Shown: positions 1-64,000 of the stretch, piece after piece | How positions within the stretch are numbered: the first letter of the stretch is position 1 | How the letters are laid out: every line of letters begins with the position of its first letter | From: Escherichia phage TrudiGerster | Length of the DNA stretch: 64,000 bases | Strand: one strand, 5' to 3' | Sequence record: MZ501108 | The notes under the pieces: model-generated | Databases searched by the model: none | What the model was told of the DNA's origin: nothing | The model's input: the letters and a program-made list of their open reading frames with translations, nothing else | Translations under genes and position numbers: made by a program

Positions 1-483
1 ATGGCAAATGATGTTTTAGTACCTGATCTCATGTCTCCTGAAGGCATGGACGTAATTGAGGCTTATCTACAATGTGGTAGTGATGTACGAATGGCCTCAC
101 GTACTCTTGGAATGTCGGAAATTGCATTCCGCGATATTATGAATCGTGGTGAGGTAAAGAATTATCTCAACGACATATTTATGGAGAGTGGCTTCCGCAA
201 TCGTGACAAGTTATTTGGTGTACTCGATGAAGTCATCAAGCGCAAGTTGGAAGAACTCGAAGAAACTGGTATGGGATCTGACCAGGATATCATGGATATT
301 CTGTGGAAAGCCCATAAAATGAAGATGGAAGAAATGAAGATGATGGTAGAGCTGGAGAAAGCGAGAGCTGCTACACGTGCTCCTACTAATCAGACTAACA
401 TTCAGAACAACATTATTGCTGGCTCCGGTGATCAGAACTACATGGACTTAATTACTTCGCTAGCAACTGGAGGTAGAAAGTAA
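1..483 (+). CDS. putative terminase small subunit (may be 5'-truncated at window edge)
   Basis: 160 aa ORF immediately upstream of and abutting the terminase large subunit; assignment by position only. Confidence 0.4.
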
Positions 484-1799
484 TGGAAGTCTCAAGACCG
501 TATATTAACACTACGGATATTATTGACTTTGGTATAGACAAGCGATTCTTTCGTCTACCAGTCTCTAGCATCCTAGCCCAAGAGGGGATTATACCTAATG
601 CCCCTCAGGTAGCAATTATTAATGCTCTAGAAGATCCTAGGCATCGTTTCGTAACAGCATGTGTATCACGTCGTGTAGGTAAGTCATTCATAGCATATAC
701 ACTTGGGTTCTTAAAACTTCTGGAACCCAATGTAAAAGTACTAGTAGTTGCACCTAACTACTCATTGGCCAACATCGGTTGGTCACAGATTCGTGGTCTT
801 ATTAAGAAGTATGGATTGCAGACTGAACGTGAGAACGCCAAAGATAAAGAGATTGAGCTGGCAAACGGCTCGCTCTTCAAACTGGCTTCTGCGGCACAAG
901 CTGACTCCGCGGTTGGACGTTCGTATGATTTCATCATCTTTGACGAAGCAGCGATTTCCGACGTTGGTGGTGCAGCATTTGACATTCAGCTACGTCCTAC
1001 TCTAGATAAGCCAAACTCTAAAGCTCTATTTATCTCTACTCCTCGTGGTGGTAACTGGTTTAAAGAGTTCTATGAGAAAGGGTTTAACGAAACGTTACCT
1101 GGCTGGGTATCTATTCATGGTACATATCGTGACAACCCACGTGCTGACCTGAACGATATCGAGGAGGCGCGTCGTACTGTTAGTAAAAACTATTTCCGCC
1201 AAGAGTATGAGGCTGACTTCTCCGTATTCGAAGGTCAGATCTTTGATACCTTTAATGCTATTGAGCACGTTAAAGATCTCAAGGGTATGCGTCACTTCTT
1301 TAAAGATGATGAAGCATTCGAAACGTTACTTGGTATTGACGTTGGTTATCGTGACCCAACAGCTGTTCTTACTATCAAATATCATTACGATACCGATATC
1401 TACTACGTACTGGAAGAGTATCAACAGGCAGAGAAAACTACTGCCCAACATGCTGCTTATATCCAGCACTGTATAGATCGTTATAACGTTGACCGTATAT
1501 TTGTAGACTCCGCTGCTGCTCAGTTCCGTCAGGACTTAGCATACGAACACGAGATCGCTTCTGCACCCGCTAAGAAATCTGTCCTAGATGGTTTAGCATG
1601 CCTGCAAGCACTCTTCCAGCAGGGTAAGATCATCGTAGATGCTTCATGCACCTCATTGATTCACGCACTGGCCAACTACAAATGGGACTTCCAAGAAGGT
1701 GAAGAAAAATTATCACGTGAAAAACCACGTCATGATGCAAGTTCACACCTTTGTGACGCCCTGCGTTATGGAATTTACTCAATTTCCCGTGGGAAATAA
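483..1799 (+). CDS. terminase large subunit
   Basis: 438 aa; Walker A-like VSRRVGKS and Walker B-like DFIIFDEAA in N-terminal half, nuclease-like C-terminal half; followed by portal gene. Confidence 0.88.
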   Translation: MEVSRPYINTTDIIDFGIDKRFFRLPVSSILAQEGIIPNAPQVAIINALEDPRHRFVTACVSRRVGKSFIAYTLGFLKLLEPNVKVLVVAPNYSLANIGWSQIRGLIKKYGLQTERENAKDKEIELANGSLFKLASAAQADSAVGRSYDFIIFDEAAISDVGGAAFDIQLRPTLDKPNSKALFISTPRGGNWFKEFYEKGFNETLPGWVSIHGTYRDNPRADLNDIEEARRTVSKNYFRQEYEADFSVFEGQIFDTFNAIEHVKDLKGMRHFFKDDEAFETLLGIDVGYRDPTAVLTIKYHYDTDIYYVLEEYQQAEKTTAQHAAYIQHCIDRYNVDRIFVDSAAAQFRQDLAYEHEIASAPAKKSVLDGLACLQALFQQGKIIVDASCTSLIHALANYKWDFQEGEEKLSREKPRHDASSHLCDALRYGIYSISRGK

Positions 1800-1913
1800 A
1801 TAAGTTTAGGATGGGATACTACTCAGTTGGTATCCCATTCCTACATTTTAAAATCCCCTTTACAAATTCGACATGATTATGTATACTATATTCATACAGT
1901 TGAGGAGAATACT

Positions 1914-2351
1914 GTGGCGAGTAATGTAAAATACAAACGTGATGCAATATCACTCATGCGAGACGGTATAAAAAGTCAATATAAAAAAGCCGCTTGCTGC
2001 GAAATCTGTGGTTGTGAAGAAGAATTAGAGCTTCATCATTACCATACAGTGTCTCTACTAGTTAAAAAATTTGCTAAAGAACTCCAATTGGATTTCACTG
2101 ACGAAGAAACAGTCCTCTCAAATAGGACGGCATTCTATGAAAGATATAGGCATGAGCTAGTAGATGACACTGTTACCCTTTGTGTCCACCATCACCAACT
2201 ATTACACAAGGTGTACACTAAAGAGCCTCCCCTTTTCTCTGCTAATAAGCAGAAGGCATGGGTTCTTAAACAAAAGGAAAAGCTACAGAATCCTCACAAA
2301 GAGACACAAGTCAAGACTGAAAATAAATCAGGATTCGCAAGGTTCTTATAA
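1914..2351 (+). CDS. HNH homing endonuclease
   Basis: Cys/His cluster CCEICGCEEELELHHYH ... CVHHHQLLH; likely GTG start at 1914 after GAGGAG (track longest ORF starts 1827); inserted between terminase and portal. Confidence 0.7.
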   Translation: MASNVKYKRDAISLMRDGIKSQYKKAACCEICGCEEELELHHYHTVSLLVKKFAKELQLDFTDEETVLSNRTAFYERYRHELVDDTVTLCVHHHQLLHKVYTKEPPLFSANKQKAWVLKQKEKLQNPHKETQVKTENKSGFARFL

Positions 2352-3568
2352 TGGGTTTAAAAAGCTGGATTACTGAAAAGCTAAATCCGGGTCAACGTAT
2401 TATAAGAGACATGGAACCAGTTAGTCATCGTACTAACCGAAAGCCCTATACCACAGGTCAAGCCTACAGTAAGATTGAGATTCTCAACCGAACTGCTAAC
2501 ATGGTCATTGATAGTGCGGCTGAGTGTTCTTATACTGTCGGAGCAAAATATAATATTGTCACGTATGCTAATGGCGTCAAGGCAAAGACTCTAGACACTC
2601 TCTTAAATGTACGACCTAATCCATTCATGGATATAAGCACATTCCGTAGACTTGTAGTCACTGACCTACTTTTTGAAGGTTGTGCGTATATCTATTGGGA
2701 TGGCACAGCACTTTACCATGTCCCGGCTGCTCTTATGCAGGTCGAGGCAGATGCCAATAAGTTTATCAAAAAATTTATATTTAATAATCAGATAGACTAT
2801 CGCGTAGATGAGATTATCTTTATAAAGGATAACAGTTACGTGTGTGGCACAAACTCTCAAATTTCTGGACAATCTCGTGTTGCTACTGTTATTGACTCTC
2901 TTGAGAAGCGTTCTAAAATGCTCAACTTTAAAGAGAAGTTCCTCGATAACGGCACCGTGATTGGTCTTATTCTTGAGACGGATGAAATCCTGAACAAGAA
3001 ATTGCGTGAGCGTAAACAAGAAGAATTACAACTCGATTATAATCCTAGTACGGGTCAGTCTACTGTCCTGATTCTAGATGGTGGTATGAAAGCAAAACCG
3101 TACTCCCAAATATCCTCATTTAAAGATCTAGACTTTAAAGACGACATTGAACGTTTCGATAAGAGCGTCTGTCTGGCTTTTGGTGTTCCGCAAGTTCTGA
3201 TTGATGGTGGTAATAACGCTAATATTCGACCAAACATCGAATTGTTCTACTACATGACAATCGTTCCTATGCTGAACAAACTGACTAGTTCTCTTACTTT
3301 CTTCTTTGGTTACAAGATTACTCCTGATACTAAGGAAGTAGTTGCGTTAACTCCAGATAAGGAAGCTGAGGCTAAACATTTAACCTCTCTGGTTAATAAC
3401 GGTATCATGACTGGTAACGAAGCTCGACAAGAGCTGAACCTTGAACCTTTAGATGATGAGCAGATGAATAAGATTCGTATTCCTGCTAACGTTGCTGGTT
3501 CTGCTACAGGTGTATCTGGTCAAGAAGGTGGTAGACCGCAAGGTTCCGCCGAAGGGGATGAAGAATGA
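2351..3568 (+). CDS. portal protein
   Basis: 405 aa ORF directly downstream of terminase and upstream of the head genes; size and position typical of T5-like portal. Confidence 0.8.
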   Translation: MGLKSWITEKLNPGQRIIRDMEPVSHRTNRKPYTTGQAYSKIEILNRTANMVIDSAAECSYTVGAKYNIVTYANGVKAKTLDTLLNVRPNPFMDISTFRRLVVTDLLFEGCAYIYWDGTALYHVPAALMQVEADANKFIKKFIFNNQIDYRVDEIIFIKDNSYVCGTNSQISGQSRVATVIDSLEKRSKMLNFKEKFLDNGTVIGLILETDEILNKKLRERKQEELQLDYNPSTGQSTVLILDGGMKAKPYSQISSFKDLDFKDDIERFDKSVCLAFGVPQVLIDGGNNANIRPNIELFYYMTIVPMLNKLTSSLTFFFGYKITPDTKEVVALTPDKEAEAKHLTSLVNNGIMTGNEARQELNLEPLDDEQMNKIRIPANVAGSATGVSGQEGGRPQGSAEGDEE

Positions 3569-4047
3569 TTGATTATGATGGTCTGAAGGCCATTTTTGGT
3601 GAGAAGTTACCAGAATCTCATATCTTCTTTGCTACGGTTGCAGCACACAAGTTTGTTCCGAACTACACTACTCTACGTAAAGAGTTCGGAATGACCACTG
3701 CACATACCAACCGCAAGGTTTGGAATAAGTTCAAAGAAGCTTACGAAGTTACTGCTCCGGTTGTCCCGGCTCTAGCTTTCACGAAGAATCTGGCTAAAAC
3801 TCTAGCTATTGAAGAAGGCACAGCAATTAATCTAGGTGTTACGGTTACTGGTGGTACTGCACCATATACGTATGCTTGGACTAAAGATGGTTCTCCACTG
3901 AGTGGTGCTACCGGCCCTAACTTCAATAAAGCAACCGCGGCTGCAGGAGATGCAGGTACTTACAAAGTCGTAGTAACGGATAGTAAATCTACCGCCATTA
4001 CTTCTAACGAGTGTGTAACTACTGTTAATCCTGCTGCTGGAGGCTAA
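3565..4047 (+). CDS. head decoration protein with Ig-like domain (pb10-like)
   Basis: 160 aa; C-terminal Ig-like motif (TVTGGTAPYTYAWTKDGSPL...GTYKVVVTD); lies between portal and protease. Confidence 0.65.
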   Translation: MIDYDGLKAIFGEKLPESHIFFATVAAHKFVPNYTTLRKEFGMTTAHTNRKVWNKFKEAYEVTAPVVPALAFTKNLAKTLAIEEGTAINLGVTVTGGTAPYTYAWTKDGSPLSGATGPNFNKATAAAGDAGTYKVVVTDSKSTAITSNECVTTVNPAAGG

Positions 4048-4050
4048 TAA

Positions 4051-4680
4051 ATGACAAATGCTGCAATTGACTATAACAAGTTAAAATCAGCACCGGTTCA
4101 TTTAGACGCTTACGTTAAGTCTATTGATAGCGAGTCCGAAGGTGTAGTTAAGATCCGTGGATTCGCTAATACAATTAGTAAAGATCGCGCTGGTGATGTG
4201 ATTCCTGCTTCGGCATGGAAAACATCAAATGCACTTACTAACTACATGAAAAACCCGATTATTCTTTTCGGCCACGACCATCGTCGTCCAATCGGTAAGT
4301 GTATTGATCTTAATCCTACAGAGATGGGGCTTGAGATTGAATGTGAAGTTTATGAAGCTTCCGACCCTGCGATTTTTGCACTAATTAAAAACGGTGTACT
4401 GAAAACTTTTAGTATTGGATTCCGCTGCCTAGATGCAGAATGGGATGAAGCTACTGATATTTTTATTATTAAAGATTTAGAACTATACGAAGTCTCGGTA
4501 GTTTCTGTACCGTGTAACCAAGACTCTACTTTTAACCTAGCTAAGAGTATGAATGGTCATGATTACACTGAATGGCGTAAATCTTTTACTGCAACAAGTT
4601 CTAAAGCTGTCCCAGCTCAAGAACGTAATCTTTCTGAACTAGAAAAACTTGCGATAGCTTTAGGCTACGTTAAAGAATAA
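4051..4680 (+). CDS. prohead protease (pb11-like)
   Basis: 209 aa ORF immediately upstream of the major capsid gene; assignment by position and size. Confidence 0.6.
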   Translation: MTNAAIDYNKLKSAPVHLDAYVKSIDSESEGVVKIRGFANTISKDRAGDVIPASAWKTSNALTNYMKNPIILFGHDHRRPIGKCIDLNPTEMGLEIECEVYEASDPAIFALIKNGVLKTFSIGFRCLDAEWDEATDIFIIKDLELYEVSVVSVPCNQDSTFNLAKSMNGHDYTEWRKSFTATSSKAVPAQERNLSELEKLAIALGYVKE

Positions 4681-4697
4681 CGGAGAATTATTTAAAA

Positions 4698-6074
4698 ATG
4701 ACTATTGATATTAATAAGCTGAAGGAAGAACTTGGTCTGGGTGATCTGGCTAAATCTCTGGAAGGTCTGACTGCTGCTCAGAAAGCTGCGGAAGCTAAGC
4801 GTCTGCGTGAAGAGCAGGAAGAAAAAGAACTGGCTCGTATGAATGACCTGGTTGCTAAAGCTGTTGGCGAAGATCGTCAGAAAATGCAGGAAGCTCTGGA
4901 TCTGGTTAAATCTCTGGACGAAAAGTCTAAGAAGAGCGCAGAACTGTTTGCACAGACGGTAGAGAAGCAGCAGGAAACCATCGTTGGTCTTCAGGACGAA
5001 ATCAAATCTCTCCTGGCGGCACGTGACGGTCGTTCTTTCGTAGCTGACAACATCTCCAAAGCACTTCGTGGTGATCAGAACGCTTTCGAGGACGAAGTTG
5101 AAAAACTGGTTCTTCTGTCCTATGTAATGGAGAAAGGCGTATTTGATACTGACCATGGTCAGGCTCACCTGAAAGCTGTAAACGCTTCATCTTCTGTTGA
5201 AGTATCTAGCGAATCTTACGAAACTATCTTCTCCCAGCGTATCATCCGTGATCTGCAGAAAGAACTGGTAGTTGGTGCTCTGTTCGAAGAACTGCCAATG
5301 TCCAGCAAACTTCTGACTATGCTGGTTGAGCCAGATGCTGGTCGCGCTACTTGGGTAGATGCTTCTACTTACGGTACTGATGCTACTACTGGTAACGAAG
5401 TTAAAGGTGCTCTGACTGAAATTCAGTTCAAGACCTACAAACTGGCTGCTAAGTCCTTCATCACTGATGAAACTGAAGAAGATGCTATCTTCTCCCTGCT
5501 GCCTCTGTTACGTAAGCGTCTGATCGAAGCACACGCTGTTTCTATCGAAGAAGCTTTCATGACTGGTGACGGTTCTGGTAAGCCTAAAGGTCTGTTGACT
5601 CTGGCTTCCGAAGACAGTGCTAAAGTTGTTACCGAAGCTAAAGCTGACGGTTCCGTACTGGTAACTGCTAAGACTATCTCTAAGCTGCGTCGTAAACTGG
5701 GTCGCCACGGTCTGAAGCTTTCCAAGCTGGTACTGATCGTGTCTATGGATGCTTATTACGATCTGCTGGAAGATGAAGAATGGCAGGACGTTGCTCAGGT
5801 TGGTAACGATGCTGTTAAACTGCAGGGTCAGGTTGGTCGTATTTACGGTCTGCCGGTTGTAGTTTCTGAGTACTTCCCAGCTAAGGCTGCTTCTGCAGAA
5901 TTCGCAGTAATCGTCTACAAGGACAACTTCGTAATGCCGCGTCAGCGTGCTGTTACTGTTGAACGTGAGCGCCAAGCTGGCAAACAGCGTGACGCATACT
6001 ACGTTACTCAGCGTGTTAACCTGCAACGTTACTTCGAGAACGGCGTTGTATCCGGTGCTTACGCTGCATCTTAA
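4698..6074 (+). CDS. major capsid protein with N-terminal scaffolding (delta) domain
   Basis: 458 aa; charged coiled-coil N-terminus (KAAEAKRLREEQEEKELARMNDL); strongly biased high-expression codons; followed by a strong terminator. Confidence 0.85.
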   Translation: MTIDINKLKEELGLGDLAKSLEGLTAAQKAAEAKRLREEQEEKELARMNDLVAKAVGEDRQKMQEALDLVKSLDEKSKKSAELFAQTVEKQQETIVGLQDEIKSLLAARDGRSFVADNISKALRGDQNAFEDEVEKLVLLSYVMEKGVFDTDHGQAHLKAVNASSSVEVSSESYETIFSQRIIRDLQKELVVGALFEELPMSSKLLTMLVEPDAGRATWVDASTYGTDATTGNEVKGALTEIQFKTYKLAAKSFITDETEEDAIFSLLPLLRKRLIEAHAVSIEEAFMTGDGSGKPKGLLTLASEDSAKVVTEAKADGSVLVTAKTISKLRRKLGRHGLKLSKLVLIVSMDAYYDLLEDEEWQDVAQVGNDAVKLQGQVGRIYGLPVVVSEYFPAKAASAEFAVIVYKDNFVMPRQRAVTVERERQAGKQRDAYYVTQRVNLQRYFENGVVSGAYAAS

Positions 6075-6093
6075 TACAGGCTTTTCAGCCGAT

Positions 6094-6121
6094 AAGGAGA
6101 GCTTCGGCTCTCCTTTTTTAT
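6094..6121 (+). terminator. rho-independent terminator after major capsid gene
   Basis: hairpin aggagagc-ttcg-gctctcct followed by T-run. Confidence 0.75.
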
Positions 6122-6136
6122 TGGGAAAAATAAATG
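6114..6136 (+). repeat. conserved 23-nt element ttttttattgggaaaaataaATG (copy 1)
   Basis: identical 23/23 to 11131-11153; ends in the start codon of the downstream gene. Confidence 0.8.
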
Positions 6137-6646
6137 CAAATCATCACTGTTGAAGATTACAGACTATATGCTAACGCAAAACGTCCTGAAATTGAAACAC
6201 AAGTAGATATGATGATTAAAGCTGCCAATACGCTGATTACTAGCCTTCTAGGTATGGACGACGCGGATGCGGTAGATCAATTAATCACTACTAAACCTAG
6301 CCGTAGGAAATACTTTTTGAGTTCTCCTTCTGCTACATCAGTCACAAAGATGACTATTAATGAGAATGAAATAGCCCCGGAACAGTATAAACTGTATCCA
6401 GATGGTGTTATTCTCCTTAAATTTAATCCACCAGAAGGGTATATGGATGTAGAATATACGCAAGGTGGTTTCAACCCAATGCCTGAAGATCTCAAGCTGG
6501 CTGCATGTCTATTAGTAGATCACTGGCATAAACAAGATTATCGTCAAGCCAAGACTATTGGTGGTGAAACAGTAACGTTTAACAATACTAAGTCAGGTAT
6601 TCCTGAGCATATTCGTACAATCATCGAAGTCTATAGGAGAGTATAA
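6134..6646 (+). CDS. putative head completion / head-tail adaptor protein
   Basis: 170 aa ORF following the capsid gene; assignment by position. Confidence 0.45.
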   Translation: MQIITVEDYRLYANAKRPEIETQVDMMIKAANTLITSLLGMDDADAVDQLITTKPSRRKYFLSSPSATSVTKMTINENEIAPEQYKLYPDGVILLKFNPPEGYMDVEYTQGGFNPMPEDLKLAACLLVDHWHKQDYRQAKTIGGETVTFNNTKSGIPEHIRTIIEVYRRV

Positions 6647-7413
6647 TGTCTCTTTCTGATCTAGCTAGACAGATTATCAAAGAGCAGCTAGATACAGCAG
6701 GACGATCTGAAAATAATAAGAACACTGTTGTGTATACTGTTGAAACTGGGCTTAAAGATCCGAAAAGGGATGGTACTGTTGCGCAAGTATCATTCAAGTT
6801 CTCTAAACCAGTATCGCAGGACTTATTAAACGTGAGGACAGCCTCTATCTTGAAGGCTGTTTCCGCCAACTTAGATCTTTCTGGTGACTTAGGCGCTCTG
6901 GAAAATCTCATACAAGCCACGGCAGGCAAAAGATCAGCCGTTGGTAAGAAACGCTCAACTGGTAGGGTTCAAGTAAACTTTGGTGATCCTAGAGATACTG
7001 AAGATGGTTATTCAGGTGCAGTTACAGGTGCGGCTGGACGATTCGTTTCAAATAGTAACATGAAGGCTATCTTGGAGATAGTAGCTAAAGAATATCTTAT
7101 TAAGGATATGAAGAAAGCAGGAGCGCCACTGAAATTCAGAACTGGACGTTTTGCTAACTCCCTTAAAATCAAAGATGTTATGTTACGTGATGCTGAAACA
7201 AGTCGTGGTGCTCCTGAACTTAATGTGACCTACAATTATATGGTTAGACCTTACTCAGTATTCAACCCCGCAGTATCCACCTATCGCAGACTGTCTTTAC
7301 GTCCTTACCCTGGGGCGAGAAACCCACAAAAACTTATTGGGGAAGCGATAGCTAAAGCTGCAAGAGACCTGATTCACTCTAGATATAAAATCAAGGTTAA
7401 TCAAGGAACCTAA
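6646..7413 (+). CDS. putative neck/structural protein
   Basis: 255 aa ORF in head-tail joining block; start overlaps upstream stop. Confidence 0.4.
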   Translation: MSLSDLARQIIKEQLDTAGRSENNKNTVVYTVETGLKDPKRDGTVAQVSFKFSKPVSQDLLNVRTASILKAVSANLDLSGDLGALENLIQATAGKRSAVGKKRSTGRVQVNFGDPRDTEDGYSGAVTGAAGRFVSNSNMKAILEIVAKEYLIKDMKKAGAPLKFRTGRFANSLKIKDVMLRDAETSRGAPELNVTYNYMVRPYSVFNPAVSTYRRLSLRPYPGARNPQKLIGEAIAKAARDLIHSRYKIKVNQGT

Positions 7414-7416
7414 TAA

Positions 7417-7902
7417 ATGGATCACAGAACAAGTATTGCACAAGCGCTGGTTGATCGAATCTCCAAGCAAATGGACGGATCTCAGCCAGATGAGTATTTT
7501 AACAACCTTTATGGAAACGTTTCTCGTCAAACTTATAGATTTGAGGAAATCCGAGAATTCCCTTACGTGGCAGTTCATATAGGAACTGAAACTGGGCAGT
7601 ATCTTCCTTCAGGTCAACAGTGGATGTTTTTAGAACTTCCAATTCTGGTCTATGACAAAGAAGAAACAGATATTCAAGAGCAACTTGAAAAACTCGTAGC
7701 TGACATAAAAACCGTCATTGACACAGGTGGAAATTTAGAATATACTGTTAGTAAACCTAATGGATCGACCTTCCCATGTGAGGCAACTGATATGAGCATC
7801 ACGTCAGTTAGTACAGATGAGGGTCTACTGGCCCCATATGGTTTAGCGGAAATAAATGTAACAGTGCGCTATATGCCACCTAAGCGTGCATTACGCAGAT
7901 AA
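7417..7902 (+). CDS. putative tail completion protein
   Basis: 161 aa ORF just upstream of tail tube gene; assignment by position. Confidence 0.45.
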   Translation: MDHRTSIAQALVDRISKQMDGSQPDEYFNNLYGNVSRQTYRFEEIREFPYVAVHIGTETGQYLPSGQQWMFLELPILVYDKEETDIQEQLEKLVADIKTVIDTGGNLEYTVSKPNGSTFPCEATDMSITSVSTDEGLLAPYGLAEINVTVRYMPPKRALRR

Positions 7903-7928
7903 GTTACAGATTAGGAGAATATAAATAA

Positions 7929-9338
7929 ATGTCTTTACAACTATTACGTAATACTCGAATCTTCGTGTCTACGGTTAAGACTGGTCACACCAAAGAAAAC
8001 ACGCAAGAGATTCTAGTTCAAGATGATATTTCTTGGGGTCAGGACAGTAACTCAACCGATATTACTGTTAACGAAGCTGGTCCGCGTCCAACTCGTGGTT
8101 CAAAACGTTTCAACGACTCCTTGAACGCTGCTGAGTGGAGCTTCTCTACTTACATCCTGCCTTACGCGGATAAAACTACTGGTAAGCAGATCGTTCCAGA
8201 CTATATGTTATGGCATGCGCTCTCTAGTGGTAAGCCTATCGATCTCGATGGTGATACTGGAGCTCATACTAACGAAACCAACTTCATGGTTAACTTTAAG
8301 GATAACGCATATCACGAACTGGCTATGCTGCACATTTATATCCTTACTGATAAAGCCTGGAGTTACATTGATTCCTGTCAGATCAACCAAGCCGAAGTAA
8401 ACGTAGATATCGAAGATATCGGTCGTGTAACTTGGTCGGGTAACGGTAACCAGCTGATTCCTTTGGATTCACAGCCATTTGACCCTGATACTGTAGGTAT
8501 CGATGATGAAACTTACATGACTATCCAGAGTTCTTATATTAAGAACAAATTAACTATCCTGAAGATCAAGGATATGGATACTGGTAAGGCATATGATATT
8601 CCGATCACTGGTGGTAGCTTCACAATCAACAACAACATCACCTACCTGACTCCGAACATCATGTCCCGTGTAAACATTCCAATCGGTTCCTTTACTGGTG
8701 CATTCGAACTAACTGGTTCTCTGACTGCTTATCTGAACGATAAAGCTCTAGGTTCTATGGATCTGTACAAAGATCTGATTAAGACCCTGAAAGTAGTTAA
8801 CCGTTTCGAAATTGCCCTGATTCTTGGTGGTGAATACGATGATGAGCGCCCTGCAGCTGTTCTGGTCGCTAAGCAAGCCCACGTTAACATCCCAACTATC
8901 GAGACTGACGATGTACTTGGTACTTCTGTTGAGTTCAAGGCTATCCCTACCGATCTGGATACAGGTGATGAAGGTTACCTTGGTTTCTCTAACAAGTATA
9001 CCAAAACTACTATCGCTAACCTGATTGCTACAGGTGACGGTGGTCAAGTTGCTCCGGTTCCAGTTACTGGCATTACTGTTAAGTCTGCTGGTGACGCTAC
9101 TTCAGTTGAAAACAGCGCAACTCTTCAGATGACTGTAGATGTTCTGCCTGCTGAAGCTACGAACAAGGCTGTAACTTGGTCTATCTCTTCTGGTACTGCT
9201 GCTACTATTGACGCAACTTCTGGTCTTCTGACTGCTGATGCTTCTAAAACTGGTGCAATTACGGTCAAAGCGGTAGCTAAAGACGGTTCTGGTGTAGAAG
9301 GTACTAAGAGCATTACAGTTACTGCTTCTGGTGGCTAA
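7929..9338 (+). CDS. major tail tube protein with C-terminal Big_2-like Ig domain (pb6-like)
   Basis: 469 aa; C-terminal Ig-like segment (VTGITVKSAGDATSVENSATLQMTVDVLPAEATNKAVTWSISSGTAATIDATSGLLTA); biased codons. Confidence 0.78.
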   Translation: MSLQLLRNTRIFVSTVKTGHTKENTQEILVQDDISWGQDSNSTDITVNEAGPRPTRGSKRFNDSLNAAEWSFSTYILPYADKTTGKQIVPDYMLWHALSSGKPIDLDGDTGAHTNETNFMVNFKDNAYHELAMLHIYILTDKAWSYIDSCQINQAEVNVDIEDIGRVTWSGNGNQLIPLDSQPFDPDTVGIDDETYMTIQSSYIKNKLTILKIKDMDTGKAYDIPITGGSFTINNNITYLTPNIMSRVNIPIGSFTGAFELTGSLTAYLNDKALGSMDLYKDLIKTLKVVNRFEIALILGGEYDDERPAAVLVAKQAHVNIPTIETDDVLGTSVEFKAIPTDLDTGDEGYLGFSNKYTKTTIANLIATGDGGQVAPVPVTGITVKSAGDATSVENSATLQMTVDVLPAEATNKAVTWSISSGTAATIDATSGLLTADASKTGAITVKAVAKDGSGVEGTKSITVTASGG

Positions 9339-9342
9339 TTAA

Positions 9343-10239
9343 ATGTACTACTCTCTAATGCGAGAGTCGAAAGTTATAGTTGAGTACGATGGCAGGGCGT
9401 ATCACTTTGACGCTCTGTCAAACTATGATATCAATACCTCCTACGAGGAATTTAAAACTCTTCGTAGGACTATTCATCGCAGAACCAACTATGCTGACTC
9501 TGTTATTAACGCACAAGCTCCATCATCAATATCGCTGGCTATAAATTTTAGTAATACCCTTACTGAGGCTAACTTCTTTGAATGGATGGGCTTTGATAGA
9601 GAGGGTACTACCTTCCTACTACCACTTTATAGCACGAATATTGAACCAACAATGTTTAATATCTACATAGTTAATAAAGATAATAACTGTGTATATTTTG
9701 AAAACTGTTTTGTATCTAACGTTGACTTCTCACTTGATAAGAATGTCCCTGTGCTGAATGTTGGTATTGAGTCTGGTAAGTTCTCTGAGGTATCCACGTA
9801 CACTCCTGCTGGTATTGTTCAAGGCGAGGTTATGTCTTACAGCCCTCCTAGAGTAGCTACAAACAGTAATATTTTACCTGCTCTTTTATCCGCTTCTATG
9901 TCCTTCCAGCAGCAATGCTCTTGGAGAGAAGATAAAAGCGTATTTGACATAAACAAAATATATAATAATAAAAGAGCTTATGTTAATGAGATGAATGCTT
10001 CGGCAACAATTGCGTTCTACTACACCAAGCGATTTGCTGGTGATATGTTCTACAATATTGAACCTGAGACTGATATCCCTTTAACTATACGAAATGAACA
10101 TATTTCGGTTGATTTCCCTTCAGCACGTATAACAAAACGCCTACAATTCTCGGATCTGTACAGGATTGAGTGGGATGTAATTCCTACTGCTGATTCTGAT
10201 CCGGTAAGAATCGACTTCTTTGGAGAAATAAAGAAATGA
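9343..10239 (+). CDS. tail structural protein (p140-like)
   Basis: 298 aa ORF between tail tube and chaperone genes. Confidence 0.45.
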   Translation: MYYSLMRESKVIVEYDGRAYHFDALSNYDINTSYEEFKTLRRTIHRRTNYADSVINAQAPSSISLAINFSNTLTEANFFEWMGFDREGTTFLLPLYSTNIEPTMFNIYIVNKDNNCVYFENCFVSNVDFSLDKNVPVLNVGIESGKFSEVSTYTPAGIVQGEVMSYSPPRVATNSNILPALLSASMSFQQQCSWREDKSVFDINKIYNNKRAYVNEMNASATIAFYYTKRFAGDMFYNIEPETDIPLTIRNEHISVDFPSARITKRLQFSDLYRIEWDVIPTADSDPVRIDFFGEIKK

Positions 10240-10640
10240 TTAACTTAAAAGATATTACCCTAGATACTCGCTCTGTTACGCTTTCCTACCCTGGTATGCC
10301 TAACTTTAAGCTTGAACTGAACTACATGTCTCGTGCTACCTCTAAGCGTGTTATTGCTTCTGCAAAACGTGATGAGTGGGTTAACGGTACACTGTTACAA
10401 GTTCAGGATGATGACAAGTTCATCGAAGCTTTCGTTGACTCTGCTATCAAAGGTTGGACTGGTCTGACTATTGGTGATGTTGAGAAGCTGATGCTGATTG
10501 AAACTGAAGCTGATCCATCTACCGAAGTTCCTTTTAGCCGCGATAATGCTGTGATGCTAATGCAGAACTCTGCTGCGTTTGATTCTTGGATCAACCAGAC
10601 AGTGTTCCACTTAGACACTTTTCGTAGCCCAAAAGCGTAA
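10236..10640 (+). CDS. tail assembly chaperone (upstream ORF)
   Basis: 134 aa acidic ORF immediately upstream of tape measure region. Confidence 0.5.
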   Translation: MINLKDITLDTRSVTLSYPGMPNFKLELNYMSRATSKRVIASAKRDEWVNGTLLQVQDDDKFIEAFVDSAIKGWTGLTIGDVEKLMLIETEADPSTEVPFSRDNAVMLMQNSAAFDSWINQTVFHLDTFRSPKA

Positions 10641-10701
10641 ACAACTTTTAGATGCCGTTGCCAAATTCGCAGACAAATGCGTTAAATCTTCGGCATCTAA
10701 A

Positions 10702-11070
10702 ATGACTAAAGAACAATACTTAATAATGTGCGAGTCAATGGGTATCGAACCAGATCCTGATGTGATGCCTGTTGAACTCGAAGATTTTCCACCTATCGTA
10801 TCTACTAGTATGCAAATTTATAACAGTCTCATTGATTGTTTCATACCGGGTGACTTTCCTATCTTTATAGGCAAAGACAAGGGTGCATTAGGTGTTTTAT
10901 TTGATATCTATGGGATTACTGATCCGATAGAGAAAGAGTTCGTTCTACATATCATCAATATATTTGATTCGAAAGCAGTAGACGCAGCTCGTAAGAGAGC
11001 CGAGAAACATGGGAAACAGAATGGTCGCACTCCGAACATTAAACCTCATGGAAGATCTCGAGCTCAGTAA
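10702..11070 (+). CDS. tail assembly chaperone (downstream ORF; frame open upstream to 10615)
   Basis: 122 aa; weak RBS at its ATG; its frame is +1 relative to the upstream ORF and open from 10615. Confidence 0.45.
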   Translation: MTKEQYLIMCESMGIEPDPDVMPVELEDFPPIVSTSMQIYNSLIDCFIPGDFPIFIGKDKGALGVLFDIYGITDPIEKEFVLHIINIFDSKAVDAARKRAEKHGKQNGRTPNIKPHGRSRAQ

Positions 11071-11105
11071 AAGTTTCCTCCAATGGGCGTTCCACGATGA
11101 GGCTT

Positions 11106-11138
11106 GGCTCTGGGTGATTTGCCCAGAGCCTTTTTTAT
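11106..11138 (+). terminator. rho-independent terminator
   Basis: hairpin ggctctggg-tgatttg-cccagagcc followed by tttttt. Confidence 0.7.
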
Positions 11139-11153
11139 TGGGAAAAATAAATG
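11131..11153 (+). repeat. conserved 23-nt element ttttttattgggaaaaataaATG (copy 2)
   Basis: identical to 6114-6136; ends in start codon of tape measure gene. Confidence 0.8.
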
Positions 11154-14100
11154 ACTGATAAGCTAATACGAGAACTACTGATAGACGTAAAGCAGAAAGG
11201 GGCAACCCGTACTGCTAAATCTATTGAAAATGTTTCCAATGCGTTAGAGGATGCTGCTGCCGCTTCTGAACTGACTAATGAACAGTTAGGAAAGATGCCC
11301 AAAACTCTTTATTCCATTGAGAGGGCGGCGGATAGAGCAGCAAAAAGTCTAACGAAGATGCAAGCAAACCGTGGTATGGCTAGTATAACTACTTCAATAA
11401 CAAAAATTGGAGATAAGTTAGATGACTTAGCACTAGCAATGCTAGATGTTGCAGATAAAATGGAAAGTGGTTTTGACCACGTTGGTAAATCTGTAAAGGC
11501 TATGGGCAATGACGTAGCTTCTGCAACTGAAAAAGTTCAAGATAGGTTATACGATACAAATAGAGCCTTAGCAGGTACCTCTAGAGGCTTTAATGATACC
11601 ACTACGGCAGCAGGACGCGCTAGCCGAGCAATCGGTAATACTTCTGGGTCAGCACGTGGCGCAACTCGTGACTTCGCAGCTATGGCTAAAGTAGGAGGTG
11701 GTTTACCTCTAATGTATGCTGCAATCGCATCTAACGTGTTCGTTCTGCAATCTGCTTTCGAACAACTGAAGATGGGTGACCAGTTAAACCGTCTAGAGAA
11801 GTTTGGTACTATAGTTGGTACTCAGACGGGTACTCCAGTACAGACGTTGGCTAGATCTCTACAAGAAGCTGCTGGTTATGCAATTTCTTTTGAAGAAGCA
11901 ATGAGACAGGCATCTTCTGCTTCTGCATATGGTTTTGATGCAGAACAACTTAATAAGTTCGGTCTAGTAGCTCGTCGTGCTGCTGCTGTTCTTGGTGTAG
12001 ATATGACTGATGCGCTTAACCGTGTAATCAAGGGTGTATCCAAACAAGAAATCGAACTTCTGGATGAGCTTGGTGTTACTATTCGTCTTAATGATGCCTT
12101 CGCTGATTACGTTAAACAGCTTAATGCTGCTAACACTGGTATTACATATAATATTAATAGCCTTTCTTCCTTCCAGAAGCAACAAGCATACGCTAACGCA
12201 GTAATCGCTGAATCTACTAAACGTTTCGGCTACCTGGACGACGTGCTTCGTGCAACTCCATGGGAACAGTTTGCTGCTAACGCTGATGCTGCCTTACGTA
12301 AGATTCAACAAGCTGCTGCTAAGTACCTTGGTCCAGTTATTGATTCTATTAACGCAGTATTCTATACTTCTCAAGCTTCTATCTCTGCAACTGCGGCTAG
12401 GGCACAGGAGCAGACAAACAAATCGATTGATCCTAGTAACGTGGGTGCTGTAGCTCTTGGGCTCGAGGCATCAGAAGCTGGGTACAATAAGGCTCTCGAT
12501 ATGTATAGAGAATCTCTAGATAAGCGTAATAAGTTAAAGGCTGATCTAGATAAACGTATGCAGCAAGCTGACTTCTTTACCACTGGTGCAATCCGCTCTG
12601 TGGCTCAAGGAGTTCCTTTAAGTGCTGCTGCATTGGGTGCTTCCGAGGAGAATAAGAAGTTTGTTGCTGATACCGCTGCAATGGCATTACAAGTAGAACG
12701 TCTTGATAAGGAAGTTGCTGACTCTACAGATAACTTAGGAGCCTGGAAATCTGCGTATCAAGCTGCTGGAGCGGCTGCTGCTAAGGCAAATCCTGAGTTC
12801 CAAAAACAAATTAATCTGCAGAAAGATGCTAATGATCCGAGTGCAGTTTACGACTTCAATTCTGAAACTCTAAAAGGATTAACGGAGCAGCAGAAAGCGT
12901 ACAACCAGACTAAGAAAACTGCTAGTGACTTAGCAAATGATATTCAGAACATTGCTCAAAATACTAACACTGCTGCTAAGACAAGTGCATCATTAGCTGA
13001 TACAATTAAGACTATTGAATCGCTATCAGCTGGTACTGGTAAGAATGCTGATGAGTATGTTAAGAGCCTGAACTTAGGTTATAATACTCTAAGTGAAATG
13101 AAAACTGCTTCCCAAGCACTTGCTGGGTACGTAAAACTAACTGGTGATGAAACTAAGAATCAGTTAGCTGTTCAGCAGAAGATTGCCGAAGTATACAACC
13201 AGACTAAGGACAAAGAAAAGGCTCAGGAAGCTGGTAGACGTCTGGAAGTTCAACAGCTAGAAGAACAGGAAGCCGCACTTAAGCGTGTACTGGAAACTAA
13301 CCAAGGTAATAAAGCAATTGAAAATGAGATTGCTAAAATCCAGTTAGAGAAGATCAAAATCGCTAACCAGAACATGGAAGCTCAGAAGAAGGTTAAGGAT
13401 TATACGGATAAGATCCTTGGTGTCGATCGTGAAATTGCTCTGCTTAACAACCGTACTATGACGGATACTCAATATAAGTTAGCTCAGTTGAATCTTGAAC
13501 TGACTATCGAGAAAGAGAAGTATGCGTGGTACTCTAAGCAGGTTGACAAACAGAAGGATGCTGAGCAATCAAGACGTGCTCAGGCACAGATTGAACGTGA
13601 AATCTGGAAGTTCCGTCAAGACCAGCAAATGGAAATGGCCAGTGGGCGCGAGAGAGCCTTAGGGATATCCCAAACCGAACGTAACGTTACTGGTGAATCT
13701 CAGCGTTTAACTGAACAGCAAGCTCTGTACCAAAGTCTACTGGAGATTACAAAAGGAAACGCACAAGCTCAGGAAGAGTATAAGCGTAAGATCCAAGAAA
13801 CTTCGGCAGCTCTAGCACAACTCAAGATGCAACGTGATGCTCAAATGCAGCAATCTGTTACTTCTTCTGTTGGTGGCACTTATACACCTACTACTGGACT
13901 GGAGGGTGATGATAAGGCCAATATGGATATGCAGAATAGAATGGCATCCTATGACCAGGCTATCTCTAAATTATCTGAGCTGAACTCTGAAGCAGCTGCA
14001 GTAGCACAAAGTATGGGTAATCTAACTAATGCTATGATTCAGTTCTCCCAAGGATCTCTGGATACCACATCTTTAGTAGCTGCTGGTATGCAAACTGTAT

Positions 14101-14831
14101 CTTCAATGATTCAGTATAGTGTTGGTCAACAGGTAAGTGCGATTGATCAGGCTATTGCGGCAGAACAGAAGCGTGATGGTAAATCAGAGGCATCTAAGGC
14201 TAAGATCAAGAAGTTAGAAGCTGAAAAGCTTAAGATCCAACAAGATGCAGCTAAGAAGCAAATCATCATCCAAACAGCAGTTGCAGTTATGCAGGCAGCT
14301 ACTGCAGTACCTTATCCATTCTCTATCCCATTAATGGTGGCGGCTGGATTGGCAGGTGCTATGGCATTAGCTCAGGCGTCTTCCGCATCTGGTATGTCTA
14401 GTATTGGAGACACGGGTGGAGACACTGCTAGTTATTTAACTCTTGGTGAGCGCCAGAAGAACGTTGATGTTTCTATGTCGGCTAATGCTGGTGAATTATC
14501 CTACGTGCGGGGTGATCAAGGTATCGGCAATGCCAACTCCTTTGTCCCTCGTGCAGAAGGTGGTAATATGTACCCAGGAGTTAGTTACCAGATGGGTGAA
14601 CATGGTACCGAGGTAATTACTCCTATGGTTCCCATGAAGGCTACTCCTGCTGATGAAGTTAAAGGCTCAGCTAGAGGATCATCTGGTAGACCTATTGTAC
14701 TGAACATCAATACAATGGATGCGGCGAGCTTCCGAGATTTTGCTTCGAGTAACAGTGCTGCGTTCAGGGATGCCGTGGAACAGGCTCTTAATGAGAATGG
14801 AACCACCCTGAAATCACTTGGTAATTCTTAA
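11151..14831 (+). CDS. tail tape measure protein
   Basis: 1226 aa, long alpha-helical/coiled-coil Ala/Gln/Lys-rich protein with C-terminal hydrophobic segment; position after chaperones. Confidence 0.88.
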   Translation: MTDKLIRELLIDVKQKGATRTAKSIENVSNALEDAAAASELTNEQLGKMPKTLYSIERAADRAAKSLTKMQANRGMASITTSITKIGDKLDDLALAMLDVADKMESGFDHVGKSVKAMGNDVASATEKVQDRLYDTNRALAGTSRGFNDTTTAAGRASRAIGNTSGSARGATRDFAAMAKVGGGLPLMYAAIASNVFVLQSAFEQLKMGDQLNRLEKFGTIVGTQTGTPVQTLARSLQEAAGYAISFEEAMRQASSASAYGFDAEQLNKFGLVARRAAAVLGVDMTDALNRVIKGVSKQEIELLDELGVTIRLNDAFADYVKQLNAANTGITYNINSLSSFQKQQAYANAVIAESTKRFGYLDDVLRATPWEQFAANADAALRKIQQAAAKYLGPVIDSINAVFYTSQASISATAARAQEQTNKSIDPSNVGAVALGLEASEAGYNKALDMYRESLDKRNKLKADLDKRMQQADFFTTGAIRSVAQGVPLSAAALGASEENKKFVADTAAMALQVERLDKEVADSTDNLGAWKSAYQAAGAAAAKANPEFQKQINLQKDANDPSAVYDFNSETLKGLTEQQKAYNQTKKTASDLANDIQNIAQNTNTAAKTSASLADTIKTIESLSAGTGKNADEYVKSLNLGYNTLSEMKTASQALAGYVKLTGDETKNQLAVQQKIAEVYNQTKDKEKAQEAGRRLEVQQLEEQEAALKRVLETNQGNKAIENEIAKIQLEKIKIANQNMEAQKKVKDYTDKILGVDREIALLNNRTMTDTQYKLAQLNLELTIEKEKYAWYSKQVDKQKDAEQSRRAQAQIEREIWKFRQDQQMEMASGRERALGISQTERNVTGESQRLTEQQALYQSLLEITKGNAQAQEEYKRKIQETSAALAQLKMQRDAQMQQSVTSSVGGTYTPTTGLEGDDKANMDMQNRMASYDQAISKLSELNSEAAAVAQSMGNLTNAMIQFSQGSLDTTSLVAAGMQTVSSMIQYSVGQQVSAIDQAIAAEQKRDGKSEASKAKIKKLEAEKLKIQQDAAKKQIIIQTAVAVMQAATAVPYPFSIPLMVAAGLAGAMALAQASSASGMSSIGDTGGDTASYLTLGERQKNVDVSMSANAGELSYVRGDQGIGNANSFVPRAEGGNMYPGVSYQMGEHGTEVITPMVPMKATPADEVKGSARGSSGRPIVLNINTMDAASFRDFASSNSAAFRDAVEQALNENGTTLKSLGNS

Positions 14832-14837
14832 TATTGG

Positions 14838-14866
14838 AGGAGGACTTTATGTCCTCCTTTTCTTTA
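14838..14866 (+). terminator. rho-independent terminator after tape measure gene
   Basis: hairpin aggaggac-tttat-gtcctcct followed by ttttcttt; then a diverged copy of the ggaaaaataaa element. Confidence 0.7.
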
Positions 14867-14884
14867 TGGAAAAATAAAAATTTC

Positions 14885-14913
14885 TTGATAAAATTTTCCA
14901 ATCCTATTATAAT
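14885..14913 (+). promoter_or_regulatory. sigma70-like promoter upstream of distal tail gene
   Basis: TTGATA - 17 nt - TATAAT, followed by AGAGGAG RBS and ATG at 14940. Confidence 0.55.
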
Positions 14914-14939
14914 ATTGTTATTAAGAGGAGAAATTAACT

Positions 14940-15554
14940 ATGAGACTACCAGACCCATACACGAACCCAGAGCTATCAGGGTTAGGTTTTGAAAGCGTTA
15001 ACTTAGTAGACAATGACCCTATGATTCGTGATGAATTACCTAATGGTAAAGTTAGGGAGGTTAAGGTGTCTGCTCAATATTGGGGTATTAATATCTCTTA
15101 TCCAGAATTATTCCCAGATGAGTTTGCAAAATTAGACTCATTTATACTTGACTATAAAAGAAAGGGTGATTATATTGATGTTCTACTACCTCAATATGAA
15201 GCTTTTAGAGTACGTGGTGATACTAGTGCTGTGAATATTCCAGCAGGTCAAAAAGGTTCCACTGTTATGATGGATACTAAAGGAACACTACGTGGGCTAC
15301 CAAAGCCAGGAGATTTATTTAAACTCTCCAATCATCCTAAAGTATATAAAATCACTTCTATCACTACAGCAGGCAACTCATGGCAACTGAGTATTTATCC
15401 TGATCTGTTCATTACTACTACAGGTAGTGAAAAGCCAGTATTCAATGGTATTTTATTCAGAACTAAGCTCATGAATGGGGATAGTTTTGGCTCTACGTTA
15501 AATAATAACGGTACTTATTCTGGTATTTCACTTTCCTTGAGGGAAAGTCTATGA
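14940..15554 (+). CDS. distal tail protein (pb9-like)
   Basis: 204 aa ORF following tape measure gene. Confidence 0.65.
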   Translation: MRLPDPYTNPELSGLGFESVNLVDNDPMIRDELPNGKVREVKVSAQYWGINISYPELFPDEFAKLDSFILDYKRKGDYIDVLLPQYEAFRVRGDTSAVNIPAGQKGSTVMMDTKGTLRGLPKPGDLFKLSNHPKVYKITSITTAGNSWQLSIYPDLFITTTGSEKPVFNGILFRTKLMNGDSFGSTLNNNGTYSGISLSLRESL

Positions 15555-18400
15555 AGAAAATTCTTGACACAGCTAGAGAGTATTTAAGATCACACAATAA
15601 AATAAAAACAGCGTGTCTTATTACTCTTGAGCTTCCTAGCTCTACTGGATCTAGTGCAGCTTACATATATCTAACTGATTATTTCAGAGATGTTATGTAT
15701 AATGGTATTCTATATACATCTGGTAAAGTTAAGTCTATTGCAACTCACAAACAAAACAGAGATCTTTCCATTGGTAGCCTTTCTTTTACTATTACGGGTA
15801 CAGCAGAGGATGAAGTTTTAAAACTCGTTCAAAATGGTGTATCCTTCCTAGATAGATCTATATCTATTCATCAAGCTGTTATTGATGAAGATGGTAACAT
15901 TCTTCCAGTAGATCCAGATACTAATGGTCCTTTATTATACTTCCGTGGTAAGATTACTGGTGGAGGTATTAAAGATAATATTGGTACTTCAGGCATCAGT
16001 ACCTCAGTAATTACATGGAATTGTTCAAACCAGTTCTATGACTTCGATAGAGTTAACGGTCGTTTTACTGATGATGCTGACCATCGCGGATTAGAAATTG
16101 TTGCTGGTCAATTAGTTCCTTCTAATGGTGCTAAGCGTCCAGAGTATCAAGAGGATTATGGTTTCTTCCACGCTAATAAGAGTATCTCTATTCTTGCTAA
16201 GTATCAGGTGCAGGAAGAGAGATATAAACTGCAATCCAAGAAGAAATTATTTGGTCTATCAAGAAGTTATAGTCTTAAGAAGTATTATGAGACTGTAACT
16301 AAAGAAGTTGATCTTGATTTCAACCTTGCAGCTAAATTCCTTCCAGTAGTATATGGAGTTCAGAAAGTTCCTGGTATTCCAGTGTTTGCAGATACTGAAC
16401 TACATAATCCAAATATTGTGTATGTAGTATACGCCTTTGCAGAAGGGGAGATTGACGGGTTCCTAGACTTCTACTTTGGCGACGTTCCTATGATTTGTGT
16501 TGATCCAAATGATAGTAAAAACCGTACATGTTTTGGTACTAAAAAGACTGCTGGTGATACAATCCAACGTATTGCTTCTGGATTGCCAGACTCTTCTCCT
16601 TCTATTCACGGACAGGAATATAAGTATAACGATGGTAATGGGGATATTAGGGTATGGACATTCCACGGTAAACCAGATCAAACCGCAGCAGATGTTTTAG
16701 TAAACATTGCTAAAGAAAAAGGTTTCTATCTCCAGAACATGAATGAGAATGGCCCTGAATATTGGGATTCTCGTTATAAACTTCTAGATACTGCGTATGC
16801 TATTGTTCGTTTTACTATTAACGAAAACAGAACAGAAATTCCTGAGGTTAGTGCTGAGCTTCAAGGTAAGAAGATTAAGATCTACCATTCTGATGGTAAA
16901 GTAACTGCTGATCGTACTAGTTTAAACGGTATTTGGCAGACTCTTGACTACCTGACTTCAGATCGTTATGGTGCTAATATTACTATTGACCAGTTTCCAC
17001 TAAAACAACTAATTCAAGAGGCTGCTATTTTAGATATCATTGATGAGTCATATCAAGTATCTTGGCAACCTTATTGGAGATACGTTGGATGGACAGATGC
17101 AATAGGTGAACATCGTCAGATAGTACAGATGAACACTATTTTAGATACTTCTGAATCTGTGTTTAAAAACGTACAAGGTTTATTAGAATCTTTTGGTGGT
17201 GCGATAAATAACCTGTCAGGACAGTATCGTATAACTGTTGAAAAGTACTCCAATACTCCATTAGAGATTAACTTTATGGATACTTATGGGGACTTAGAGT
17301 TGTCTGATACAACTGGTAGGAATAAGTTTAACTCTGTTCAGGCCTCTATCCTAGACCCTGCATTAAGTTGGAAAACCAACTCTATCACATTCTTTAACTC
17401 TATATTTAAAGAGCAGGATAAAGGATTAGATAAAAAGCTGCAACTATCCTTTGCAAACATTACTAACTACTACACTGCACGTAGTTTTGCTGATAGAGAA
17501 CTTAAAAAGTCTCGTTACTCTCGAACTCTATCTTTCTCTCTACCATACCATTTCATTGGTATTGAACCTAACGATCCAATAGCATTTACTTATGACCGTT
17601 ATGGGTGGAATAAGAAATACTTCCTAGTAGACGAGGTTGAGAACTCAAGAGAAGGCAAGATTAATATTACTCTACAAGAGTACGGAGAAGATGTATTTAT
17701 TAACTCCGAGCAGGTAGATAACAGTGGTAATGATATTCCTGATGTAAGTAATAACGTTCTGCCTCCAAGAGATTTTATTTATACGCCAACTCCTGGCGGT
17801 ACTGTTGGAGCTATAGGTAAGAATGGTGAGTTATCTTGGCTTCCAAGTCTTACAAATAACGTTGTTTATTATTCTATTGTTCATTCTGGCCATGCAGAAC
17901 CGTATATCGTTCAGCAGTTAGAATCTAATCCAAATCTACGAATGATTCAAGAAATCATAGGAGAACCTGCTGGTTTAGCAGTATTTGAGATTAGAGCAGT
18001 AGATATAAATGGTAGAAGAAGTTCTCCAGTAACTTTATCTGTAGAGCTTAATTCTGCTAAAAACTTAAGCGTTGTTAGTAACTTTAGGGTAACTAATACA
18101 GCTTCAGGAGATGCATCGGAATTTGTAGGGCCAGATGTTAAATTGGCCTGGGATAGGATTCCAGAAGAGGACATTATTGATGGTATCTACTATACTCTCG
18201 AAATCTACGATAATCTAGATCGTTTATTAAGAAGTGTACGTATTGAGGATCAATATGTTTATGATTATCTACTGATATACAATAAGGCAGACTATGCTTT
18301 GCTAAATGAAGATGCTCTTGGTATTAACAGGAAATTACGTTTCCGAATTAGAGCAGAAGGTGATAATGGCGAGCAATCTGTGGATTGGGCATCTATTTAA
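15551..18400 (+). CDS. baseplate hub / tail tip protein (pb3-like)
   Basis: 949 aa ORF, overlapping stop/start with flanking tail genes. Confidence 0.7.
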   Translation: MKKILDTAREYLRSHNKIKTACLITLELPSSTGSSAAYIYLTDYFRDVMYNGILYTSGKVKSIATHKQNRDLSIGSLSFTITGTAEDEVLKLVQNGVSFLDRSISIHQAVIDEDGNILPVDPDTNGPLLYFRGKITGGGIKDNIGTSGISTSVITWNCSNQFYDFDRVNGRFTDDADHRGLEIVAGQLVPSNGAKRPEYQEDYGFFHANKSISILAKYQVQEERYKLQSKKKLFGLSRSYSLKKYYETVTKEVDLDFNLAAKFLPVVYGVQKVPGIPVFADTELHNPNIVYVVYAFAEGEIDGFLDFYFGDVPMICVDPNDSKNRTCFGTKKTAGDTIQRIASGLPDSSPSIHGQEYKYNDGNGDIRVWTFHGKPDQTAADVLVNIAKEKGFYLQNMNENGPEYWDSRYKLLDTAYAIVRFTINENRTEIPEVSAELQGKKIKIYHSDGKVTADRTSLNGIWQTLDYLTSDRYGANITIDQFPLKQLIQEAAILDIIDESYQVSWQPYWRYVGWTDAIGEHRQIVQMNTILDTSESVFKNVQGLLESFGGAINNLSGQYRITVEKYSNTPLEINFMDTYGDLELSDTTGRNKFNSVQASILDPALSWKTNSITFFNSIFKEQDKGLDKKLQLSFANITNYYTARSFADRELKKSRYSRTLSFSLPYHFIGIEPNDPIAFTYDRYGWNKKYFLVDEVENSREGKINITLQEYGEDVFINSEQVDNSGNDIPDVSNNVLPPRDFIYTPTPGGTVGAIGKNGELSWLPSLTNNVVYYSIVHSGHAEPYIVQQLESNPNLRMIQEIIGEPAGLAVFEIRAVDINGRRSSPVTLSVELNSAKNLSVVSNFRVTNTASGDASEFVGPDVKLAWDRIPEEDIIDGIYYTLEIYDNLDRLLRSVRIEDQYVYDYLLIYNKADYALLNEDALGINRKLRFRIRAEGDNGEQSVDWASI

Positions 18401-20458
18401 ATGATTTCGAATAATGCACCAGCCAAGATGGTCTTAAATAGTATTATGACTGGATATACAATGGCGTATATCCAGCATTCTATCTATACCGACTACGATG
18501 TTATCGGTAGATCATTCTGGCTAAAGATTGGGGAAGATATTGACAGACGTGACTATACCGGTGTCGATACTTTCTTTGTTATGATTAATAACTTAACTCC
18601 CTCTTCCATTTATCAGGTTCAGGGAGCTTTCTATGACTCGATTATAGATGAAGAACTTCTTGAAGCGAAGATTGGTATTAACCTCTCTAATGAAACTAAT
18701 TTTAAAACAAAAGAGAGGCCAGTCATTGTTGCTGCAAGATCAGAATCAGAACCTGTTGACGTGGGTGTTGGTGCTCCAATAGTTGTTGTAGAAACTACTG
18801 GTGAAGCTAGTTACTGCACTATTGAGTTAAGAAGCACTGCATCAGAAGATAGTGAATGGGTTAAGTATTACATAGGTGCAATGGGGGCTACTATTAAGTT
18901 TGGTGGTGTTCCTATTGGTGACTATAAGATTAGAATATCTGGCCAAGTAACTATGCCAGACGGTGTTACAGTAGACTCTTCAGGATACTATGAACTCCCT
19001 AGTATTCTTACTGTTGCATATAATTTCATTCCACCTACTGCTCCAACTAACATTACTTTCAAAGCTGCTAGAATTGCAGATGGTAAAGAACGTTATGATG
19101 TTAGGATTGAGTGGGATTGGCAAAAGGGTGGTGGTTCTAACGTTCGTGAGTTTCTAGTTACTTATATAGATTCTGCGGAATTTGCTAGAACTGGATGGGC
19201 TAAAGCTCAGAAAATAAACGTAGGTGCTGCGCAGGCTGCAACAATTGTTTCCTTCCCATGGAAAGTTGATCATACCTTCAAGGTAGCATCAATTGCCTGG
19301 GGTCCTGATAAACAAGACATTACAGAATCTGCTCCTGTAACGTTTATACTAAATGAAGATACTCCACTCGATAACAGCTTTGTTAATGAGACTGGTATCG
19401 AAGTTAACTATGCATACATTAAAGGTAAACTTAATGACAATGGTACGTGGAGACAGACTTTCTTAATTGATGCCGCAACTGGTGCTATTAACATTGGCCT
19501 ATTAGATGAAGAGGGTAAAGCTCCAATTTCCTTTGACCCAATAAATCACGTTGTTAACGTTGATGGTAAAGTAATTACTAGAGATATTAATGCTGCAAAC
19601 TTTATTATGACTAACCTGTCTGGTAAAGATAACCCTGCAATTTACACTCAAGGTAAATCTTGGGGAGATAATAACTCTGGTATCTGGATGGGGATGGATA
19701 ATGCCTCGGCCAAAGCAAAATTAGATATTGGTAACGCCACACAATGGATTCGTTATGACGGTGATGTACTGCGTATCTCTAGTGGAGTAGTTATTGGAAC
19801 CCCTAATGGTGACGTTGACATTGGGACAGGTCTGCAAGGTAAGCAAACAGTATTTGTTTATAAGTTAGCAACCTCACTTCCAGCAAAACCATTAGAGCAA
19901 GATTACCCACCTCCCGGTTGGTCGAAAACTCCACCTAACCGTACAGATATGACTCAAAATATCTATGCGACTACAGGTACACTTGATCCAGTTACTAATA
20001 AACTGCTTGCAGGTACTAGCTGGTCAGACGTGGTTCAATGGAGTGGTACTGAAGGTACCATCGGTCATGATGGTCAGCGTGGTCCTGGGATGTATTCCTT
20101 AGGAATTGCTGGATTGAGTGGGTGGAATGATGCTCAGGCTAACGCTTTCTTCCAAAATAACTTTGGAGGTCCTCCAGTTAAGTATGATGTATTGACTGAG
20201 TTTAATAGTAGTGCTCCACAAACTGCATTTACTCGTCAATGGAATGGCTCTAGTTGGGTTAGTCCTGCAATGGTGTTGCATGGAGACATGATTGTTAATG
20301 GCACGGTAACTGCTAGCAAGATTGTTGCGAATAATGCTTTCTTATCTCAGATTGGTGTTAACATCATTTATGATAGAAATGCTGCACTATCTGGAAACCC
20401 CGAGGCATACTACAAGATGAAGATAGACCTAAATAGTGGGTATATCCATATAAGGTAA
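18401..20458 (+). CDS. central tail fibre / tip protein (pb4-like)
   Basis: 685 aa ORF following baseplate hub gene. Confidence 0.6.
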   Translation: MISNNAPAKMVLNSIMTGYTMAYIQHSIYTDYDVIGRSFWLKIGEDIDRRDYTGVDTFFVMINNLTPSSIYQVQGAFYDSIIDEELLEAKIGINLSNETNFKTKERPVIVAARSESEPVDVGVGAPIVVVETTGEASYCTIELRSTASEDSEWVKYYIGAMGATIKFGGVPIGDYKIRISGQVTMPDGVTVDSSGYYELPSILTVAYNFIPPTAPTNITFKAARIADGKERYDVRIEWDWQKGGGSNVREFLVTYIDSAEFARTGWAKAQKINVGAAQAATIVSFPWKVDHTFKVASIAWGPDKQDITESAPVTFILNEDTPLDNSFVNETGIEVNYAYIKGKLNDNGTWRQTFLIDAATGAINIGLLDEEGKAPISFDPINHVVNVDGKVITRDINAANFIMTNLSGKDNPAIYTQGKSWGDNNSGIWMGMDNASAKAKLDIGNATQWIRYDGDVLRISSGVVIGTPNGDVDIGTGLQGKQTVFVYKLATSLPAKPLEQDYPPPGWSKTPPNRTDMTQNIYATTGTLDPVTNKLLAGTSWSDVVQWSGTEGTIGHDGQRGPGMYSLGIAGLSGWNDAQANAFFQNNFGGPPVKYDVLTEFNSSAPQTAFTRQWNGSSWVSPAMVLHGDMIVNGTVTASKIVANNAFLSQIGVNIIYDRNAALSGNPEAYYKMKIDLNSGYIHIR

Positions 20459-20464
20459 CAAATA

Positions 20465-20887
20465 ATGAGTACAGAAAATAGAGTTATTGATATTGTTGTT
20501 GATGAGAAAGTACCTTATGGTCTTATTATGCAGTTTATGGATGTTGATGATAGTGTCTATCCTCCAACTGAAGTTCCTGTAAATTTAGAGGGCTACTCAC
20601 TTCGTGGAACAATTAAATCTAGCCTTGATGAAAACGCCGAGATTCTAGCAAATTTTAAGGCTCGTGTAGTGGATGCCTCTCAGGGAGCCGCAGCGATTAG
20701 TCTTACTGTTGAAGATGTTACTAACATTGGTAACAAAGCATCTAAAGAACGTGATAAGTATAACCCAAGACAACGTTTCGCTGGTTATTACGACATTCTA
20801 ATGACTCGTGATGTTATTGGCTCAGAAGTCAGCTCATTCCGTATCATGGAAGGTAAGATCTACATCAGCGATGGAGTAACTCAATAA
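20465..20887 (+). CDS. putative collar / fibre attachment protein (p132-like)
   Basis: 140 aa ORF immediately upstream of the L-shaped fibre gene. Confidence 0.45.
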
Positions 20888-23800
20888 TGGCGATCAGAAC
20901 TAAAATTATTGTACAGCAGATTCTGAACATAGATGACACTACAACTACTGCTAGTAAGTATCCTAAGTATACAGTAGTTTTAGGTAACTCTATTAGTTCT
21001 ATTACTGCTGGTGAGCTGACTGCAGCTGTGGAATCATCCGCAGCTTCAGCTGCTGCTGCTAAAGATTCTGAAATTGCAGCAAAATCATCCGAAACTAATG
21101 CTAGAGACTCAGAAAATAGAGCCGCTATCTATGCTGATTCTTCTGAAGCTTCTGCTACTCAATCAGCTACTTCTGCTACAGAATCTGAGAGACAGGCTGA
21201 ATTATCTAAGGCTAGCGCTGAAGAATCCGCTGCATCTGCTACAGAAGCTGGTACACACAAAGATGCGGCTCAGTTAGCTGCTCAAAATGCTGAGAGAAGT
21301 AGAGAACTAGCCGAACAAGCTAAAACTGCTGCTCAACAAGCCCAGGTAGCCGCGGAGACTGCTAAGACGGGAGCTGAAACAGCTAAAGAAGGAGCAGATG
21401 CTGCTGCGACAACGGCTGGAGAACATGCTGCTGCTGCTAAACAATCAGAACTAAATGCTAAAGTTTCCGAAACTAATGCTGCTGGTTCTGCTACCGAAGC
21501 TGGTGATAAAGCTATCGATGCTACTGCTGAGGCAGACCGTGCTAAAGCAGAAGCCGATCGTGCATCCCAGGTTGTTGATGGTAAACTTGATAAAGTAGAC
21601 ATCTCTGGTTTTATCAAAGTTTATAAGACAAAAGCAGAAGCTGATGCGGATGTTGCAAACCGTGTTCTAGATGAAAAGATCTTAGTTTGGAATCAAACTG
21701 AGTCAAAATATGGTTGGTATAAAGTTGCAGGTACTACTAAAGCTCCTGTCCTAGAGTTAGTAGAAACTGAACAGAAACTTGTATCAATCAATAACGTTCA
21801 CGCTGATGATGCTGGTAACGTACAGATTACACTTCCAGGCGGTAACCCTTCTCTATGGTTAGGTGAAGTTACTTGGTTCCCTTATGATAAAGATTCTGGT
21901 GTTGGCTACCCTGGTGTTCTGCCTGCTGATGGACGTGAAGTACTTCGCGTAGACTATCCAGATACTTGGGAAGCTATCGAAGCTGGTCTGATCCCCTCTG
22001 TTACTGAGACTGAATGGCAGGCGGGTGCAATTCTTTACTTCTCCACTGGTGATGGTTCTACAACGTTCCGTTTACCAGATATGATGCAAGGGCAAGCCTT
22101 CCGTGCACCAACTAAAGGCGAAGAAGATGCTGGCGTTATTAAAGATCAGATTCCTTATGTTGTGACAGTTAATGGTATCTCTCCAGATGATATAACTGGT
22201 AACGTTGAAATTGATACCTCACTACAAGGTACTGTTAATATTAATCAAGGAGGTACTGGTGCAACAACTAAAGAAGACGCCCGTATAGCCCTCGAGCTAT
22301 ATAGTACTACGGAAGTTGATTCTGCTTTAGCAGATAAGGCCGATATTGCTACCACGTATACTAAGATGGAAGTTGATTCTGCTTTAGCAGATAAGGCCGA
22401 TATTGCTACCACGTATACTAAGATGGAAGTTGATTCTGCTTTAGCAGACGCTAAAACTCAGTCAGATACTAACTACTTATTAAAAGCAAATAACTTGAGT
22501 GATCTCGGAGACCGTACTGCTGCATGGCTTAACGTGCGACCACTTGGCTCTACTCCACTGGCGTCAGACCCTGTAAGTGACTATGACGCCACAACTAAGC
22601 GCTGGGTGCAGAACTTAATCGGCGCAGGGACTGTAGGCCCGACAATGAACGGGGTCATGAATTATGGTGTTGGGGATTTCCACCTACGGGATAGCAGGGC
22701 GTATATTCAACCTTATGAGGTATTATCAGACGGTCAATTGCTTAATCGTGCAGCATGGCCTGAATTGTGGGCATATGCTCAGATGCTATCCCCTATCAGT
22801 GATGCTGAGTGGCTTAGTTCTGCGGAAAAACGTGGGCGTTATTCCACCGGTGATGGGTCAACAACCTTCCGTGTTCCAGACCGAAACGGTGTGCAGCCTG
22901 GGTCAACGACTAGTCTTTTTGGACGAGGGGATGGTGGTACTTCATCAGAGAACGGTAGGGTTTATGAAGCTGCTGCACCTAATATATTGGGGACATTTGC
23001 AAATGATACCAGCGGAAAGGTGTGGATGCCTGCTCCAAAATCAGTAACGGGATCTTTTGGTTATGCCCCAACAACAGAAATGACATTTTTACCTAATGAT
23101 GGTTCCTTTGTAAAAGTCAATAACAATGCTACTACGACCTTTAATGCGAGATTGAGCGACGAGGTATATGGTAAATACGAAGTTAAAAATCAGATACTGC
23201 CCAAAAGTTTTGTAGGTGTTTGGGTTATTCGCGCATCCGGAGGTTTTACTGCTGCAAATACGTCATGGTCTGTGATCAATGCGGATGCTGTGGTTCCTGG
23301 AGCTAATGTTACTACTTATGGTGGTGATATGTGGTCAACATACCAAGTGGCTGGTGCTGATTATGTCAAATTAGGCTATCGTGCGAAAGTCACTATTGAT
23401 GGTGCGTCTACAGGAGAAATCCGTCTAATGGATAGCAGGGTAGGGGGTACTAGCAAAACCTGGGAAATGCCTACTGTCAGTGGTACGCTTCTTAGTAGTG
23501 CGGATATAGGAACTTCAGGAGCTAAAATCCCTTTACTTAACGTTCAGAACATGTGGACAAAAACTCAGGTTTTCCAAGAATCAGGTGTTGTCACTCAATC
23601 GGTGCTGCCATCGGATGCTACTTTAAATGATCACGGCGGTCCTCATTTTGTTTCATATGTTATAACTGATAATCAAATTCGTTTAGGCGCTAAATTCTTT
23701 TCTAGTTTTGATTCTACGAATTTAAGAAGAGCCGTTGTCCAAGTCACAACAGATAACGATGCTTCCGCCCAGATATTTGCATTTGATCAGAGAGGGGATA

Positions 23801-24285
23801 TTTCATCTGCGAAAGGTATTGTACAGTGGAGTGGCTCTGATACCCGTATTAAGACTAACTTTGAACCTGTGCAAAGTGGGTCGTGGGAGCGTATTTCTAA
23901 GATTAGTATCTGTGAATATACCTATAAGGTAAACCCTACTCCTCAGCGTGGGTATCTCGCTCAGCAAATGAGGGAAATAGACCCGTTATATGTCTTTGAA
24001 GGGGGTAGGTCTATTGATGATAACGGCAAAGAGTTTGAAATACTAAACGTGAACGATAAAGCTGTTACAGCAGATTTAATCATAGTTGTGCAGCAAATGC
24101 AGGAAAAACTAGCTGTGCTTGAAGAGCATAATAAAAAGATTATCCCCTTAGAGGAAGAAATAGCTACTTTAAAAGATGAAGTTAATACTCTTAAAAAGTT
24201 ACTTGTAGAGATTAATCAATCATTAGCTATCACTAGTCGTGTCTCAGCTTTAGAGTCCGAAGTTAATGAATTAAAACGTCCTTAA
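20887..24285 (+). CDS. ltfA: L-shaped tail fibre protein with C-terminal intramolecular chaperone (S74-like) domain
   Basis: 1132 aa; Ala/Ser/Glu-rich coiled N-terminal third; internal perfect tandem repeat; C-terminal SDTRIKTNFEP...YTYKVNP...LAQQMREIDPLYVFEG plus coiled-coil tail typical of autocleaving chaperone domains. Confidence 0.82.
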   Translation: MAIRTKIIVQQILNIDDTTTTASKYPKYTVVLGNSISSITAGELTAAVESSAASAAAAKDSEIAAKSSETNARDSENRAAIYADSSEASATQSATSATESERQAELSKASAEESAASATEAGTHKDAAQLAAQNAERSRELAEQAKTAAQQAQVAAETAKTGAETAKEGADAAATTAGEHAAAAKQSELNAKVSETNAAGSATEAGDKAIDATAEADRAKAEADRASQVVDGKLDKVDISGFIKVYKTKAEADADVANRVLDEKILVWNQTESKYGWYKVAGTTKAPVLELVETEQKLVSINNVHADDAGNVQITLPGGNPSLWLGEVTWFPYDKDSGVGYPGVLPADGREVLRVDYPDTWEAIEAGLIPSVTETEWQAGAILYFSTGDGSTTFRLPDMMQGQAFRAPTKGEEDAGVIKDQIPYVVTVNGISPDDITGNVEIDTSLQGTVNINQGGTGATTKEDARIALELYSTTEVDSALADKADIATTYTKMEVDSALADKADIATTYTKMEVDSALADAKTQSDTNYLLKANNLSDLGDRTAAWLNVRPLGSTPLASDPVSDYDATTKRWVQNLIGAGTVGPTMNGVMNYGVGDFHLRDSRAYIQPYEVLSDGQLLNRAAWPELWAYAQMLSPISDAEWLSSAEKRGRYSTGDGSTTFRVPDRNGVQPGSTTSLFGRGDGGTSSENGRVYEAAAPNILGTFANDTSGKVWMPAPKSVTGSFGYAPTTEMTFLPNDGSFVKVNNNATTTFNARLSDEVYGKYEVKNQILPKSFVGVWVIRASGGFTAANTSWSVINADAVVPGANVTTYGGDMWSTYQVAGADYVKLGYRAKVTIDGASTGEIRLMDSRVGGTSKTWEMPTVSGTLLSSADIGTSGAKIPLLNVQNMWTKTQVFQESGVVTQSVLPSDATLNDHGGPHFVSYVITDNQIRLGAKFFSSFDSTNLRRAVVQVTTDNDASAQIFAFDQRGDISSAKGIVQWSGSDTRIKTNFEPVQSGSWERISKISICEYTYKVNPTPQRGYLAQQMREIDPLYVFEGGRSIDDNGKEFEILNVNDKAVTADLIIVVQQMQEKLAVLEEHNKKIIPLEEEIATLKDEVNTLKKLLVEINQSLAITSRVSALESEVNELKRP
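22312..22448 (+). repeat. 57-bp perfect in-frame tandem repeat (2.4 copies) inside fibre gene
   Basis: unit gaagttgattctgctttagcagataaggccgatattgctaccacgtatactaagatg at 22312-22368 and 22369-22425, partial third copy to ~22448; encodes EVDSALADKADIATTYTKM. Confidence 0.9.
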
Positions 24286-24300
24286 TAATTATTAGGTAAA

Positions 24301-24324
24301 TACCTGTGAGATATCTCACAGGTA
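24301..24324 (+). promoter_or_regulatory. perfect 24-bp palindrome between the two fibre genes
   Basis: tacctgtgagatatctcacaggta is its own reverse complement; function (terminator hairpin or operator) unknown. Confidence 0.5.
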
Positions 24325-24397
24325 TCCCCTAGTACTAATTTATTAAAAAAGTAAAGAAGATTATAGTATATACTACTAGGTCTTTCTAGGAAATACT

Positions 24398-26164
24398 ATG
24401 TCACGTAATTTAATGCCTAAATCCGGCGCAATGGCGCCTTACGTTGTAGTTAACAGAGATGCTGCGGTTGCTGGTGTTTTCTCTGTTGATGGAGAGGCTG
24501 GTGCTGTTGTACTAACTTCCAAATACCTACAAATTACAAAGTATACTACTGATAAGACAGCTACTGATGCTGCGATCAAGAGTATTAATGATTCAATTGG
24601 TAACATCAATACTGCACTTGGTGGTATCAACACTACTCTAGATACTAAGGCTGCAAAAGGTGCTAATAACGATATTATAGAACTAAACGCACTGACTAAG
24701 GCTATTACTATTGCTCAGGGAGGTACTGGTGCTACTACCTTACCAGACGCAAAAACAGCTTTACAAGTAGATCGTTTAAGGCAGCAGGATAATGGTACTT
24801 TTGTAACCTCTCCAGATGGGAAGTACTCTTTATTTATCTATAATAGTGGAGATTTTGGACTGATTAATAGTTCTACTGCTGCAGTCCAAGCTATGAAAGT
24901 GCAGTTCGGAGGAACAGGGGCTTATGACGCAAAAACAGCAAGAAAGAACCTAGATGTTCCTGTAGGAGCTACAGCTGTAAATATTCCCCCTAATAGTAAC
25001 GTTCTTGCATATATTGCTACTATGGGGCAGAGTGGATACTACTCTTCAGGTGAGCTAATCACATTTGGTCCTCCTGTACAAGAAGGTTGGTGGACTTTTA
25101 ACTTCCACTGTCATGGTGTAGATATCAATGGTGTTGCACAGTATGGGGTTCTTAAGGCAACCGGGATATCAGGTAGTTCTTGGATCAATATTCTCAGCGG
25201 ATCAGGTAATTGGACAGGCTGGCAAGAGCAGTTTAATGTACAGTCTACAATCTCTATTGCTAATGGAGGTACTGGTGGTAATACATATGGTCAAGCTAGA
25301 GAGAATCTAGGTATTACACGTTTTGTTCAAGGTTCCTCCTCAACAGTAGTACAGTCTGCTGATGGGTTGCATAGCTTCAGTCTTGCGGATACCGGAGAAT
25401 GGGGTGTTACTAAGAAAGGGCAGCCAGGTTGGATTACTTTAGGGATCGCCCAAGGAGGTACTGGTGGGGGAGATATTAATACTGCTCGTAACAACCTTAA
25501 TCTAGGAACTGGTCAGCAGGCAGTATTTGACTCAGTATATTTGCCTAACTATAAGGCTGCTGATTGGTCTTATGGGGTAGGTTGTAGAATCAATGGTGGT
25601 GCATTATCTAGTTGGTCTTCTAGGCCTGTAGCTGTTAGTGTTGATGGTAATACTACTGATGTGGCTGTAGGTATTGCTAAAGTTACTATTCCAGGAAAAG
25701 GATACGCTTGTAACGTTGATGGCATACTTTGGAACGACGGAACCTCTGAGCTAGATATAATGACTGGTGCTTCTAGATTCTATTTCCATAGTGATGGTGG
25801 TGGTAGAGCATCTAACTGGATTAACGTCTCAGATATTAGAACTAAATCTAATTTAGCTAAGATCGAAAATCCATTAAGTAAGATCAATTTACTATGTGGT
25901 TATACTTATCAGAAACGAACTAACATTGATGATCCTGAAAGCAAAGATTATTCTATGGAAGCAGGTATTATTGCTCAGGATCTCCAGAAAGTATTGCCTG
26001 AAGCTGTATACCAAGTAAGTCAGGACGGTTACCTTGGTGTTAGTTATGGTGGTGTTTCTGCCCTTCTAGTTAGCGCTGTTAATGAGCTTAGTGGGATTGT
26101 TGAGCAACAGAAGCAAGAAATTGATGAACTCAAGGAATTGGTAAAACAACTACTTGCTAAGTAA
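24398..26164 (+). CDS. ltfB: second tail fibre protein with C-terminal intramolecular chaperone domain (LtfB-like branch fibre)
   Basis: 588 aa; repeated QGGTGA/ANGGTGG/AQGGTGG motifs; C-terminal SDIRTKSNLAKIENPLSKINLLCGYTYQKR...GIIAQDLQKVLPEAVYQ plus coiled coil resembles the ltfA C-terminus. Confidence 0.72.
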   Translation: MSRNLMPKSGAMAPYVVVNRDAAVAGVFSVDGEAGAVVLTSKYLQITKYTTDKTATDAAIKSINDSIGNINTALGGINTTLDTKAAKGANNDIIELNALTKAITIAQGGTGATTLPDAKTALQVDRLRQQDNGTFVTSPDGKYSLFIYNSGDFGLINSSTAAVQAMKVQFGGTGAYDAKTARKNLDVPVGATAVNIPPNSNVLAYIATMGQSGYYSSGELITFGPPVQEGWWTFNFHCHGVDINGVAQYGVLKATGISGSSWINILSGSGNWTGWQEQFNVQSTISIANGGTGGNTYGQARENLGITRFVQGSSSTVVQSADGLHSFSLADTGEWGVTKKGQPGWITLGIAQGGTGGGDINTARNNLNLGTGQQAVFDSVYLPNYKAADWSYGVGCRINGGALSSWSSRPVAVSVDGNTTDVAVGIAKVTIPGKGYACNVDGILWNDGTSELDIMTGASRFYFHSDGGGRASNWINVSDIRTKSNLAKIENPLSKINLLCGYTYQKRTNIDDPESKDYSMEAGIIAQDLQKVLPEAVYQVSQDGYLGVSYGGVSALLVSAVNELSGIVEQQKQEIDELKELVKQLLAK

Positions 26165-26199
26165 AAGAAAACCCCAGTGGATTGTCCACTGGGGTTTAT
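26163..26199. terminator. bidirectional terminator at late/early module boundary
   Basis: hairpin ccccagtgg-attgt-ccactgggg flanked by A-run upstream and T-run downstream; sits between convergent gene blocks. Confidence 0.75.
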
Positions 26200-26201
26200 T
26201 A

Positions 26202-26471
26202 TTATCTACTTCCGGTAATAATACCTAAGTTAAATACTGCTAACATAGCTCTGAGAGTAGGATCTTCGGACTTGCTACATAATTCGACAAAAGCATCTTC
26301 GTCCCAATAAATTACATTACCTTCTCGATCTACTTTAAGAACTACATTATTCAGGTTAGGTTCAGCAACTGCAACATGATAAGTATTTGACTGCTCAAAA
26401 TTACCTACCATATTAGGATCTGAATAGTTATAATTATTTACTTCCTGAGCTTCCAAATCCACCTTCTCCAC
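26202..26471 (-). CDS. hypothetical small protein (doubtful; start uncertain)
   Basis: 89 aa ORF with GTG start overlapping dUTPase 3' end; no signal peptide, no recognisable motif. Confidence 0.25.
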   Translation of the reverse strand: MEKVDLEAQEVNNYNYSDPNMVGNFEQSNTYHVAVAEPNLNNVVLKVDREGNVIYWDEDAFVELCSKSEDPTLRAMLAVFNLGIITGSR

Positions 26472-26880
26472 GTACAGTCTCCTCTAATTCGTCGACGATT
26501 TCAAAATGATGAGTTGAATAGTGTGGTAGTACCACTAGCTGGCAAAGTCTCTCGAAATTCTCCAGTGTTTGAATTTCAGAACCGTAGTTAAACAGATTCA
26601 TCTTAATAGTCCCACGATAGTCTGAGTCGATCACACCTGAGGTGTTTGCGATCATCAGATGACGCTTACCTAAAGAGCTACGAGGAACTACTAAACCGAA
26701 CCAACCTTGCGGAATTTCCACCGCAACACCGGTATCAATCATAAGGGCTTTGCCCGGTGCAATAGCTTTTAAATCTGCATTTGGGTTAGTACCGAAGAAT
26801 GCGCGCAGATCCATTCCTGCGGCATCTTCAGATCCAATCTTCGGCATGCAATCTGGGTGAGTTAGTTTAATTTTAATCAT
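26434..26880 (-). CDS. dut: dUTPase
   Basis: 148 aa; trimeric dUTPase-like motifs (AAGMDLRA, GVIDSDYRG, C-terminal GGFGSSG). Confidence 0.85.
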   Translation of the reverse strand: MIKIKLTHPDCMPKIGSEDAAGMDLRAFFGTNPNADLKAIAPGKALMIDTGVAVEIPQGWFGLVVPRSSLGKRHLMIANTSGVIDSDYRGTIKMNLFNYGSEIQTLENFERLCQLVVLPHYSTHHFEIVDELEETVRGEGGFGSSGSK

Positions 26881-27752
26881 TGTCCAGCAATCTCCAAAAT
26901 ATCTTTCGTAAACTTATCAAGTACGTCTTGACCAACCGCAGCAATAGCATCTATACAGTAAGTCGGTAAATCAACCAGAATCAGATTTCGGAAAAGCAAC
27001 TCCTCCGATGCGTTCAGATTCTGTATATATTTTTGTTTCCCAGGCAAAGGAAGTTGGTCAATAATATCCAGAACGTTTCCAAATTCACGGATAATATTAT
27101 AGCCACGTTTTGCACCAATCCCTTCAACACCACGGATGTTATCACCAAGATCTCCCATGATTGCTTTTAAAGAGATAAACTGGTCAACATCATCAACGTT
27201 GTGGTGCTCATACATATCACGAAGATGATACTCACGACGTGTGGTAAATGAGAAGCGAGAAACTCGATCTGTTAAGAGAGTATCCCAGTCACCATCGGTA
27301 GAGATTAACCAAACGTGATCATAATAATGACCAATGAGCTTAACAATATAAGCTGCCATGTCATCTGCTTCTACACCACGGATAGTGAAGGTCGGGAATG
27401 TAGTTTCACACAACTCGAAAGCATCACGCAGATACTCGAAGAACTGCTCGTCTAGAGCTTTCTCTTCTTCTGTACGTTGTGCATACTTTTCATCCCGGTT
27501 GCCCTTATAATCTGGAAGATGTTCAAGACGGAATACAGACTTCCCTTTATCACCAAGAACAATCGTAGTTCTAGCAGAATAAGATTTCGCCAAAGATTGA
27601 ATCGTCGATACATAACTAGAAGCAAAAGGTTTCTTACTATTATTATGTTTAAAGCGGAAGCCTAAGTTAGTTCCGTCAACAATCATAAGATTACGACGAG
27701 AAGCCAGCTCAGCTTCTTCCTCTTCAATAAATTTTCCCCAGGATTTACTCAT
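26877..27752 (-). CDS. flap endonuclease / 5'-3' exonuclease
   Basis: 291 aa; FEN-like acidic motifs (MIVDGTNL, VLGDKGKS.FR, GVEADD, ISTDGD) and helix-hairpin-helix segment GDLGDNIRGVEGIGAKRG. Confidence 0.85.
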   Translation of the reverse strand: MSKSWGKFIEEEEAELASRRNLMIVDGTNLGFRFKHNNSKKPFASSYVSTIQSLAKSYSARTTIVLGDKGKSVFRLEHLPDYKGNRDEKYAQRTEEEKALDEQFFEYLRDAFELCETTFPTFTIRGVEADDMAAYIVKLIGHYYDHVWLISTDGDWDTLLTDRVSRFSFTTRREYHLRDMYEHHNVDDVDQFISLKAIMGDLGDNIRGVEGIGAKRGYNIIREFGNVLDIIDQLPLPGKQKYIQNLNASEELLFRNLILVDLPTYCIDAIAAVGQDVLDKFTKDILEIAGQ

Positions 27753-28234
27753 TATTTAATTAAGTCCTCAACAGATAAGTGATGTAACCACGGCTCAAAT
27801 AAACCGATTACGATTTCCATGTCTTTCTTATTTAGCACCATATGGGTACGACTCATTAAGTTGTCAACCATCGGGTCTGAGCTATCCAATGCAACTAACC
27901 ACTGTCCTCTGTCTTTCTTGAATATCAATGCTGGTTTGGAGTTCATCTGCTCACCTTCACGGGAACATTGCTGCCACCACTTCTCTAGAGTGGATTCACC
28001 AACATTGAATAAATTACTTGAAATATTATCATCTTTATACCACTTAACTTCGAAGCAGTATTTACTAATGTGTCCGCTTTGTGGTGGGAGGTAGATGTCA
28101 CCCTTTAGTCCATGGCTCTGGCCAAAAGCACCAGAGCCTGGAACACGTTCCCACTCAAGACCTGTACGTTCACGCAGTATATCTCTTACCTGATATTCAC
28201 CACGTTTACCTTTCTCTCTACTATCTACGGCCAT
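27752..28234 (-). CDS. putative PD-(D/E)xK-type nuclease
   Basis: 160 aa; GDIYLP ... CFEVKW resembles a D-x(n)-E-x-K nuclease core; assignment tentative. Confidence 0.45.
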   Translation of the reverse strand: MAVDSREKGKRGEYQVRDILRERTGLEWERVPGSGAFGQSHGLKGDIYLPPQSGHISKYCFEVKWYKDDNISSNLFNVGESTLEKWWQQCSREGEQMNSKPALIFKKDRGQWLVALDSSDPMVDNLMSRTHMVLNKKDMEIVIGLFEPWLHHLSVEDLIK

Positions 28235-28238
28235 GTTT

Positions 28239-30077
28239 TTATTCTAAGTAGGAAAATCCTTCTGCATCTTTTTTGACAGTAATCTTATGGGCTAATGGAT
28301 GCGTATGCCCATGAGAAACAATGATAGAGTTCAGACTATCTTCCTCATTTAATAATTCAACGAGAGTGTCAAGCCCTTTCGTATCAATAAAGCTAATCAC
28401 TTCATCAAGGAACAGAAGATTAATGTTAACTTTACTAATAGATGTTAACAGCATACGAATCGCTAACAGTGTTGCTAGGTTAATTCGACTTTGCTGACCA
28501 GTAGAGCAGTTCTCCATACTGGTTCTATTTCCATCATTGAAGATTACTACCTGTAATTTCGTTTCATCAAGCTCAAATCCAAGTGCGAACTTACCAGCAG
28601 TCATAATAGAAAGATATTTATTAATTAATTCTTCAAACACTTTCACACTATGCTCTAGTTTATATCCTACCAGATTTTTCAAAGCAGCAATCAGAATATC
28701 AAGATCAGCTACAGCTTCGGCTACTCCATCAAGTTTGGAAGTAATCTCAGTCATTTCTGCTTCTGCTTTCTCTATCTGTTCTAGCTTTGCTTTATACCTT
28801 GCATTGGCAACTTCAACATTTGAGTTATGCTCTTTAGCCCTTGCAACTTTGGAACGGCCATCCGCTATTTCCTGTTCAAGCTGTAGGATTTGCACCTGTA
28901 GGATTTGCACATTGAGTTCTTCAAAAGAGGAATCACTCATTGAATTTTTGAACTCGTCTCTAGCTGCTACTGCCTTATCCAAAGCATCTTTAGCTCTAGT
29001 GTACGCAGTGTACTCGAGTTGTTCTTTCTTTAATACTTCCAGTTGCGCTTCGAGTGTCTGCTTCTCTTTAAATAGAGGATCATATTCCACTCGTGCCATA
29101 TCCATAGCTTTTTGTGCAGCCGTTGTATCCAGATGAGTTCCGCAGGTAGGACATTCAGTTGCTGAAGCCTCATGCTTGAACTTCTGATAACGTTTCTTGA
29201 CTTCGCCCGCACGTGAGGTAACAATCGTTAGGTCACGCGTAACATTCGAGATATCGTCGTTTTTGCACATGGGCGCGGGAAGATTTTGATAAGGCTCGAA
29301 AGATTTTTCGGCAACTTGTACAGCTTTGTCCAAATTACGTAACTTAGTAATATTAGCTTCTTGTGCTTTAGCTAATGCCGCCTTGACTTTCGACTCAGTC
29401 AACTCTTGTGACAGTGGTTCTTCATCAAACTCAGGAACTTCAACTGGCTCCTGCAAACTTCCGAGATTGTCTTTACTATTGAGAATCTTCGTAATTACAG
29501 CCATTTGGCCTTGCAGATTACTTAATGTAGCTGCCACTTCTTTACGATCAGTCTTAATAGTTTCAGACATTTCTTTATATTGCTCTTGATTAAACAAGTT
29601 AACAAGAAATGCTTTACGTGTTGCATCAGTAGCTTTGAGGAAGTCTAGATTTGAACCAACAGATTGATAGATCAATTTGGTGAACGTTTGGAAATCTCCA
29701 CCCATAATCTCTTCGATCATCTTGTACGTTTGAGTTGCTGTGTGTCCACTGACATCTTCTCCGTTCTTAATCAGTGTAACTTTAGCAGTTGATTTAACAA
29801 CTTTATGCAGCTCGTACTCATCTTCATCTTTCGAGAAGTAAGCGTGCATTTCGTACTCTTTCTTCGGAGCGCTCCATGAGAAGAGGGCGTCCTTCTTGAT
29901 ACCACGTGAGTTCTTATTATAAAAGAGTTCCTCAAGAACAGTAGCAATAGTGGACTTCCCTAAACCATTTTCTCCGATTAACTGAGTAACTGGGTTCTTA
30001 TCGAAATGAATCACGATATCCTTACCGTAAGACATAACGTTGCTGAATTTTAGTGTCTTAATTATAATCTTTGACAT
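28239..30077 (-). CDS. SbcC/Rad50-like recombination ATPase
   Basis: P-loop GENGLGKST at N-terminus, long central coiled coil with CPTCG zinc-hook-like motif, C-terminal LLFLDEV signature/Walker B region; likely start MSKIII (track ORF extends to 30107). Confidence 0.8.
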   Translation of the reverse strand: MSKIIIKTLKFSNVMSYGKDIVIHFDKNPVTQLIGENGLGKSTIATVLEELFYNKNSRGIKKDALFSWSAPKKEYEMHAYFSKDEDEYELHKVVKSTAKVTLIKNGEDVSGHTATQTYKMIEEIMGGDFQTFTKLIYQSVGSNLDFLKATDATRKAFLVNLFNQEQYKEMSETIKTDRKEVAATLSNLQGQMAVITKILNSKDNLGSLQEPVEVPEFDEEPLSQELTESKVKAALAKAQEANITKLRNLDKAVQVAEKSFEPYQNLPAPMCKNDDISNVTRDLTIVTSRAGEVKKRYQKFKHEASATECPTCGTHLDTTAAQKAMDMARVEYDPLFKEKQTLEAQLEVLKKEQLEYTAYTRAKDALDKAVAARDEFKNSMSDSSFEELNVQILQVQILQLEQEIADGRSKVARAKEHNSNVEVANARYKAKLEQIEKAEAEMTEITSKLDGVAEAVADLDILIAALKNLVGYKLEHSVKVFEELINKYLSIMTAGKFALGFELDETKLQVVIFNDGNRTSMENCSTGQQSRINLATLLAIRMLLTSISKVNINLLFLDEVISFIDTKGLDTLVELLNEEDSLNSIIVSHGHTHPLAHKITVKKDAEGFSYLE

Positions 30078-31035
30078 ATTTAGCAGCTCTAGCCAAAATT
30101 CGATCAATATCGTCTTGGGTCAGCTTTTCAACTTCACGGAAGTAAAGTTCTAGCTCGCCTAACATATCAAGATCGACAAGATTTAATTTAGCATCTTTAG
30201 TAACTCGATGGTTAATCTTTTTATCTAAGAGATCGGAGTTCTTAACAGACTTCAACTGAACAACGTCACCAGTGACTTCATAGATTACACGGTCATAATC
30301 ACTTGGTTCCATTTCTTCGCCAACCTCGATTGTCCTACGAATCAATTGAGGTAAATCACCAAGTTCAATCCATTCTACTTTTAATGTGTCGGTATCGATG
30401 ATGAAACAACCATTCGTACCTTTTGTGCGTTCTCTATGGAACGATGTAGTTAACGGAGATCCTGGATAAAGAAGTTTAGTAGAACCAATAGTTTGACTAT
30501 TAGTATAAGAATGTAAATCGCCAGCAATTACAGTGTCATAACAGTTATACCTCGTTAGATCAATCTCTGGTTTTACATGTGGAGGGATTTCACCACGAAC
30601 ATGCGTGAAACATAGTTTTGATTCAGATGGTTTCCACTTCGGTTTGTGGATTTCAGCGTAGGGAACTATATCATATTCTGGTGAACGATAGGGCTTAGTA
30701 ACAACATCCCATTTTCCATTAGTTACCTTATGGATAACTCCAGCATAGTGATACAAACATGAAATTGTTTTGGTTAACATTTCATGGTTTCCGGTGAAGA
30801 TCTTACCGGGATGATCAAGTCTTGACATGAATTGTTCAAGAAGTTCTACTTCTTCCGACGACGGGTCGGAATGGTCAAATAAATCACCACCAATAATATG
30901 AAGATCACAGTTATGATTATGGAATACATCATTTAAACGGCCCCCCAACATTAAGAATCTCTTCTTTTGCCATTCTTTGGGGATTTTGTCCTGTCCAAGT
31001 TTTATATGATGATCTGCGCTAAAGAGTATTTTCAT
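30058..31035 (-). CDS. SbcD/Mre11-like nuclease
   Basis: calcineurin-like phosphoesterase motifs (SADHH, GGDLFDH, GNHE, GDLH); start overlaps stop of upstream small ORF. Confidence 0.82.
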   Translation of the reverse strand: MKILFSADHHIKLGQDKIPKEWQKKRFLMLGGRLNDVFHNHNCDLHIIGGDLFDHSDPSSEEVELLEQFMSRLDHPGKIFTGNHEMLTKTISCLYHYAGVIHKVTNGKWDVVTKPYRSPEYDIVPYAEIHKPKWKPSESKLCFTHVRGEIPPHVKPEIDLTRYNCYDTVIAGDLHSYTNSQTIGSTKLLYPGSPLTTSFHRERTKGTNGCFIIDTDTLKVEWIELGDLPQLIRRTIEVGEEMEPSDYDRVIYEVTGDVVQLKSVKNSDLLDKKINHRVTKDAKLNLVDLDMLGELELYFREVEKLTQDDIDRILARAAKYVKDYN

Positions 31036-31142
31036 CTTTGTGCATACTTTCGCTTTATCTCTTGAATATCTATTCCTTGTTTCAGTTCACTCAAAACCTG
31101 GACTAAGATGCCCTCGAGATCTTTTCGTTCTTTACTAGCCAT
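31032..31142 (-). CDS. small ORF (36 aa) translationally coupled between HNH and SbcD-like genes
   Basis: ATG 4 nt upstream of the HNH stop, TGA overlapping the SbcD ATG (ATGA); below the 60 aa cutoff of the ORF track; hypothetical. Confidence 0.3.
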   Translation of the reverse strand: MASKERKDLEGILVQVLSELKQGIDIQEIKRKYAQR

Positions 31143-31554
31143 TATATGGTAGTGTTTTTTTTTTTTTATTATAATACAAACGTAGAGTATATGTACTTGA
31201 TTTGACATTGTAGCTTATATTTCCAGAATAATTTTCTATATTCTGCATGTTAGATCGGTGATCACCGTTTTTGAGGTTGTCCCATCTATTATCGTGTCGT
31301 ATGCGATTATCATGGTCAATTTCTTCTGGCATCTCCCCGGTTTGCATTAACCAAATAAGTCTGTGCAACCTATATTTAGTTCCAAATACCATAGCATCTA
31401 AATATCCAGACTGCTTAGAGGGAGTTCCTACAGGTTTTCCTACACAATCTTTAGGAAGTCCATTTGACCATACTTTATAGGTTACAATACCTGTATCTGG
31501 ATCATATGAGAATCTACGATGACATTCATTGTACAACTTAACTAAATCATCCAT
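31135..31554 (-). CDS. HNH homing endonuclease
   Basis: 139 aa; HNH_3-like EIDHDNRIRHDNRWDNL; contains a 13-nt homopolymer near its 3' end. Confidence 0.72.
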   Translation of the reverse strand: MDDLVKLYNECHRRFSYDPDTGIVTYKVWSNGLPKDCVGKPVGTPSKQSGYLDAMVFGTKYRLHRLIWLMQTGEMPEEIDHDNRIRHDNRWDNLKNGDHRSNMQNIENYSGNISYNVKSSTYTLRLYYNKKKKTLPYNG

Positions 31555-31557
31555 AAG

Positions 31558-31586
31558 TTAAAAATAAAGGGGCATGAAGCCCCTTT
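31558..31586 (-). terminator. rho-independent terminator after SSB-like gene
   Basis: minus-strand hairpin aggggc-ttcat-gcccct followed by ttatttttaa. Confidence 0.7.
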
Positions 31587-31591
31587 GGTTA

Positions 31592-32365
31592 TTAGTCGTC
31601 CAGATCGCTAGCAGCTTCTGCATCGATACCTTTCTGGGAACCAGCTTCGGAACCACCCTTAGCATCGCCACCTTCCTGCTTCTCACGTCCTTCCATGAAG
31701 GCATCTACTGCTTCTTTCTGTTCTTCGTAAGACGGAACCGGATAGGTTTCTTCCAGAGAAGGAACTTTCTCGAACTTCAGGAAATCGCCATTTTCATCGC
31801 TCAGTGCTTCACCGAGGATATCTACATCAGCAGCGTGTAACTTAGACTCAGCACTGTTAGGATCTTTCAGTTTCATCTGGAACTGCATTGCTGCAATCTG
31901 TTGTACATCGTACTCAGTTTCGAAGCCTTTACCTTTCTTCTCGATAGAGATATCGATATCGAACGGATCGGATAGTTCAAGCTGTTTCATGATAGACTTG
32001 ATGCCTTTCAGGATAGTAGCTTTAACTTCCATTACTTTCAGTTTGTTATCAGAACGGTCGATAACGAAAGCGATGTAGTTCTTCTTAGGTTTCAGCGGAA
32101 CACGATTACCCTCTTTGTCCAGATCTTTCTCGAAGAAGCCCATTTCATGGATCGGGTCAGCTTTACCACGAACAAAGCTCTCTTTAGTACGGTTGAAACG
32201 CAGGCACTCAAACGGAGCTGCATTACCATCTTTGTTAGTCAGCCAGTAGACATAACGCGGAAGAACACCAGAAACGATACGAACACGAGTGATACCGTTG
32301 TTGAATTTCAGGAAGTCGATTTTATCGTTAGAACCGCCAGTAGTTTCGCCCCAAGACTTAGCCAT
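31592..32365 (-). CDS. putative ssDNA-binding protein
   Basis: 257 aa, biased high-expression codons, acidic C-terminal tail (DAEAASDLDD) typical of SSBs; assignment tentative. Confidence 0.5.
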   Translation of the reverse strand: MAKSWGETTGGSNDKIDFLKFNNGITRVRIVSGVLPRYVYWLTNKDGNAAPFECLRFNRTKESFVRGKADPIHEMGFFEKDLDKEGNRVPLKPKKNYIAFVIDRSDNKLKVMEVKATILKGIKSIMKQLELSDPFDIDISIEKKGKGFETEYDVQQIAAMQFQMKLKDPNSAESKLHAADVDILGEALSDENGDFLKFEKVPSLEETYPVPSYEEQKEAVDAFMEGREKQEGGDAKGGSEAGSQKGIDAEAASDLDD

Positions 32366-32642
32366 ATTTTATTTCCTCAATAAATGTTAATTTCGATTTG
32401 TTAATTGCGATTAGTGGGTTAGTGTCGATTACAGAACGTGGTATCCATATCGGAACATATTGCATGTCCAAACTCGGATCGTTTGTAAACTTGTATTCGG
32501 CATAATTTCGTAGACTTAAAATTCCTAGATATTCTGCCAGTTGTCTATTAGACAGTTTGCGTGGATTATCAACTATCGTTGATTCATTCAAAATGAATGA
32601 GGAGCCGACCAGCAATTGGTGAGCATCAGGCTCTGCAAGCAT
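32358..32642 (-). CDS. hypothetical protein
   Basis: 94 aa ORF downstream of tandem promoters; start uncertain (frame open upstream without ATG). Confidence 0.35.
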   Translation of the reverse strand: MLAEPDAHQLLVGSSFILNESTIVDNPRKLSNRQLAEYLGILSLRNYAEYKFTNDPSLDMQYVPIWIPRSVIDTNPLIAINKSKLTFIEEIKYG

Positions 32643-32749
32643 TCTATTAAATAACTTAACAATCAGGTCGGAATTTCCTCTAGCTAGTAAGTATAGCTTT
32701 TCATAGTCGAAGAATTTAATTTTTGTTTTCTCCTCGAATTTATGTATAT

Positions 32750-32779
32750 ATTATACTAGATTTCGAGAGAATTTAGCAA
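32750..32779 (-). promoter_or_regulatory. early promoter (minus strand), proximal copy
   Basis: minus strand TTGCTA - 18 nt - TATAAT followed by conserved ATATACATAAATT and GAGGAG. Confidence 0.55.
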
Positions 32780-32850
32780 GTACAATTTTTATTTTTCTGC
32801 TTCGGACTTTCTTATCAATCCGAAACTTTCTCTCTCAAATTTATGTATAT

Positions 32851-32879
32851 ATTATACAATAATTATGAACTGTTGCCAA
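32851..32879 (-). promoter_or_regulatory. early promoter (minus strand), distal tandem copy
   Basis: minus strand TTGGCA - 17 nt - TATAAT followed by the same ATATACATAAATTTGAGAG box; overlaps 3' end of helicase gene. Confidence 0.45.
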
Positions 32880-34215
32880 ATGCAATTTTAGCTAACTGTA
32901 CTGCTTTCTCCGGAGTCATAGTAATAGTTTTCCATGCATTATTGCGATACACGGCCATACGTCCGGAAGCCTGTCTTAAACCAGTGCCACCTTTCATAAT
33001 TAGGTCTACTACTATCGGATCTAACTTCCCATCAACTATACGTTGTACACGACCTGCTAACTGTTCTATTAACGATTCGTTATTAATGAGACTTCCCATT
33101 ATTAAACAAGACAGCTCGTTAAGAGAAATACCTTCGGAGAAGATACTTTGTGCAGCAGCAAGACAACATGGACCACCTTCTGCTACTTCCTTCTGGATTC
33201 GCAGACGATCATCGAGTGGAGTTGCACCAATAATCTCGTAGGTTGTAACACCTCGCTGAGACAGTGCTTCTAGTATCGTTTGTATTAGTTCTGTCCTGTC
33301 ACTCACAAACAGAACCTTATGTCCCATGTTCACATACAGATGCGCCAGATTAATAATAGTCTGACGATATTCAGGGTTAGAATACACATCATTAGCACGT
33401 AAAGCCCACGGAACGTTCTGGTTTCCAGACAATTCAACCGGTACGGAGTACCTGTGGATTGTAGGAGCGACAGTATTATTAACCGGAGGGCTAAAGATCT
33501 TATATCCAAAGAAATCTTTGAACATAACCTGCAAACCATCCTTACGTTTTAACGTACCGGATAGCCCAATCTTGTAGCGGGCACAGGAAATTTCCAAGAA
33601 ATTAGTAAATGTAGTTGCAACACAATGGTGAACTTCATCCACAATAACTGTTCCAAACACTTTGGACAGCTGATTAGCGTGTTTATTTACTGTTTGTATA
33701 TTACTAACCACAATAGGTGGGTCAATATTATACTTTCCTGAACCAATAACTCCAGGTTCAAACCCAAACCATTTACGAACTTCGGCCATCCACATTTCAC
33801 GGATGGAAGTATTCGTACAGATTACCAGAGTTTTCTGTCCAAACTTATACGCAAGTGCTAATGCTAGGATAGTTTTACCAAATCCTGGCTTACCATTGAT
33901 AATGCAGGTATCATCACACTCTTCATAAATAGGTAACTGATCTTCTTCACGCAGTTTAAAAGATGGTTCTGGAATATAAACCGGAGCCAATGTGCGTTTA
34001 TCAACCAGTTCGTACTTCACTCCCTTAGCATCTAGTAAATCCAGACGTGTAATGGGAATCCACTTAATCTCTTTAGCAACAACACCGCTATTCTTATACA
34101 TAATAGGGTATTTACTTGTCATTGTCTCGACATGGTAAGTGGTTTGCTTACTACAATAATCCCAAAGTTCATCATCGGGCTTGAAATAGGCTTTATTAGA
34201 TATAACAACCTTCAT
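32863..34215 (-). CDS. SF2 helicase (DEAD/DEAH-box family)
   Basis: 450 aa; Walker A GKPGFGKT, DEVH box (VIVDEVHH), C-terminal helicase motifs. Confidence 0.8.
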   Translation of the reverse strand: MKVVISNKAYFKPDDELWDYCSKQTTYHVETMTSKYPIMYKNSGVVAKEIKWIPITRLDLLDAKGVKYELVDKRTLAPVYIPEPSFKLREEDQLPIYEECDDTCIINGKPGFGKTILALALAYKFGQKTLVICTNTSIREMWMAEVRKWFGFEPGVIGSGKYNIDPPIVVSNIQTVNKHANQLSKVFGTVIVDEVHHCVATTFTNFLEISCARYKIGLSGTLKRKDGLQVMFKDFFGYKIFSPPVNNTVAPTIHRYSVPVELSGNQNVPWALRANDVYSNPEYRQTIINLAHLYVNMGHKVLFVSDRTELIQTILEALSQRGVTTYEIIGATPLDDRLRIQKEVAEGGPCCLAAAQSIFSEGISLNELSCLIMGSLINNESLIEQLAGRVQRIVDGKLDPIVVDLIMKGGTGLRQASGRMAVYRNNAWKTITMTPEKAVQLAKIAFGNSS

Positions 34216-34709
34216 AATTTTATTCTAAGTCTAGGAATTTCAGGCTCCTCTTGATGGACTTGATAAATAACAGGGCTATTATTTACCAGAATATAGCTTA
34301 TATAAGCTGGTACACTAGAAAGCACGAATGGATACGGAACCTTCGCTACGTAACATTGATACTTTCCATTATAAATTCTTGCAGAATGCAGAACTTTCGC
34401 AGTCACAACATCATAGAACGTAGTTTTCTTCCAGTTAATAAGATTTCCATCAGAATCTATAAACTGGGTACGTTTCGATCCCACTAACTGGGACAGCATT
34501 GATATTCTACCACGAATAGGATAGAGTTTGTAAGGTAATTCCTTTCGTTCCTCGTATAGAACAAGCCTACGTTGAGAAAATGTGCCAGGCAACTTCCTGT
34601 TATCCAGCACATATTTGTTATATCTTGTAGTTATTACGGAATAATCACCTTCTTGCTCAATTCTTTCAAAAGCCCGCAGTGCGTATACGGGCAGTTTGAA
34701 ATTAAGCAC
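34212..34709 (-). CDS. hypothetical protein
   Basis: 165 aa ORF overlapping stop/start between polymerase and helicase genes. Confidence 0.45.
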   Translation of the reverse strand: MLNFKLPVYALRAFERIEQEGDYSVITTRYNKYVLDNRKLPGTFSQRRLVLYEERKELPYKLYPIRGRISMLSQLVGSKRTQFIDSDGNLINWKKTTFYDVVTAKVLHSARIYNGKYQCYVAKVPYPFVLSSVPAYISYILVNNSPVIYQVHQEEPEIPRLRIKL

Positions 34710-37269
34710 CGAGAATCCTTTTCACGTTATCCAGATCTTTACATACAGCGATAAACTTATCATCCTTGTACTTGCTGTGGTCTGGATGCTCTTTATCCAT
34801 AGCTGCTAACTTCTTGTATTCGAAGTCTGCGTCTAATAATACACCCTTAACATAACGAGTATATTCATCATCATCGATACACGCAATAGACGGGTGCTGT
34901 TTCTTCATCTTACCGCAGGAGTAGTCACGAGAACCCCCAGCTTCGGAGTCAGAATCAATACCGATTGGGCAATCAGGAATACTGATACCACGGTCTTTCT
35001 GAATGTTACGAATCAGAATCTGGTTATACTGCTCAATCAGATCTTCACGTACAATGGCAACCACGGAGTCGTGAACCAACATGACGATCTTCATCTCCTT
35101 TCCTAGACCCAGGGACAGGATTTCTTCATCAGCATCAATAGCACCTAATAGGAGACTGTCAGAAGATGCAGACTGAATGATTGCGTTAAATCCAGAACGG
35201 ATTTCTTCACCCTGAACACCACGATCTTCGGAGTGGATGTTGTGAAGACGACGTTTACGACCAAAGTGACTATAGATGAATCCAAAGTTCTTGATCTGAT
35301 CGTGGCACTTATCAATCCAACGCTTAAGCTGAGGGAACTGACCGAAGTAAGTTTCGATGTAATCTTTCGCATCTGCAACAGTACATTCAGTGAACGGTTC
35401 ACCAGTTTTAGCTGCTTGCTCAAGCAATGCTTCGTTAACAGAATGAGCTACCTTAGCTGGGCCAGAACCATACAGAATACCGAAGGTAATTGCCTTAGCT
35501 GCCTGACGCAGGGCTGGGAACAGTTTCTTAACATCACGTGGTTCACAGGATAACTTAAATACCATGTGGGCGATGTTAGAGTGGAAGTCAGGATACTTAT
35601 CCGGCTCATTTTTCATGTTGATGAATACTTGTTGCATGTTTCTGTCACCAGACAGTACAGCAGCATAGTAAACTTCAGCAGTTGTTAAGTCCCATGCGAT
35701 TACACGATATCCAGGTGGTGCAACTACACAACCCTTGATAATAGATTCATCACGAGGTAACTGTTGCAAGTTCAGTTTACCAGAAGAACTCAGACGACCA
35801 GAAGTAGTCATGTGTTCGTGGAAACCTGTACGGATGCAACCATCGGCATCGATACTCAGAAGAATCTTCTCAACATAAGTAGAGATCAGCTTAGTCAGCT
35901 TACGAATCTCTAGCAGAGTCTTAGCAATCGGATGTTGAGTTGCTAATTCATTCAGAGCTTCTGCGTTCGTAGAATCTGCACCAGTATCCGTCAACTTACC
36001 AGTTGGAGCCAAACCAACATAATCGAACAGAAGAACACGGAGCTGCTTAACAGAGTTCGGGTTAAACGCTTCATTCTGATCCTGTTCTAGTTGCTTAACT
36101 TCTGGATAAGTATACAGATGCTCACGAGCCTTATTCAGACGATGAGTCAATTGATACTGAGCTTCTTTCAGACGATCTACGGAAATAGGTACACCACGAT
36201 CTTCAACACGTTGCAGGAATACACAACCGGGCATCAGAACTTCGTAATACAGATCACGCAGTTTCTCGTTCTTCTCAATCTTCGGTAAGAAGAAATTGTG
36301 CAGACGCAGAGTCGCATCGGTATCCTTCGCAGCATATGGCCACATAATATCAAATGGAATCAGATCATAGCTGAAATCCTCTTTCTTGATCTTATGCGCT
36401 TTGCAATAATCGTCCTTGAACTTATCGAGTTCAAAGTCGTAGTCACCCATGTCAGTATACTTCATAGCCAAAGATTTCAGGCCGTGAGTACCACGACGTT
36501 CATCGAGAACATAGTGCTGTAACATGGTATCATGAAGTCTACGCTCTTTACTTGCTTTCTCGAAGGAAAGTCCTAGATGGTAGGAGTAAAAGTGCATATC
36601 GAACTTCAAGTTATGGAAAACAATGTCATGCTTCTCACTGTCCAGGATCTTCTGGAGATAATGGACTGTCACTTCCGTAAGCACATCGGCATCAATATAA
36701 ACACCCTGATACTCTTGGTGAGAAATGGAAACACCAAGCAGATAACCATCACGGCAATACAGAGCCGAGGTTTCGGAGTCAAATGCGATCGGGCCGATAA
36801 CCATGGTATACACCATCTTGATGTATTCTTCGGCTTCATCAGGATCTGTAATCGGGCGATAATCACCAGCTTTAGCAATTTTCTCCCGACCATTAATAAT
36901 GTCATGAATGCTTTCAACAGTTGCTTCAAAGACTGGTTTCATTTCAGGTTTAAAGTGTAACTGGGCTGGACTAATACTTGCAATCCAGTTCGCATAGCCA
37001 TTATGCTCTACACGTTTACCGGTATAATCACCAATACCTTTCTTGCCTGCAAAATACAGGAAAGGTTCAGCACCAACTAGTACAACAAAATCGTAATCAT
37101 TCGGATCGAATGGATTCTCTGGAGTTCCAATGGTAATATGCTTTTTCAGCAAACGCCCAGATAACTTCTCGTTACACATATGGAATACATCAACTTCCTC
37201 ACCGTAAAGCTGGAAGTGTTTATCATAACGAGTATTATTTAGAGCTTTATCAACTACTGCAATTTTCAA
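34702..37269 (-). CDS. DNA polymerase, family A, with 3'-5' exonuclease domain
   Basis: 855 aa; exo motifs (IAFDSETSAL), pol motifs (RRLHDTMLQHYVLDE, palm-like VMLVHDSVV); apparent TTG start after AAGGAGA. Confidence 0.9.
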   Translation of the reverse strand: MKIAVVDKALNNTRYDKHFQLYGEEVDVFHMCNEKLSGRLLKKHITIGTPENPFDPNDYDFVVLVGAEPFLYFAGKKGIGDYTGKRVEHNGYANWIASISPAQLHFKPEMKPVFEATVESIHDIINGREKIAKAGDYRPITDPDEAEEYIKMVYTMVIGPIAFDSETSALYCRDGYLLGVSISHQEYQGVYIDADVLTEVTVHYLQKILDSEKHDIVFHNLKFDMHFYSYHLGLSFEKASKERRLHDTMLQHYVLDERRGTHGLKSLAMKYTDMGDYDFELDKFKDDYCKAHKIKKEDFSYDLIPFDIMWPYAAKDTDATLRLHNFFLPKIEKNEKLRDLYYEVLMPGCVFLQRVEDRGVPISVDRLKEAQYQLTHRLNKAREHLYTYPEVKQLEQDQNEAFNPNSVKQLRVLLFDYVGLAPTGKLTDTGADSTNAEALNELATQHPIAKTLLEIRKLTKLISTYVEKILLSIDADGCIRTGFHEHMTTSGRLSSSGKLNLQQLPRDESIIKGCVVAPPGYRVIAWDLTTAEVYYAAVLSGDRNMQQVFINMKNEPDKYPDFHSNIAHMVFKLSCEPRDVKKLFPALRQAAKAITFGILYGSGPAKVAHSVNEALLEQAAKTGEPFTECTVADAKDYIETYFGQFPQLKRWIDKCHDQIKNFGFIYSHFGRKRRLHNIHSEDRGVQGEEIRSGFNAIIQSASSDSLLLGAIDADEEILSLGLGKEMKIVMLVHDSVVAIVREDLIEQYNQILIRNIQKDRGISIPDCPIGIDSDSEAGGSRDYSCGKMKKQHPSIACIDDDEYTRYVKGVLLDADFEYKKLAAMDKEHPDHSKYKDDKFIAVCKDLDNVKRILGA

Positions 37270-37330
37270 ATTTAGTCTCCTTTTGGTAAGTAAGTATAAC
37301 TTCAGTGTTTCTTCTCTAACTTACCAATAT

Positions 37331-37360
37331 ATTATACCAAATCTTTAAGCGATTCAGCAA
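37331..37360 (-). promoter_or_regulatory. early promoter upstream of DNA polymerase gene
   Basis: minus strand TTGCTG - 18 nt - TATAAT followed by a diverged ATATATTGGTAAG box. Confidence 0.45.
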
Positions 37361-38222
37361 CTAAAATTTCAATACGTTGTGCTAACGTATCGATCTCTTC
37401 TTTATTAAGATCACCTGGGTCTTTTCCTTCAGGAAGAAGGAAGTTACCAACTACAGGTGTTAAACGTGTTTTTGTACGGATTAATTTAGCCAATGCTTGG
37501 GCAGCTTTATTACCCGAAGCATCGTTATCTAGTAAGATAACTACTACTCTAACTCCAGCAATAATATATGGGCTGAACTTATCTGCAATGTTATCAGAAG
37601 TAAACTGATGTGTACCAAAGCAACAAGAGGCATAGTTTATCCCATTATCTTCTAGGTTCAACATATCAAAGATGCCTTCAACTAGAACGAGAACTGGAGT
37701 ATTATATCGTACAGGAAAAATCGGGGGTGAAACTTGTTTAGGTTTTACTAAGTATTTAGGAGGGGCAGAACTGTTTATAGAACGACCCAGGAATAGGATA
37801 TTACGTCCAACAGCATCTGTTATTGGGAACACGATTCTGCCTTCCCAGTCTGCTTGATGTTGGAAAGCAAAATATTTCTTCAAGGTCTTAGAACTGATAC
37901 CTCGGAAATCACCTTCGAAAAGGTAAGCAGATTCAGGAATTGCAAGATTCGTAGATCCATTCCTGATCTCTGAAATCTTTTTACGTACTTGTGACAATCT
38001 TGGTGACTGTCTGTACTGAGTCTCATTAAAATAATGGTAAATGCTCGGTATACCTTTACCGAAGCCGCAACTCAAGCAATGCATAACTCCTGATTCAGGA
38101 TCAATACGTAAACTTGGGTGCTTATCATCATGATCTGGGTTGAGACAACAGATGAGGATGTCCCCACCTGTGTCTTTGTATTCAATGCCTTTCAGATCAA
38201 GTAGTTCTGTTATCCTACTCAT
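37332..38222 (-). CDS. DNA primase
   Basis: 296 aa; N-terminal zinc-binding motif (CCLNPDHDDKHPSLRIDPESGVMHCLSCG) and TOPRIM-like acidic region (LVLVEGIFD, ILLDNDASG). Confidence 0.78.
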   Translation of the reverse strand: MSRITELLDLKGIEYKDTGGDILICCLNPDHDDKHPSLRIDPESGVMHCLSCGFGKGIPSIYHYFNETQYRQSPRLSQVRKKISEIRNGSTNLAIPESAYLFEGDFRGISSKTLKKYFAFQHQADWEGRIVFPITDAVGRNILFLGRSINSSAPPKYLVKPKQVSPPIFPVRYNTPVLVLVEGIFDMLNLEDNGINYASCCFGTHQFTSDNIADKFSPYIIAGVRVVVILLDNDASGNKAAQALAKLIRTKTRLTPVVGNFLLPEGKDPGDLNKEEIDTLAQRIEILVAESLKDLV

Positions 38223-39691
38223 ATATCTTTGGCCTCTTCACCTGAGGAATTTTCTGGTTTTTCTTTCTTAGCACGTTTAGGTTGGGCTGGTTTATCCTTC
38301 TCGATCGGAATAACAAATTCAGCTTCCATTTGAGTGATATCTTCCATTGCCAAGTTAGTAGTGTTATCCATTCGTAGAGTTTCCCAGTTCATCTTAGGCA
38401 TAAACTTCACACTATCAGAGGAACGAGTCTTAACGAAGTCAAACATAATAGCACCCTGACCATTATCAGCTTTAGCAGCATTAAGGTTGGCAGCCATGTC
38501 TGCGGAATCAAGGATACCTTTAGACATACGAGTTCTACCGTCTTGATCAATCTGGTAAGGAGCTACACCAGCAACATTATGTTTCTGGCATATAGATTTG
38601 AAAGATGAACTTACAACCATCTGCTCTTTCCAGTCATACATGTCAATGGTTTTGGAATCTGGAAGTCTAGTCTGGTTAATGTAGTCCAGTAGAGCTACAG
38701 TAACTTTATCACCATACTTAGCAACTAGTTTGTTTAGTTCTACGTCTACTGTAGTAATGGAGAGTTCGGGATCATACACAACGATCATTGGAGTATGTAA
38801 CTCATGACTTTCTAACAGCTTACTTTCCATATCATAGAAGTCGCTCATTCTAGCCATTGTGTACTGCTTAACGAAGTTATCGAAAAGTTCTTCACCACCA
38901 TTAAACATTCTAGCCCTAGTTCTTGCTAATCTCAAAAGAGGAGCGCCATCAAGGGTGTTGTTACGCATTGCCAGTGCAGATACACCAGCTAACATTGCTA
39001 AATTACGCCTAAACACTTCGTGCTCTTTCATCTCAATTGAGAAATATGGAGCAATGTCTCCATTCAAATATTGCTGAACCTGTATGTTTGAACAGATAAT
39101 GGATTTACCAGTACCACGCCAACCACCAAGCAGTAACGTTTCTGTACGAGCTAAACCAATTTGCGCGTCGAACTCATTACAAATACCAAGAGCAATCATG
39201 TTAAGTTTGGTATCTTCTTCTCTCTGGAAAATACGCATTGTGTCTGCGTTGAATACCTTTCCAGTATTCGTTACTTTCTCTTCTAATTTTAAGTGAAGGG
39301 AGGCAACCCTGTTGAGAATTTCTCCCTGATCCAGCATTGTTAAATCTTGAAGCACGTCTGTTTCTAGAAGTTTCAGGAATAGATCCTGTGTATATTCAGC
39401 TTCTAGGACTTCAAGTGCCTGTTCCATGCTCACTTCTGGAATTTGAGTGTTAGCTAAGACGACTAGAGCTTGAGAAAGGCGGGCGTTCCTGTTGGCCTCA
39501 AGCATAAGTGCGTCAATGGACGGCATTGCGTTATATTTTTTATAATAATTCTGGACGGCTTGGTAAATTGAGGAGAAAGCGTCATTAAAATGATCTTTAT
39601 GCAGTTTTGAGAATGTTTCCAATGCTATTTGTTTCTGTTCAGAAGCCAGAAGCATCTTCAACACTACAGCTTGCACGTTAAACAAGGTCAT
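38219..39691 (-). CDS. DnaB-like replicative helicase
   Basis: Walker A LLLGGWRGTGKS, Walker B-like MIVVYDPE; likely ATG start MTLFNV after AAGGAGA (track ORF extends to 39742). Confidence 0.75.
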   Translation of the reverse strand: MTLFNVQAVVLKMLLASEQKQIALETFSKLHKDHFNDAFSSIYQAVQNYYKKYNAMPSIDALMLEANRNARLSQALVVLANTQIPEVSMEQALEVLEAEYTQDLFLKLLETDVLQDLTMLDQGEILNRVASLHLKLEEKVTNTGKVFNADTMRIFQREEDTKLNMIALGICNEFDAQIGLARTETLLLGGWRGTGKSIICSNIQVQQYLNGDIAPYFSIEMKEHEVFRRNLAMLAGVSALAMRNNTLDGAPLLRLARTRARMFNGGEELFDNFVKQYTMARMSDFYDMESKLLESHELHTPMIVVYDPELSITTVDVELNKLVAKYGDKVTVALLDYINQTRLPDSKTIDMYDWKEQMVVSSSFKSICQKHNVAGVAPYQIDQDGRTRMSKGILDSADMAANLNAAKADNGQGAIMFDFVKTRSSDSVKFMPKMNWETLRMDNTTNLAMEDITQMEAEFVIPIEKDKPAQPKRAKKEKPENSSGEEAKDI

Positions 39692-39721
39692 TCTCCTTTG
39701 CACGCTTTCGTGCCTTCTAAA

Positions 39722-39754
39722 TGCAAAAAGGGGAAGGAGCATAGCCCCCTCCCC
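39722..39754 (-). terminator. terminator-like hairpin after the repeat-containing DNA-binding gene
   Basis: imperfect GC-rich hairpin followed on minus strand by tttttgcat. Confidence 0.5.
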
Positions 39755-39773
39755 TTAGGTTTAATTTACCAGA

Positions 39774-40541
39774 TTATTCAGCAGCCGCAGCTTTTGCATC
39801 CAGTTTAGCACGCTTAGCAGCACCATCATAGTCCTTAGCAACCAGACCACGACGAGACAGCATAGATTTAACACCGCGCTCAGACTTACCAGTTTTCTCA
39901 GCGATATCAGCAACAGTCATGTTAGCCAGATCCAGACCTTCTAACAGATCTTCGCGAGTTTTAGCGCTTGAAGTTTCCTGTACCGGCATTGCAGCGATAC
40001 GACCTTCACGAAGCAGGCTCAGAGCTTTACCACGGATCTGCTTGATATTGCGACCGAAGTGAGCAGCGATAGCTTCAATAGTTGCACCAGCAACAACCTG
40101 ATTAACGAAATCAGTTTCTTCGTCAGGAGTGAAGGAACGAACGGCAGCAGCTTTTTCAGTTGGCTTAACAGCAGCAGTCATTTCCAGACTCAGAATCTTA
40201 CCCTGTACCTGCTTAGCACCGAACTGACCACCAGCTACAGCAGCAGCGATTTCAGCGTAGGTATACTGACCAGCATGAGAGTTCAGGAAATCAACCAGTT
40301 CAGCTTCCTGCTCAGGAGTCCACGGGGATTTCTGTACTTCGTTAGCTTTCTGTACTTCGAAGCCTTCTTTACGCAGCTTAGAACCAACAGAGCGGGCGGT
40401 TACGTCCTTGCCAGTTTCAGCAGCCAGTTCTACAGCGATAGCAGCAACTTGTTCTTGAGAGATTACAGCTACACCCAGAGCAACGGCTTTAGCTTTCAGA
40501 GACTCGGTTACACCTTCTACGTTCCAGTTCAGTTTAGACAT
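39774..40541 (-). CDS. abundant DNA-binding-like protein with four tandem ~50-aa helical repeats
   Basis: 255 aa; repeated motif T(V/Y)xEIAxxxGxxxxx(V/I)xxKxLSLxxxG; very strong high-expression codon bias. Confidence 0.5.
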   Translation of the reverse strand: MSKLNWNVEGVTESLKAKAVALGVAVISQEQVAAIAVELAAETGKDVTARSVGSKLRKEGFEVQKANEVQKSPWTPEQEAELVDFLNSHAGQYTYAEIAAAVAGGQFGAKQVQGKILSLEMTAAVKPTEKAAAVRSFTPDEETDFVNQVVAGATIEAIAAHFGRNIKQIRGKALSLLREGRIAAMPVQETSSAKTREDLLEGLDLANMTVADIAEKTGKSERGVKSMLSRRGLVAKDYDGAAKRAKLDAKAAAAE

Positions 40542-40543
40542 TA

Positions 40544-41317
40544 TTATTTTTTCTCCAATAGTTCTTTAATCGACAGGATTTCTATCCCATTCGTTTCGGC
40601 TTTCTTATAAGATGAGGAAGAACGCTTTGATTCATCCTCACAGATGAGGTAGTTTACGTCTTTGGTAACGGACTTCTTAACCGTATATCCTAGACTTTCT
40701 AAGTAGTTTGTTGCATCCGTTCTATTTGCAAAATCTTGCAAAGAACCGGTAATACATACCACGATTCCGTTCGGTTGAGCAACTAAATCATCGATAAAGA
40801 TGATATCAGCTTTTGTGCCCCGAATACCAGAACTAAATTTCCATGGTAGTTCGATAACATCCTTGCCTTGTGGGGAATTTAGCCAGGCTTTATAATTTTC
40901 TCCAGCTTTGCCGTCAGCCTTAACATCATTAAAACTAATGCAACCCTGGGATAGCTTTTTAGCAGCAACCTCTCCAATCAGAGGGATTCCTAAAGAACCG
41001 AGAACTGAACCAAAGTCAATGTCTCCGCGAACCTTAGTATTTAACTCGCTAATTAACTTAGCGGCAACCTTACTTCCCACAGCTCCGACCAAATCTTCTT
41101 CGGTCAGGTAAAACAGTTCTGAGATCTTAGTCAGTTCCAGCTTTTCAATTGTTTTCGGGCCAAAGCCCTTTAACTTCATCTTTGTGCAGAAGTTCTCAAT
41201 TAACTTACTTGACTGAGCTGGACAGTTGGACTTATTCCGACAGAATAATTGTCCGTTGACAAGATCTAGCTTAGAACCACAAGAGGGACATTGTGTTGGA
41301 ATTTCGATTTTCATCAA
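40544..41317 (-). CDS. NAD-dependent DNA ligase, C-terminal part (Zn finger, HhH, BRCT)
   Basis: 257 aa; CPSCGSKLDLVNGQLFCRNKSNCPAQ zinc finger, HhH region GFGPKTIEKL, C-terminal BRCT-like IVVCITGSL...YLICED. Confidence 0.78.
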   Translation of the reverse strand: MMKIEIPTQCPSCGSKLDLVNGQLFCRNKSNCPAQSSKLIENFCTKMKLKGFGPKTIEKLELTKISELFYLTEEDLVGAVGSKVAAKLISELNTKVRGDIDFGSVLGSLGIPLIGEVAAKKLSQGCISFNDVKADGKAGENYKAWLNSPQGKDVIELPWKFSSGIRGTKADIIFIDDLVAQPNGIVVCITGSLQDFANRTDATNYLESLGYTVKKSVTKDVNYLICEDESKRSSSSYKKAETNGIEILSIKELLEKK

Positions 41318-41344
41318 ATTTCTTCCTTATCAATTTATATAACT

Positions 41345-41373
41345 ATTATAGCAAGTATTTAAGCATTTAGCAA
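41345..41373 (-). promoter_or_regulatory. early promoter upstream of ligase C-terminal part
   Basis: minus strand TTGCTA - 17 nt - TATAAT followed by AGTTATATAAATTGATAAGGAAG. Confidence 0.55.
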
Positions 41374-41520
41374 CTACAATTTTAACTAACTTTGCTTACC
41401 CTCGCCATAACTTTCTATCCCTCAACTGAATGATAATAGTATATACCTAAGCGGCGAAAATGTCAATAACCACTTTATAATTCCGACATGGGAAACGGGT
41501 AGCAAAGGGTTATGAATTAC

Positions 41521-42492
41521 TTAATCTACTCGCTCTACAATACATGGGATTACACCACCAGCACGAATCACTCGAATCTGGCAACCGATCTCTAAATCGA
41601 GAGCGTTAATGTAATCAACGTTATTGAGAGTTGCTTTAATAATCTTGGCATCGTCAATAATTACCGGTTCGAAATATCCAACAGGAGTTACTTTACCAGA
41701 AGCCCCTACCTGCCACTCAACTTTGAGAAGAGTTGTAATTTCGCCTTCTTCATCTTGTTTAATTGCATAAGCACCACGAGGATGTTTATTTGTCCAACCT
41801 TCACGGAAGAATTTGTTGTTGTCATTAATACGAACAACTTTACCATCCATTGGATACCAGTTGAAGTAGTTTTTAATATTCAGTACAGTGATGAAATCTT
41901 CGTTAGCTAACCAAGACATATCATCTAAGTAAGAGCCTGTAATACCTACAGAATCTTCGGAACACTGAATACCATAAGCTACAAAGATCAATCCACCTTC
42001 CGCAATACGTTCGATGAAGTCATCTTCTTCTTTTAAGTTAATAGCACCAGAAGCGTAGTTACGTTTGTTTTCTACTTCTTTAGTGATAAGAACTTCACCA
42101 GTGATTTGAGTTGGTACTTTCTGAGAAATCTTTTTCGGAATGTTCAGCAATCTAACGTTGCTTGTGACATCATTTCCTAGAATACCATTACCACGAGTTA
42201 ACGCTTGAACAAACGTTCCGTCGATATACAACAGAGAAATTGCGCAACCGTCTAGCTTATCAGTTTCTACATCATCAAGAGTAGTGAATGGAGCTTTATC
42301 ACCCCGATCGAAGTAAACTTTCTGCAAAGAATACATACGATACAGATGTGGGATATCACCTTTCGGACCGATGGCATCTTCCGCTGTTGGGAAACGTTTA
42401 AGCAGACGATCATACTCAGCATCAGAGATAATACTATAACCCTGATAATACGCTTCTTGACAACGTTGGATAAACTCTTTTACATTATTCAT
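41521..42492 (-). CDS. NAD-dependent DNA ligase, N-terminal adenylation part
   Basis: KxDG adenylation motif (DKLDGCAISL) and NAD-ligase-like N-terminus; likely start MNNVKEF, whose ATG overlaps the stop of the upstream small ORF. Confidence 0.78.
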   Translation of the reverse strand: MNNVKEFIQRCQEAYYQGYSIISDAEYDRLLKRFPTAEDAIGPKGDIPHLYRMYSLQKVYFDRGDKAPFTTLDDVETDKLDGCAISLLYIDGTFVQALTRGNGILGNDVTSNVRLLNIPKKISQKVPTQITGEVLITKEVENKRNYASGAINLKEEDDFIERIAEGGLIFVAYGIQCSEDSVGITGSYLDDMSWLANEDFITVLNIKNYFNWYPMDGKVVRINDNNKFFREGWTNKHPRGAYAIKQDEEGEITTLLKVEWQVGASGKVTPVGYFEPVIIDDAKIIKATLNNVDYINALDLEIGCQIRVIRAGGVIPCIVERVD

Positions 42493-42685
42493 CGTCGGCG
42501 ATTTCCATCTTGAGTTCTTTATTATACTGCGCAACCATACCAGCTAAATCAGCAGATTCTTTCAGAAACGCATCTCTGTACGCTTTTTGATTTACTGTGC
42601 CGATACTATCTTGATATTTAATGCGAGCCATTGAAAGCAAATTAAGTTTTGCTTGAATTTTGGGAAGTGTTACTGTCATTGCCAT
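42485..42685 (-). CDS. hypothetical small protein
   Basis: 66 aa from ATG MAMTVTLPK after GAGAGGA RBS; translationally coupled to ligase gene. Confidence 0.4.
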   Translation of the reverse strand: MAMTVTLPKIQAKLNLLSMARIKYQDSIGTVNQKAYRDAFLKESADLAGMVAQYNKELKMEIADDE

Positions 42686-42714
42686 AATTGATCCTCTCAT
42701 CAATTTATATAAAT

Positions 42715-42743
42715 ATTATATATTAAAATTGAGCTGAAAGCAA
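42715..42743 (-). promoter_or_regulatory. early promoter
   Basis: minus strand TTGCTT - 17 nt - TATAAT followed by ATTTATATAAATTGATGAGAGGA. Confidence 0.55.
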
Positions 42744-42750
42744 GTACATT

Positions 42751-42786
42751 TATAAAGAAAAAGCCAAGAACTATTCAGTCTTGGCT
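42751..42786 (-). terminator. rho-independent terminator after PC4-like gene
   Basis: minus-strand hairpin agccaaga-ctgaatagt-tcttggct followed by ttttctttata. Confidence 0.65.
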
Positions 42787-43079
42787 TTGAGTTCCTCAGC
42801 TCTTTTCTGAACTTCGGCAAGAACCTCAGATTCACTAAGGATTTGCGTAAAAGCATAGAATAGCTGTGAAGTAGTTTCTAGAGTGTACGGAAAAGAGAAG
42901 CCGGATTTCGTTGGAAACCATTCTCCAGTAATATCCTGGAGCCAATATCTAATTCCCATGTATAGATTCCCACGAAATTCAGATACTGTCAATCTTACTT
43001 GTTCACCTTCCTTTTCCCATAGAAGGATTGACTGATCATCAATGTGTCCTTCATAGTTTTGGTTTACCTGATCGCTCAT
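42771..43079 (-). CDS. PC4/YdbC-like putative ssDNA-binding protein
   Basis: 102 aa; motif LTVSEFRGNLYMGIRYW...GEWFPTKSGFSF resembles the PC4-fold signature. Confidence 0.5.
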   Translation of the reverse strand: MSDQVNQNYEGHIDDQSILLWEKEGEQVRLTVSEFRGNLYMGIRYWLQDITGEWFPTKSGFSFPYTLETTSQLFYAFTQILSESEVLAEVQKRAEELKAKTE

Positions 43080-43129
43080 TTACGTTTCTCAAATAGACAA
43101 AAAGCCCCATATAGGGGCTAATTGCTTTC

Positions 43130-43426
43130 TTATCGGCCTACTGGAGAAGCACGATCTAACTCTGACTGAAGGCTCGTAATGCGACGAACTTTCGCAACAG
43201 GAATGAAACGGAAGCTATCGTTAGTACGGGAGAAAACGAGGATCTCGTCGTCTTTATCCTTACGAATACGTTCACGTTTAATGCGCTCTGCTAGGTATTT
43301 ATCCTGAGCAGGATCAAACTCCATCGTACCCTGAAGATACGTGGTTCCTTTCTGACGCAGTTTCTCATAATGGAGATAAAACTCACCAAATTTGTTGCAT
43401 TGTGCAATGATTTCAGCTTTATTCAT
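43130..43426 (-). CDS. hypothetical protein
   Basis: 98 aa ORF, no recognisable motif. Confidence 0.4.
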   Translation of the reverse strand: MNKAEIIAQCNKFGEFYLHYEKLRQKGTTYLQGTMEFDPAQDKYLAERIKRERIRKDKDDEILVFSRTNDSFRFIPVAKVRRITSLQSELDRASPVGR

Positions 43427-43463
43427 AACTGTATTTCCTTGTGTGGTGGATTTATCTTGAGAA

Positions 43464-43874
43464 TTATTTAGTGATAGCTCGGACAGCTTCTGCCAGATGA
43501 GCAGCTGCTTTACCAGTCAGCTTGTCGATAATCGCTGAATCCAGGAAGTCTGGAGCCAGACCTGCATCAGAGAATGCAGACAGAAGATCGGCATGAGCCT
43601 GAGCTTTAGAAGTACGAGAACCGCCAGAAGCTTTTTCTCCAGTAGATGCAGTTGATTTGGAAGCAGAGCCAGCAGCTTTCTTGATATACAGACCCGCTTT
43701 AGTCAACTTCATACGGAAGCCGTTCGGAGTTACACCGTTTTCCTGAGCGATTTCGCTAACAATTTCCATGCTAACGCCCGGACGCTCATCTTCTGGGAAT
43801 TGCTCCATACGAGCAACGTAATCGGAAGACATTTTTTCGAACAGTTCATCAGTCCACTGAGTTGGAGTAGTCAT
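43464..43874 (-). CDS. putative DNA-binding protein (same helical motif family as 39774-40541)
   Basis: 136 aa; SMEIVSEIAQENGVTPNGFRMKLTKAGL motif; Ser/Ala/Gly-rich linker; biased codons. Confidence 0.45.
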   Translation of the reverse strand: MTTPTQWTDELFEKMSSDYVARMEQFPEDERPGVSMEIVSEIAQENGVTPNGFRMKLTKAGLYIKKAAGSASKSTASTGEKASGGSRTSKAQAHADLLSAFSDAGLAPDFLDSAIIDKLTGKAAAHLAEAVRAITK

Positions 43875-43932
43875 ATTTTTGAATTTCCTTAATTAAGAAT
43901 TAAACAGAATAGTTCTTTCAAACTATGAGAAT

Positions 43933-43961
43933 ATTATATCAAGAATTACAGGATTAAGCAA
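43933..43961 (-). promoter_or_regulatory. early promoter
   Basis: minus strand TTGCTT - 17 nt - TATAAT. Confidence 0.5.
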
Positions 43962-44211
43962 CTGAAATTTTTCAGTAACTGCTACACATCAAGCTCAACG
44001 ATCTCCCAATCATCGGCCAGTGCTTCTTCTAGGGTCAGCTCACACACTTCGTCACTAGGCATTAGTGACGTATCGGAGGGCATCCACACGTACTGGCGTA
44101 CGGTGTTGCTATCTACGAAGAATTTCAGGATTACTGTGTAATCCTTGTTGTTTTCCCAACTAGTCCGCTGGAGATATTTTTACGTCTCTAGCTTTTAACA
44201 GATCAGTTAAT

Positions 44212-44916
44212 TTACTCGCTGCGTCTTCCTTTTTCTTTATCAAGTTTCAGGGCAGCCTTAACAGCTTCATTAACTAACGTGATTACTTCTTCACGAGTAT
44301 ATTTGAAACCTAAAGCCTTAACATCGACTCCCAGCTCTTGCAGATGTTTTACAGAAGCTAATTCGTAGTTCATATAATGAACGTTCTGTTGTTTACCCTC
44401 GCTTAACAACCAAACACGATAAGCTCCTACCGGATTAGTCAATGCTTTCTTAACTTCACCGATACACTGATAGCCAGGAACCCAAACAAGCTCACCAACT
44501 TCAAATTCTTCTGCCATTGCATCATCTGGAACCAGCGGTGGATTCAACGGATCAACGATATCATTGATACGAAGCAGAGCACCATAACGTTCAAGGACAG
44601 ATTTAACCATAGCTACAGAACGATAGTTACGATCGGCAATTTCTTCGAAAGAATCACCAGATAAATACTGTTCAATTACGTTTGCGAGCTCAACACCTTG
44701 AATTAGTGTGCCACGCTTCTTTTTCTTCATTTCCGCGACTTGAACTTGGCGATCCTGCCATTCTTCAATCATTCGTTCCATCGTCGGGTTAGAAGAAACT
44801 CCCAGCATTTCACAAGCAGCTTTCTTCGTTCCACCGTTCTCTAGATGTTCAATAACCTTCTTGAATACATCATCGGAGATTTCGTGGATTTGCTTTTTTC
44901 TACGAGAACCAGCCAT
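44212..44916 (-). CDS. putative HTH DNA-binding regulator
   Basis: 234 aa; two helix-turn-helix-like segments (TKKAACEMLGVSSNPTMERMI; SFEEIADRNYRSVAMVKSVLERYG). Confidence 0.5.
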   Translation of the reverse strand: MAGSRRKKQIHEISDDVFKKVIEHLENGGTKKAACEMLGVSSNPTMERMIEEWQDRQVQVAEMKKKKRGTLIQGVELANVIEQYLSGDSFEEIADRNYRSVAMVKSVLERYGALLRINDIVDPLNPPLVPDDAMAEEFEVGELVWVPGYQCIGEVKKALTNPVGAYRVWLLSEGKQQNVHYMNYELASVKHLQELGVDVKALGFKYTREEVITLVNEAVKAALKLDKEKGRRSE

Positions 44917-44947
44917 TTAAATACTCCTCTCTCAAATTTATGAATCT

Positions 44948-44976
44948 ATTATACAGAAAATTTTTGCAAGATGCAA
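44948..44976 (-). promoter_or_regulatory. early promoter
   Basis: minus strand TTGCAT - 17 nt - TATAAT followed by AGATTCATAAATTTGAGAGAGGAG and ATG. Confidence 0.6.
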
Positions 44977-44984
44977 ATAAATTT

Positions 44985-45218
44985 TTACGATTCCTTGAGC
45001 AAAGAAGCCAGCTCAGCATAAACTTTATCTAACTCAAATCCAACGCGAAGGGACACACGAGTCTTCCGTTGTTTCAGAAGCCATATAGATACGTTAGGGA
45101 TACCAGCGAGACGAGGTGGTACAACCCTACATAACTTTTCCGCAGTGTCATATCCGGAACGTTTACTCTCTTTTACGGGGAACTTCCTTGTTTCCCATTT
45201 TTTATTCTTCGCTGTCAT
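44985..45218 (-). CDS. hypothetical small basic protein
   Basis: 77 aa from ATG MTAKNKKW after GGGAG RBS (track ORF extends to 45269); overlaps upstream gene end. Confidence 0.4.
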   Translation of the reverse strand: MTAKNKKWETRKFPVKESKRSGYDTAEKLCRVVPPRLAGIPNVSIWLLKQRKTRVSLRVGFELDKVYAELASLLKES

Positions 45219-47991
45219 TTCTAGCTCCCAGTTCTGCCAAAGCCTCTTCATGCATCTGACGTTCTTCATCAGTCATGAACTTAACTGGAATCGGCATACA
45301 CTCGATCTTACAGTAAGTTCTGTACCAGTCCACAATCTTTTCTGTATCCAAATCCTTTCCGATACCCATCATTCCCAAGTACATACGAGCATACTTTGGG
45401 TTTGCACTCTGACCTGTTTTAAGGAAGAAATCTTTCTTCTTACCTTTCAGAGCTTCGATAAATGGTTTGATTGTGACATTTGAACACTTCTTAATATCTT
45501 CCCAGAACATCTCGTGCATCTTATGGAAGAATGCAGCCCGATCGTTTGGTTTATCCTTGATATACTGTTCAACATGTTCAACTGTTACATCTTTAATAGA
45601 ATCAAGATGATAGTAACGAACTAGCAGAAGTTTTGCTTCATAAGCATCAGCATGACGTGGTGCACAATAATCAGGAGTTGAGTGCAGGATAGCTTTAATT
45701 CGCTCTTCTGTGTACTCTTTGTTTGCACCTTCGATAGTCCCCCAGCTTTCACTGAAGATATCAATAGTCGCACCCTGATCAAGCAGATAATAGCGTAGAG
45801 TACTAGTATAATTCCTAGACTCCAGCTCACGACGACGTGCATAAAGTTGCTGTGCTAACTCAATCCAACCTTCGTCAATATTATACTGCTCGGAACCCGC
45901 AGAAAATCCACTTGTAGACTTATCAATAAAGTAATAGATATTCTGAGCACCACGGTCGCGCCTGATTGCTTGAAAACGCATGTTTGGCGCTTGGTTACTG
46001 GTTCGAGTAATAACGAATACGTTATCGAAATAGTTAAAGTCAACCCCACTCGTTACAGAGGGACTACATAATAAACAATCAATCTGCTGATCAATTAGCT
46101 CATTAGTTGTGTAATCCAGAATACGACGAATATCCACATCTGATGTGGAATTTGAGTGAATTTCTTTAACTAACGCACCAGTATTACGACGTAACGCCAT
46201 ACCTTTTTCGTTCAGTTCATCCGGACCACAGTCAGATACTAGGATAGATTTCTCACCCATCTCTAGAGATGTTTGTAAGGCAACCCAAATGCTGGATTCA
46301 TCAGGGAACTCATAAGCATGAGCTTTTGCCAGCATTTTACGGTGATGATTATAGAACGCTACCGGTTTATCAAAGTCGATCAGAGAGCCATAGGCTTCAA
46401 TCGTTTCAGCACTAATATCACCATCAGACAGAATAACTGTTTTAGCTGTCATGAGAATATCACGAAGAACCTGAATACATTCACGACGGTTCTTAACAAC
46501 TGGAGCAAACAACAGGTCATTCATTACCGCGTCACATTCATCGATAAAGATTGTATCAATCTGACCAACAAAACTCTTGAATTTATGGATTGAGTGAATC
46601 GTAGTTGACATACGATCAATCGCACCACGCTTGAAGTTCAGCATATCTACAGACTTATCATACTGACCAGCACTAAATTTCTTTGCGTTTGAAGATACCA
46701 GAGCACGAGTGTTTGTTACCGCGATGAAATTCCCAGGAAGAACGCCAGCATCCAGCCACTTCGTTACCGCCGTAGTTTTACCTGTACCAAGACTTGCCTT
46801 AACAAATGTTAGGTGATCTTTTGGAGGTACAATGTTAATCTTCAGATATGGGACTTCCGCTGGAGAATCCGTATTTAACTGTTTTAGAGGAACACCTTTC
46901 AAGTTTTGTGGAATATCTCTACGACTATTGTTAACAAACGCTTTTAACGCCTGTTTACGACCGTTATTGAAGTAATCCTGAATATTACGACTATTATCTT
47001 TAGTTGCAATGTATTCAGACAAGGCAGGTTTAATCTCACGTTCTAACCACGCAAAATCAACACCATCCTCTAACGCTCGGTGATATAGTTTTGGAATAAT
47101 ACGCAGGTACACTCCATCCTCAGCTTCTTCTAATTCGCTGATGGTTTCCTCTACTTTTTCAGAAGCAGCCTTCTTACCTTTGATTTGATCGAGTAAAGAG
47201 TAGAACTCTTCTTTGAACTCACCCCTAGTTGTTTCATAGTCAACTAGGTTGTTTGGCAGATTTACTTTCGAACCCTTAACATACACAAGGCGTGGCTTAT
47301 TCTCCGCTTTAAACGGATCAACTATACCATCGCTAAATAAAGGGTCGGCAAAATAGTGAAGCTGTACAGAAGAATAATAAGCTAAGTCAGCAATATCAAA
47401 ACCATACTTTTGCTTACTACTATCGTTGATAGACGTAAATAAGAACTTTAACTGTCCCTGCGTCACCTTAACATTAGATTCCAGCATTAAGTGCATTCGG
47501 ATACCTGATTTTAATCCAGCCGAAGACGATGCATGAGCAATAAACCCTGCATCAAGAGGAAACATATCCTCACTAATACTATGTAACATCTTAATGATAT
47601 GACGTGCCATGCCAACAAGATTAAACTTGTCGTAACCACCAGTATCCTGAATACCATCCACGTCCATTGCAATAATGTGACTAGGATTAGAAACGTTAAA
47701 GTTTCCACGAGTACGACGGACATTATCCTTTGGAGCCAAACATTTACCACGAATAGCCACAATATGAGGATCTTGGGTTAGCCTACGCATAATAGGCAGC
47801 ATTTCAGCAAGGCTTTGCGGGTCAAGCTCTTCAAGTACATCAAATTTGAAGGGCATGGAAGCTGGTTTACCTTCCGGATGCTCTTTCGAGAATCGCTTAG
47901 CAAAGGTGTAATCTTCCACTTTAATTTCTTTCCAGATGCCTGTTGCTTTATCTCTGGAAAATCCTGCATGACCTTGTAGGATTGAGAACAC
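45202..47991 (-). CDS. putative replication initiator / origin-binding P-loop ATPase
   Basis: about 929 aa; Walker A SLGTGKTTA and Walker B-like IFIDECD in central region; likely GTG start after AGGAG (track ORF extends to 48057). Confidence 0.65.
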   Translation of the reverse strand: MFSILQGHAGFSRDKATGIWKEIKVEDYTFAKRFSKEHPEGKPASMPFKFDVLEELDPQSLAEMLPIMRRLTQDPHIVAIRGKCLAPKDNVRRTRGNFNVSNPSHIIAMDVDGIQDTGGYDKFNLVGMARHIIKMLHSISEDMFPLDAGFIAHASSSAGLKSGIRMHLMLESNVKVTQGQLKFLFTSINDSSKQKYGFDIADLAYYSSVQLHYFADPLFSDGIVDPFKAENKPRLVYVKGSKVNLPNNLVDYETTRGEFKEEFYSLLDQIKGKKAASEKVEETISELEEAEDGVYLRIIPKLYHRALEDGVDFAWLEREIKPALSEYIATKDNSRNIQDYFNNGRKQALKAFVNNSRRDIPQNLKGVPLKQLNTDSPAEVPYLKINIVPPKDHLTFVKASLGTGKTTAVTKWLDAGVLPGNFIAVTNTRALVSSNAKKFSAGQYDKSVDMLNFKRGAIDRMSTTIHSIHKFKSFVGQIDTIFIDECDAVMNDLLFAPVVKNRRECIQVLRDILMTAKTVILSDGDISAETIEAYGSLIDFDKPVAFYNHHRKMLAKAHAYEFPDESSIWVALQTSLEMGEKSILVSDCGPDELNEKGMALRRNTGALVKEIHSNSTSDVDIRRILDYTTNELIDQQIDCLLCSPSVTSGVDFNYFDNVFVITRTSNQAPNMRFQAIRRDRGAQNIYYFIDKSTSGFSAGSEQYNIDEGWIELAQQLYARRRELESRNYTSTLRYYLLDQGATIDIFSESWGTIEGANKEYTEERIKAILHSTPDYCAPRHADAYEAKLLLVRYYHLDSIKDVTVEHVEQYIKDKPNDRAAFFHKMHEMFWEDIKKCSNVTIKPFIEALKGKKKDFFLKTGQSANPKYARMYLGMMGIGKDLDTEKIVDWYRTYCKIECMPIPVKFMTDEERQMHEEALAELGARNDSEE

Positions 47992-48557
47992 AACAATACT
48001 CCTATGCTGGTTATTCGAATACTTTTCTTTAGGACTATTCAAAAAAGAATAGAACAACTATTACTAACGTCAACACAAATATTAATCATCATCAAGCAGT
48101 ATGGATAAGTTACCATACCTCAGTGCTGTGCTCTCTATACTCATATCCAGAATAGAAATTAGGTCTATCGGCCGCTAAGCCATTTCTATTTGTCCTCACT
48201 ATCCTATTGGTAGGTGACTACTGGACGTGTTACCATTCGCAGCTCTTTTCGTTCGCACCCCCATAAAAGCCTCTCCCTATCTAACGAAGCTAATATGCAC
48301 GGTTTGGATTTACCTTTCCGAATTCAGGGTACACAGATCACTTAATTGACAACCAACTAATATCGTATAAACATTAGTAATAGTTAAAACAACCTTTAAT
48401 GGGGCAGCCGAACTGTTCCGTATTGCGGATTGTAAACAAGAAAAATTAGTAAAATCAATTTTTACTAATGTCTCTCAATTCAATATAAATATTATATCAA
48501 CTTTTGGAGCATCCTGCAAGTAAAATTTTCCCGACGGTGCTATCAGTGGCCTTGAGT

Positions 48558-48587
48558 ACGGAGAAAACCGAGCCAAAGTGACTCGGT
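48558..48587 (-). terminator. rho-independent terminator after the paralog pair
   Basis: minus-strand hairpin accgag-tcactttgg-ctcggt followed by tttctcc. Confidence 0.55.
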
Positions 48588-48610
48588 AATCAGGATTGTG
48601 CTAAGGAAAA

Positions 48611-49018
48611 TCAATCATCATTTAGACCTGGAACATAGATTCCAATACGGTTTAATTGATGTTTGGCTTCTTCGAGAATATCTGGAGTGTACTCCCAAAT
48701 ATCATCTTCCACAAATAACAAATAAGGGGACTCACCTGTTTCGGGGTCACGTGTAATGGCGTAACCGCGTGGGTGGAACAGGGAGAAGTTTAGGGCAACA
48801 ATAAGACCCATACGAGATAGCTCATTCCAGTGCATCTCAAAATCTACAGGAACATCATTTTGATCTCTACTGGTAACAAAGATTCCTAGACAAGGATCTG
48901 TCGGGTCAGTAAAGGGGAAAGTTACACTAACCTTTTCAACCCCCAACCAACGTGCAAGGAGCCCTTCAGCCCGCTCCACTAAACTAGGATCAATAAGACG
49001 CCAAGATACTTGTTCCAT
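48611..49018 (-). CDS. hypothetical protein, paralog B
   Basis: 135 aa; shares W.EL..MGL(I/V).ALN..LF.P ... W.Y.P(E/D) ... G..(V/I)PGL with the adjacent ORF. Confidence 0.5.
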   Translation of the reverse strand: MEQVSWRLIDPSLVERAEGLLARWLGVEKVSVTFPFTDPTDPCLGIFVTSRDQNDVPVDFEMHWNELSRMGLIVALNFSLFHPRGYAITRDPETGESPYLLFVEDDIWEYTPDILEEAKHQLNRIGIYVPGLNDD

Positions 49019-49028
49019 TCTGCCTCCT

Positions 49029-49457
49029 TTAAGCAGTTAAACCAGGGATCTGATAGCCGAAATGACGCAGCTTCTGGATACCCTCATTTATTTCTTCGGG
49101 CGAATAATGCCAGCCCTCACGTTCATTTACCTGGAAAGCCGGAGCCTCCCCATTACGATAGTTTACTATCAAACGATGTTTAATAGGCATGAACAGTTTG
49201 TAGTTCAATGCAAAAACCAATCCCATGTAGTCCAGTTCTTTCCAGTCTACAATCTCTTCTACCCCATCTTCCAACATTACACTGATACCAATGCAGCTAG
49301 CTTCATCAGAGTCTGAAGTAAACGCGAAAGCAATCTCATTATTCTCACACCAAATCTTGAGAGTATTAATGGCTTCCTCAAACAGATTATCCGGCAGAGA
49401 ACGCCAGAAGTTGATAAGAAGTGGATTGATATTGGTTTCAAATAGGTTATTAAACAT
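49029..49457 (-). CDS. hypothetical protein, paralog A
   Basis: 142 aa; paralogous to 48611-49018. Confidence 0.5.
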   Translation of the reverse strand: MFNNLFETNINPLLINFWRSLPDNLFEEAINTLKIWCENNEIAFAFTSDSDEASCIGISVMLEDGVEEIVDWKELDYMGLVFALNYKLFMPIKHRLIVNYRNGEAPAFQVNEREGWHYSPEEINEGIQKLRHFGYQIPGLTA

Positions 49458-49459
49458 AG

Positions 49460-49999
49460 CTATACCTTTAAGTTTTGAAGGGCTTTACACATTGCAAGAT
49501 CAGGACTAAACTCCAGCATATAGCTGATAGCATTCAGATCCTGCATATTTATTCCAGTTCTACCATTGACAATAACTGTTGGATACTGGTACATCATAGC
49601 TCCAGCATCATCTAGGACACACCAGTGCTTGAGTTTGTACTTTTCCACAAACCGAAGAACAGAATTGCCTCTAGATAATCCACCACCAGTAAAATCAGTA
49701 GTACCAAGAAAACGATCAACCAGACCTAACGCGGTCATGATCTCAACATTCTCCACCTCGTTACGTACTGTAAACCATGATGAAACCCCAACAATCATTA
49801 TACCGGATGGTTTTAAGAAGTTCTGGAAAGCCTGTAGTAAAGGTTTGAAAACCCAGTCTCCACCAAAGAAGATCTTCTCTTCATCTGGAGCATGGTGGTG
49901 AGAGATGCTCGAATTGAGCACCCCATCAATATCCAGAAAAATAATTGGAGTATTACTTAGATCCACCGGATTTGTCCCATTGCAGAGTTTTAGCTTCAT
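49460..49999 (-). CDS. HAD-superfamily phosphatase (nucleotidase-like)
   Basis: 179 aa; HAD motif I IIFLDIDGVLN near N-terminus. Confidence 0.6.
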   Translation of the reverse strand: MKLKLCNGTNPVDLSNTPIIFLDIDGVLNSSISHHHAPDEEKIFFGGDWVFKPLLQAFQNFLKPSGIMIVGVSSWFTVRNEVENVEIMTALGLVDRFLGTTDFTGGGLSRGNSVLRFVEKYKLKHWCVLDDAGAMMYQYPTVIVNGRTGINMQDLNAISYMLEFSPDLAMCKALQNLKV

Positions 50000-50138
50000 C
50001 GGAGAAAGGAATATGGTAGTCTACCTTACCCTTACCAAACATAGCCGCCAAAAATACAGTATAGATAGTAATCATACCAATCAGGTTTACAGTCCACACC
50101 AATACTTTCCAGATACCCTTAAAAATCTTCTTCACCAT
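49953..50138 (-). CDS. small membrane protein
   Basis: 61 aa with one hydrophobic helix (WKVLVWTVNLIGMITIYTVFLAAMF); overlaps HAD gene start in another frame. Confidence 0.35.
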   Translation of the reverse strand: MVKKIFKGIWKVLVWTVNLIGMITIYTVFLAAMFGKGKVDYHIPFSDEAKTLQWDKSGGSK

Positions 50139-50301
50139 ATTCTTCCTCCTTAATCAGGAATTCTTTCCATTCTGCTGTATCCTCATAGATAACGCAGAAA
50201 TCATCACTCTTGCACGAGAAATCATCAGTAGCATATTCAAAACGGTAGCACCAACTACCATCTGGCCATACTAAAAGATCACACATGCTTTTGCGGTGCA
50301 T
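50119..50301 (-). CDS. small acidic Cys-containing protein
   Basis: 60 aa ORF overlapping neighbours at both ends; four Cys. Confidence 0.3.
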   Translation of the reverse strand: MHRKSMCDLLVWPDGSWCYRFEYATDDFSCKSDDFCVIYEDTAEWKEFLIKEEEYGEEDF

Positions 50302-51055
50302 AAATAGTTCCTTCCATAAAAGCCCCTACTTGGCCAATAAAGTGTTTGTTACCAAAAACTTCGGCAGCCCCAGCACGCCATACAGTAACACCACGTTTCT
50401 CATACAAGGACTGTTCTAAGTAGTTGATAGTTGGGTTAACAACCATCATCTTAGTACCCCGTGCCACCGCAGGAAATAGTTCCCAGTTGAAGTTGATAAC
50501 TTGGTTACTGCACCCAACCACGATAACCATATCATTAGCCGTAAGACTATCGAAAGTAGCGTTCATCAAAGCGTATTCAGGGGCTACTTCACCGAAGAAT
50601 ACAACGTTAGGCTTAGCCCAATAAAACTCATCAGGATCTATGGCAGTATAACCCACATCTAGGATATACTCTTTTCGATCTGGCAATTCCTTAATACGAA
50701 CTTCTGGTAAATAACCATGAACGTGTAGAACTTCACTTTTTGGCACACCAGCCCTTTCCAGTAGATCATCCACGTTAGTAGTGATGTTCAGTACAGTCTC
50801 TGGATATCGTTGGAACCACTCCCCAATGCGGAGATGCGCAATGTTAGGTTCAACAGTCTGCAATTCCTGACGACGCTTGTTGTAGAACTCGTGGGTTTTC
50901 CAGTAGAACTGTCCACGGAAAGCATGAATATCACATACTTCTTCCAGATCGTATTCATCCCACATTGCCTTGCCACTAGCAGTATCTGTACGGAATGCAC
51001 GGATACCACTATCAACACTTAAACCTGCACCACTAACAATAATTAGTCTACGCAT
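50279..51055 (-). CDS. Sir2-family (sirtuin-like) protein lacking the zinc ribbon
   Basis: 258 aa; GAGLSVDSGIRAFR, TTNVDDLLERAG, LHVHGYL match sirtuin NAD-binding/catalytic motifs; no CxxC pairs. Confidence 0.7.
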   Translation of the reverse strand: MRRLIIVSGAGLSVDSGIRAFRTDTASGKAMWDEYDLEEVCDIHAFRGQFYWKTHEFYNKRRQELQTVEPNIAHLRIGEWFQRYPETVLNITTNVDDLLERAGVPKSEVLHVHGYLPEVRIKELPDRKEYILDVGYTAIDPDEFYWAKPNVVFFGEVAPEYALMNATFDSLTANDMVIVVGCSNQVINFNWELFPAVARGTKMMVVNPTINYLEQSLYEKRGVTVWRAGAAEVFGNKHFIGQVGAFMEGTIYAPQKHV

Positions 51056-51290
51056 TTTTCACCTGCTCTCGGAAATTTTGACCAATACTATCTAATAGCT
51101 CAGCTAATTCTTTATTACCTTTTTCTACTAAGGTATTAGCAATAACTTCCAGCATAGTAGCACAAGATTCAACACCATCTTTGTAACCAGTTTCCCAGTG
51201 TTTCATTAAAACACCCTGAAACTCTTCATTGAGCTTGTTTAGGTCAATGAGGCTAACATTTTCACTTGGTAGCTTCTGACTCGAGAATGC
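51048..51290 (-). CDS. hypothetical protein
   Basis: 81 aa from ATG MAFSSQK after GGAGGA RBS (track ORF extends to 51425). Confidence 0.4.
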   Translation of the reverse strand, partial: AFSSQKLPSENVSLIDLNKLNEEFQGVLMKHWETGYKDGVESCATMLEVIANTLVEKGNKELAELLDSIGQNFREQVKNA

Positions 51291-51465
51291 CATACAGTTT
51301 GTCCTCCAGTTCCATAATACGATTTTCATAGGAAGCACGCAGCTTCTCGATGGATAAAGCACGAACCGTAACCTCATCTGAGTTAATCGCCAGTTGAGCG
51401 AGGTCTTCCGTTTCCATGCGGCCATTGTAAATTAAGCGATATTTAAGATGTTTTACGTTTTTCAT
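51262..51465 (-). CDS. hypothetical protein
   Basis: 67 aa ORF, overlaps downstream gene start by about 28 nt. Confidence 0.4.
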   Translation of the reverse strand: MKNVKHLKYRLIYNGRMETEDLAQLAINSDEVTVRALSIEKLRASYENRIMELEDKLYGILESEATK

Positions 51466-51474
51466 TCTTCTTCC

Positions 51475-51756
51475 TTAGTTCTGTACTGTAAATGCGTTTT
51501 TATCGGCATGAGCATTATAAGGATCATTCATGCGATAGATTTTCACAGCTTTAGTAGACCCTTTTGATTCTTCATAATCAATCCAGAGCCACTTGTCTTT
51601 GCCTACATAATGTACCCGAAATTTCTTAACTTTCTTATCGTTCCACGTTGCTACAACTCTACGATAATCAAAGCCACCTAACCAATCAAGAGCCTTACGT
51701 TCTTCACTAGGCTCTCCCAAATGTGAAACGTCCACTTTAGGAAGCAATTCGCTCAT
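51475..51756 (-). CDS. hypothetical protein
   Basis: 93 aa ORF, first gene after promoter at 51785-51813. Confidence 0.45.
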   Translation of the reverse strand: MSELLPKVDVSHLGEPSEERKALDWLGGFDYRRVVATWNDKKVKKFRVHYVGKDKWLWIDYEESKGSTKAVKIYRMNDPYNAHADKNAFTVQN

Positions 51757-51784
51757 AGCTTTCTCCTCTCAAATTTATAAATCT

Positions 51785-51813
51785 ATTATACACAAATTTT
51801 TAGCTGAAAGCAA
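51785..51813 (-). promoter_or_regulatory. early promoter driving the Sir2/HAD operon
   Basis: minus strand TTGCTT - 17 nt - TATAAT followed by AGATTTATAAATTTGAGAGGAG. Confidence 0.6.
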
Positions 51814-51848
51814 ATAAAATAAAAGCCAGGTCGACTAGCAACCTGGCT
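51812..51848 (-). terminator. rho-independent terminator after nrdD
   Basis: minus-strand hairpin agccaggt-tgctagtcg-acctggct followed by tttattttattt. Confidence 0.7.
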
Positions 51849-51855
51849 GATTCAC

Positions 51856-53730
51856 TTATTTAGCGCGAACGTCTCTATGTTTCACTCGACCCATAACCTC
51901 ATGTTGTTTACCAGGGTTAAAAGGACGTGCTCCTGGGTTCCCAAGATAACCACAAACTCGACGAGTTACCTCTAAAGTTTCAGGATCATGGTTTCCACAG
52001 ATAGGACATTTGAATCCATCCTCAGAAGCGATAGTCTCACCCAAGAATCCACACTCACCACAGGAATCTACGGGGGTATTAATACCGAAGTAATGAACCT
52101 TACTTGCAGCATAATTAATAACCCATTCCAATGCATCAGGGAATTTCTTCATATCAGGTAATTCCACATAGGAAATGCACCCACCAGAAGCAATTGGGGT
52201 AAAGTTAGACTCATAATCAAACTTCACGTTTGGAGCAACCTTACGTTCCACATCAAGGTGATGTGAGTTAGTATAGTATCCTTTACCAAGAATATCTTCA
52301 TGCTCTGGGAAATATTCACGGTCTAGACGACAGAAGCGATCACATAGGGATTCAGAAGGCGTTGCATACAAACTGTACCCTAACTGAGTTTCTTCCTTCT
52401 TCTGATCTGCACGATCACGCATATATTGTAAAACACGCTGTACAAACTTAATGCAGGTGTCAGACATTGTATCTACATCCTTACCAAACATAAACTGTAA
52501 CATTTCATGGCAGCCAATGTACCCTAGTGATACAGAAGCACGCTTGTAGAAATGATCAAACACATATTCATCGGGCCCCAGACGTAATCCAAAGGCTCCT
52601 GACATATAGAGGATGGGCGCAGCTTTAGCTTGAATGTATTTTAAGCGATCAACCCTCCACTCCAATGCTTTAAGTGCAGTATCAACACGCAGCTCAAGCA
52701 GATCGAAAAACAGATCAATATCTCCATCGGCTTCGATAGCGATTCGAGGAAGGTTTACAGAAACGACACCTAAGTTATTACGACCTGATGTTTCTCCATC
52801 TTCCGCAGCAGCTAAGAATGAGCGGCAGCCCATAGAAACTTTGTAGTCTCCAGTAACTTCAACTACCTTATCATAGCTGATATAGTCAGGATACATACGT
52901 TCGGCAGTACACTTCATAGCTAACTTCTTGATATCGTAGTTTACATCACCAGGTTTCATATTAACGCCATCACGAAGTACAAATACCAGTTTAGGGAAGA
53001 TTGCAGTACGTTTATTGATACCCAGACCATCCATACGTACTTCTAGGATTGCTTTCTGTACAAGACGAGCTTCCCAAGAAGTTCCTAAACCAAAGCCAAA
53101 GGTGATAAAAGGACTCTGACCATTAGAGTTGAACATCGTATTGATCTCATACTCTAGACCCTGACAGGCGTCGTAAACTTCTTTCTCAGTCATTTCCGTA
53201 GCCATTACAGATGCTTTGGCTTCGTCCTTAGTCCAACGCTTAGCGAACGCATGGTTCTTATCATAAGATTTACGAACGTAAGGGGCTAATACTTCATCAA
53301 GACGGTCAACAGAAGTACCGCCATATTGATGGGAGCTAACCTGAGTAATAATCTGAGCTGTAATAGCAGCCGCAGTAGTGATAGAATTTGGCGTACTGAT
53401 TTCAGCATTACCAACCTTCATACCATTCTTCAACATATCTTCCAAAGCAACGAGGCAACAGTTAGTCATACCTAAAGCTGCATAGTCAGCATCGTGGAAG
53501 TGAATATCACCAATCATATGAGCATTTCGAATCTGAATCGGCATTTCTTCTAGAATCAGATACTTACTCAACTCACCTGCTAGCATATCCCTTTGAGTAG
53601 GGAAGCGTTCTGAAGGTTTATTGGCGTTATTAAACAGCAGCTCTTCATCTGCTGAACCTTCGATAATTTCCTTGCAGTTTGTAATTAAAGACTGCATTCT
53701 TTTAATCTTCATCTGATCATTGTGATTCAT
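51856..53730 (-). CDS. nrdD: anaerobic ribonucleoside-triphosphate reductase (class III)
   Basis: 624 aa; C-terminal Zn-ribbon Cys pairs (SCGECGF ... CPICGNH) and glycyl-radical motif TRRVCGYLG. Confidence 0.85.
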   Translation of the reverse strand: MNHNDQMKIKRMQSLITNCKEIIEGSADEELLFNNANKPSERFPTQRDMLAGELSKYLILEEMPIQIRNAHMIGDIHFHDADYAALGMTNCCLVALEDMLKNGMKVGNAEISTPNSITTAAAITAQIITQVSSHQYGGTSVDRLDEVLAPYVRKSYDKNHAFAKRWTKDEAKASVMATEMTEKEVYDACQGLEYEINTMFNSNGQSPFITFGFGLGTSWEARLVQKAILEVRMDGLGINKRTAIFPKLVFVLRDGVNMKPGDVNYDIKKLAMKCTAERMYPDYISYDKVVEVTGDYKVSMGCRSFLAAAEDGETSGRNNLGVVSVNLPRIAIEADGDIDLFFDLLELRVDTALKALEWRVDRLKYIQAKAAPILYMSGAFGLRLGPDEYVFDHFYKRASVSLGYIGCHEMLQFMFGKDVDTMSDTCIKFVQRVLQYMRDRADQKKEETQLGYSLYATPSESLCDRFCRLDREYFPEHEDILGKGYYTNSHHLDVERKVAPNVKFDYESNFTPIASGGCISYVELPDMKKFPDALEWVINYAASKVHYFGINTPVDSCGECGFLGETIASEDGFKCPICGNHDPETLEVTRRVCGYLGNPGARPFNPGKQHEVMGRVKHRDVRAK

Positions 53731-53759
53731 TATATTCTCCTTCTCTAACTAAGACTACT

Positions 53760-53788
53760 ATTATAGCTCATTTGAAGGCGTATGTCAA
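53760..53788 (-). promoter_or_regulatory. consensus sigma70 promoter for nrdD
   Basis: minus strand TTGACA - 17 nt - TATAAT, then GAAGGAG RBS and ATG. Confidence 0.7.
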
Positions 53789-53846
53789 TATAAATTTTCT
53801 AAAGAGCTAAGTAACTTGATCTGGCTCAATTTTTGGAAAATTGTTG

Positions 53847-53876
53847 TTGACACCTTACCCTATTTTATACTATAAT
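53847..53876 (+). promoter_or_regulatory. sigma70 promoter (plus strand), divergent from nrdD promoter
   Basis: TTGACA - 18 nt - TATAAT. Confidence 0.6.
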
Positions 53877-53988
53877 CCCGCGCCCATGTACGCGATATAA
53901 AATGATTATCTAGTATCATACATCTCCCTCTATAAGCAAGCAAATTTTTTATTTAACTGCAATGTCATAGGCTTATTTAAAATTGTAG

Positions 53989-54017
53989 TTGCTTTTTACT
54001 GTAGATATTGGTATAAT
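53989..54017 (+). promoter_or_regulatory. second plus-strand promoter upstream of phoH
   Basis: TTGCTT - 17 nt - TATAAT. Confidence 0.55.
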
Positions 54018-54090
54018 ATATTTGTAAGTTGATAAACAAGATCTTTTTGTTGATCCTCTGTTAGCGAAGTACACTATAGGAGTGTTATTT

Positions 54091-54840
54091 ATGGGAAAAC
54101 TGCGTCAGAAAAGAGAAACCCGTAACGGGTCAAGAAAGCGTAACAGCAACTACGAAGATAACATTATTCAGGGAAACTTCTCTGATTTTGCTATTCCCGT
54201 TGCTAAGTCCCTAGAAGGTAAAAACAAAGAGCAAAAATCATATATCAATATGATCAAGAACAACACCATTACCGTTGGTATTGGTGAACCAGGTACGGGT
54301 AAGACTTTTATCCCTTCCGTTCTTGCTGCTCAGGAACTTACTAATCCTCGCTCTAATATTGAGCAAGTGATTTTAGTGCGTCCTAACGAACCTCTAGGCA
54401 AATCTCTTGGGATGCTACCGGGTGACCTGGCTGAGAAGCTAGAACCTTGGCTGGAACCGATTGCAGATGGCATGAAATGGGCTATAGGTGATCAGGCATA
54501 TAAAGGGTATGTAGAACGTCAGAAAGTTAAATTCCTGGCTATCGAGCATGCTCGTGGACGAACTTTCAACAACTCCTATGTGATTGTCGATGAAGCTCAG
54601 AATATCTCAGTCGAAGCAATGATCTGTCTCCTAACTCGTGTAGGACAAGATTGTCGCTTAGTCATTTGCGGAGATATCGCTCAGAAAGACATTAAGGGTG
54701 ACTCAGGCTTAGCACTTCTAATGGAAGTGTATAAGAGGTATGATTACTCTCCATTCTCAATGATTGAACTTATTGAGAACGTACGTTCCCGAGAATCTAA
54801 AGCATTCTATGACATCTTTAAAGAGATGGGGCTGGTGTAA
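54091..54840 (+). CDS. phoH: PhoH-like ATPase
   Basis: P-loop GIGEPGTGKTF, Walker B VIVDEAQN; ATG at 54091 after AGGAG. Confidence 0.8.
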   Translation: MGKLRQKRETRNGSRKRNSNYEDNIIQGNFSDFAIPVAKSLEGKNKEQKSYINMIKNNTITVGIGEPGTGKTFIPSVLAAQELTNPRSNIEQVILVRPNEPLGKSLGMLPGDLAEKLEPWLEPIADGMKWAIGDQAYKGYVERQKVKFLAIEHARGRTFNNSYVIVDEAQNISVEAMICLLTRVGQDCRLVICGDIAQKDIKGDSGLALLMEVYKRYDYSPFSMIELIENVRSRESKAFYDIFKEMGLV

Positions 54841-54841
54841 T

Positions 54842-55084
54842 ATGGGAAATGTCGTACATCTACATCGCAAAACTAAAATTCACCGCACTTCGCTGAGTGC
54901 TGCAAACATGATTACCCGTAAAGAGGGTGAAGAAAGTCCTAAGACTTCTCTAGCATGGAAAATTGTAGCCTCTAATCCAAATCGACCGTTCAACTATAAT
55001 GAATTGAATACTTCCGTAGATATTTTAATGGCTAAGGAAATACGAGAGAAATTAAGAGATATGGCCGATAAAATTAAACGGTAA
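54842..55084 (+). CDS. hypothetical small protein
   Basis: 80 aa; ATG overlaps phoH stop (TAATATG). Confidence 0.4.
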   Translation: MGNVVHLHRKTKIHRTSLSAANMITRKEGEESPKTSLAWKIVASNPNRPFNYNELNTSVDILMAKEIREKLRDMADKIKR

Positions 55085-55091
55085 GACAGAT

Positions 55092-55126
55092 GAGCCTGGG
55101 TATGAAAATATCCGGGCTCTTTTTAT
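55092..55126 (+). terminator. rho-independent terminator
   Basis: hairpin gagcctggg...cccgggctc followed by tttttatctg. Confidence 0.6.
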
Positions 55127-55207
55127 CTGTAAAATTGTACTTGCATAATGACTCAAAACAAAGTAGAATATTTCCTAAATCCTGAGAACTACAAAAAGGA
55201 AACTGCA

Positions 55208-57541
55208 ATGGACTTTCGAATCACAAAAGTAATTAAACGCGACGGTACGATCCAGGACTTTGCTCCTGAAAAACTCAACGACTGGGCTGCGTGGGCATGT
55301 AAGAATGCTAACGTTAGCTGGTCTGCCGTAGTTATGGCTGCACTGAAAAATCTACCTAAAGGGGTTGTAGATTCCGATACACTTCAAGATGTATTAATCA
55401 AAGCAGCAGAAGGTTTGATCAAAGATAACCCTGCGTATGATGAAGTAGCGAAGGAATTACGTCTTGCACAGATGCGTAAACGCCTGTATGATTCCTATGA
55501 ACCACCTTCTTTACGTTTCTTCCATGACCACATGGTTAAAGTTGGGGCTTGGGAAGATATGAGTGCATGGATTTCCGATGAACAGTTTGACGCTTTGAAT
55601 GGTGTTATTGATCATGAACGTGATCGTCTCTTCACTAGCGGTGGTCTGAAACAGTTCTTCGATAAGTATTCCCGTCGTAATATCGCAACTGGCGAAATTT
55701 ACGAAACCCCGCAATTTGCCTACATGGGTATGGCAATGGCGATGTTATCTCAACCTAACTGGACAATTCTGGATGCAATCGACCTCTACAATGCAATGTC
55801 GCTCCATAAAATCAACGTTCCTACTCCGCCACTGGTTGGTCTGCGCTCTAGTGACCGTGGATTTGCTAGTTGCTGCCTCGTGGATTCCACGGACACGCTG
55901 GATTCAATCGACACAGCCGAGCACATCGTTTTCAAAATGGTCGCAGCCAGAGCGGGAATCGGGTATCATCTTGAAAGCCGATCAATTGCTGATCCGGTGC
56001 GAAATGGGGCGTTCCCGCATTCCGGAAAACTGCCATATTATAGACACATCGACCGTTCAGTAAAAGCGAACACTCAGCAAACCCGTGGTGGTTCTGCTAC
56101 TGTATCTTATCCGTACTTCGATCCTGAAATCATTCAGTTGATGCAGGTTAAACAGCAACGTGCTACAGACGAGAACAAAATCGATAAGATGGACTACTCT
56201 CTGAGCTTTAACAACCTTCTATTGAAACGTTATCTGAAAAACGAAGATATTACGCTCATGTCTTACTTCTATGCACCAGAAGTCCACGAAGCGTTTTATG
56301 GGGAAGATGAGGCTAAGTTTGAAGAAATCTATGTGGCAGCGGAGAAACGTGTGGCATCTCTTACAAAGATCGACCACGAAGGAAAAACAATTCCAGCAGC
56401 TCCTAAAATCCCTGCAAAAGAAATCCTAGATACTTGGTTACGTATCCGTATGGAAACAGGTCGTATGTACGCTCATCACATTGGGGAATCTAACCGTCAT
56501 GGTAACTTCCTTGACCCGATTCGTATGACCAACCTTTGTGTAGAGATTACCCAGCCAACTCGTCCATTCCAGCACATTACGGAACTGTACAAAACTCCAG
56601 ATCAACTGGATGATATGCGTCCAGAAGATATTGGTGAAGTATCTCTGTGTAACCTGGGTGGTGTTGTTCTAGGCCGTATGAGTTCTCTGGCAGAATGGGA
56701 GAAAACTTGCTACATCCTTCTGAAATTCGTTGATACTATCATTGAAATTCAGGACTATCCGTTCCCAACTATGGAATACACGGCTAAGAAGCGTCGTAAC
56801 GTAGGTATTGGTCTGATGAATGCAGCAGGTGCAATGGCAGCAGAAGGTCTGGCTTACGAAGGTGAAGAAGCTCGTAACTGGATTCACCGTGAAGCTGAGA
56901 AGCTCTCTTACTTCCTGCATAAAGCCTCTGTACGTCTGGCAAAAGAACAAGGTGCATGTGATTGGTTTAACCGTACCAAACCTTCTCAAGGAACTCTGGT
57001 AATCGACACCTATAAGAAAACTGTTGATGAACTGGTATCCGTAGGTCTAGAAATGGATTGGGAATCTCTGCGTGCAGATATCCTGAAATACGGTATGCGT
57101 AACTCTGTTCTGACAGCTCAGATGCCTGGTGAAAGTTCTTCTGTACTGTTAGGTGTTACCAACTCAATTGAGCCACCTCGTAAGATTGTATCTATCAAGG
57201 GTAGTGCAGTGAACAAAGTAATTGCAATTGCTCCAGGTGCAACTGATTGGGATACTCTCATGAGCTATAAACTAGCCTATGATGTAGATCGCATTGAGTG
57301 GATCAAGTGGGTAGCAACTATGCAGAAATTCTTCAGCCAGTCTATTAGTACGAACATGTACTATGACTACACCAAGTTTGAGAATGAAATCATTCCTGGC
57401 CCAGTAGTAGTTCGTGATTTCATGACTGCTGTTAAGTACGGATGGAAGACTTGGTACTACGCTAACTTCAACACTGAAAACGGTGGTGGAGCAGGTGAAG
57501 AAGCCGCAGCTGGTTGTGCATCAGGTGGTTGCCAACTTTAA
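55208..57541 (+). CDS. nrdA: ribonucleotide reductase class I large subunit
   Basis: N-terminal ATP-cone (ITKVIKRDGTIQDF), central catalytic region, C-terminal Cys pair (CASGGCQL); ATG at 55208 has the better RBS (track start 55148). Confidence 0.85.
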   Translation: MDFRITKVIKRDGTIQDFAPEKLNDWAAWACKNANVSWSAVVMAALKNLPKGVVDSDTLQDVLIKAAEGLIKDNPAYDEVAKELRLAQMRKRLYDSYEPPSLRFFHDHMVKVGAWEDMSAWISDEQFDALNGVIDHERDRLFTSGGLKQFFDKYSRRNIATGEIYETPQFAYMGMAMAMLSQPNWTILDAIDLYNAMSLHKINVPTPPLVGLRSSDRGFASCCLVDSTDTLDSIDTAEHIVFKMVAARAGIGYHLESRSIADPVRNGAFPHSGKLPYYRHIDRSVKANTQQTRGGSATVSYPYFDPEIIQLMQVKQQRATDENKIDKMDYSLSFNNLLLKRYLKNEDITLMSYFYAPEVHEAFYGEDEAKFEEIYVAAEKRVASLTKIDHEGKTIPAAPKIPAKEILDTWLRIRMETGRMYAHHIGESNRHGNFLDPIRMTNLCVEITQPTRPFQHITELYKTPDQLDDMRPEDIGEVSLCNLGGVVLGRMSSLAEWEKTCYILLKFVDTIIEIQDYPFPTMEYTAKKRRNVGIGLMNAAGAMAAEGLAYEGEEARNWIHREAEKLSYFLHKASVRLAKEQGACDWFNRTKPSQGTLVIDTYKKTVDELVSVGLEMDWESLRADILKYGMRNSVLTAQMPGESSSVLLGVTNSIEPPRKIVSIKGSAVNKVIAIAPGATDWDTLMSYKLAYDVDRIEWIKWVATMQKFFSQSISTNMYYDYTKFENEIIPGPVVVRDFMTAVKYGWKTWYYANFNTENGGGAGEEAAAGCASGGCQL

Positions 57542-57550
57542 TAAAACTAA

Positions 57551-57578
57551 GGAGATCTTCGGGTCTCCTTTTTCTTTG
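57551..57578 (+). terminator. rho-independent terminator after nrdA
   Basis: hairpin ggagatc-ttcg-ggtctcc followed by tttttcttt. Confidence 0.7.
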
Positions 57579-57587
57579 AAATTTTAC

Positions 57588-57616
57588 TTGCTAATCGCGA
57601 CCTGATTTGCTATAAT
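57588..57616 (+). promoter_or_regulatory. sigma70 promoter upstream of HNH/nrdB
   Basis: TTGCTA - 17 nt - TATAAT, then AAGGAGA RBS. Confidence 0.6.
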
Positions 57617-57640
57617 ATCTCTATATTAAGGAGATATACT

Positions 57641-58159
57641 GTGAAACCTCAATTAACAAAAGAATTTCTAGAGAAATACCTAGAACTCAGAGAAGATACA
57701 CTCTATTGGAAGCCAAGAGAAACTAACAAGGGTGGATTTAACACTAGATTTGCTGGAAAACCTGTAGGAGCCGTCAATGGAAATGGCTACCTATGCTTCC
57801 GACTTAATGTGGAAGGTTATAGATGGGAGTTAAGAAATCATGTAGTAATCTTCTGTCTCTATTATGGATATTACCCTACTAAGACAGTAGATCATAAAGA
57901 TACAAATAAACTTAATAACCACCCTTTAAGTCTAAGGGAATCAACCGATGCTGGTAACGCCCAAAATAGAGGAGCTGGTAAAAACAATACTCATGGGCAT
58001 AAAAACCTAGAGCCTCTTAGTTCAGGAAACTGGAGGGTTAGGATAACACACAACGGTACTGTTTATAGATCTTCCGCAATGCCTTTAGAAAAAGCTCTAG
58101 AACATAGAGATATTAAACTTAAAGAATTTCATGGTGAATACGCTAATAATGGAGAATAA
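57641..58159 (+). CDS. HNH homing endonuclease between nrdA and nrdB
   Basis: 172 aa, GTG start; HNH_3-like VDHKDTNKLNNHPLSLRESTDAGNAQN. Confidence 0.72.
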   Translation: MKPQLTKEFLEKYLELREDTLYWKPRETNKGGFNTRFAGKPVGAVNGNGYLCFRLNVEGYRWELRNHVVIFCLYYGYYPTKTVDHKDTNKLNNHPLSLRESTDAGNAQNRGAGKNNTHGHKNLEPLSSGNWRVRITHNGTVYRSSAMPLEKALEHRDIKLKEFHGEYANNGE

Positions 58160-58162
58160 TTA

Positions 58163-59308
58163 ATGACAACCTTACTAAATCTGAACTGGAATCCTGATTC
58201 TGAAGAGCTATTTCTGGGTGATGCTTTGGGAGTAGCAGACTATGTTCGTGTTGCTCATCCAGAGCTAGAACGACTTGCACTATTGCAGAGGAGCCAGTTT
58301 TGGACTGAAACAGAAATCAGTCTAGAAAGTGACAAAAAGCAATGGCCTAATCTCCCAAGAGAAATACAAGAAATCACTCTGCTGAATTTAGCTTGGCAGG
58401 TTCAAACAGATTCATTTATTAGTAGAGCACCAGAAGCCGCAGTACTTCCTTTGGTTAGTCGCCCTGAGTTAGAGGGAATGCTAAAGCAGTGGAGCTACTT
58501 CGAAGATCTGCACAGCCGTGCTTATAGCAACATTATCCGTAACGTTCTGACTGATCCAGCAGAATTTATCGATTCTGTTACAAAAAACCAAGAAGCATTC
58601 GCACGTATCGCTGATTCCGTAGAACTGTTCGATGAACTGTATCAATTAGGTCAGTATTTCATCGCAGTACGTGACCATCGTGGTGACAATACTTATCCAG
58701 AAACCGAGTTTCCTGAAGTTAAACGTGAAACTCAGGCTAAACTGTTAGATGCCTATTTTGCAATCTATGGTCTGGAAGCAATGCAGTTCTACGCATCTTT
58801 TGCTTGTACCTTTGCTCTAGCAGAAAACGATATTCTGCAAGGTATTGCTAAGAACCTGCAATTGATTGCTAAAGATGAAGCTCTGCATACTCAAATGTCC
58901 AAAGCAGTTATCCAGATCATGTTCCAGCAGTTCGACCAAGATCTGATTGATGAAGCTCTGGCTAAAGCACCAGCGCAGCTTTTGAAAACTCTGCAAACTG
59001 AAATCAACTGGGGCCACTTTATCTTTAAAGGCCGTAGTCTGATTGGTCTGAACGCAGAACTTCTGGAAGAATACCTTTACTTTGTAGGACGTAACGCATT
59101 TATGCATATTGGCGTAGAATGGCCGAGCAATCTGCCAGTAATTACTAAGAACCCAATTCCGTGGATCATGAACTGGCTGGATACTACCTCTTTACAACCT
59201 GCTCCACAGGAAATCCAGATTGGTGCAGCTTATCGTGTAGGTCAGGTAACTGAGACTTCAACTGATACCTTGAAAGACCTGGGTAATGAATTTGAGGGCA
59301 TGTTCTAA
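58163..59308 (+). CDS. nrdB: ribonucleotide reductase class I small subunit
   Basis: 381 aa; ferritin-like diiron protein with conserved E/H-containing helices (FEDLHSRAYS; KDEALHT). Confidence 0.85.
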   Translation: MTTLLNLNWNPDSEELFLGDALGVADYVRVAHPELERLALLQRSQFWTETEISLESDKKQWPNLPREIQEITLLNLAWQVQTDSFISRAPEAAVLPLVSRPELEGMLKQWSYFEDLHSRAYSNIIRNVLTDPAEFIDSVTKNQEAFARIADSVELFDELYQLGQYFIAVRDHRGDNTYPETEFPEVKRETQAKLLDAYFAIYGLEAMQFYASFACTFALAENDILQGIAKNLQLIAKDEALHTQMSKAVIQIMFQQFDQDLIDEALAKAPAQLLKTLQTEINWGHFIFKGRSLIGLNAELLEEYLYFVGRNAFMHIGVEWPSNLPVITKNPIPWIMNWLDTTSLQPAPQEIQIGAAYRVGQVTETSTDTLKDLGNEFEGMF

Positions 59309-59844
59309 TGATAGCAGCAATCTATGCAACTGGGCCGAAAGGGGAGTTCGGCCTCAATGGTAGACTCCCTTGGGGTTCCTTCAAAGAGGAACTAGATATA
59401 TTTTATGCCACACTAGATTCTCTAGCACCTGATAACATCATCATTGGTGCAGGTACGTGGTTGGGCTTTCCTGAAACGCTTCAAAAGCGGATTTTAGGGG
59501 ATTCTGATCTGTTTATTTATGCCAATGCCCACAAGCCTTTACCAGAAACTATTGGGTGCCCTACTCGAATTACTAGCATTGGGTATACTTTGCCTGAATT
59601 CTTTAAGGAAGAAGTAACAGTAGTATTGGGCGGAGCAGCTTTGCTCCTAGAGATGTATGCTAAAAATCACTTAGACATGGCATATGTTTCGACAATCGCA
59701 TCAGCAACACCATTATCAGCTGATGTACACTTGCATCCACATATTACTATGACTAACTCGATGGCAACCAGAATGGAGTATGCATCAGGGGAGAATGCGG
59801 ATAAAACCCTTTCCTTCCTACAGGAGCTGGTAACGTTTAAATGA
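59308..59844 (+). CDS. dihydrofolate reductase
   Basis: 178 aa; N-terminal [22 protein letters not shown] resembles DHFR NADPH/folate-binding start; sits between nrdB and thymidylate synthase. Confidence 0.7.
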
Positions 59845-60695
59845 AACAATATATTGAAACAGGAAAACGTATTCTCGAAGAAGGTCAGTGGGTAACTAAT
59901 CCTAGAACAGGTGTACGTTGCCTCACTATTATTGATGCAGATTTCACTTTTAATGTGGGGGCTAATGAATTTCCTCTTATTACTACTCGTAAGGCATTTG
60001 CAAAACAAGCAATAATGGAAATGATTGGCTATCTACGTGGTTATGACTCCGCAGCACAATTCCGCGATATCGGGGTTAATACGTGGAACGCTAATGCAAA
60101 TGAAAACCTTGCATGGTTGGATAATCCATATCGTAAAGGCGAGGATGATATGGGACGGGTCTATGGTGTTCAAGGACGTCATTGGACAAACTCTGATGGT
60201 CTTATGTTTGACCAATTATCCAAGATCTATCGTAACCTGAAAAGAGGGATTGATGATCGTGGGGAAATTCTAACTTTCTGGAATCCGGGGGAGTTCTCAA
60301 AGGGCTGCTTGCGTCCTTGTATGCACACCCATCAGTTCTCTATTCTAGGTGATACCTTATATCTGAATTCATTTCAGAGGTCTAATGACTTCCTGCTAGG
60401 CCAGGTATTTAACATGGTTCAATGCTACGCTTTGCTTGCAATCATGGCTCAAATCACTGGATATAAACCTGGGATCGCTCGCCAAAAGATCGTGAATCTT
60501 CACATCTATGAGAATCAGTATGAAGTTCTAATGGAACACAAACAGTTTGATCGTGAACCTTTTGAGCCGCCTCATCTGATTATTAATCCAGATATTCGAA
60601 CTTTGGATGATGTATTAACTTGGGTAAGTAAGGATGATTTTACTGTTCGTGGCTATGAACATCATCCTGCTATTGCATATCCATTTACGGTGTAA
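59841..60695 (+). CDS. thymidylate synthase-family enzyme
   Basis: 284 aa; TS-fold motifs ([19 protein letters not shown] with catalytic Cys, [14 protein letters not shown]). Confidence 0.75.
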
Positions 60696-60698
60696 CAT

Positions 60699-61052
60699 AT
60701 GTTAATTATACTATTATTTGTAATATTCTTTCTAAAACATTTTATGGCCGATTATCCTCTCCAAACACCATATATGCTAAGAAAGACTCATAAAATAGGG
60801 TGGAAACTTCCATTATTAACCCATTCTCTAGTACATGCTGTATTAACATTTGCAATTCTAATTCTATTCACATCACTAGGGATGGCTATAGCTTTAGCTA
60901 TTATGGAATTAATTTTACACTTTATTATAGATTATTGGAAAGCACAACGCTGTAAGTACGCTATAAGCGATGCTAAGTTTTGGATAGCTTTAGGATTTGA
61001 TCAGTTACTGCACTATCTGACATACGCCTTAATAATCTTGATTATAATCTAA
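60699..61052 (+). CDS. hypothetical multi-pass membrane protein
   Basis: 117 aa with three hydrophobic segments. Confidence 0.45.
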   Translation: MLIILLFVIFFLKHFMADYPLQTPYMLRKTHKIGWKLPLLTHSLVHAVLTFAILILFTSLGMAIALAIMELILHFIIDYWKAQRCKYAISDAKFWIALGFDQLLHYLTYALIILIII

Positions 61053-61056
61053 CTCA

Positions 61057-61085
61057 AATAGCCCTTCGGGGCTATTATATTTAAA
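61057..61085 (+). terminator. rho-independent terminator
   Basis: hairpin atagccc-ttcg-gggctat followed by AT/T-rich run. Confidence 0.65.
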
Positions 61086-61091
61086 TTTCAT

Positions 61092-61120
61092 TTGCTTACT
61101 GAGTGAAATTCAAATATAAT
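61092..61120 (+). promoter_or_regulatory. early promoter (TCATTTGCT-type)
   Basis: TTGCTT - 17 nt - TATAAT preceded by TTCATT. Confidence 0.6.
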
Positions 61121-61144
61121 ATATTTTATAAATTGGAGACACCT

Positions 61145-61399
61145 ATGGGACTCTTTAAAAAGAAAGTTTATTTAACACAAAGTCAAGAACGCAGGTTCTT
61201 AACTCTGTCTCAGTATTATCACTTACCTTTCGATCATTTCGTAGAACGGGCGATAGAACAATTCCTAGAAAAGGAACTAAGGGCAATAAGACCCGAACCG
61301 CCAAGAGTACCCAATGATGCACAGAGAGGCCACCCACGTATTCCTCCTATGCCGCCAATTCCTCAGGCGACTAGGGTCATTGTAGAGGGCGAAAAATAA
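61145..61399 (+). CDS. putative ribbon-helix-helix-like small DNA-binding protein
   Basis: 84 aa from ATG after GGAGA; N-terminal KKVYLTQSQERRFLTLSQYYHLPFDHFVERAIEQFLEKE fits a strand-helix-helix pattern; Pro-rich basic C-terminus. Confidence 0.4.
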   Translation: MGLFKKKVYLTQSQERRFLTLSQYYHLPFDHFVERAIEQFLEKELRAIRPEPPRVPNDAQRGHPRIPPMPPIPQATRVIVEGEK

Positions 61400-61668
61400 T
61401 GTCTATTCTTTTATCTGCTTTAGAAGCAAAACAAAATACTATTGCTGTTATTAAACAGGAAGTAATTGACCTAGAATCACTTATTGCCGTAGAGATTGAT
61501 AAAGCAATCAAAGAAAAAGAATTTAACTGCCATATTCAGGGATTAACTGAATATTCAGAAAACGCCAGAAACAGCGTTATGCAACGACTTACTAAACTAG
61601 GCTATATCGTAGAGGCTAAGTATGAGCAGCGTGAAGGTTTTTGGCTTGAAATTGACTGGAGCAAATAA
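61399..61668 (+). CDS. hypothetical protein
   Basis: 89 aa; ATG overlaps upstream stop. Confidence 0.4.
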   Translation: MSILLSALEAKQNTIAVIKQEVIDLESLIAVEIDKAIKEKEFNCHIQGLTEYSENARNSVMQRLTKLGYIVEAKYEQREGFWLEIDWSK

Positions 61669-62144
61669 TGTCGGTTTTCCACATATATACAGATGGTGCA
61701 TGTAAAGGTAATCCTGGGTTAGGCGCTTGGGGTTTTGTAGTATATGATCCTACTGATGAACGTTTAGGTTCTAAATCCGGTTTTAATCCAAAAACCACAA
61801 ATAATGAGATGGAACTCACAGCTATTGTTGAAGTTCTACGTTGGGCTACTAAAAATGATAAGCGCCCAGCTATGATCTACACTGACTCTACATACTGTAA
61901 AAATGGCATGGAAAGCTGGGTTTTCTCCTGGCAGAAAAAAGGCTGGAAGAAAGCCGATGGAGAAGCCCCTCTTAACCTAGAGTTGTGGAAAGAAGCATTC
62001 TCATTACTACAAAAATACATAAACTTCCACGACACCACACCGACCTTCGTTAAAGTCAAGGGGCACTCAGGTGGTCCTAGAAATGACGAAGTAGACGCTC
62101 TATGTAATACAGTTATAACAGAGCAAGAGTTAGCTGAGATGTAA
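61668..62144 (+). CDS. rnh: ribonuclease H
   Basis: 158 aa; RNase HI motifs (IYTDGACKGNPGLGAWG, TNNEMEL, YTDS, HSGGPRNDEVD). Confidence 0.85.
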   Translation: MSVFHIYTDGACKGNPGLGAWGFVVYDPTDERLGSKSGFNPKTTNNEMELTAIVEVLRWATKNDKRPAMIYTDSTYCKNGMESWVFSWQKKGWKKADGEAPLNLELWKEAFSLLQKYINFHDTTPTFVKVKGHSGGPRNDEVDALCNTVITEQELAEM

Positions 62145-62164
62145 TAAATAAATTAAAAATTCAG

Positions 62165-62193
62165 TTGCTTAAAGCCCTCGATTTTAGTATAAT
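62165..62193 (+). promoter_or_regulatory. early promoter
   Basis: TTGCTT - 17 nt - TATAAT, then GAGGAGGG RBS; promoter flanked by inverted repeat aagccctc/gagggctt. Confidence 0.6.
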
Positions 62194-62220
62194 ATTCATA
62201 TTGAAAGTGAGGAGGGCTTT

Positions 62221-62499
62221 ATGCGAATTTATAACTCAAATTCATTAGGTTTCAAACCATTGAGAAAACGTGCACAATCTCCGCGTCAGATCAGAAAGGC
62301 TAATATCGGAGAACCAGAAACGCGTCTTCCGCCACCTCCTGAACAACGTTTAGTTTATCTAGACGAGGAATTGGCAGAACGTGAACGTAAAGCTCAAGAA
62401 GAAATTGAGCGTAAGAAGATGTGTACTGCTCCGGCATATAATAAAGGTGCATATCAATACGTTTCTGATGAAGAACAAGCTAAGATGGTCGGCAGATAA
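62221..62499 (+). CDS. hypothetical protein
   Basis: 92 aa charged protein with own promoter. Confidence 0.45.
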   Translation: MRIYNSNSLGFKPLRKRAQSPRQIRKANIGEPETRLPPPPEQRLVYLDEELAERERKAQEEIERKKMCTAPAYNKGAYQYVSDEEQAKMVGR

Positions 62500-62515
62500 T
62501 TTTTAAAAAATTCAT

Positions 62516-62544
62516 TTGCTAAACGCTTCAAAATCTCGTATAAT
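62516..62544 (+). promoter_or_regulatory. early promoter (TCATTTGCT-type)
   Basis: TTGCTA - 17 nt - TATAAT preceded by TTCATT, then AAGGAAA RBS. Confidence 0.6.
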
Positions 62545-62582
62545 ATACTTCATAAATTGATCAACAAAAAGGAAAATAAATA

Positions 62583-63098
62583 ATGGCTAAGCAGAAAAAC
62601 GCAAAAACTCAGGCAGCTCCAGCAGTTAAGACTTTCCCGCAGACCGAAGCTAATCGTAAGGCTCGTCTGGAACGTCATCTGCGTAAGCATCCTGAAGATG
62701 TTCAGGCTGCACAAGCTCTGGGTCGTCCGGCTCCTGTTCGTCAGAAACCGAAGGCTAAAAACTCAACCCGAGCTGTAGCTAAACAGGTTGTGTTCATCAA
62801 AGGTGAAGGCCACAAGTCTGTACCTGTAACCCTGGGCTTCAACGGTGGAGCTGAAATGTTCTCCCGTAAGGACATGTCCCCGAAAGAGTACGAAAAAGCA
62901 GTTAATCAGAAACGTAAGCCAATGGCCGACGTATTCCGTGAAACTCGCGGCCAGTTCGGCTCTGTTAAACCGAATATCTTCGGTGTAGAGTATAGCCGTG
63001 ACAACGTTCGCGCTCTGTGCTACGGCATTGGCATCAAGTTCACTGGTGCTTCTGATCGTAAATCCGCTAAACCGGCTCGTAAGCGTAAAGCGAAGTAA
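62583..63098 (+). CDS. highly basic, codon-optimised small protein of unknown function
   Basis: 171 aa, Lys/Arg-rich at both ends (C-terminal KSAKPARKRKAK), codon usage dominated by cgt/ctg/ccg/ggt; own promoter. Confidence 0.55.
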   Translation: MAKQKNAKTQAAPAVKTFPQTEANRKARLERHLRKHPEDVQAAQALGRPAPVRQKPKAKNSTRAVAKQVVFIKGEGHKSVPVTLGFNGGAEMFSRKDMSPKEYEKAVNQKRKPMADVFRETRGQFGSVKPNIFGVEYSRDNVRALCYGIGIKFTGASDRKSAKPARKRKAK

Positions 63099-63104
63099 TG
63101 ATTG

Positions 63105-63122
63105 ATGGGGCGAAAGCCCCAT
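63105..63122 (+). repeat. GNRA-tetraloop hairpin containing ggggcgaaagcccc (copy 1)
   Basis: stem ggggc/gcccc closed by GAAA loop; same 14-mer recurs at 63644-63657; no U-tract. Confidence 0.6.
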
Positions 63123-63156
63123 ATACTAACTCTCTTTCTAACTAAGGATATTTTTT

Positions 63157-63372
63157 ATGTTCTCTAAGAAACCACGTTCCGTTACTGAAATCGTTGCTTC
63201 CTTTACCACAATTACTGACGAACTTCAAGCTCGTATTGATGCTGATCAGAAAACCGCTGCTGAAATTCAGAAACAGCAGGAAGAACTTGCTCTGAAATTG
63301 GCTGAAACCAATAAGAGCGAAAAATCTGCTCAAACTATTAAGGAAAACATCCTTAAACTGCTGGGTAAGTAA
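63157..63372 (+). CDS. hypothetical coiled-coil protein
   Basis: 71 aa ORF. Confidence 0.4.
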   Translation: MFSKKPRSVTEIVASFTTITDELQARIDADQKTAAEIQKQQEELALKLAETNKSEKSAQTIKENILKLLGK

Positions 63373-63373
63373 T

Positions 63374-63634
63374 ATGAGACATAATAACTCACGTATTATG
63401 TCTGGTATGCTTCAACGACTATTTAACGATGGAGCGGTGAGGGCTTATCGGACAGACATTACCAATATTTGGAAACTAGAGTTTAGGTTATCAGATGATT
63501 CCGAAGCCATAAACAACCGTACCTTTACTTGGTATGAATTTGAAGATGAAGTTCAGCAGTTTAGCGAGGGTTACTTTGTAACACCTGGAGAAGCTCAGGC
63601 TGCCCTAGAGCACTACTGTAGGACTTATCTCTGA
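63374..63634 (+). CDS. hypothetical protein
   Basis: 86 aa ORF; ATG overlaps upstream stop. Confidence 0.4.
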   Translation: MRHNNSRIMSGMLQRLFNDGAVRAYRTDITNIWKLEFRLSDDSEAINNRTFTWYEFEDEVQQFSEGYFVTPGEAQAALEHYCRTYL

Positions 63635-63641
63635 TATACTA

Positions 63642-63659
63642 GGGGGCGAAAGCCCCTCT
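63642..63659 (+). repeat. GNRA-tetraloop hairpin containing ggggcgaaagcccc (copy 2)
   Basis: identical 14-mer core to 63107-63120. Confidence 0.6.
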
Positions 63660-63673
63660 CATTTGGAGAAACT

Positions 63674-63889
63674 ATGCGTAACTTCGTTGCAAAGAATGAT
63701 TTTAACCGTGCTAGCACTCATAAGTCTGCTAGAGATTATACTCGTCTTTCTAAACATGAGCTTCTAGAAGAAATCATGGAAGAAAACTGGGATGTTAATG
63801 AAAATGGAACAGACCTGTTTGAAGAAGAAGAAATTCCCTTGAAAGACCCCAAGCAGTGGGAGTCTAACAAAGAGACCACTCTTTGTTAG
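63674..63889 (+). CDS. hypothetical acidic protein
   Basis: 71 aa ORF. Confidence 0.4.
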   Translation: MRNFVAKNDFNRASTHKSARDYTRLSKHELLEEIMEENWDVNENGTDLFEEEEIPLKDPKQWESNKETTLC

Positions 63890-63913
63890 TTTTCTACACA
63901 ATAAGGATAAGTT

Positions 63914-64000
63914 ATGAAAGTAAAACCATTTGGTATGCTGGACATTGAATCCCTAGGGACTCCAGATAACTGTGGAACAACCCATATCGCAATGCCGTCT
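63914..64000 (+). CDS. partial ORF (3'-truncated by window edge)
   Basis: begins MKVKPFGMLDIESLG; the DIES segment is reminiscent of DEDD exonuclease motif I but too short to call. Confidence 0.25.
   Translation, partial: MKVKPFGMLDIESLGTPDNCGTTHIAMPS

What the first reader, a model, noticed from the sequence alone, without database searches (positions are those of the whole stretch)
48611..51813. Early operon combining a zinc-less Sir2-like protein, a HAD phosphatase, two paralogous unknowns and several small ORFs
One promoter (51785-51813) precedes nine tightly packed, partly overlapping minus-strand ORFs that end at a terminator near 48560-48590. The Sir2-like protein has the sirtuin NAD-binding/catalytic motifs but no zinc-ribbon cysteines, the same reduced architecture as the NAD-cleaving SIR2 domains of bacterial defence systems. 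The HAD phosphatase, small membrane protein and duplicated 135/142 aa proteins beside it have no assignable role. This is the most plausible place in the window for an uncharacterised NAD/nucleotide-directed host-takeover or counter-defence module, but that is inference.
Basis: partly seen in the sequence, partly recalled or inferred. Interest (0 to 1): 0.6.

Follow-up and report, generated by a model that had tools for sequence, protein, structure and literature searches.

The report
Phage T5 early sirtuin–phosphatase operon
This is the well-conserved early gene cluster T5.100–T5.107 of T5-like phages. It holds a zinc-less relative of the bacterial CobB sirtuin next to a small phosphatase, a pair already predicted but never shown to repair cut RNA. 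It is real, but not a new kind of system.

Summary
A strong σ70 promoter (51813–51785) is followed by nine packed minus-strand ORFs and a hairpin terminator (about 48587–48561). The window is a T5-like phage, and the cluster is the equivalent of T5.100–T5.107.

The sirtuin lacks all zinc cysteines, as do its 120 closest relatives. By sequence and predicted fold it sits with E. coli CobB and SIRT5 (class III), keeping the catalytic His and the YxxR acyl pocket. It matches no defence-type SIR2 model, so the suggested likeness to NAD-cleaving defence SIR2 domains is not supported.

The HAD protein belongs to PF18143 (HAD_SAK_2, the 'Swiss-army-knife' RNA-repair HAD). The two paralogues are DUF7415 proteins with a confident but unmatched fold.

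Iyer et al. 2022 already described this sirtuin–HAD neighbourhood and predicted NAD-dependent RNA-end repair. I confirmed that orthologous sirtuins in other phage families sit in operons with RNA ligase, cREC, kinase and phosphoesterase genes.

The operon is not one machine. HAD is missing in some T5-likes, phage DT57C has deleted Sir2 through HAD, and DUF7415 recurs beside nrdD/nrdG elsewhere. No biochemistry exists for any of these proteins.

Just outside the finding I noticed a conserved, covarying structured RNA of about 330 nt in the next gene's leader, with no Rfam match.

The parts
51785..51813 (-). σ70 early promoter: TTGCTT, 17-nt spacer, TATAAT
   Evidence: Read directly from the sequence. 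It is 47/53 identical to T5 P-N25 and near-identical to the promoter annotated before T5.100.
51475..51756 (-). ORF1, 93 aa, unknown function (phrog_7953)
   Evidence: RBS GAGGAG. It is present at 81-93% identity in about half of the T5-like loci, and T5 itself carries a different first gene.
51262..51465 (-). ORF2, 67 aa, unknown function (phrog_5236)
   Evidence: It is 86-94% identical in nearly all E. coli/Salmonella T5-like loci.
51048..51293 (-). ORF3, 81 aa, unknown function (phrog_5827). It overlaps ORF2 by 32 nt and Sir2 by 8 nt.
   Evidence: The PHROG match covers residues 50-125 of the 125-aa reading. The RBS GGAGGA precedes the 81-aa start only. AKM_ECS annotates an 81-aa gene here. 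The gene is present in only a subset of relatives.
50279..51055 (-). Zinc-less class III (CobB/SIRT5-like) sirtuin, 258 aa
   Evidence: PF02146, E 2e-23. Best PDB sequence hit is CobB at 5e-19. AF2 pLDDT 90.6, with CobB as the top fold match. Invariant residues include GAG, S16, G17, F21, R22, Y58, R61, N94, D96, H113 and the F153-F154/E156 (FGE) motif. No zinc cysteines in it or its relatives. No PADLOC hit.
50119..50301 (-). ORF5, 60 aa, acidic small protein with a WPDGSWC motif (phrog_5116). It overlaps the 3' end of Sir2 by 23 nt.
   Evidence: It follows Sir2 in most T5-like loci, including the Klebsiella ones, at 45-91% identity.
49953..50138 (-). ORF6, 61 aa, with a single hydrophobic helix (phrog_11166)
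   Evidence: strong RBS AAGGAGG. tblastn finds it in only 9 of the 60 loci examined.
49460..49999 (-). Standalone HAD phosphatase of the HAD_SAK_2 family. It is 179 aa from the ATG at 49999, or 168 aa from the GTG at 49966 as annotated in relatives.
   Evidence: PF18143, E 9e-19, covering 1-138 of 139 profile positions. HAD motifs are invariant against distant homologues: DIDGVLN, SSW, R, LDD. It is 85-88% identical across T5-likes.
49029..49457 (-). DUF7415 paralogue A, 142 aa (equivalent of T5.106)
   Evidence: PF24187, E 2e-30; paralogous to the 135-aa protein.
48611..49018 (-). DUF7415 paralogue B, 135 aa (equivalent of T5.107)
48561..48587 (-). Intrinsic terminator closing the operon
   Evidence: Hairpin plus T-run read. 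Invariant in the alignment with T5, IrmaTschudi and AKM_ECS. Annotated as a terminator in T5 and AKM_ECS.

Best explanation
This is the T5.100-T5.107 early transcription unit of a T5-like phage (Markadamsvirinae). A P-N25-type σ70 promoter drives it and an intrinsic terminator closes it. It is a bundle of accessory genes, not one machine.

Its conserved core is a zinc-less class III (CobB/SIRT5-type) sirtuin plus a standalone 'Swiss-army-knife' HAD phosphatase. The most likely job of this pair is healing of nucleic-acid ends, chiefly RNA, after cleavage by host or competitor RNases.

The proposed steps, all inferred:
1. The sirtuin uses NAD+ to take a 2'-phosphate, or another terminal phosphate, off cleaved RNA. 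This would be KptA/Tpt1-like chemistry on a sirtuin scaffold, with the YxxR anion pocket holding the phosphate.
2. The HAD hydrolyses terminal 3'/2'-phosphates or the ADP-ribose-phosphate by-product.
3. Sealing is left to a ligase encoded elsewhere or by the host.

The two DUF7415 paralogues and the five small ORFs are separate accessory genes. DUF7415 looks like a small adaptor domain that recurs with deoxynucleotide-metabolism enzymes, above all NrdD/NrdG.

What is shown: the anatomy, the family assignments, the clade placement and the gene-neighbourhood associations. What is inferred: every biochemical step.
For: Operon anatomy and homology with T5.

Sirtuin placement in the CobB/SIRT5 clade with intact catalytic residues.

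HAD is a full-length HAD_SAK_2 member with invariant catalytic motifs.

The same zinc-less sirtuin clade (41-71% identical; loci with the ligase set 41-66%) is linked to RNA-end enzymes in other phage lineages:
- Vequintavirus JeffSchatz has an operon of Rnl1-type RNA ligase (PF09511), cREC_REC (PF20274) and sirtuin. A P-loop kinase and a calcineurin-like phosphoesterase lie divergently, with tRNA genes nearby.
- Klebsiella phage Iguana has phosphoesterase, RNA ligase, kinase, Sir2, DNA ligase and MazG.
- Jumbo phage CBB has a short 'RNA ligase', Sir2, Nudix and PIN-PhoH.
- In 60 IMG/VR loci, about 13 carry the ligase/kinase/phosphoesterase set and about 35 carry the HAD + DUF7415 + NrdD set.

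Iyer et al. 2022 reached the same reading and named the SP15 (T5-like) sirtuin+HAD neighbourhood (PMC9503650 section 3.7.3). The standalone SAK HAD is described as an RNA 3'-phosphatase family in PMC7824862.

Modularity:
- HAD is absent from Klebsiella T5-likes that keep Sir2.
- DT57C has deleted Sir2 through HAD but keeps both DUF7415 genes.
- DUF7415 genes lie between nrdD and nrdG in Jiaodavirus and Gualtarvirus.
- DUF7415 is fused to thymidylate kinase and to dATP/dGTP pyrophosphohydrolase.
Against: - No RNA ligase, polynucleotide kinase, cREC or 2H gene occurs in the T5-type neighbourhood or anywhere in this 64-kb window. A repair pathway would therefore be incomplete without host enzymes.
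- Every residue that marks a protein deacylase is retained (catalytic His, FGE, YxxR, a small residue at the SIRT5 A86 position). Nothing in the sequence demands a nucleic-acid substrate.
- Sir2 and HAD are not strictly co-inherited.
- In one distant phage, Aeromonas PX29, the HAD homologue sits beside td (thymidylate synthase) as well as rnlA, so the context there is ambiguous.
- No sirtuin has ever been shown to act on RNA phosphate. I found no experimental paper on this clade.
Confidence: 0.4

Rival explanations
1. The sirtuin is simply a phage copy of the host CobB. It would be an NAD-dependent protein-lysine deacylase (deacetylase or desuccinylase), or a protein ADP-ribosyltransferase, that resets the acylation state of host or phage proteins early in infection. 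On this reading the HAD and the other genes are unrelated neighbours.
For: - Closest solved relatives by sequence and fold are E. coli CobB, Sir2-Af and SIRT5.
- NCBIfam hits are all CobB/deacylase models.
- The clade has an invariant catalytic H113, the FGE motif, and the class III Y58/R61 pair with C41 at the SIRT5 A86/CobB A76 position. Together these form the succinyl/malonyl-lysine pocket.
- Sir2 occurs without HAD in several lineages.
Against: - The zinc ligands are lost across the whole clade. This reshapes the small domain that helps form the peptide cleft.
- Scores fall far below the CobB equivalog cut-offs (108.7 against 243; 91.9 against 320).
- The clade is repeatedly linked to RNA ligase, cREC, kinase, phosphoesterase, Nudix or HAD genes in at least three phage lineages. 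It is never linked to acyl-protein pathways.
- The host already supplies CobB.
Confidence: 0.3
2. One reading: the zinc-less sirtuin is an NAD+-cleaving enzyme like ThsA, DSR or SIR2-HerA. It would act in host takeover, superinfection exclusion or counter-defence.
For: It lacks the zinc cysteines, as defence SIR2 domains do. It is expressed early from a very strong promoter.
Against: - No match to SIR2_2 (PF13289) or to any PADLOC model.
- None of the top 50 structural matches is a defence SIR2.
- It is a bare 258-aa domain with no sensor or partner domain.
- The acyl pocket and catalytic His are conserved as in deacylases.
- The phage's own DNA ligase is NAD-dependent (window 41521-42534 and 40544-41317; T5.116/117). 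Unregulated NAD+ destruction would therefore harm replication.
Confidence: 0.07
3. The 3' half of the operon (HAD plus the two DUF7415 proteins), and possibly the sirtuin too, serves nucleotide or NAD-metabolite metabolism rather than polynucleotides. The HAD would be a mononucleotide, NMN or ADP-ribose-phosphate phosphatase. DUF7415 would be an accessory or regulator of anaerobic ribonucleotide reductase or the dNTP-synthesis complex.
For: - The operon lies directly downstream of nrdD, in the nucleotide-metabolism part of the early region.
- DUF7415 genes sit between nrdD and nrdG in two Straboviridae genera, and next to NudE in Slopekvirus.
- DUF7415 is fused to thymidylate kinase and to dATP/dGTP pyrophosphohydrolase.
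- The Aeromonas PX29 HAD homologue lies between td and nrdA.1.
- NAMPT lies near Sir2 in Iguana and CBB.
Against: - The HAD matches the RNA-repair SAK family specifically, not the nucleotidase HAD families.
- DUF7415 also fuses to ASCH/DUF3850 and other unrelated domains, so it may be a generic adaptor.
- Adjacency in densely packed phage early regions is weak evidence.
Confidence: 0.15

Closest known systems
Bacteriophage T5 genes T5.100-T5.107 (NC_005859, 55708-58976)
   Same: Same position between nrdD and the origin-binding helicase gene. Same promoter and terminator sequences. Same order: Sir2, two small ORFs, HAD, then two DUF7415 genes. HAD is 87% identical, DUF7415 65-71% and Sir2 59%.
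   Different: The 5' small ORFs differ. T5 has 126- and 77-aa genes, whereas this window has 93-, 67- and 81-aa genes. The Sir2 allele here is closer to those of phages MSP1 and Ob_P (91-97%) and to Mydovirus-like sirtuins (about 65%) than to the T5 allele.
Predicted phage sirtuin-centred NAD-dependent RNA-repair systems, type 3 ('Escherichia phage SP15' neighbourhood; Iyer, Burroughs, Anantharaman & Aravind 2022, PMC9503650)
   Same: Same sirtuin clade next to a standalone Swiss-army-knife HAD in a T5-like phage. SP15 also carries the same DUF7415 gene (P0149).
   Different: That paper does not discuss the DUF7415 pair, the small ORFs, the loss of zinc ligands or the class III pocket. Its functional claim is computational only.
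E. coli CobB and human SIRT5 (class III sirtuins)
   Same: Rossmann fold with a small domain. Shared motifs: GAGxS, TxNxD, the catalytic His, FGE and the YxxR anion-binding pocket. Top sequence and fold matches.
   Different: All four zinc cysteines are absent. Identity is about 25%, and scores fall below the CobB equivalog cut-offs. The protein is phage-encoded and sits in nucleic-acid-repair-type neighbourhoods.
Defence-system SIR2 NADases (ThsA, DSR1/2, SIR2-HerA, SIR2-APAZ, KomC; PF13289)
   Same: Sirtuin-superfamily Rossmann domain without a zinc-ribbon cysteine set.
   Different: No HMM or fold affinity. No fused or partnered sensor. The deacylase-type pocket is retained.
KptA/Tpt1 RNA 2'-phosphotransferase
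   Same: The proposed chemistry only: NAD+-dependent removal of an RNA 2'-phosphate through an ADP-ribosylated intermediate, in RNA-ligase contexts.
   Different: KptA/Tpt1 has an unrelated ADP-ribosyltransferase fold, and there is no sequence match. For the sirtuin this activity is a hypothesis.
T4 Pnkp phosphatase domain and Swiss-army-knife HAD RNA 3'-phosphatases
   Same: HAD catalytic motifs are present, the protein belongs to PF18143, and it is phage-encoded.
   Different: It is standalone, with no kinase domain or ligase partner in the T5-type neighbourhood. No solved relative is detectable by sequence.

Membership tests
Sirtuin / SIR2 family (PF02146) | HMM match above the gathering score, with the Rossmann NAD-binding motifs (GAGxS, TxNxD) | tested here: met
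   83.5 bits against a cut-off of 24, covering profile positions 1-178 of 180. G9, A10, G11, S16, G17, T92, T93, N94, V95 and D96 are invariant in 40 homologues.
Sirtuin / SIR2 family (PF02146) | Catalytic histidine (HG motif) | tested here: met
   H113 and G114 are invariant and align to the catalytic H147 of CobB.
Sirtuin / SIR2 family (PF02146) | Cys4 zinc-binding module in the small domain | tested here: not met
   No Cys between residues 113 and 150 in the query, and no conserved Cys set in the 120 closest homologues. The β-ribbon itself is still predicted, at pLDDT about 95.
Class III sirtuins (CobB/SIRT5) | YxxR anion-binding pair plus a small residue at the SIRT5 A86 position | tested here: met
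   Y58 and R61 are invariant, and C41 aligns with CobB A76.
Class III sirtuins (CobB/SIRT5) | Score above the curated CobB equivalog cut-offs (NCBIfam) | tested here: not met
   Best scores are 108.7 bits against a cut-off of 243, and 91.9 against 320. It is a divergent relative, not an equivalog.
Class III sirtuins (CobB/SIRT5) | NAD-dependent lysine deacylase activity | not testable with these tools
   This needs an enzyme assay.
Defence-associated SIR2 NADases (PF13289, PADLOC models) | HMM match to SIR2_2 or a defence model | tested here: not met
   PF02146 is the only Pfam hit. There are no PADLOC families at E up to 0.1.
Defence-associated SIR2 NADases (PF13289, PADLOC models) | Structural nearest neighbours are ThsA, DSR or HerA-type SIR2 domains | tested here: not met
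   The top 50 PDB Foldseek hits are CobB, Sir2-Af, SIRT5 and SIRT2.
Defence-associated SIR2 NADases (PF13289, PADLOC models) | Fused or adjacent sensor or partner (SLOG, HerA, APAZ/Ago, etc.) | tested here: not met
   It is a 258-aa single-domain protein, and no neighbour has such a domain.
HAD_SAK_2 (PF18143) | Full-length HMM match above the gathering score | tested here: met
   68.7 bits against a cut-off of 27.5, covering profile positions 1-138 of 139.
HAD_SAK_2 (PF18143) | HAD catalytic motifs I-IV | tested here: met
   DIDGVLN, SSW, R99 and LDD are invariant against homologues of 31-38% identity.
HAD_SAK_2 (PF18143) | Phosphatase activity on RNA termini | not testable with these tools
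   To my knowledge this is predicted only, even for the family as a whole (PMC7824862).
Predicted phage sirtuin RNA-repair system (Iyer et al. 2022) | Sirtuin belongs to the phage-specific clade found beside RNA ligases | tested here: met
   It is 41-66% identical over at least 94% of its length to the sirtuins of Vequintavirus and Mydovirus-like phages that sit in RNA ligase/cREC operons.
Predicted phage sirtuin RNA-repair system (Iyer et al. 2022) | Adjacent RNA-end-processing enzyme | tested here: met
   The SAK HAD lies two small genes downstream in the same operon.
Predicted phage sirtuin RNA-repair system (Iyer et al. 2022) | RNA ligase and 5'-kinase available in the neighbourhood | tested here: not met
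   No homologue occurs within ±8 kb in any T5-type locus, or anywhere in the 64-kb window.
KptA/Tpt1 (PF01885) | ART-fold 2'-phosphotransferase domain | tested here: not met
   None of the nine ORFs gives such a Pfam hit. Any resemblance is functional analogy only.
DUF7415 (PF24187) | HMM match above the gathering score | tested here: met
   105.5 and 93.8 bits against a cut-off of 27. The conserved core WNELSxxGLIxxINxxILHPxGLA…DDGVWEY is shared with 154 cluster representatives.

The most novel reading that the evidence does not exclude
The zinc-less phage sirtuin clade, present in about 1,000 sequenced phages, would be the first sirtuin to act on nucleic acid. It would remove, or ADP-ribosylate, terminal or 2'-phosphates on cleaved RNA or DNA using NAD+, with the class III YxxR 'succinyl' pocket re-used as a phosphate pocket. 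The SAK HAD would finish the end. In T5-like phages this minimal two-enzyme healer would feed host ligases and blunt tRNA- or RNA-cleaving defences. Separately, the DUF7415 pair would be a new accessory of phage anaerobic ribonucleotide reductase.
Probability: 0.25. Interest if true: 0.7.

Novelty: already known. Interest (0 to 1): 0.3.

Why it matters
The cluster itself is ordinary T5 biology. It has been annotated since the T5 genome was published, and it was given a computational interpretation in 2022.

What remains open is the biochemistry. A sirtuin clade found in roughly a thousand phage genomes has lost its zinc site, keeps a deacylase-type anion pocket, and is repeatedly wired to RNA-repair genes. 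Nobody has assayed it. Showing that a sirtuin can process RNA phosphate ends would add a new reaction class to a heavily studied enzyme family. It would also explain one way that T5-like and V5-like phages cope with RNase-based immunity. If the enzyme instead proves to be a plain deacylase, that would show that phages reprogramme host protein acylation.

The work here narrows the options. The enzyme belongs to the CobB clade, not to the defence NADases, and the operon is modular. A natural knock-out, DT57C, already exists.

Tried and rejected
- PADLOC scan of all nine proteins: nothing relevant. The only hit was a sub-threshold PDC-S04 match for one DUF7415 protein.
- NCBIfam: only sub-cut-off CobB hits for the sirtuin, and nothing for the other eight proteins.
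- PDB sequence and profile searches with the HAD: no relatives.
- Search for RNA ligase, PNK, cREC, phosphoesterase, MazG and NrdG homologues in the window: none.
- The three conserved Sir2 neighbours in Justusliebigvirus: no meaningful Pfam assignment (two had no match and one a single sub-threshold DUF5050 hit, 16.6 bits against a cut-off of 27), so that lineage neither supports nor contradicts the RNA-repair link.
- I suspected that the operon promoter was P-N25 itself. It is not. In T5, P-N25 precedes D2 (T5.111), and the operon promoter is a close paralogue.
- I considered the 60-aa Cys-containing ORF as a trans-acting replacement for the zinc ribbon. I rejected this because its Cys spacing (C-x10-C-x11-C-x5-C) is not zinc-ribbon-like and no evidence supports it.
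- I could find no experimental paper on any phage sirtuin of this clade. Burroughs & Aravind 2016 (PMC5062991) is not held in the library.
- A covariance model of the leader RNA was not built, because the element exceeds the size that can be calibrated in the time allowed.

Full report
**What the window is.** The 3.6 kb around the finding matches 492 phage records by megablast. Nearly all are T5-like Demerecviridae (Epseptimavirus or Tequintavirus) of Salmonella, Escherichia and Klebsiella, and the best full-length matches are 85-88% identical. The 135-aa protein is 100% identical to bas27_0047 of Escherichia phage TrudiGerster, so the window is that phage or a very close relative. The layout is late structural genes on the plus strand, early replication genes on the minus strand, then nucleotide-metabolism genes.

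**Checking the observation.**
- It follows the nrdD terminator hairpin at 51848-51824.
- It is 47/53 identical to the classic T5 early promoter P-N25, and almost identical to the promoter annotated before T5.100. 'Early' is therefore justified by homology with the T5 map.
- Nine minus-strand ORFs follow, with overlaps of up to 47 nt or gaps of 2-10 nt.
- The third ORF is 81 aa (51293-51048), not the 125 aa that a mechanical ORF call gives. Only the 81-aa start has an RBS, and the PHROG match covers only that part.
- The HAD may start at the ATG at 49999 or, as annotated in relatives, at the GTG at 49966.
- The operon ends in a 7-bp GC-rich hairpin plus a T-run at about 48587-48561. This hairpin is invariant in T5, IrmaTschudi and AKM_ECS and annotated as a terminator in two records.
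- All nine products belong to PHROG families and are conserved at protein level in other T5-like phages.
- In T5 the same unit is T5.100-T5.107.

**The sirtuin.**
- It matches PF02146 at E 2e-23 over the whole model and has no PADLOC hit.
- Against all PDB sequences the best hits are E. coli CobB (5e-19), Archaeoglobus Sir2-Af1/Af2, SIRT5 and Sir2Tm, followed by SIRT3 and SIRT2.
- An AF2 model built on 40 homologues is confident (pLDDT 90.6). Its top 50 Foldseek matches in the PDB are CobB (TM 0.84-0.87 normalised to CobB), Sir2-Af, SIRT5 and SIRT2. No defence SIR2 appears among them.
- The following are invariant in the clade: G9/A10/G11, S16/G17, F21/R22, N94/D96, the catalytic H113/G114, and F153-F154/E156 (the FGE motif, G155 not quite invariant).
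- Also invariant are Y58 and R61. These align with CobB Y92/R95, equivalent to SIRT5 Y102/R105, the pair that binds the carboxylate of succinyl- and malonyl-lysine. C41 aligns with the small pocket residue CobB A76 (alignment read directly).
- The protein has no cysteine in the zinc-module stretch, and neither do its 120 nearest homologues. The model still shows three β-strands there (114-122, 130-133, 146-151) at pLDDT about 95.
- NCBIfam places it near the CobB models but far below their equivalog cut-offs.
It is a divergent, zinc-less member of the CobB/SIRT5 clade, not of the ThsA/DSR clade.

**The HAD and the paralogues.**
- The 179-aa protein is a full-length member of PF18143, 'HAD domain in Swiss Army Knife RNA repair proteins'.
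- Motifs I-IV are invariant against homologues of 31-38% identity from Straboviridae. No solved relative is detectable by sequence.
- It is the most conserved protein of the operon, at 85-88% identity across T5-likes whose sirtuins are only 59-68% identical.
- The 142- and 135-aa proteins are true paralogues (31-34% identity, E 2e-18), and both are PF24187 DUF7415.
- An exhaustive profile search shows that the C-terminal 55 residues or so form a widespread small module (154 cluster representatives), mostly in proteins of 60-200 aa.
- That module is occasionally fused to dATP/dGTP pyrophosphohydrolase, thymidylate kinase or ASCH/DUF3850.
- In Jiaodavirus and in Morganella phage MP1, a DUF7415 gene sits exactly between nrdD and nrdG. 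In Slopekvirus it sits one gene downstream of NudE. Here the pair ends an operon that starts right after nrdD.
- This is suggestive of a link to deoxynucleotide metabolism, but no more than that.

[quoted passage not shown] They list three conserved neighbourhoods:
1. Jumbo phages, with 2H, Nudix, cREC and PIN.
2. V5/Mydo-type phages, with a T4-like RNA ligase, cREC, a kinase, MazG and a calcineurin-like phosphoesterase.
3. [quoted passage not shown]

They propose that the sirtuin acts like KptA, removing 2'-phosphates from RNA ends. SP15 is a T5-like phage that carries the same DUF7415 gene. I found no experimental study of this clade.

**Independent check of that context.**
- About 1,000 phage records encode a relative of this sirtuin.
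- In Vequintavirus JeffSchatz the orthologue (54% identical) lies in an operon of RNA ligase, cREC_REC and sirtuin. A P-loop kinase and a metallophosphoesterase lie divergently, with five tRNA genes nearby.
- In Klebsiella phage Iguana the orthologue (66% identical) follows a phosphoesterase, an RNA ligase and a kinase, and precedes a DNA ligase and MazG. NAMPT and PRPP synthetase lie a few kb away.
- In jumbo phage CBB it lies between a short 'RNA ligase' and a Nudix protein, close to PIN-PhoH and NAMPT.
- Across 60 IMG/VR loci: about 35 T5-type loci have HAD + DUF7415×2 + NrdD. Three T5-type loci (two of them the Klebsiella-type group) have Sir2 + DUF7415 + NrdD but no HAD. About 13 loci have the ligase/kinase/phosphoesterase set. 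About 10 Justusliebigvirus-type loci have other, unassignable partners.
- The association of this sirtuin clade with nucleic-acid end-processing genes is therefore real and recurrent. The T5 version, however, is the most stripped-down. It has no ligase, kinase or cREC in the neighbourhood or anywhere in this window.

**Is it one module?** No.
- The 5' small ORFs vary between T5-likes, and T5 itself has different first genes.
- HAD is absent where Sir2 is kept.
- Phage DT57C carries a 90-aa 'defective Sir2' remnant that fuses a short Sir2 fragment to the HAD C-terminus. It has lost the two small ORFs in between but keeps both DUF7415 genes. The Sir2-HAD segment is thus dispensable for growth in the laboratory, and DT57C is a ready-made natural knock-out.
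- DUF7415 has a life of its own in T4-like phages.

**Mechanism, and how sure I am.**
- I rate the structural and family conclusions as very likely (about 0.9): a CobB-clade zinc-less sirtuin, a SAK HAD, a DUF7415 pair, and a T5.100-107 equivalent.
- For function I favour the published RNA- or nucleic-acid-end-healing reading of the Sir2+HAD pair, at about 0.35-0.4. The reason is that the same clade is wired to RNA-repair genes in at least three independent phage lineages. In addition, the invariant YxxR anion pocket could as well hold a phosphate as a carboxylate; that last point is my inference.
- The main rival is a conventional protein deacylase or ADP-ribosyltransferase (about 0.3). Every deacylase residue is intact, and the T5 neighbourhood lacks a ligase.
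- A nucleotide- or NAD-metabolite role for HAD and DUF7415 is possible (about 0.15).
- A defence-like NADase is unlikely (about 0.07). There is no family or fold affinity. The phage's own split DNA ligase is also NAD-dependent (window 41521-42534 and 40544-41317).

**Novelty and interest.** The feature is real but already known. It was annotated in T5, is annotated as 'Sir2-like' in hundreds of records, and was interpreted computationally in 2022. A specialist would not be surprised by its presence. The open question is the enzymology of a widespread zinc-less sirtuin clade, which is directly testable.

**Outside the finding.** The 550-nt gap downstream of the operon (48610-47992) caught my eye because it is more conserved than the neighbouring coding DNA.
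- It contains a promoter with an extended -10 element (TTGCAG at 48519-48514, then TGaTATAAT at 48499-48491) and an AT-rich hairpin.
- It also contains a core of about 330 nt (48386-48055) closed by a 10-bp stem, all within the 5' leader of the origin-binding helicase gene. That gene really starts at a GTG near 47991, preceded by an AGGAG RBS.
- Twenty-five T5-like loci give 21 distinct sequences in two allelic forms. The two forms are the same length but only about 62% identical.
- RNAalifold predicts 66 pairs, 20 of them with compensatory double changes.
- On that structure 99.4% of cells are paired. Twenty pairs show double changes, against 14.0±1.6 in shuffles (0/500) and 0-2 in the slid controls. 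The caveat is that the structure was derived from the same alignment, and the two forms behave largely as two lineages.
- Three further divergent variants (L049, L052/L054, L014) fold on their own into the same architecture. Each has a long closing stem of quite different sequence, an apical hairpin around CUUAGCGG, and a GUUGCCACCCC-type hairpin.
- Nothing in Rfam matches, even at E up to 10.
- This looks like an undescribed structured leader RNA of Markadamsvirinae. It may deserve its own follow-up more than the operon does.

Noticed in passing
window 47992-48520 (minus strand); core about 48386-48055; apical motif GGCUUAGCGGCC at 48181-48170: A conserved 5' leader of about 490 nt precedes the origin-binding helicase gene (T5.108 homologue). 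It has its own promoter (TTGCAG at 48519-48514, TGaTATAAT at 48499-48491) and a core of about 330 nt closed by a 10-bp stem. At least five sequence variants in T5-like phages keep the same architecture. There are 20 of 66 pairs with compensatory changes, 99.4% of cells are paired, and no shuffle out of 500 reaches the observed value. There is no Rfam match. It is a candidate new structured cis-regulatory RNA or ncRNA.
   Followed up: partly
window 51757-51830 (minus strand); L006 15044-15118: The operon promoter is a close paralogue of the famous T5 P-N25 promoter. It is 47/53 identical from upstream of the -35 into the transcribed region, including the ATAAATTTGAGAG segment downstream of the -10. 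P-N25 itself precedes D2 in T5.
   Followed up: yes
L070 (Escherichia phage DT57C) 2468-2740: A natural in-frame deletion leaves a 90-aa 'defective Sir2' that joins a Sir2 fragment (about residues 172-207) to the HAD C-terminus (about residues 139-179). It removes most of Sir2, both small ORFs and most of HAD. Both DUF7415 genes are kept. Phage Shivani has a truncated HAD.
   Followed up: partly
L009 3980-4213 (Klebsiella phage 15882-5); L072 2471-2866 (Morganella phage MP1); L071 2492-2749 (KP27): DUF7415 genes sit exactly between nrdD and nrdG in two genera of T4-like phages, and one gene downstream of NudE in Slopekvirus. Elsewhere the domain is fused to thymidylate kinase and to dATP/dGTP pyrophosphohydrolase. 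This may be a link to deoxynucleotide metabolism. No nrdG homologue is present in this window.
   Followed up: partly
window 49460-49999 and 48611-49457; public records of T5-like phages: There is widespread mis-annotation. The HAD gene is labelled 'Sir2 (NAD-dependent deacetylase)' in T5 (T5.105) and many other records, and phrog_18062, which matches only the HAD C-terminal half, carries that name. DUF7415 proteins are variously called 'tail tube protein' or 'exonuclease'. One record puts the Sir2 label on the 60-aa ORF.
   Followed up: no
window 50279-51055 compared with its flanks: The region is a mosaic. The Sir2 allele here is 91-97% identical to those of phages MSP1 and Ob_P, but only 67-68% to other Epseptimavirus alleles and 59% to the T5 allele. 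It is about 65% identical to the sirtuins of the unrelated Mydovirus-like myophages. The adjacent HAD stays at 85-88% in all T5-likes. This suggests allele exchange, or much faster evolution of Sir2.
   Followed up: no
L030, L033, L045, L070 leaders (about 97 nt after the AT hairpin): Some T5-like phages carry an extra insertion of about 97 nt in the leader, between the AT-rich hairpin and the conserved AUACGGAACAGUU.GGCUGCCCC element.
   Followed up: no
L004 1-1130; L074 336-1823: In Mydovirus-like and jumbo phages, a nicotinamide phosphoribosyltransferase gene (with PRPP synthetase beside it in the Mydovirus-like phage) lies within a few kb of the orthologous sirtuin. It could recycle the nicotinamide that the sirtuin releases. 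T5-like phages lack it in this region.
   Followed up: no

What the first reader, a model, noticed from the sequence alone, without database searches (positions are those of the whole stretch)
48611..49457. Tandem paralogous gene pair of unknown function
The adjacent 135 and 142 aa ORFs share a clearly alignable core (W.EL..MGL(I/V).ALN..LF.P ... W.Y.P(E/D) ... G..(V/I)PGL) but are otherwise diverged, indicating an old tandem duplication retained under selection. Diversifying duplicated small early genes in virulent phages are often host-interaction factors.
Basis: seen in the sequence. Interest (0 to 1): 0.45.

Follow-up and report, generated by a model that had tools for sequence, protein, structure and literature searches.

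The report
Conserved T5 early paralog pair (DUF7415)
Two neighbouring small genes of this T5-like phage are real, ancient duplicates of one another, already catalogued as a family of unknown function (DUF7415), strongly conserved rather than diversifying, and the T5 counterpart of one of them gave a modest fitness signal in a published knock-down screen.

Summary
On the minus strand, 49029-49457 (142 aa, "B") and 48611-49018 (135 aa, "A") are paralogs: 34% identity over 129 aa, E 4e-22, z 30 against shuffles, and the same predicted fold.

They are orthologs of phage T5 genes T5.106 and T5.107. Both belong to Pfam DUF7415 and PHROG 2502. The pair, always ordered B then A, is present in more than 500 T5-like genomes, including Klebsiella Sugarlandvirus, so the duplication is old.

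The "diversifying" reading is not supported: dN/dS is about 0.1 in both genes.

Each protein appears to consist of two ~55-aa DUF7415 modules. Only the C-terminal module of A keeps the family's canonical motif. That single module is widespread in phages and prophages, mostly of Gammaproteobacteria. It occurs alone or fused to nucleotide or nucleic-acid enzymes (ASCH/DUF3850, exonuclease, PF04447 pyrophosphohydrolase, thymidylate kinase).

Both proteins are acidic (pI ~4.4). No solved structure resembles them.

In a published CRISPRi-ART screen, T5.107 is one of only 17 T5 fitness genes.

Most likely the two proteins form a non-enzymatic protein-binding complex acting in early DNA or nucleotide metabolism. 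This is inferred, not shown. The family is catalogued but uncharacterised, so interest is moderate to low.

The parts
51785..51813 (-). Candidate early promoter of the operon (TTGCTT, 17 nt spacer, TATAAT), directly after the nrdD terminator
   Evidence: Read from the sequence. The nrdD terminator at 51848..51824 was found. T5 records annotate an early promoter (T5P31) at the orthologous position. The -35 hexamer matches the consensus at only 3 of 6 positions, so the consensus scan did not list this site.
49460..49999 (-). Upstream neighbour in the same operon: a HAD-family phosphatase-like protein (T5.105 ortholog). Its stop codon lies 2 nt before the start of B.
   Evidence: Pfam HAD_SAK_2, E 8.7e-19; PHROG 1818. 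It is not universally linked to the pair, because Sugarland lacks it.
49029..49457 (-). Gene B, 142 aa, ortholog of T5.106. It has a degenerate DUF7415 architecture.
   Evidence: Against a profile built from single-module DUF7415 proteins, its C-terminal module scores only 30.1 bits, and the canonical His is replaced (FMP).
49260..49421 (-). B, N-terminal DUF7415-like module (residues about 13-66)
   Evidence: On its own it scores 57.8 bits against PF24187. The AF2 model shows strand, short helix, helix, strand, strand.
49101..49259 (-). B, C-terminal DUF7415 module (residues about 67-119)
   Evidence: On its own it scores 51.6 bits against PF24187. Mean identity among orthologs is 90%.
49023..49028 (-). 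Shine-Dalgarno sequence AGGAGG for gene A. It follows the B stop codon directly and lies 4 nt before the A start codon.
   Evidence: Read from the sequence.
48611..49018 (-). Gene A, 135 aa, ortholog of T5.107. It is 100% identical to bas27_0047 of Escherichia phage TrudiGerster.
   Evidence: T5.107 is called 'Fit' in the CRISPRi-ART screen (PMC11879866 supplements).
48851..49018 (-). A, N-terminal DUF7415-like module (residues 1-56)
   Evidence: On its own it scores 40.7 bits against PF24187.
48686..48850 (-). A, C-terminal canonical DUF7415 module (residues 57-111). It is the only one of the four modules that keeps the family motif W-N-E-L-S..G-L...N...H-P.G.A..R.P.T-G.S-P.
   Evidence: It scores 70.5 bits against the single-module profile, compared with 30.1 for B, and 57.4 bits against PF24187.
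48563..48587 (-). Rho-independent terminator that ends the operon: 9-bp stem, CUU loop, then UUUUCUCC
   Evidence: RNA fold of -18 kcal/mol, z -3.4 against shuffles. T5 and Sugarland records annotate a terminator at the same place.

Best explanation
SHOWN: Two co-oriented genes sit at the end of an early operon (nrdD terminator, promoter, small ORFs, Sir2, HAD, B, A, terminator). A has its own strong Shine-Dalgarno sequence directly after the B stop codon. They encode acidic ~15-16 kDa paralogs, orthologs of T5.106 and T5.107, of the DUF7415 family. The gene duplication is ancient and both copies are under purifying selection.

PROBABLE: Each protein is itself a tandem of two ~55-aa DUF7415 modules (strand, short helix, helix, hairpin) followed by a C-terminal helix. 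The locus therefore encodes four modules, and only the C-terminal module of A keeps the canonical motif of the family.

INFERRED MECHANISM: DUF7415 is a non-catalytic protein-binding or oligomerisation module. In other phages it works as a small stand-alone protein or as an appendage on nucleotide or nucleic-acid enzymes. In T5-like phages, A and B would assemble into a four-module hetero-complex, a fixed pseudo-oligomer. A would supply the conserved binding surface and B would act as a degenerate scaffold. The complex would bind a protein partner in early DNA or nucleotide metabolism and so support phage fitness.
For: Paralogy and shared fold.

Operon anatomy: and the T5 annotation.

Conservation and co-retention: 524 records with about two places each; order B then A in all 31 T5-like genomes and in Sugarland; dN/dS 0.08-0.13; neighbour-joining tree with A-type and B-type clades, no bootstrap. 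Where I saw only one copy (Pectobacterium phage DU_PP_V), it is A-type.

Four modules: each half passes the Pfam cut-off on its own, and both AF2 models show the element order repeated.

A canonical, B degenerate: 70.5 against 30.1 bits with the single-module profile. A tblastn search with a single-module query finds one place per T5-like record, and the listed coordinates fall in the A gene.

Binding rather than DNA contact or catalysis: pI is 4.4-4.5 with net charge -12 to -14, and the family core has a median pI of 4.5. The His of the motif is lost in B and in many B-type sequences while the proteins remain conserved.

Module used as an appendage: fusions occur in both orders with DUF3850/ASCH, and with an Rv2179c-like 3'-5' exonuclease, the PF04447 dATP/dGTP pyrophosphohydrolase domain and thymidylate kinase. 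NCBI names the 185-aa proteins P0277/P0298 'MazG-like', but Pfam found only DUF7415 in P0298.

DNA or nucleotide-metabolism contexts: directly after the replication initiator gpA in P2-like prophages, between nrdD and nrdG in Klebsiella phage KP179, next to the ligase gene in a T4-like phage, and in T5 between nrdD and the origin-binding protein gene.

Fitness: T5.107 is one of 17 'Fit' genes in the T5 CRISPRi-ART screen (fitness -2.90, p 0.0215). T5.106 is 'Not Fit' but has one of the lower p-values among the neighbouring genes shown (-3.28, p 0.167) (PMC11879866 supplementary files 1 and 16).
Against: No interaction between A and B was tested. Only single chains could be modelled, so the hetero-complex is pure inference.

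Homology between the N- and C-terminal halves is weak outside the Pfam model, which may have been seeded with both halves. hhalign of N-half against C-half gives E 0.027, and N-half against the single-module profile gives E 7.5e-4 at 25% probability. My single-module profile does not detect the N halves at all.

The single-module gene also sits in a late structural operon, between gpL and gpX, in 17-19 of 44 non-redundant P2-like loci. That looks like a self-contained accessory ('moron') gene rather than a replication-linked factor.

The T5.107 fitness signal is marginal (p 0.02), and the screen was insensitive: even the origin-binding protein gene scored 'Not Fit'.

The family-wide conserved polar residues (N, H, R, S, W, Y) would also fit a ligand-binding site.
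Confidence: 0.4

Rival explanations
1. The pair is an anti-defence or host-takeover inhibitor. The acidic proteins would act as decoys or inhibitors, for example as DNA mimics of a host DNA-binding defence or repair protein. The duplication would broaden or strengthen target coverage.
For: Both proteins are strongly acidic, as is the family core. They are small early proteins of a virulent phage. Single-module relatives occupy typical accessory-gene slots in several operons, including the gpL-gpX junction of P2-like late operons and the variable region after gpA. Some are fused to nucleotide-degrading enzymes.
Confidence: 0.25
2. DUF7415 is a small ligand-binding or catalytic domain, for example one that binds a nucleotide, and the conserved N/H/R/S/W/Y residues form its site. 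A would be the active subunit. B and the N-terminal modules would be inactive pseudo-domains that complete the fold.
For: The single-module family has invariant N and G and nearly invariant H-P, L-A and G.S positions. All four Pfam-identified fusion partners act on nucleotides or nucleic acids: ASCH/DUF3850, Rv2179c-like exonuclease, PF04447 and thymidylate kinase. One single-module gene is inserted between nrdD and nrdG. Only A keeps the motif.
Against: A ~55-aa module with a single conserved His, no Cys and no known nucleotide-binding motif is an unlikely enzyme. B-type proteins have lost the His yet remain under equally strong purifying selection. No structural similarity to any nucleotide-binding fold was found.
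Confidence: 0.15
3. The paralogs have sub-functionalised and act independently, each as a homo-oligomer with its own partner. Their adjacency would simply be a relic of the duplication.
For: They share only 34% identity. The motif content of their C-terminal modules differs. The CRISPRi-ART calls differ: T5.107 'Fit', T5.106 'Not Fit'. DU_PP_V keeps only an A-type gene.
Against: Adjacency, order and tight spacing are invariant across more than 500 genomes, and the genes overlap by 4 nt in Sugarland. The pattern of one canonical and one degenerate copy is typical of obligate hetero-oligomers, but this is an inference.
Confidence: 0.15
4. The similarity is a chance or compositional artefact, or the ORFs are not real genes.
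For: None.
Against: E 4e-22 and z 30.5. dN/dS is about 0.1. The AF2 models are confident. The Pfam and PHROG matches are strong. Orthologs exist in more than 500 genomes.
Confidence: 0.01

Closest known systems
Phage T5 genes T5.106 (YP_006934; ORF098, AAX12035) and T5.107 (YP_006935; AAX12036, annotated 'Aeh1ORF298c-like')
   Same: They are direct orthologs, 70% (B) and 65% (A) identical. They have the same order, the same operon position between the HAD gene and a terminator upstream of the origin-binding protein gene, and an annotated early promoter.
   Different: The window's A carries a 5-residue longer loop in its N-terminal module (135 aa against 130 aa). Nothing functional is known for the T5 genes beyond the CRISPRi-ART fitness call for T5.107.
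Single-module DUF7415 proteins (PF24187; PHROGs 3954, 1812, 33705) of P2-like prophages and T4-like phages
   Same: They share the core module and motif (IDWNELS..GLI.RIN.EILHPLGLA..R.P.TG.SPG..V..DG.WEY). The C-terminal module of A scores 70.5 bits against their profile. They are also acidic.
   Different: They have one module of 60-110 aa with a variable tail, instead of two modules plus a C-terminal helix. They are not present as a tandem pair. They occur in many genomic positions: after gpA, between gpL and gpX, between nrdD and nrdG, and near the ligase gene.
DUF7415 fusion proteins: ASCH/DUF3850-DUF7415 (for example the 150-aa protein after gene A in a P2 isolate), Rv2179c-like exonuclease-DUF7415, PF04447-DUF7415 and thymidylate-kinase fusions
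   Same: They carry the same module, usually at the C terminus after a '(I/V)GGCDW' linker.
   Different: The window proteins have no enzymatic domain. They consist only of DUF7415 modules.
Acidic phage decoy proteins such as Ocr (T7 gp0.3), ArdA or Ugi (functional analogy only, recalled from general knowledge)
   Same: They are small, strongly acidic, early-expressed phage proteins.
   Different: No sequence or structural similarity was detected to any solved structure. The pair is conserved under purifying selection rather than patchy and fast-evolving.

Membership tests
Pfam PF24187 (DUF7415) | Score above the curated gathering threshold (27 bits) of the family HMM | tested here: met
   A scores 93.8 bits and B 105.5 bits, each with two matched stretches. 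The halves tested separately score 40.7 (A N-terminal), 57.4 (A C-terminal), 57.8 (B N-terminal) and 51.6 bits (B C-terminal).
Pfam PF24187 (DUF7415) | Canonical core motif of the single-module family (W-N-E-L-S, G-L, N, H-P-x-G-x-A, R, G-x-S-P) | tested here: met
   The motif is met in the C-terminal module of A only (70.5 bits against my single-module profile). B is degenerate (30.1 bits; His replaced by Met and Ser by Ala). The N-terminal modules are not detected by that profile.
PHROG 2502 / VOG3964 (the T5-type two-module proteins) | Full-length match to the family profile | tested here: met
   E 9.1e-54 (A, residues 1-134) and 3.9e-56 (B, residues 11-142). Both rutana orthologs are annotated VOG3964. 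The CRISPRi-ART re-annotation lists T5.106 and T5.107 as phrog_2502.
Internal tandem repeat (two homologous modules per protein) | Significant similarity between the N- and C-terminal halves that is independent of the Pfam model | tested here: inconclusive
   BLASTP between the halves finds nothing. hhalign gives E 0.027 for N-half against C-half, and E 7.5e-4 (probability 25%, in register) for N-half against the single-module profile. The order of secondary-structure elements is repeated in both AF2 models.
DNA-mimic or anti-restriction proteins (Ocr, ArdA type) | Strongly acidic protein | tested here: met
   pI 4.37 and 4.51, net charge -14 and -12.
DNA-mimic or anti-restriction proteins (Ocr, ArdA type) | Sequence or structural similarity to a known mimic, or a DNA-like charge array | tested here: not met
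Known anti-phage-defence-associated proteins (PADLOC-DB) | Match to a PADLOC model | tested here: not met
   A has no match. B has only a 14.3-bit match at E 0.006 to PDC-S04, which is not meaningful.
'Tail tube protein' and 'exonuclease' (names given to orthologs in some GenBank records) | Match to a tail-tube or exonuclease family, and a structural-module context | tested here: not met
   Pfam, PHROG and NCBIfam give no such match. The genes lie in an early operon between nrdD and the origin-binding protein gene. The names appear to be propagated annotation errors.
Obligate A:B hetero-oligomer | Physical interaction between the two proteins | not testable with these tools
   Only single chains could be modelled. 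Support is indirect: invariant adjacency and co-retention.

The most novel reading that the evidence does not exclude
DUF7415 would be a previously unrecognised small fold that phages use as a universal 'address tag'. As a stand-alone protein, or fused to nucleotide-processing enzymes (ASCH, 3'-5' exonuclease, PF04447 pyrophosphohydrolase, thymidylate kinase), it would dock onto one conserved partner in the infected cell. In T5-like phages the tag would have been duplicated twice into a hetero-complex of four modules (T5.106/T5.107) that has become important for early DNA metabolism. This would identify a new and experimentally tractable T5 replication or takeover factor.
Probability: 0.2. Interest if true: 0.6.

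Novelty: already known. Interest (0 to 1): 0.3.

Why it matters
T5 is a classic model phage, yet most of its early genes have no assigned function. T5.107, the ortholog of gene A here, is one of only 17 genes that scored as fitness-relevant in the one genome-wide T5 knock-down screen I found, and its authors list it among the genes 'of entirely unknown function'.

This analysis adds a concrete structural and evolutionary frame:
- T5.107 is the canonical member of an ancient, co-retained pair.
- The pair is built from four copies of a small acidic module.
- That module also occurs on nucleotide and nucleic-acid enzymes in many phages and prophages, mostly of Gammaproteobacteria.

This turns 'two hypothetical proteins' into a testable hypothesis: an A:B complex with one functional surface and a protein partner in early DNA or nucleotide metabolism. 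It also flags propagated mis-annotations ('tail tube protein', 'exonuclease'). The family is already catalogued and nothing here is mechanistically surprising yet, so the finding is solid but of moderate to low interest.

Tried and rejected
- Sequence-profile searches of all PDB chains with the two-module alignment and the single-module alignment found nothing meaningful.
- NCBIfam and PADLOC gave no meaningful hits.
- Literature searches for DUF7415, PF24187, phrog_2502, Aeh1ORF298c, VOG3964, T5.106, T5.107 and T5 gene D1 found nothing. The T5 growth-inhibitor study (PMC8201957) tested only T5.002-T5.017.
- The internal repeat was not visible by direct BLASTP of the halves and was only weakly supported by hhalign.
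- I considered a functional link to the adjacent HAD gene, because T5 annotators noted homologs of both in Aeromonas phage Aeh1. I set it aside: Sugarland has the pair without the HAD gene, and the HAD gene is found in few phages outside Markadamsvirinae.
- The 83-aa ORF upstream of the single copy in DU_PP_V is not a detectable B remnant.
- The two small ORFs between the Sir2 and HAD genes show no pairwise similarity, although their T5 counterparts T5.103 and T5.104 share a PHROG label.
- Rfam found nothing in the adjacent intergenic region.

Full report
**What is there.** The window is a T5-like phage of the family Demerecviridae. The closest record is Salmonella phage rutana, genus Epseptimavirus, and gene A is 100% identical to bas27_0047 of Escherichia phage TrudiGerster. 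The finding covers two adjacent minus-strand genes: B (49029..49457, 142 aa) and A (48611..49018, 135 aa).

They close an early operon. Reading along the minus strand, the order is:
- nrdD (51856..53730) and its terminator (51848..51824);
- a candidate promoter, TTGCTT-17-TATAAT, at 51813..51785;
- small ORFs, then Sir2 (50279..51055), then two more small ORFs;
- a HAD_SAK_2 phosphatase-like gene (49460..49999);
- B, then A;
- a rho-independent terminator (stem 48587..48567 plus a U-tract; -18 kcal/mol, z -3.4).

A ~500-nt ORF-free gap and the origin-binding protein gene follow. The B stop codon is followed directly by AGGAGG and, 4 nt later, the A start codon. T5 records annotate the same promoter, gene order and terminator.

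**Check of the observation.** A and B align at 34% identity over 129 residues, E 4e-22. The Smith-Waterman score lies 30 standard deviations above shuffles. Both match Pfam DUF7415 and PHROG 2502 over their full length. Their AlphaFold2 models are confident (pLDDT 86.8 and 91.7) and show the same order of elements. The B model superposes on an A-type ortholog with TM 0.86/0.93. There is no third copy in the window.

**Age of the duplication and selection.**
- tblastn with B finds 524 phage records with 1039 places, which is about two per record.
- In all 31 T5-like genomes with both genes that I examined (window plus 30 loci), the order is B then A with a 9-10 nt spacer.
- In Klebsiella phage Sugarland, a different genus of Demerecviridae, the two genes overlap by 4 nt.
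- A neighbour-joining tree places the upstream Sugarland gene with B and the downstream one with A. It also places the single copy of Pectobacterium phage DU_PP_V (Mccorquodalevirinae) with A. The bootstrap run timed out, so the tree has no support values.
- The duplication therefore probably predates the split of Markadamsvirinae and Sugarlandvirus.
- Nei-Gojobori dN/dS has a median of 0.13 for A and 0.08 for B, and no pair exceeds 0.45.
- The C-terminal modules are about 90% identical among orthologs. Variation concentrates in the hairpin loops of the N-terminal modules.

"Diversifying" is not.

**Architecture.** Each half of each protein passes the Pfam DUF7415 cut-off on its own (40.7 to 57.8 bits). 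Both models show the order strand, short helix, long helix, strand, strand twice, followed by a C-terminal helix.

Independent support for homology between the halves is weak:
- hhalign of N-half against C-half gives E 0.027.
- hhalign of N-half against a profile of single-module proteins gives E 7.5e-4 in register, at 25% probability.
- My single-module profile does not detect the N halves at all.

I therefore treat "two modules per protein" as probable, not proven.

An exhaustive HMM search of 1.8 billion representative proteins found 148 matches at E of 0.001 or lower, a few of which are repetitive false positives. About 20 are two-module proteins. Most of the rest match only the C-terminal module. 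These are 60-110 aa proteins with the motif IDWNELS..GLI.RIN.EILHPLGLA..R.P.TG.SPG. Against a profile of these, the C-terminal module of A scores 70.5 bits and that of B only 30.1. B has lost the His and Ser of the motif. So one of the four modules is canonical and three are degenerate.

**What the wider family says.** Single-module genes are carried mainly by phages and prophages of Gammaproteobacteria. They occupy varied positions:
- one or two genes after the replication initiator gpA in P2-like prophages, next to or fused with DUF3850/ASCH;
- between gpL and gpX in the late operon in 17-19 of 44 non-redundant IMG/VR loci;
- between nrdD and nrdG in Klebsiella phage KP179;
- near the DNA ligase gene in a T4-like phage.

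Fusion partners identified by Pfam are DUF3850/ASCH (in both orders), an Rv2179c-like 3'-5' exonuclease, the PF04447 dATP/dGTP pyrophosphohydrolase domain and thymidylate kinase. NCBI names one 185-aa fusion 'MazG-like', but Pfam did not confirm that domain. A, B and the family core are all acidic, with pI about 4.4-4.5. No solved structure resembles the model, and no PDB sequence matches.

**Experimental evidence in the literature.** In the CRISPRi-ART transcriptome-wide knock-down screen of T5 (PMC11879866, supplementary files 1, 8 and 16), T5.107 is one of 17 'Fit' genes (fitness -2.90, p 0.0215). The authors list it among those 'of entirely unknown function'. T5.106 is 'Not Fit' (-3.28, p 0.167). 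The screen was insensitive: the origin-binding protein gene also scored 'Not Fit'. The signal is therefore suggestive rather than strong. No paper in the library mentions DUF7415, T5.106 or T5.107 in its main text.

**Most likely mechanism (inferred).** DUF7415 behaves like a small, acidic, non-catalytic binding or oligomerisation module that phages use alone or attach to nucleotide and nucleic-acid enzymes. In T5-like phages, two rounds of duplication would have produced a fixed four-module assembly encoded by two tightly linked genes. A would contribute the one canonical surface and B would act as a degenerate partner. The complex would bind a protein partner during early DNA or nucleotide metabolism. 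I put this at about 0.4.

The rivals are:
- an acidic decoy or anti-defence inhibitor (0.25), favoured by the accessory-gene-like positions of single-module genes and disfavoured by strong purifying selection and near-universal retention;
- a ligand-binding or catalytic module (0.15);
- independently acting, sub-functionalised paralogs (0.15);
- an artefact, which is excluded.

**Novelty and verdict.** The proteins are catalogued members of an uncharacterised family (DUF7415, PHROG 2502, VOG3964), and both genes already carry the same family labels in public annotation. As an observation the finding is therefore already known. What this analysis adds:
- the pair's antiquity and purifying selection;
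- the four-module reading, with a single canonical module;
- the fusion and neighbourhood spectrum of the module;
- the link to a published fitness phenotype.

Interest is moderate to low (0.3). It would rise if an A:B complex with a defined partner were demonstrated.

Noticed in passing
window 48061-48471 (non-coding gap between the A terminator and the origin-binding protein gene): Four of the window's ten matches to ACATTAGTAA (at most 1 mismatch) cluster within 410 nt here. They include a near-palindromic pair at 48439-48454 and 48460-48475. The window-wide count is not above chance, but the local clustering is striking. This could be an operator or iteron cluster upstream of the origin-binding protein gene.
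   Followed up: partly
window 48058-48562: A ~500-nt ORF-free stretch lies between the operon terminator and the origin-binding protein gene. It is also present in T5, where the annotated promoter P32 lies about 470 nt before the gene start. Rfam finds no match.
   Followed up: partly
window 45202-48057 (-): The mechanical ORF for the origin-binding protein starts at a TTG and is 951 aa long. The PHROG alignment begins at residue 23 and the T5 and rutana genes are 928-929 aa. The real start is therefore probably a downstream codon.
   Followed up: no
window 49460-49999 (-) and orthologs: The HAD_SAK_2 phosphatase-like gene upstream of B is labelled 'Sir2 (NAD-dependent deacetylase)' in several records, including T5.105 and PHROG 18062. 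It is distinct from the true Sir2 gene at 50279-51055, so this is probably a propagated annotation error.
   Followed up: partly
GenBank records of T5-like phages (for example STWB21, DU_PP_V, JLBYU43, T5_ev219, GEC_vB_N5): Orthologs of A and B are variously annotated 'tail tube protein' or 'exonuclease (ACLAME 70)'. No family search supports either name.
   Followed up: yes
L044 (Klebsiella phage KP179) 4001-4219: A 72-aa single-module DUF7415 gene is wedged between the anaerobic ribonucleotide reductase genes nrdD and nrdG and overlaps both.
   Followed up: no
IMG/VR loci L047, L050, L052, L062, L080 and others: In many P2-like contigs a 62-70 aa DUF7415 gene sits between the head-completion gene gpL and the tail gene gpX in the late operon, abutting both. 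This is an accessory-gene ('moron') position inside a structural operon.
   Followed up: partly
window 49953-50301 (-): The two small overlapping ORFs (60 and 61 aa) between the Sir2 and HAD genes show no pairwise similarity by BLASTP. Their T5 counterparts T5.103 and T5.104 are nevertheless both labelled phrog_5116 in a published re-annotation.
   Followed up: partly

What the first reader, a model, noticed from the sequence alone, without database searches (positions are those of the whole stretch)
62583..63098. Strongly expressed, highly basic 171 aa protein with its own consensus promoter
The ORF uses almost exclusively E. coli optimal codons, like the major capsid and SSB genes and unlike its neighbours. 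It sits behind a TCATTTGCT-N17-TATAAT promoter and encodes a Lys/Arg-rich protein with a KRK-rich C-terminus and no recognisable catalytic motif. An abundant basic early protein could coat nucleic acid (histone-like, or shielding phage DNA from nucleases) or bind ribosomes.
Basis: partly seen in the sequence, partly recalled or inferred. Interest (0 to 1): 0.55.

Follow-up and report, generated by a model that had tools for sequence, protein, structure and literature searches.

The report
Abundant basic T5-family protein, S15-like motif
This is a real, very highly expressed early gene of a T5-like phage whose function is still unknown although T5 grows worse without it. Its conserved front end copies the short RNA-gripping motif of ribosomal protein S15, which gives a concrete, testable lead.

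Summary
Window 62583-63098 (+) encodes a 171-aa, 19.0-kDa protein with pI 10.8 and net charge +26. Its codon usage matches the capsid gene and differs from its neighbours. It lies behind a TTGCTA-17-TATAAT promoter.

The window is Escherichia phage TrudiGerster (Bas27, Epseptimavirus) and the gene is bas27_0069. It is the orthologue of T5.089, and its promoter is the annotated T5 early promoter P-H207.

The protein belongs to Pfam DUF7022 / PHROG 4516, both of unknown function. A published T5 knock-down screen lists T5.089 among 17 fitness-relevant genes of 162, "of entirely unknown function". It is absent from the published BF23 virion proteome.

New here: the family has modules. A roughly 60-aa N-terminal module is shared with over 100 small basic proteins of large virulent phages. 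Around the invariant His32 and Asp39 it reproduces the helix-loop-helix signature of ribosomal protein uS15. Pfam, PDB sequence profiles and Foldseek all single out uS15, but each match is weak and local. The protein is not an S15 orthologue.

Best reading: an abundant, non-virion, nucleic-acid-binding early protein, most likely binding structured RNA or ribosomes. This is inferred, not shown.

The parts
62500..62515 (+). A/T-rich tract (TTTTTAAAAAATTCAT) directly upstream of the -35 hexamer; a possible UP-like element
   Evidence: Sequence. Invariant in five T5-like phages. The UP-element function is inferred.
62516..62544 (+). Sigma-70 promoter: -35 TTGCTA, 17-nt spacer, -10 TATAAT. Orthologous to T5 early promoter P-H207.
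   Evidence: Best promoter-like site in 61600-64000, 10 of 12 matches. Aligns at 97% identity with the T5 region annotated 'promoter P-H 207'. Ph207 is used as a core promoter in a published promoter library (PMC6146998).
62570..62573 (+). Shine-Dalgarno AGGA, 9 nt upstream of the ATG, in an A-rich unstructured leader
   Evidence: Sequence. Invariant across orthologues.
62583..63098 (+). CDS bas27_0069: 171 aa, orthologue of T5.089, Pfam DUF7022, PHROG 4516
   Evidence: dN/dS 0.06-0.14. CAI 0.629.
62583..62780 (+). N-terminal module (aa 1-66). A basic arm, helix 19-35, an HPxD loop and helix 40-45, followed by an extended PxRxKPKxK segment. Shared with more than 100 small phage proteins.
   Evidence: HMM search of 1.84 billion representatives: 142 hits, most matching only profile positions 1-70. 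AF2 on an 80-sequence alignment: pLDDT 81.5, above 90 for residues 21-50.
62655..62720 (+). uS15-like motif (aa 25-46, RKARLERHLRKHPEDVQAAQAL). It contains His32 and Asp39, invariant across the 80-sequence module alignment, and His36, which is invariant among the T5-like full-length proteins and His in 80% of all modules.
   Evidence: 22 of 80 modules hit Pfam Ribosomal_S15. 8 of 15 PDB profile hits are uS15. At least 12 of 19 Foldseek hits are identifiable uS15 chains. hhalign gives P 0.011, with 2 of 300 column shuffles scoring as high. The half-signature is present in 78 of 167 modules against 1 of 33,400 shuffles.
62781..62927 (+). Variable middle segment (aa 67-115). Absent from the 130-138-aa versions in Klebsiella phages.
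   Evidence: Alignment A1.
62928..63050 (+). Conserved C-terminal domain (aa 116-156, FGSVKPNIFGVEYSRDNVRALCYGIGIKFTG). Confined to full-length Demerecviridae-type members.
   Evidence: Invariant F125 G126 P130 N131 F133 G134 Y137 R143 A144 C146 I151. No Pfam hit other than DUF7022. Not detectably related to the C-terminal tails of other subfamilies.
63051..63095 (+). Lys/Arg-rich C-terminal tail (aa 157-171, net charge +7)
63105..63122 (+). Conserved 3' hairpin UGGGGC-GAAA-GCCCCA, 7 nt after the stop codon, with no U-tract. A putative transcript-end or stabilising hairpin.
   Evidence: Minimum free energy -13.8 kcal/mol, z -3.4. Stem invariant in T5, SH9 and JLBYU40. The exact 14-mer occurs twice in the window against 0 expected. 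Not called as an intrinsic terminator.

Best explanation
bas27_0069, the orthologue of T5.089, is an abundant, non-virion early protein that works by binding nucleic acid, most probably structured RNA.

The gene is transcribed by host sigma-70 RNA polymerase from the Bas27 version of T5 promoter P-H207 and translated efficiently. The product is a 19-kDa, +26-charged, largely unfolded protein.

Its conserved N-terminal module presents a basic helix, an HPxD loop and a short second helix. This copies the helix2-loop-helix3 signature of ribosomal protein uS15. From my own knowledge of the S15-rRNA structures, that is the part of S15 whose His and Asp read the G-U/G-C minor-groove motif of 16S rRNA helix 22.

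I infer that the module docks on an RNA helix, which could be rRNA or the ribosome, or phage tRNA, stable RNA or mRNA. The flanking Lys/Arg/Pro arms would wrap the backbone, as ribosomal-protein extensions do. The Demerecviridae-specific C-terminal domain would add a lineage-specific contact or oligomerisation.

Shown: the gene, its promoter identity, the expression signals, purifying selection, the family and its modular structure, the local S15 resemblance, and (from the literature) fitness relevance and absence from BF23 virions.

Inferred: nucleic-acid binding, the preference for RNA, and any effect on translation.
For: - Expression design: CAI 0.629 with 72% favoured codons, like the capsid and D5-like genes. 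The promoter is 97% conserved and annotated P-H207 in T5.
- Composition: pI 10.8, net charge +26, positive charge in every segment.
- Structure: no compact fold predicted for the full length (pLDDT 66, pTM 0.26). The N-terminal helix-loop-helix is predicted confidently (pLDDT 81.5).
- S15 link, Pfam: 22 of 80 N-terminal modules hit PF00312 Ribosomal_S15, best E 3.4e-4. The next family, a zinc finger, gets 5 of 80.
- S15 link, PDB sequences: 8 of 15 profile hits are uS15 chains from chloroplasts and archaea, for example RALRIRKHLEEHPKDMASRRGL.
- S15 link, Foldseek: with the confident N-terminal model, at least 12 of 19 PDB hits are uS15 chains. They cover 26-32 columns, and the 26-27-column matches have rmsd 0.5-1.0 A.
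- S15 link, hhalign: against 84 S15 sequences the module aligns residues 25-39 to S15 35-49, P 0.011; 2 of 300 column shuffles score as high.
- S15 link, column profiles: both families share L(-3), H(0, 100% in both), a hydrophobic residue (+1), K(+2, about 70% in both), H(+4, 80% in both), D(+7, 100% in both), a small residue (+10, +13) and L(+14).
- Context: always among early and nucleotide-metabolism genes of large virulent phages. One distant 85-aa member keeps the T5 gene order nrdB-DHFR-ThyA...RNaseH-x-DUF7022 and lies 1.6 kb upstream of an 11-tRNA array.
- Importance: T5.089 is one of 17 'Fit' genes of 162 in the T5 CRISPRi-ART knock-down screen, while its neighbours T5.088 and T5.090 are 'Not Fit' (PMC11879866 supplement).
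- Not a virion component: absent from the 18 proteins of the BF23 virion proteome (PMC10644984).
Against: - Every S15 match is individually weak: E 0.1-10 in the PDB searches and below Pfam's gathering score. The matches cover only about 15-30 residues and are not independent of each other, because all rest on one shared motif.
- The window protein on its own gives no S15 hit.
- The second half of the S15 signature and the rest of the S15 fold are absent.
- Mature ribosomes already carry S15. T5 destroys host DNA early, so there is little new ribosome assembly to join (the T5 point is from my own knowledge). A ribosomal target is therefore not obvious.
- A protein this basic would bind DNA as readily as RNA in vitro.
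- The CRISPRi-ART call is marginal: 4 guides, p 0.0496.
- There are no binding, localisation or abundance data for this protein.
Confidence: 0.4

Rival explanations
1. A double-stranded-DNA binder. It would be a histone-like or architectural protein that coats or compacts replicating phage DNA, or an accessory factor for replication, transcription or packaging. The S15-like motif would then be a convergent helix-loop-helix used on DNA.
For: Extreme basicity with evenly spread positive charge. The gene sits among replication and nucleotide-metabolism genes. It is built for high expression, like the D5-like DNA-binding gene. The S15 resemblance is local and statistically modest.
Against: No hit to any DNA-binding family (HU/IHF, H-NS, HTH or HhH) in Pfam down to E 10 or in PDB profile searches. 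T5-like phages already make an abundant dsDNA-binding protein, D5 (PMC10644984; sigma-r4/HTH hits for the window's D5-like ORF). The only recognisable motif belongs to an RNA-binding protein.
Confidence: 0.28
2. A protein-binding hub or regulator. Examples would be a partner of host RNA polymerase, a nuclease or another acidic host protein, acting by sequestration. The His/Asp motif would serve protein contacts or metal binding, and the S15 similarity would be coincidental.
For: The protein is largely disordered, which is typical of hub or inhibitor proteins. The conserved N-terminal module is combined with several unrelated C-terminal tails in different phages, which would suit one common anchor with lineage-specific effectors. 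T5 is known to modify RNA polymerase with small phage proteins (PMC7472727 abstract).
Against: No evidence for any partner. A full-text search for 'T5.089' found no paper, so the RNAP-binding study, which is in the searched library, does not name it in its main text. His36 is replaced by Y, F or N in 20% of members, which argues against a strict H-x3-H metal site.
Confidence: 0.17
3. An anti-restriction or anti-nuclease DNA shield. The protein would coat incoming or replicating phage DNA and account for T5 restriction insensitivity.
For: It is basic and abundant. A DNA-binding protector has been proposed for T5 (Davison 2015, as cited in PMC10644984).
Against: The gene is present and conserved (81-93% aa identity) in both Tequintavirus and Epseptimavirus, including Bas27. 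The paper describes restriction insensitivity as characteristic of Tequintavirus and not of Epseptimavirus. It is an early gene, not a pre-early one. No PADLOC or anti-defence search was run, so this is not excluded on that ground.
Confidence: 0.05
4. A virion structural or packaged internal protein, as some GenBank and UniProt records label it.
For: Database labels 'virion structural protein' and 'structural protein'. Its codon usage resembles that of the capsid gene.
Against: It lies in the early region behind an early promoter. It is absent from the 18 proteins found by MS/MS in BF23 virions. No paper supporting the label was found, and other records call the same protein 'swarming motility protein', so the labels look automatic.
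Confidence: 0.03

Closest known systems
T5.089 of phage T5; Pfam DUF7022 (PF22887); PHROG 4516
   Same: True orthologue: 81% aa identity, the same length, the same neighbours (rnh, T5.090 / T5.088, metallopeptidase) and the same promoter (P-H207).
   Different: Nothing substantive differs. The family has no assigned function. The only functional datum found is the 'Fit' call in CRISPRi-ART.
Ribosomal protein uS15 (Pfam PF00312)
   Same: Both share an 18-25-residue helix-loop-helix signature, L-x2-H-h-K-x-H-x2-D-x2-[AS]-x2-[AG]-L. His and Asp are invariant in both at the same spacing, and the local backbone is the same (the 26-27-column Foldseek matches have rmsd 0.5-1.0 A). Both are small, basic and highly expressed.
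Phage-encoded ribosomal proteins (bS21, bL12 and others; Mizuno et al. 2019, PMC6375957)
   Same: Phage genes that resemble translation-machinery proteins and may bias host ribosomes.
   Different: Those are recognisable full-length homologues. The text of that survey does not mention S15 (0 occurrences). The present protein is at most a partial mimic.
PhiKZ gp014, an abundant early phage protein that binds host ribosomes (recalled from my own knowledge, Gerovac et al. 2024; not checked here)
   Same: An early, abundant, small phage protein of previously unknown function that acts on ribosomes. This is the kind of role proposed here.
   Different: No sequence relationship was tested or expected. 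Ribosome binding of DUF7022 is hypothetical.
T5 D5 protein, and SPO1 TF1 (the latter from my own knowledge)
   Same: Very abundant early nucleic-acid-binding proteins of virulent phages. The D5-like gene in this window has the same codon bias.
   Different: D5 has HTH/sigma-r4-like domains and a near-neutral pI of 6.8. TF1 is an HU homologue. DUF7022 has neither fold.

Membership tests
Pfam DUF7022 (PF22887) / PHROG 4516 | Full-length match to the family HMM above the curated cut-off | tested here: met
   262.2 bits against a cut-off of 27, residues 1-169 on profile positions 1-166. PHROG 4516 E 2.7e-95 over residues 1-171.
Orthologue of T5.089 | High identity together with conserved gene order and promoter | tested here: met
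   80.9% aa identity to AY543070 45503-45973. Order thy-rnh-T5.090-T5.089-T5.088/metallopeptidase. Promoter and leader 97% identical.
Ribosomal protein uS15 (PF00312) | Match to the Pfam S15 HMM at or above the gathering score (31 bits) | tested here: not met
   The window protein gives no S15 hit at E up to 10. Relatives reach only sub-threshold scores, for example P0051 at 16.6 bits; the best E among 80 modules is 3.4e-4.
Ribosomal protein uS15 (PF00312) | Signature motif as I recall PROSITE PS00362: [LIVM]-x2-H-[LIVMFY]-x5-D-x2-[SAGN]-x3-[LF]-x9-[LIVM]-x2-[FY] | tested here: inconclusive
   The first 18 positions are met by the window protein (L29..L46) and by 78 of 167 modules. The core L-x2-H-h-x5-D is met by 159 of 167. 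The full pattern is met by 0 of 167 modules but by 84 of 84 S15 sequences. In shuffled modules the half-pattern appears in 1 of 33,400.
Ribosomal protein uS15 (PF00312) | Four-helix S15 fold of about 89 aa (helices 1-4) | tested here: not met
Ribosomal protein uS15 (PF00312) | Binds the 16S rRNA helix 20/21/22 junction and is a stoichiometric 30S component | not testable with these tools
   This needs binding assays or ribosome purification from infected cells.
Bacterial or phage histone-like DNA-binding proteins (HU/IHF, H-NS, Fis) | Sequence or fold match to one of these families | tested here: not met
   No such hit in Pfam at E up to 10, in PDB profile searches or in Foldseek.
Virion structural or internal proteins of T5-like phages | Detected in purified virions; encoded in the late region | tested here: not met
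   The gene is in the early region behind an early promoter. It is not among the 18 proteins of the BF23 virion MS/MS (PMC10644984 Table 1). This row rests on the literature, not on a test of mine.
T5 early promoter P-H207 | Sequence identity with the annotated T5 promoter, in the same position relative to the gene | tested here: met
   The -35, spacer, -10 and A/T tract are invariant apart from 2-3 spacer or leader positions.

The most novel reading that the evidence does not exclude
DUF7022 proteins are phage-made partial mimics of ribosomal protein uS15. Their N-terminal module would dock on the S15 site of 16S rRNA (the helix 22 G-U/G-C motif), or on an S15-type RNA operator. Lineage-specific C-terminal tails would then reprogram ribosomes or RNA fate in favour of the phage. 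That would make them a widespread and so far unrecognised class of translation-directed early proteins in T5-like and some jumbo phages, and the first S15-type viral ribosomal-protein derivative.
Probability: 0.15. Interest if true: 0.8.

Novelty: new variant of a known kind. Interest (0 to 1): 0.55.

Why it matters
T5 is a classical model phage, and its relatives are common in therapy and biocontrol collections. One of its most strongly expressed early genes still has no function, even though it sits behind a promoter that biotechnologists have used for decades and is one of only 17 genes whose knock-down hurts T5.

The uS15-like motif turns 'hypothetical protein' into a specific experiment: RNA or ribosome binding that depends on His32 and Asp39. 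The modular family links T5.089 to more than 100 small basic proteins of uncultivated large phages.

If the RNA or ribosome link holds, it adds a new way for phages to take over translation. If it fails, the protein is still an abundant nucleic-acid binder worth characterising.

Tried and rejected
- Whole-protein fold assignment. The full-length AF2 model is poor (pLDDT 66, pTM 0.26). Foldseek against the PDB gave nothing with E below 0.5. The profile search against PDB sequences gave only chance triosephosphate isomerase hits.
- C2H2 zinc finger (BCL11A, CTCF, zf-H2C2 hits). Rejected because these hits come only from an L-x-R-H-x-K-x-H string and the module has no cysteines.
- Leishmania DLP1 hit (E 0.0066, 41% identity over 27 aa). 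A single eukaryotic axonemal protein, treated as chance.
- P0048 (1061 aa, 10 repeats matching the C-terminal profile) and P0068 (a zinc-finger protein). Judged spurious on reading the sequences.
- Relation between the T5-type C-terminal domain and the 'LGxNG' tails of other subfamilies: hhalign found no alignment.
- An HhH reading of 'ALCYGIGIKF': no Pfam HhH hit.
- The search for related loci with the N-terminal alignment failed because no stretch was conserved enough.
- My S15 homologue search returned only near-identical enterobacterial sequences, which were not usable as a diverse profile. I replaced it with 80 S15 genes taken from genome contigs.
- Literature: no paper text contains 'T5.089' or 'DUF7022'. 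The phiR2-01 proteome supplements are not held, so detection of its Gp098 could not be checked. The AKFV33 proteome lists only 4 proteins. Two transposon-essentiality preprints do not cover T5-like phages.
- Rfam: no family reaches its gathering score anywhere in the window.

Full report
**What is there**

The window is Escherichia phage TrudiGerster (BASEL phage Bas27; Demerecviridae, genus Epseptimavirus). The 171-aa product of 62583-63098 (+) is 100% identical to bas27_0069.

Relative to T5 record AY543070 the window is in reverse orientation. Late genes lie on the + strand at 1-26 kb, replication genes on the - strand, and then the nrd-frd-thy-rnh early block on the + strand. The ORF follows thyA, two small ORFs, rnh and a T5.090-like ORF. 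Small ORFs of unknown function follow it.

**Checking the observation**

All elements of the observation are present.
- The protein is 19.0 kDa with pI 10.77, the highest of 67 ORFs in the window. It has 40 Lys+Arg against 14 Asp+Glu, and every segment is positively charged. The tail reads SDRKSAKPARKRKAK.
- CAI is 0.629, fifth of 67 ORFs. 72% of codons are strongly favoured and 5% are rare. That matches the capsid gene (77% and 4%) and the D5-like gene (76% and 3%). The neighbours have 38-49% favoured and 22-28% rare codons.
- The promoter is TTGCTA-17-TATAAT (62516-62544, 10 of 12), the best site in the surrounding 2.4 kb. It has an upstream A/T tract and an AGGA ribosome-binding site.
- This promoter is not a new find. 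It aligns at 97% identity with the T5 region annotated 'promoter P-H 207' in front of T5.089, and it is better conserved than the coding sequence. From my own knowledge, P-H207 is one of the strong T5 early promoters characterised by Gentz, Bujard and Deuschle in the 1980s. A 2018 paper still uses Ph207 as a core promoter (PMC6146998).
- dN/dS of 0.06-0.14 shows a protein under purifying selection.
- A conserved GNRA-loop hairpin (-13.8 kcal/mol) follows the stop codon, without a U-tract.

High expression is inferred from these signals. I found no direct measurement.

**What family it is**

The protein is a full-length member of Pfam DUF7022 (262 bits) and PHROG 4516, both of unknown function. 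tblastn finds it in 528 phage records. All of those listed or tallied by name are T5-like phages, on hosts that include Salmonella, Escherichia, Klebsiella, Pectobacterium, Erwinia and Enterobacter.

The database labels disagree with each other: 'hypothetical', 'swarming motility protein', 'virion structural protein'. No solved structure contains a relative.

**Anatomy**

An alignment of 21 members shows three parts.
- A conserved N-terminal part, aa 1-60. Invariant residues are T21 E22 A23 N24 R25 R28 H32 H36 D39 Q41 A45 R53 K55.
- A variable middle, aa 67-115, missing in the Klebsiella-phage versions.
- A conserved C-terminal domain, aa 116-156 (FGSVKPNIFGVEYSRDNVRALCYGIGIKFTG), followed by a basic tail.

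An exhaustive HMM search of 1.84 billion representative proteins found 142 hits. About ten are full length. More than 100 are small (60-170 aa) basic proteins that share only the N-terminal 60-70 residues. Their consensus is MAKK...Y..YK......NR..RLERHLKKHPND.QA..AL.....RKKP..KG.

The C-terminal tails of these proteins fall into several unrelated types. So the N-terminal module is the ancient, portable unit.

Members with genomic context lie in large virulent phage contigs, among nucleotide-metabolism and early genes. One 85-aa member keeps the T5 order nrdB-DHFR-ThyA...RNaseH-small ORF-DUF7022 and sits 1.6 kb upstream of an 11-tRNA array. Among cultured phages the module also occurs in Vibrio, Proteus, Aeromonas and Providencia phages (a Vibrio phage hit is about 128 kb). 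It also gives a weak hit (E 3e-3) in the Acinetobacter jumbo phage ME3.

**The uS15 lead**

Full-length AF2 is poor (pLDDT 66, pTM 0.26). It shows a confident helix-loop-helix at residues 22-46 and little else. With the 80-sequence module alignment the N-terminal model reaches pLDDT 81.5: helix 19-35, loop HPED, helix 40-45, then an extended chain.

Four lines of evidence point to ribosomal protein uS15 and to no other family. They overlap, because all draw on the same motif.
1. Of 80 modules scanned against Pfam, 22 hit Ribosomal_S15 (best E 3.4e-4). The next family gets 5.
2. A profile search of PDB sequences returns 15 hits at E up to 10. Eight are uS15 chains from chloroplasts and archaea.
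3. Foldseek with the confident model returns 19 hits. At least 12 are uS15 chains from bacterial, archaeal and eukaryotic ribosomes, at 18-31% identity. They cover 26-32 columns, and the 26-27-column matches have rmsd 0.5-1.0 A. The earlier full-length search had already shown three such hits.
4. hhalign against 84 S15 sequences aligns residues 25-39 to S15 35-49 with P 0.011. Only 2 of 300 column-shuffled controls score as high.

Column by column the two families share L(-3), H(0), a hydrophobic residue (+1), K(+2), H(+4), D(+7), a small residue (+10, +13) and L(+14). His and Asp are 100% conserved in both. The first half of the S15 signature occurs in 78 of 167 modules against 1 of 33,400 shuffles.

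From my own knowledge of the S15-rRNA crystal structures (Nikulin 2000, Agalarov 2000), the matching S15 residues are His41, Asp48 and Ser51 in E. coli numbering. They contact the G-U/G-C motif of 16S rRNA helix 22.

**Limits of that lead**

- Each match is individually non-significant and covers only 15-30 residues.
- The matches are not independent, because one motif drives them all.
- The window protein alone does not hit S15.
- The second half of the S15 signature, helices 1 and 4 and the long helix 3 are all absent.

The protein therefore fails membership of the S15 family. The claim is only that its most conserved element looks like, and may work like, the rRNA-reading loop of S15. Common descent and convergence cannot be told apart here.

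**Literature**

No paper text in the library contains 'T5.089' or 'DUF7022'. The supplement of the CRISPRi-ART study does, however (Nat Microbiol 2025, PMC11879866).
- T5.089 is one of 17 'Fit' genes of 162 T5 coding sequences. It was targeted by 4 guides, with mean fitness -2.21 and p 0.0496.
- Its neighbours T5.088 and T5.090 are 'Not Fit'.
- The authors list it among genes 'of entirely unknown function'.

The BF23 virion proteome lists 18 proteins and does not include it (PMC10644984). The same paper states that restriction insensitivity is typical of Tequintavirus and not of Epseptimavirus. The gene is conserved in both genera, which speaks against the anti-restriction shield idea. The survey of virus-encoded ribosomal proteins does not mention S15.

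**Verdict**

This is a known but uncharacterised, fitness-relevant early gene: T5.089, family DUF7022.

The best-supported mechanism is abundant nucleic-acid binding through a portable N-terminal module. The uS15-like signature of that module makes structured RNA or the ribosome the most likely target (confidence about 0.4). DNA binding is the main rival (about 0.28). A protein-binding role is possible (about 0.17). Anti-restriction and virion roles are unlikely.

What is new here is the modular family and the S15-like motif. What is already known is the gene, its promoter and its importance to T5.

Noticed in passing
window 63107-63120 and 63643-63656 (+): The exact hairpin GGGGCGAAAGCCCC (GNRA loop) occurs twice, each 8-9 nt after a stop codon, against 0 expected by chance. 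The first folds at -13.8 kcal/mol, has no U-tract, and its stem is invariant in T5, SH9 and JLBYU40. It may be a transcript 3'-end or stabilising element typical of T5-like early operons.
   Followed up: partly
window 63157-63372 (+): The 71-aa ORF just downstream (PHROG 2380, unknown, predicted coiled-coil-like sequence) also has high codon adaptation (CAI 0.55, 70% favoured codons). It may be co-expressed with the target. Several GenBank records label it 'tail (length) tape measure protein', which cannot be right for a 71-aa early-region product.
   Followed up: partly
GenBank and UniProt records of orthologues (e.g. L003 1501-2016, L004 1501-2016): The same protein is variously labelled 'swarming motility protein', 'virion structural protein', 'structural protein' or 'hypothetical protein'. 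I found no experimental basis for any of these labels.
   Followed up: partly
L007 10001-10258 with tRNAs at 11867-16590; also L008 and L009: In a distant T5-like metagenomic phage the 85-aa DUF7022 gene lies 1.6 kb upstream of an array of 11 tRNA genes, in the same orientation. In T5 the orthologue lies about 4 kb upstream of 'RNAX', annotated as a stable RNA of unknown function (and, from my own knowledge, of the tRNA region). This may just reflect early-region layout.
   Followed up: no
proteins P0042-P0173: The N-terminal module is joined to several recurrent, mutually unrelated C-terminal tails. By simple motif search: W...A..L...G-L-N-G-N (14 matches, about 12 of them genuine), GHPV(L) (12), KGNFP...D..G (16), and the T5-type FGSVKPNIFG...GIGIKFTG. 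Most of the rest were not classified. This looks like a modular family worth describing in its own right.
   Followed up: partly
window 62490-62582 versus 62583-63098: The promoter and leader are more conserved (97% across five phages) than the coding sequence (dS 0.5-1.1 between genera). This implies strong selection on the regulatory sequence itself.
   Followed up: partly
window 39774-40541 (-), 31592-32365 (-), 43464-43874 (-): Three other non-structural ORFs share the capsid-like codon bias (CAI 0.71, 0.65, 0.61). The first has sigma-70 region 4 / HTH hits and is D5-like.
   Followed up: partly
window 60699-61052 (+): This 117-aa ORF right after thyA is very hydrophobic and has the lowest CAI in the window (0.12). 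It is a probable small membrane protein. Not examined further.
   Followed up: no
whole window: No Rfam family reaches its gathering score anywhere in the 64 kb. The tRNA and stable-RNA region of this phage therefore lies outside the window.
   Followed up: yes
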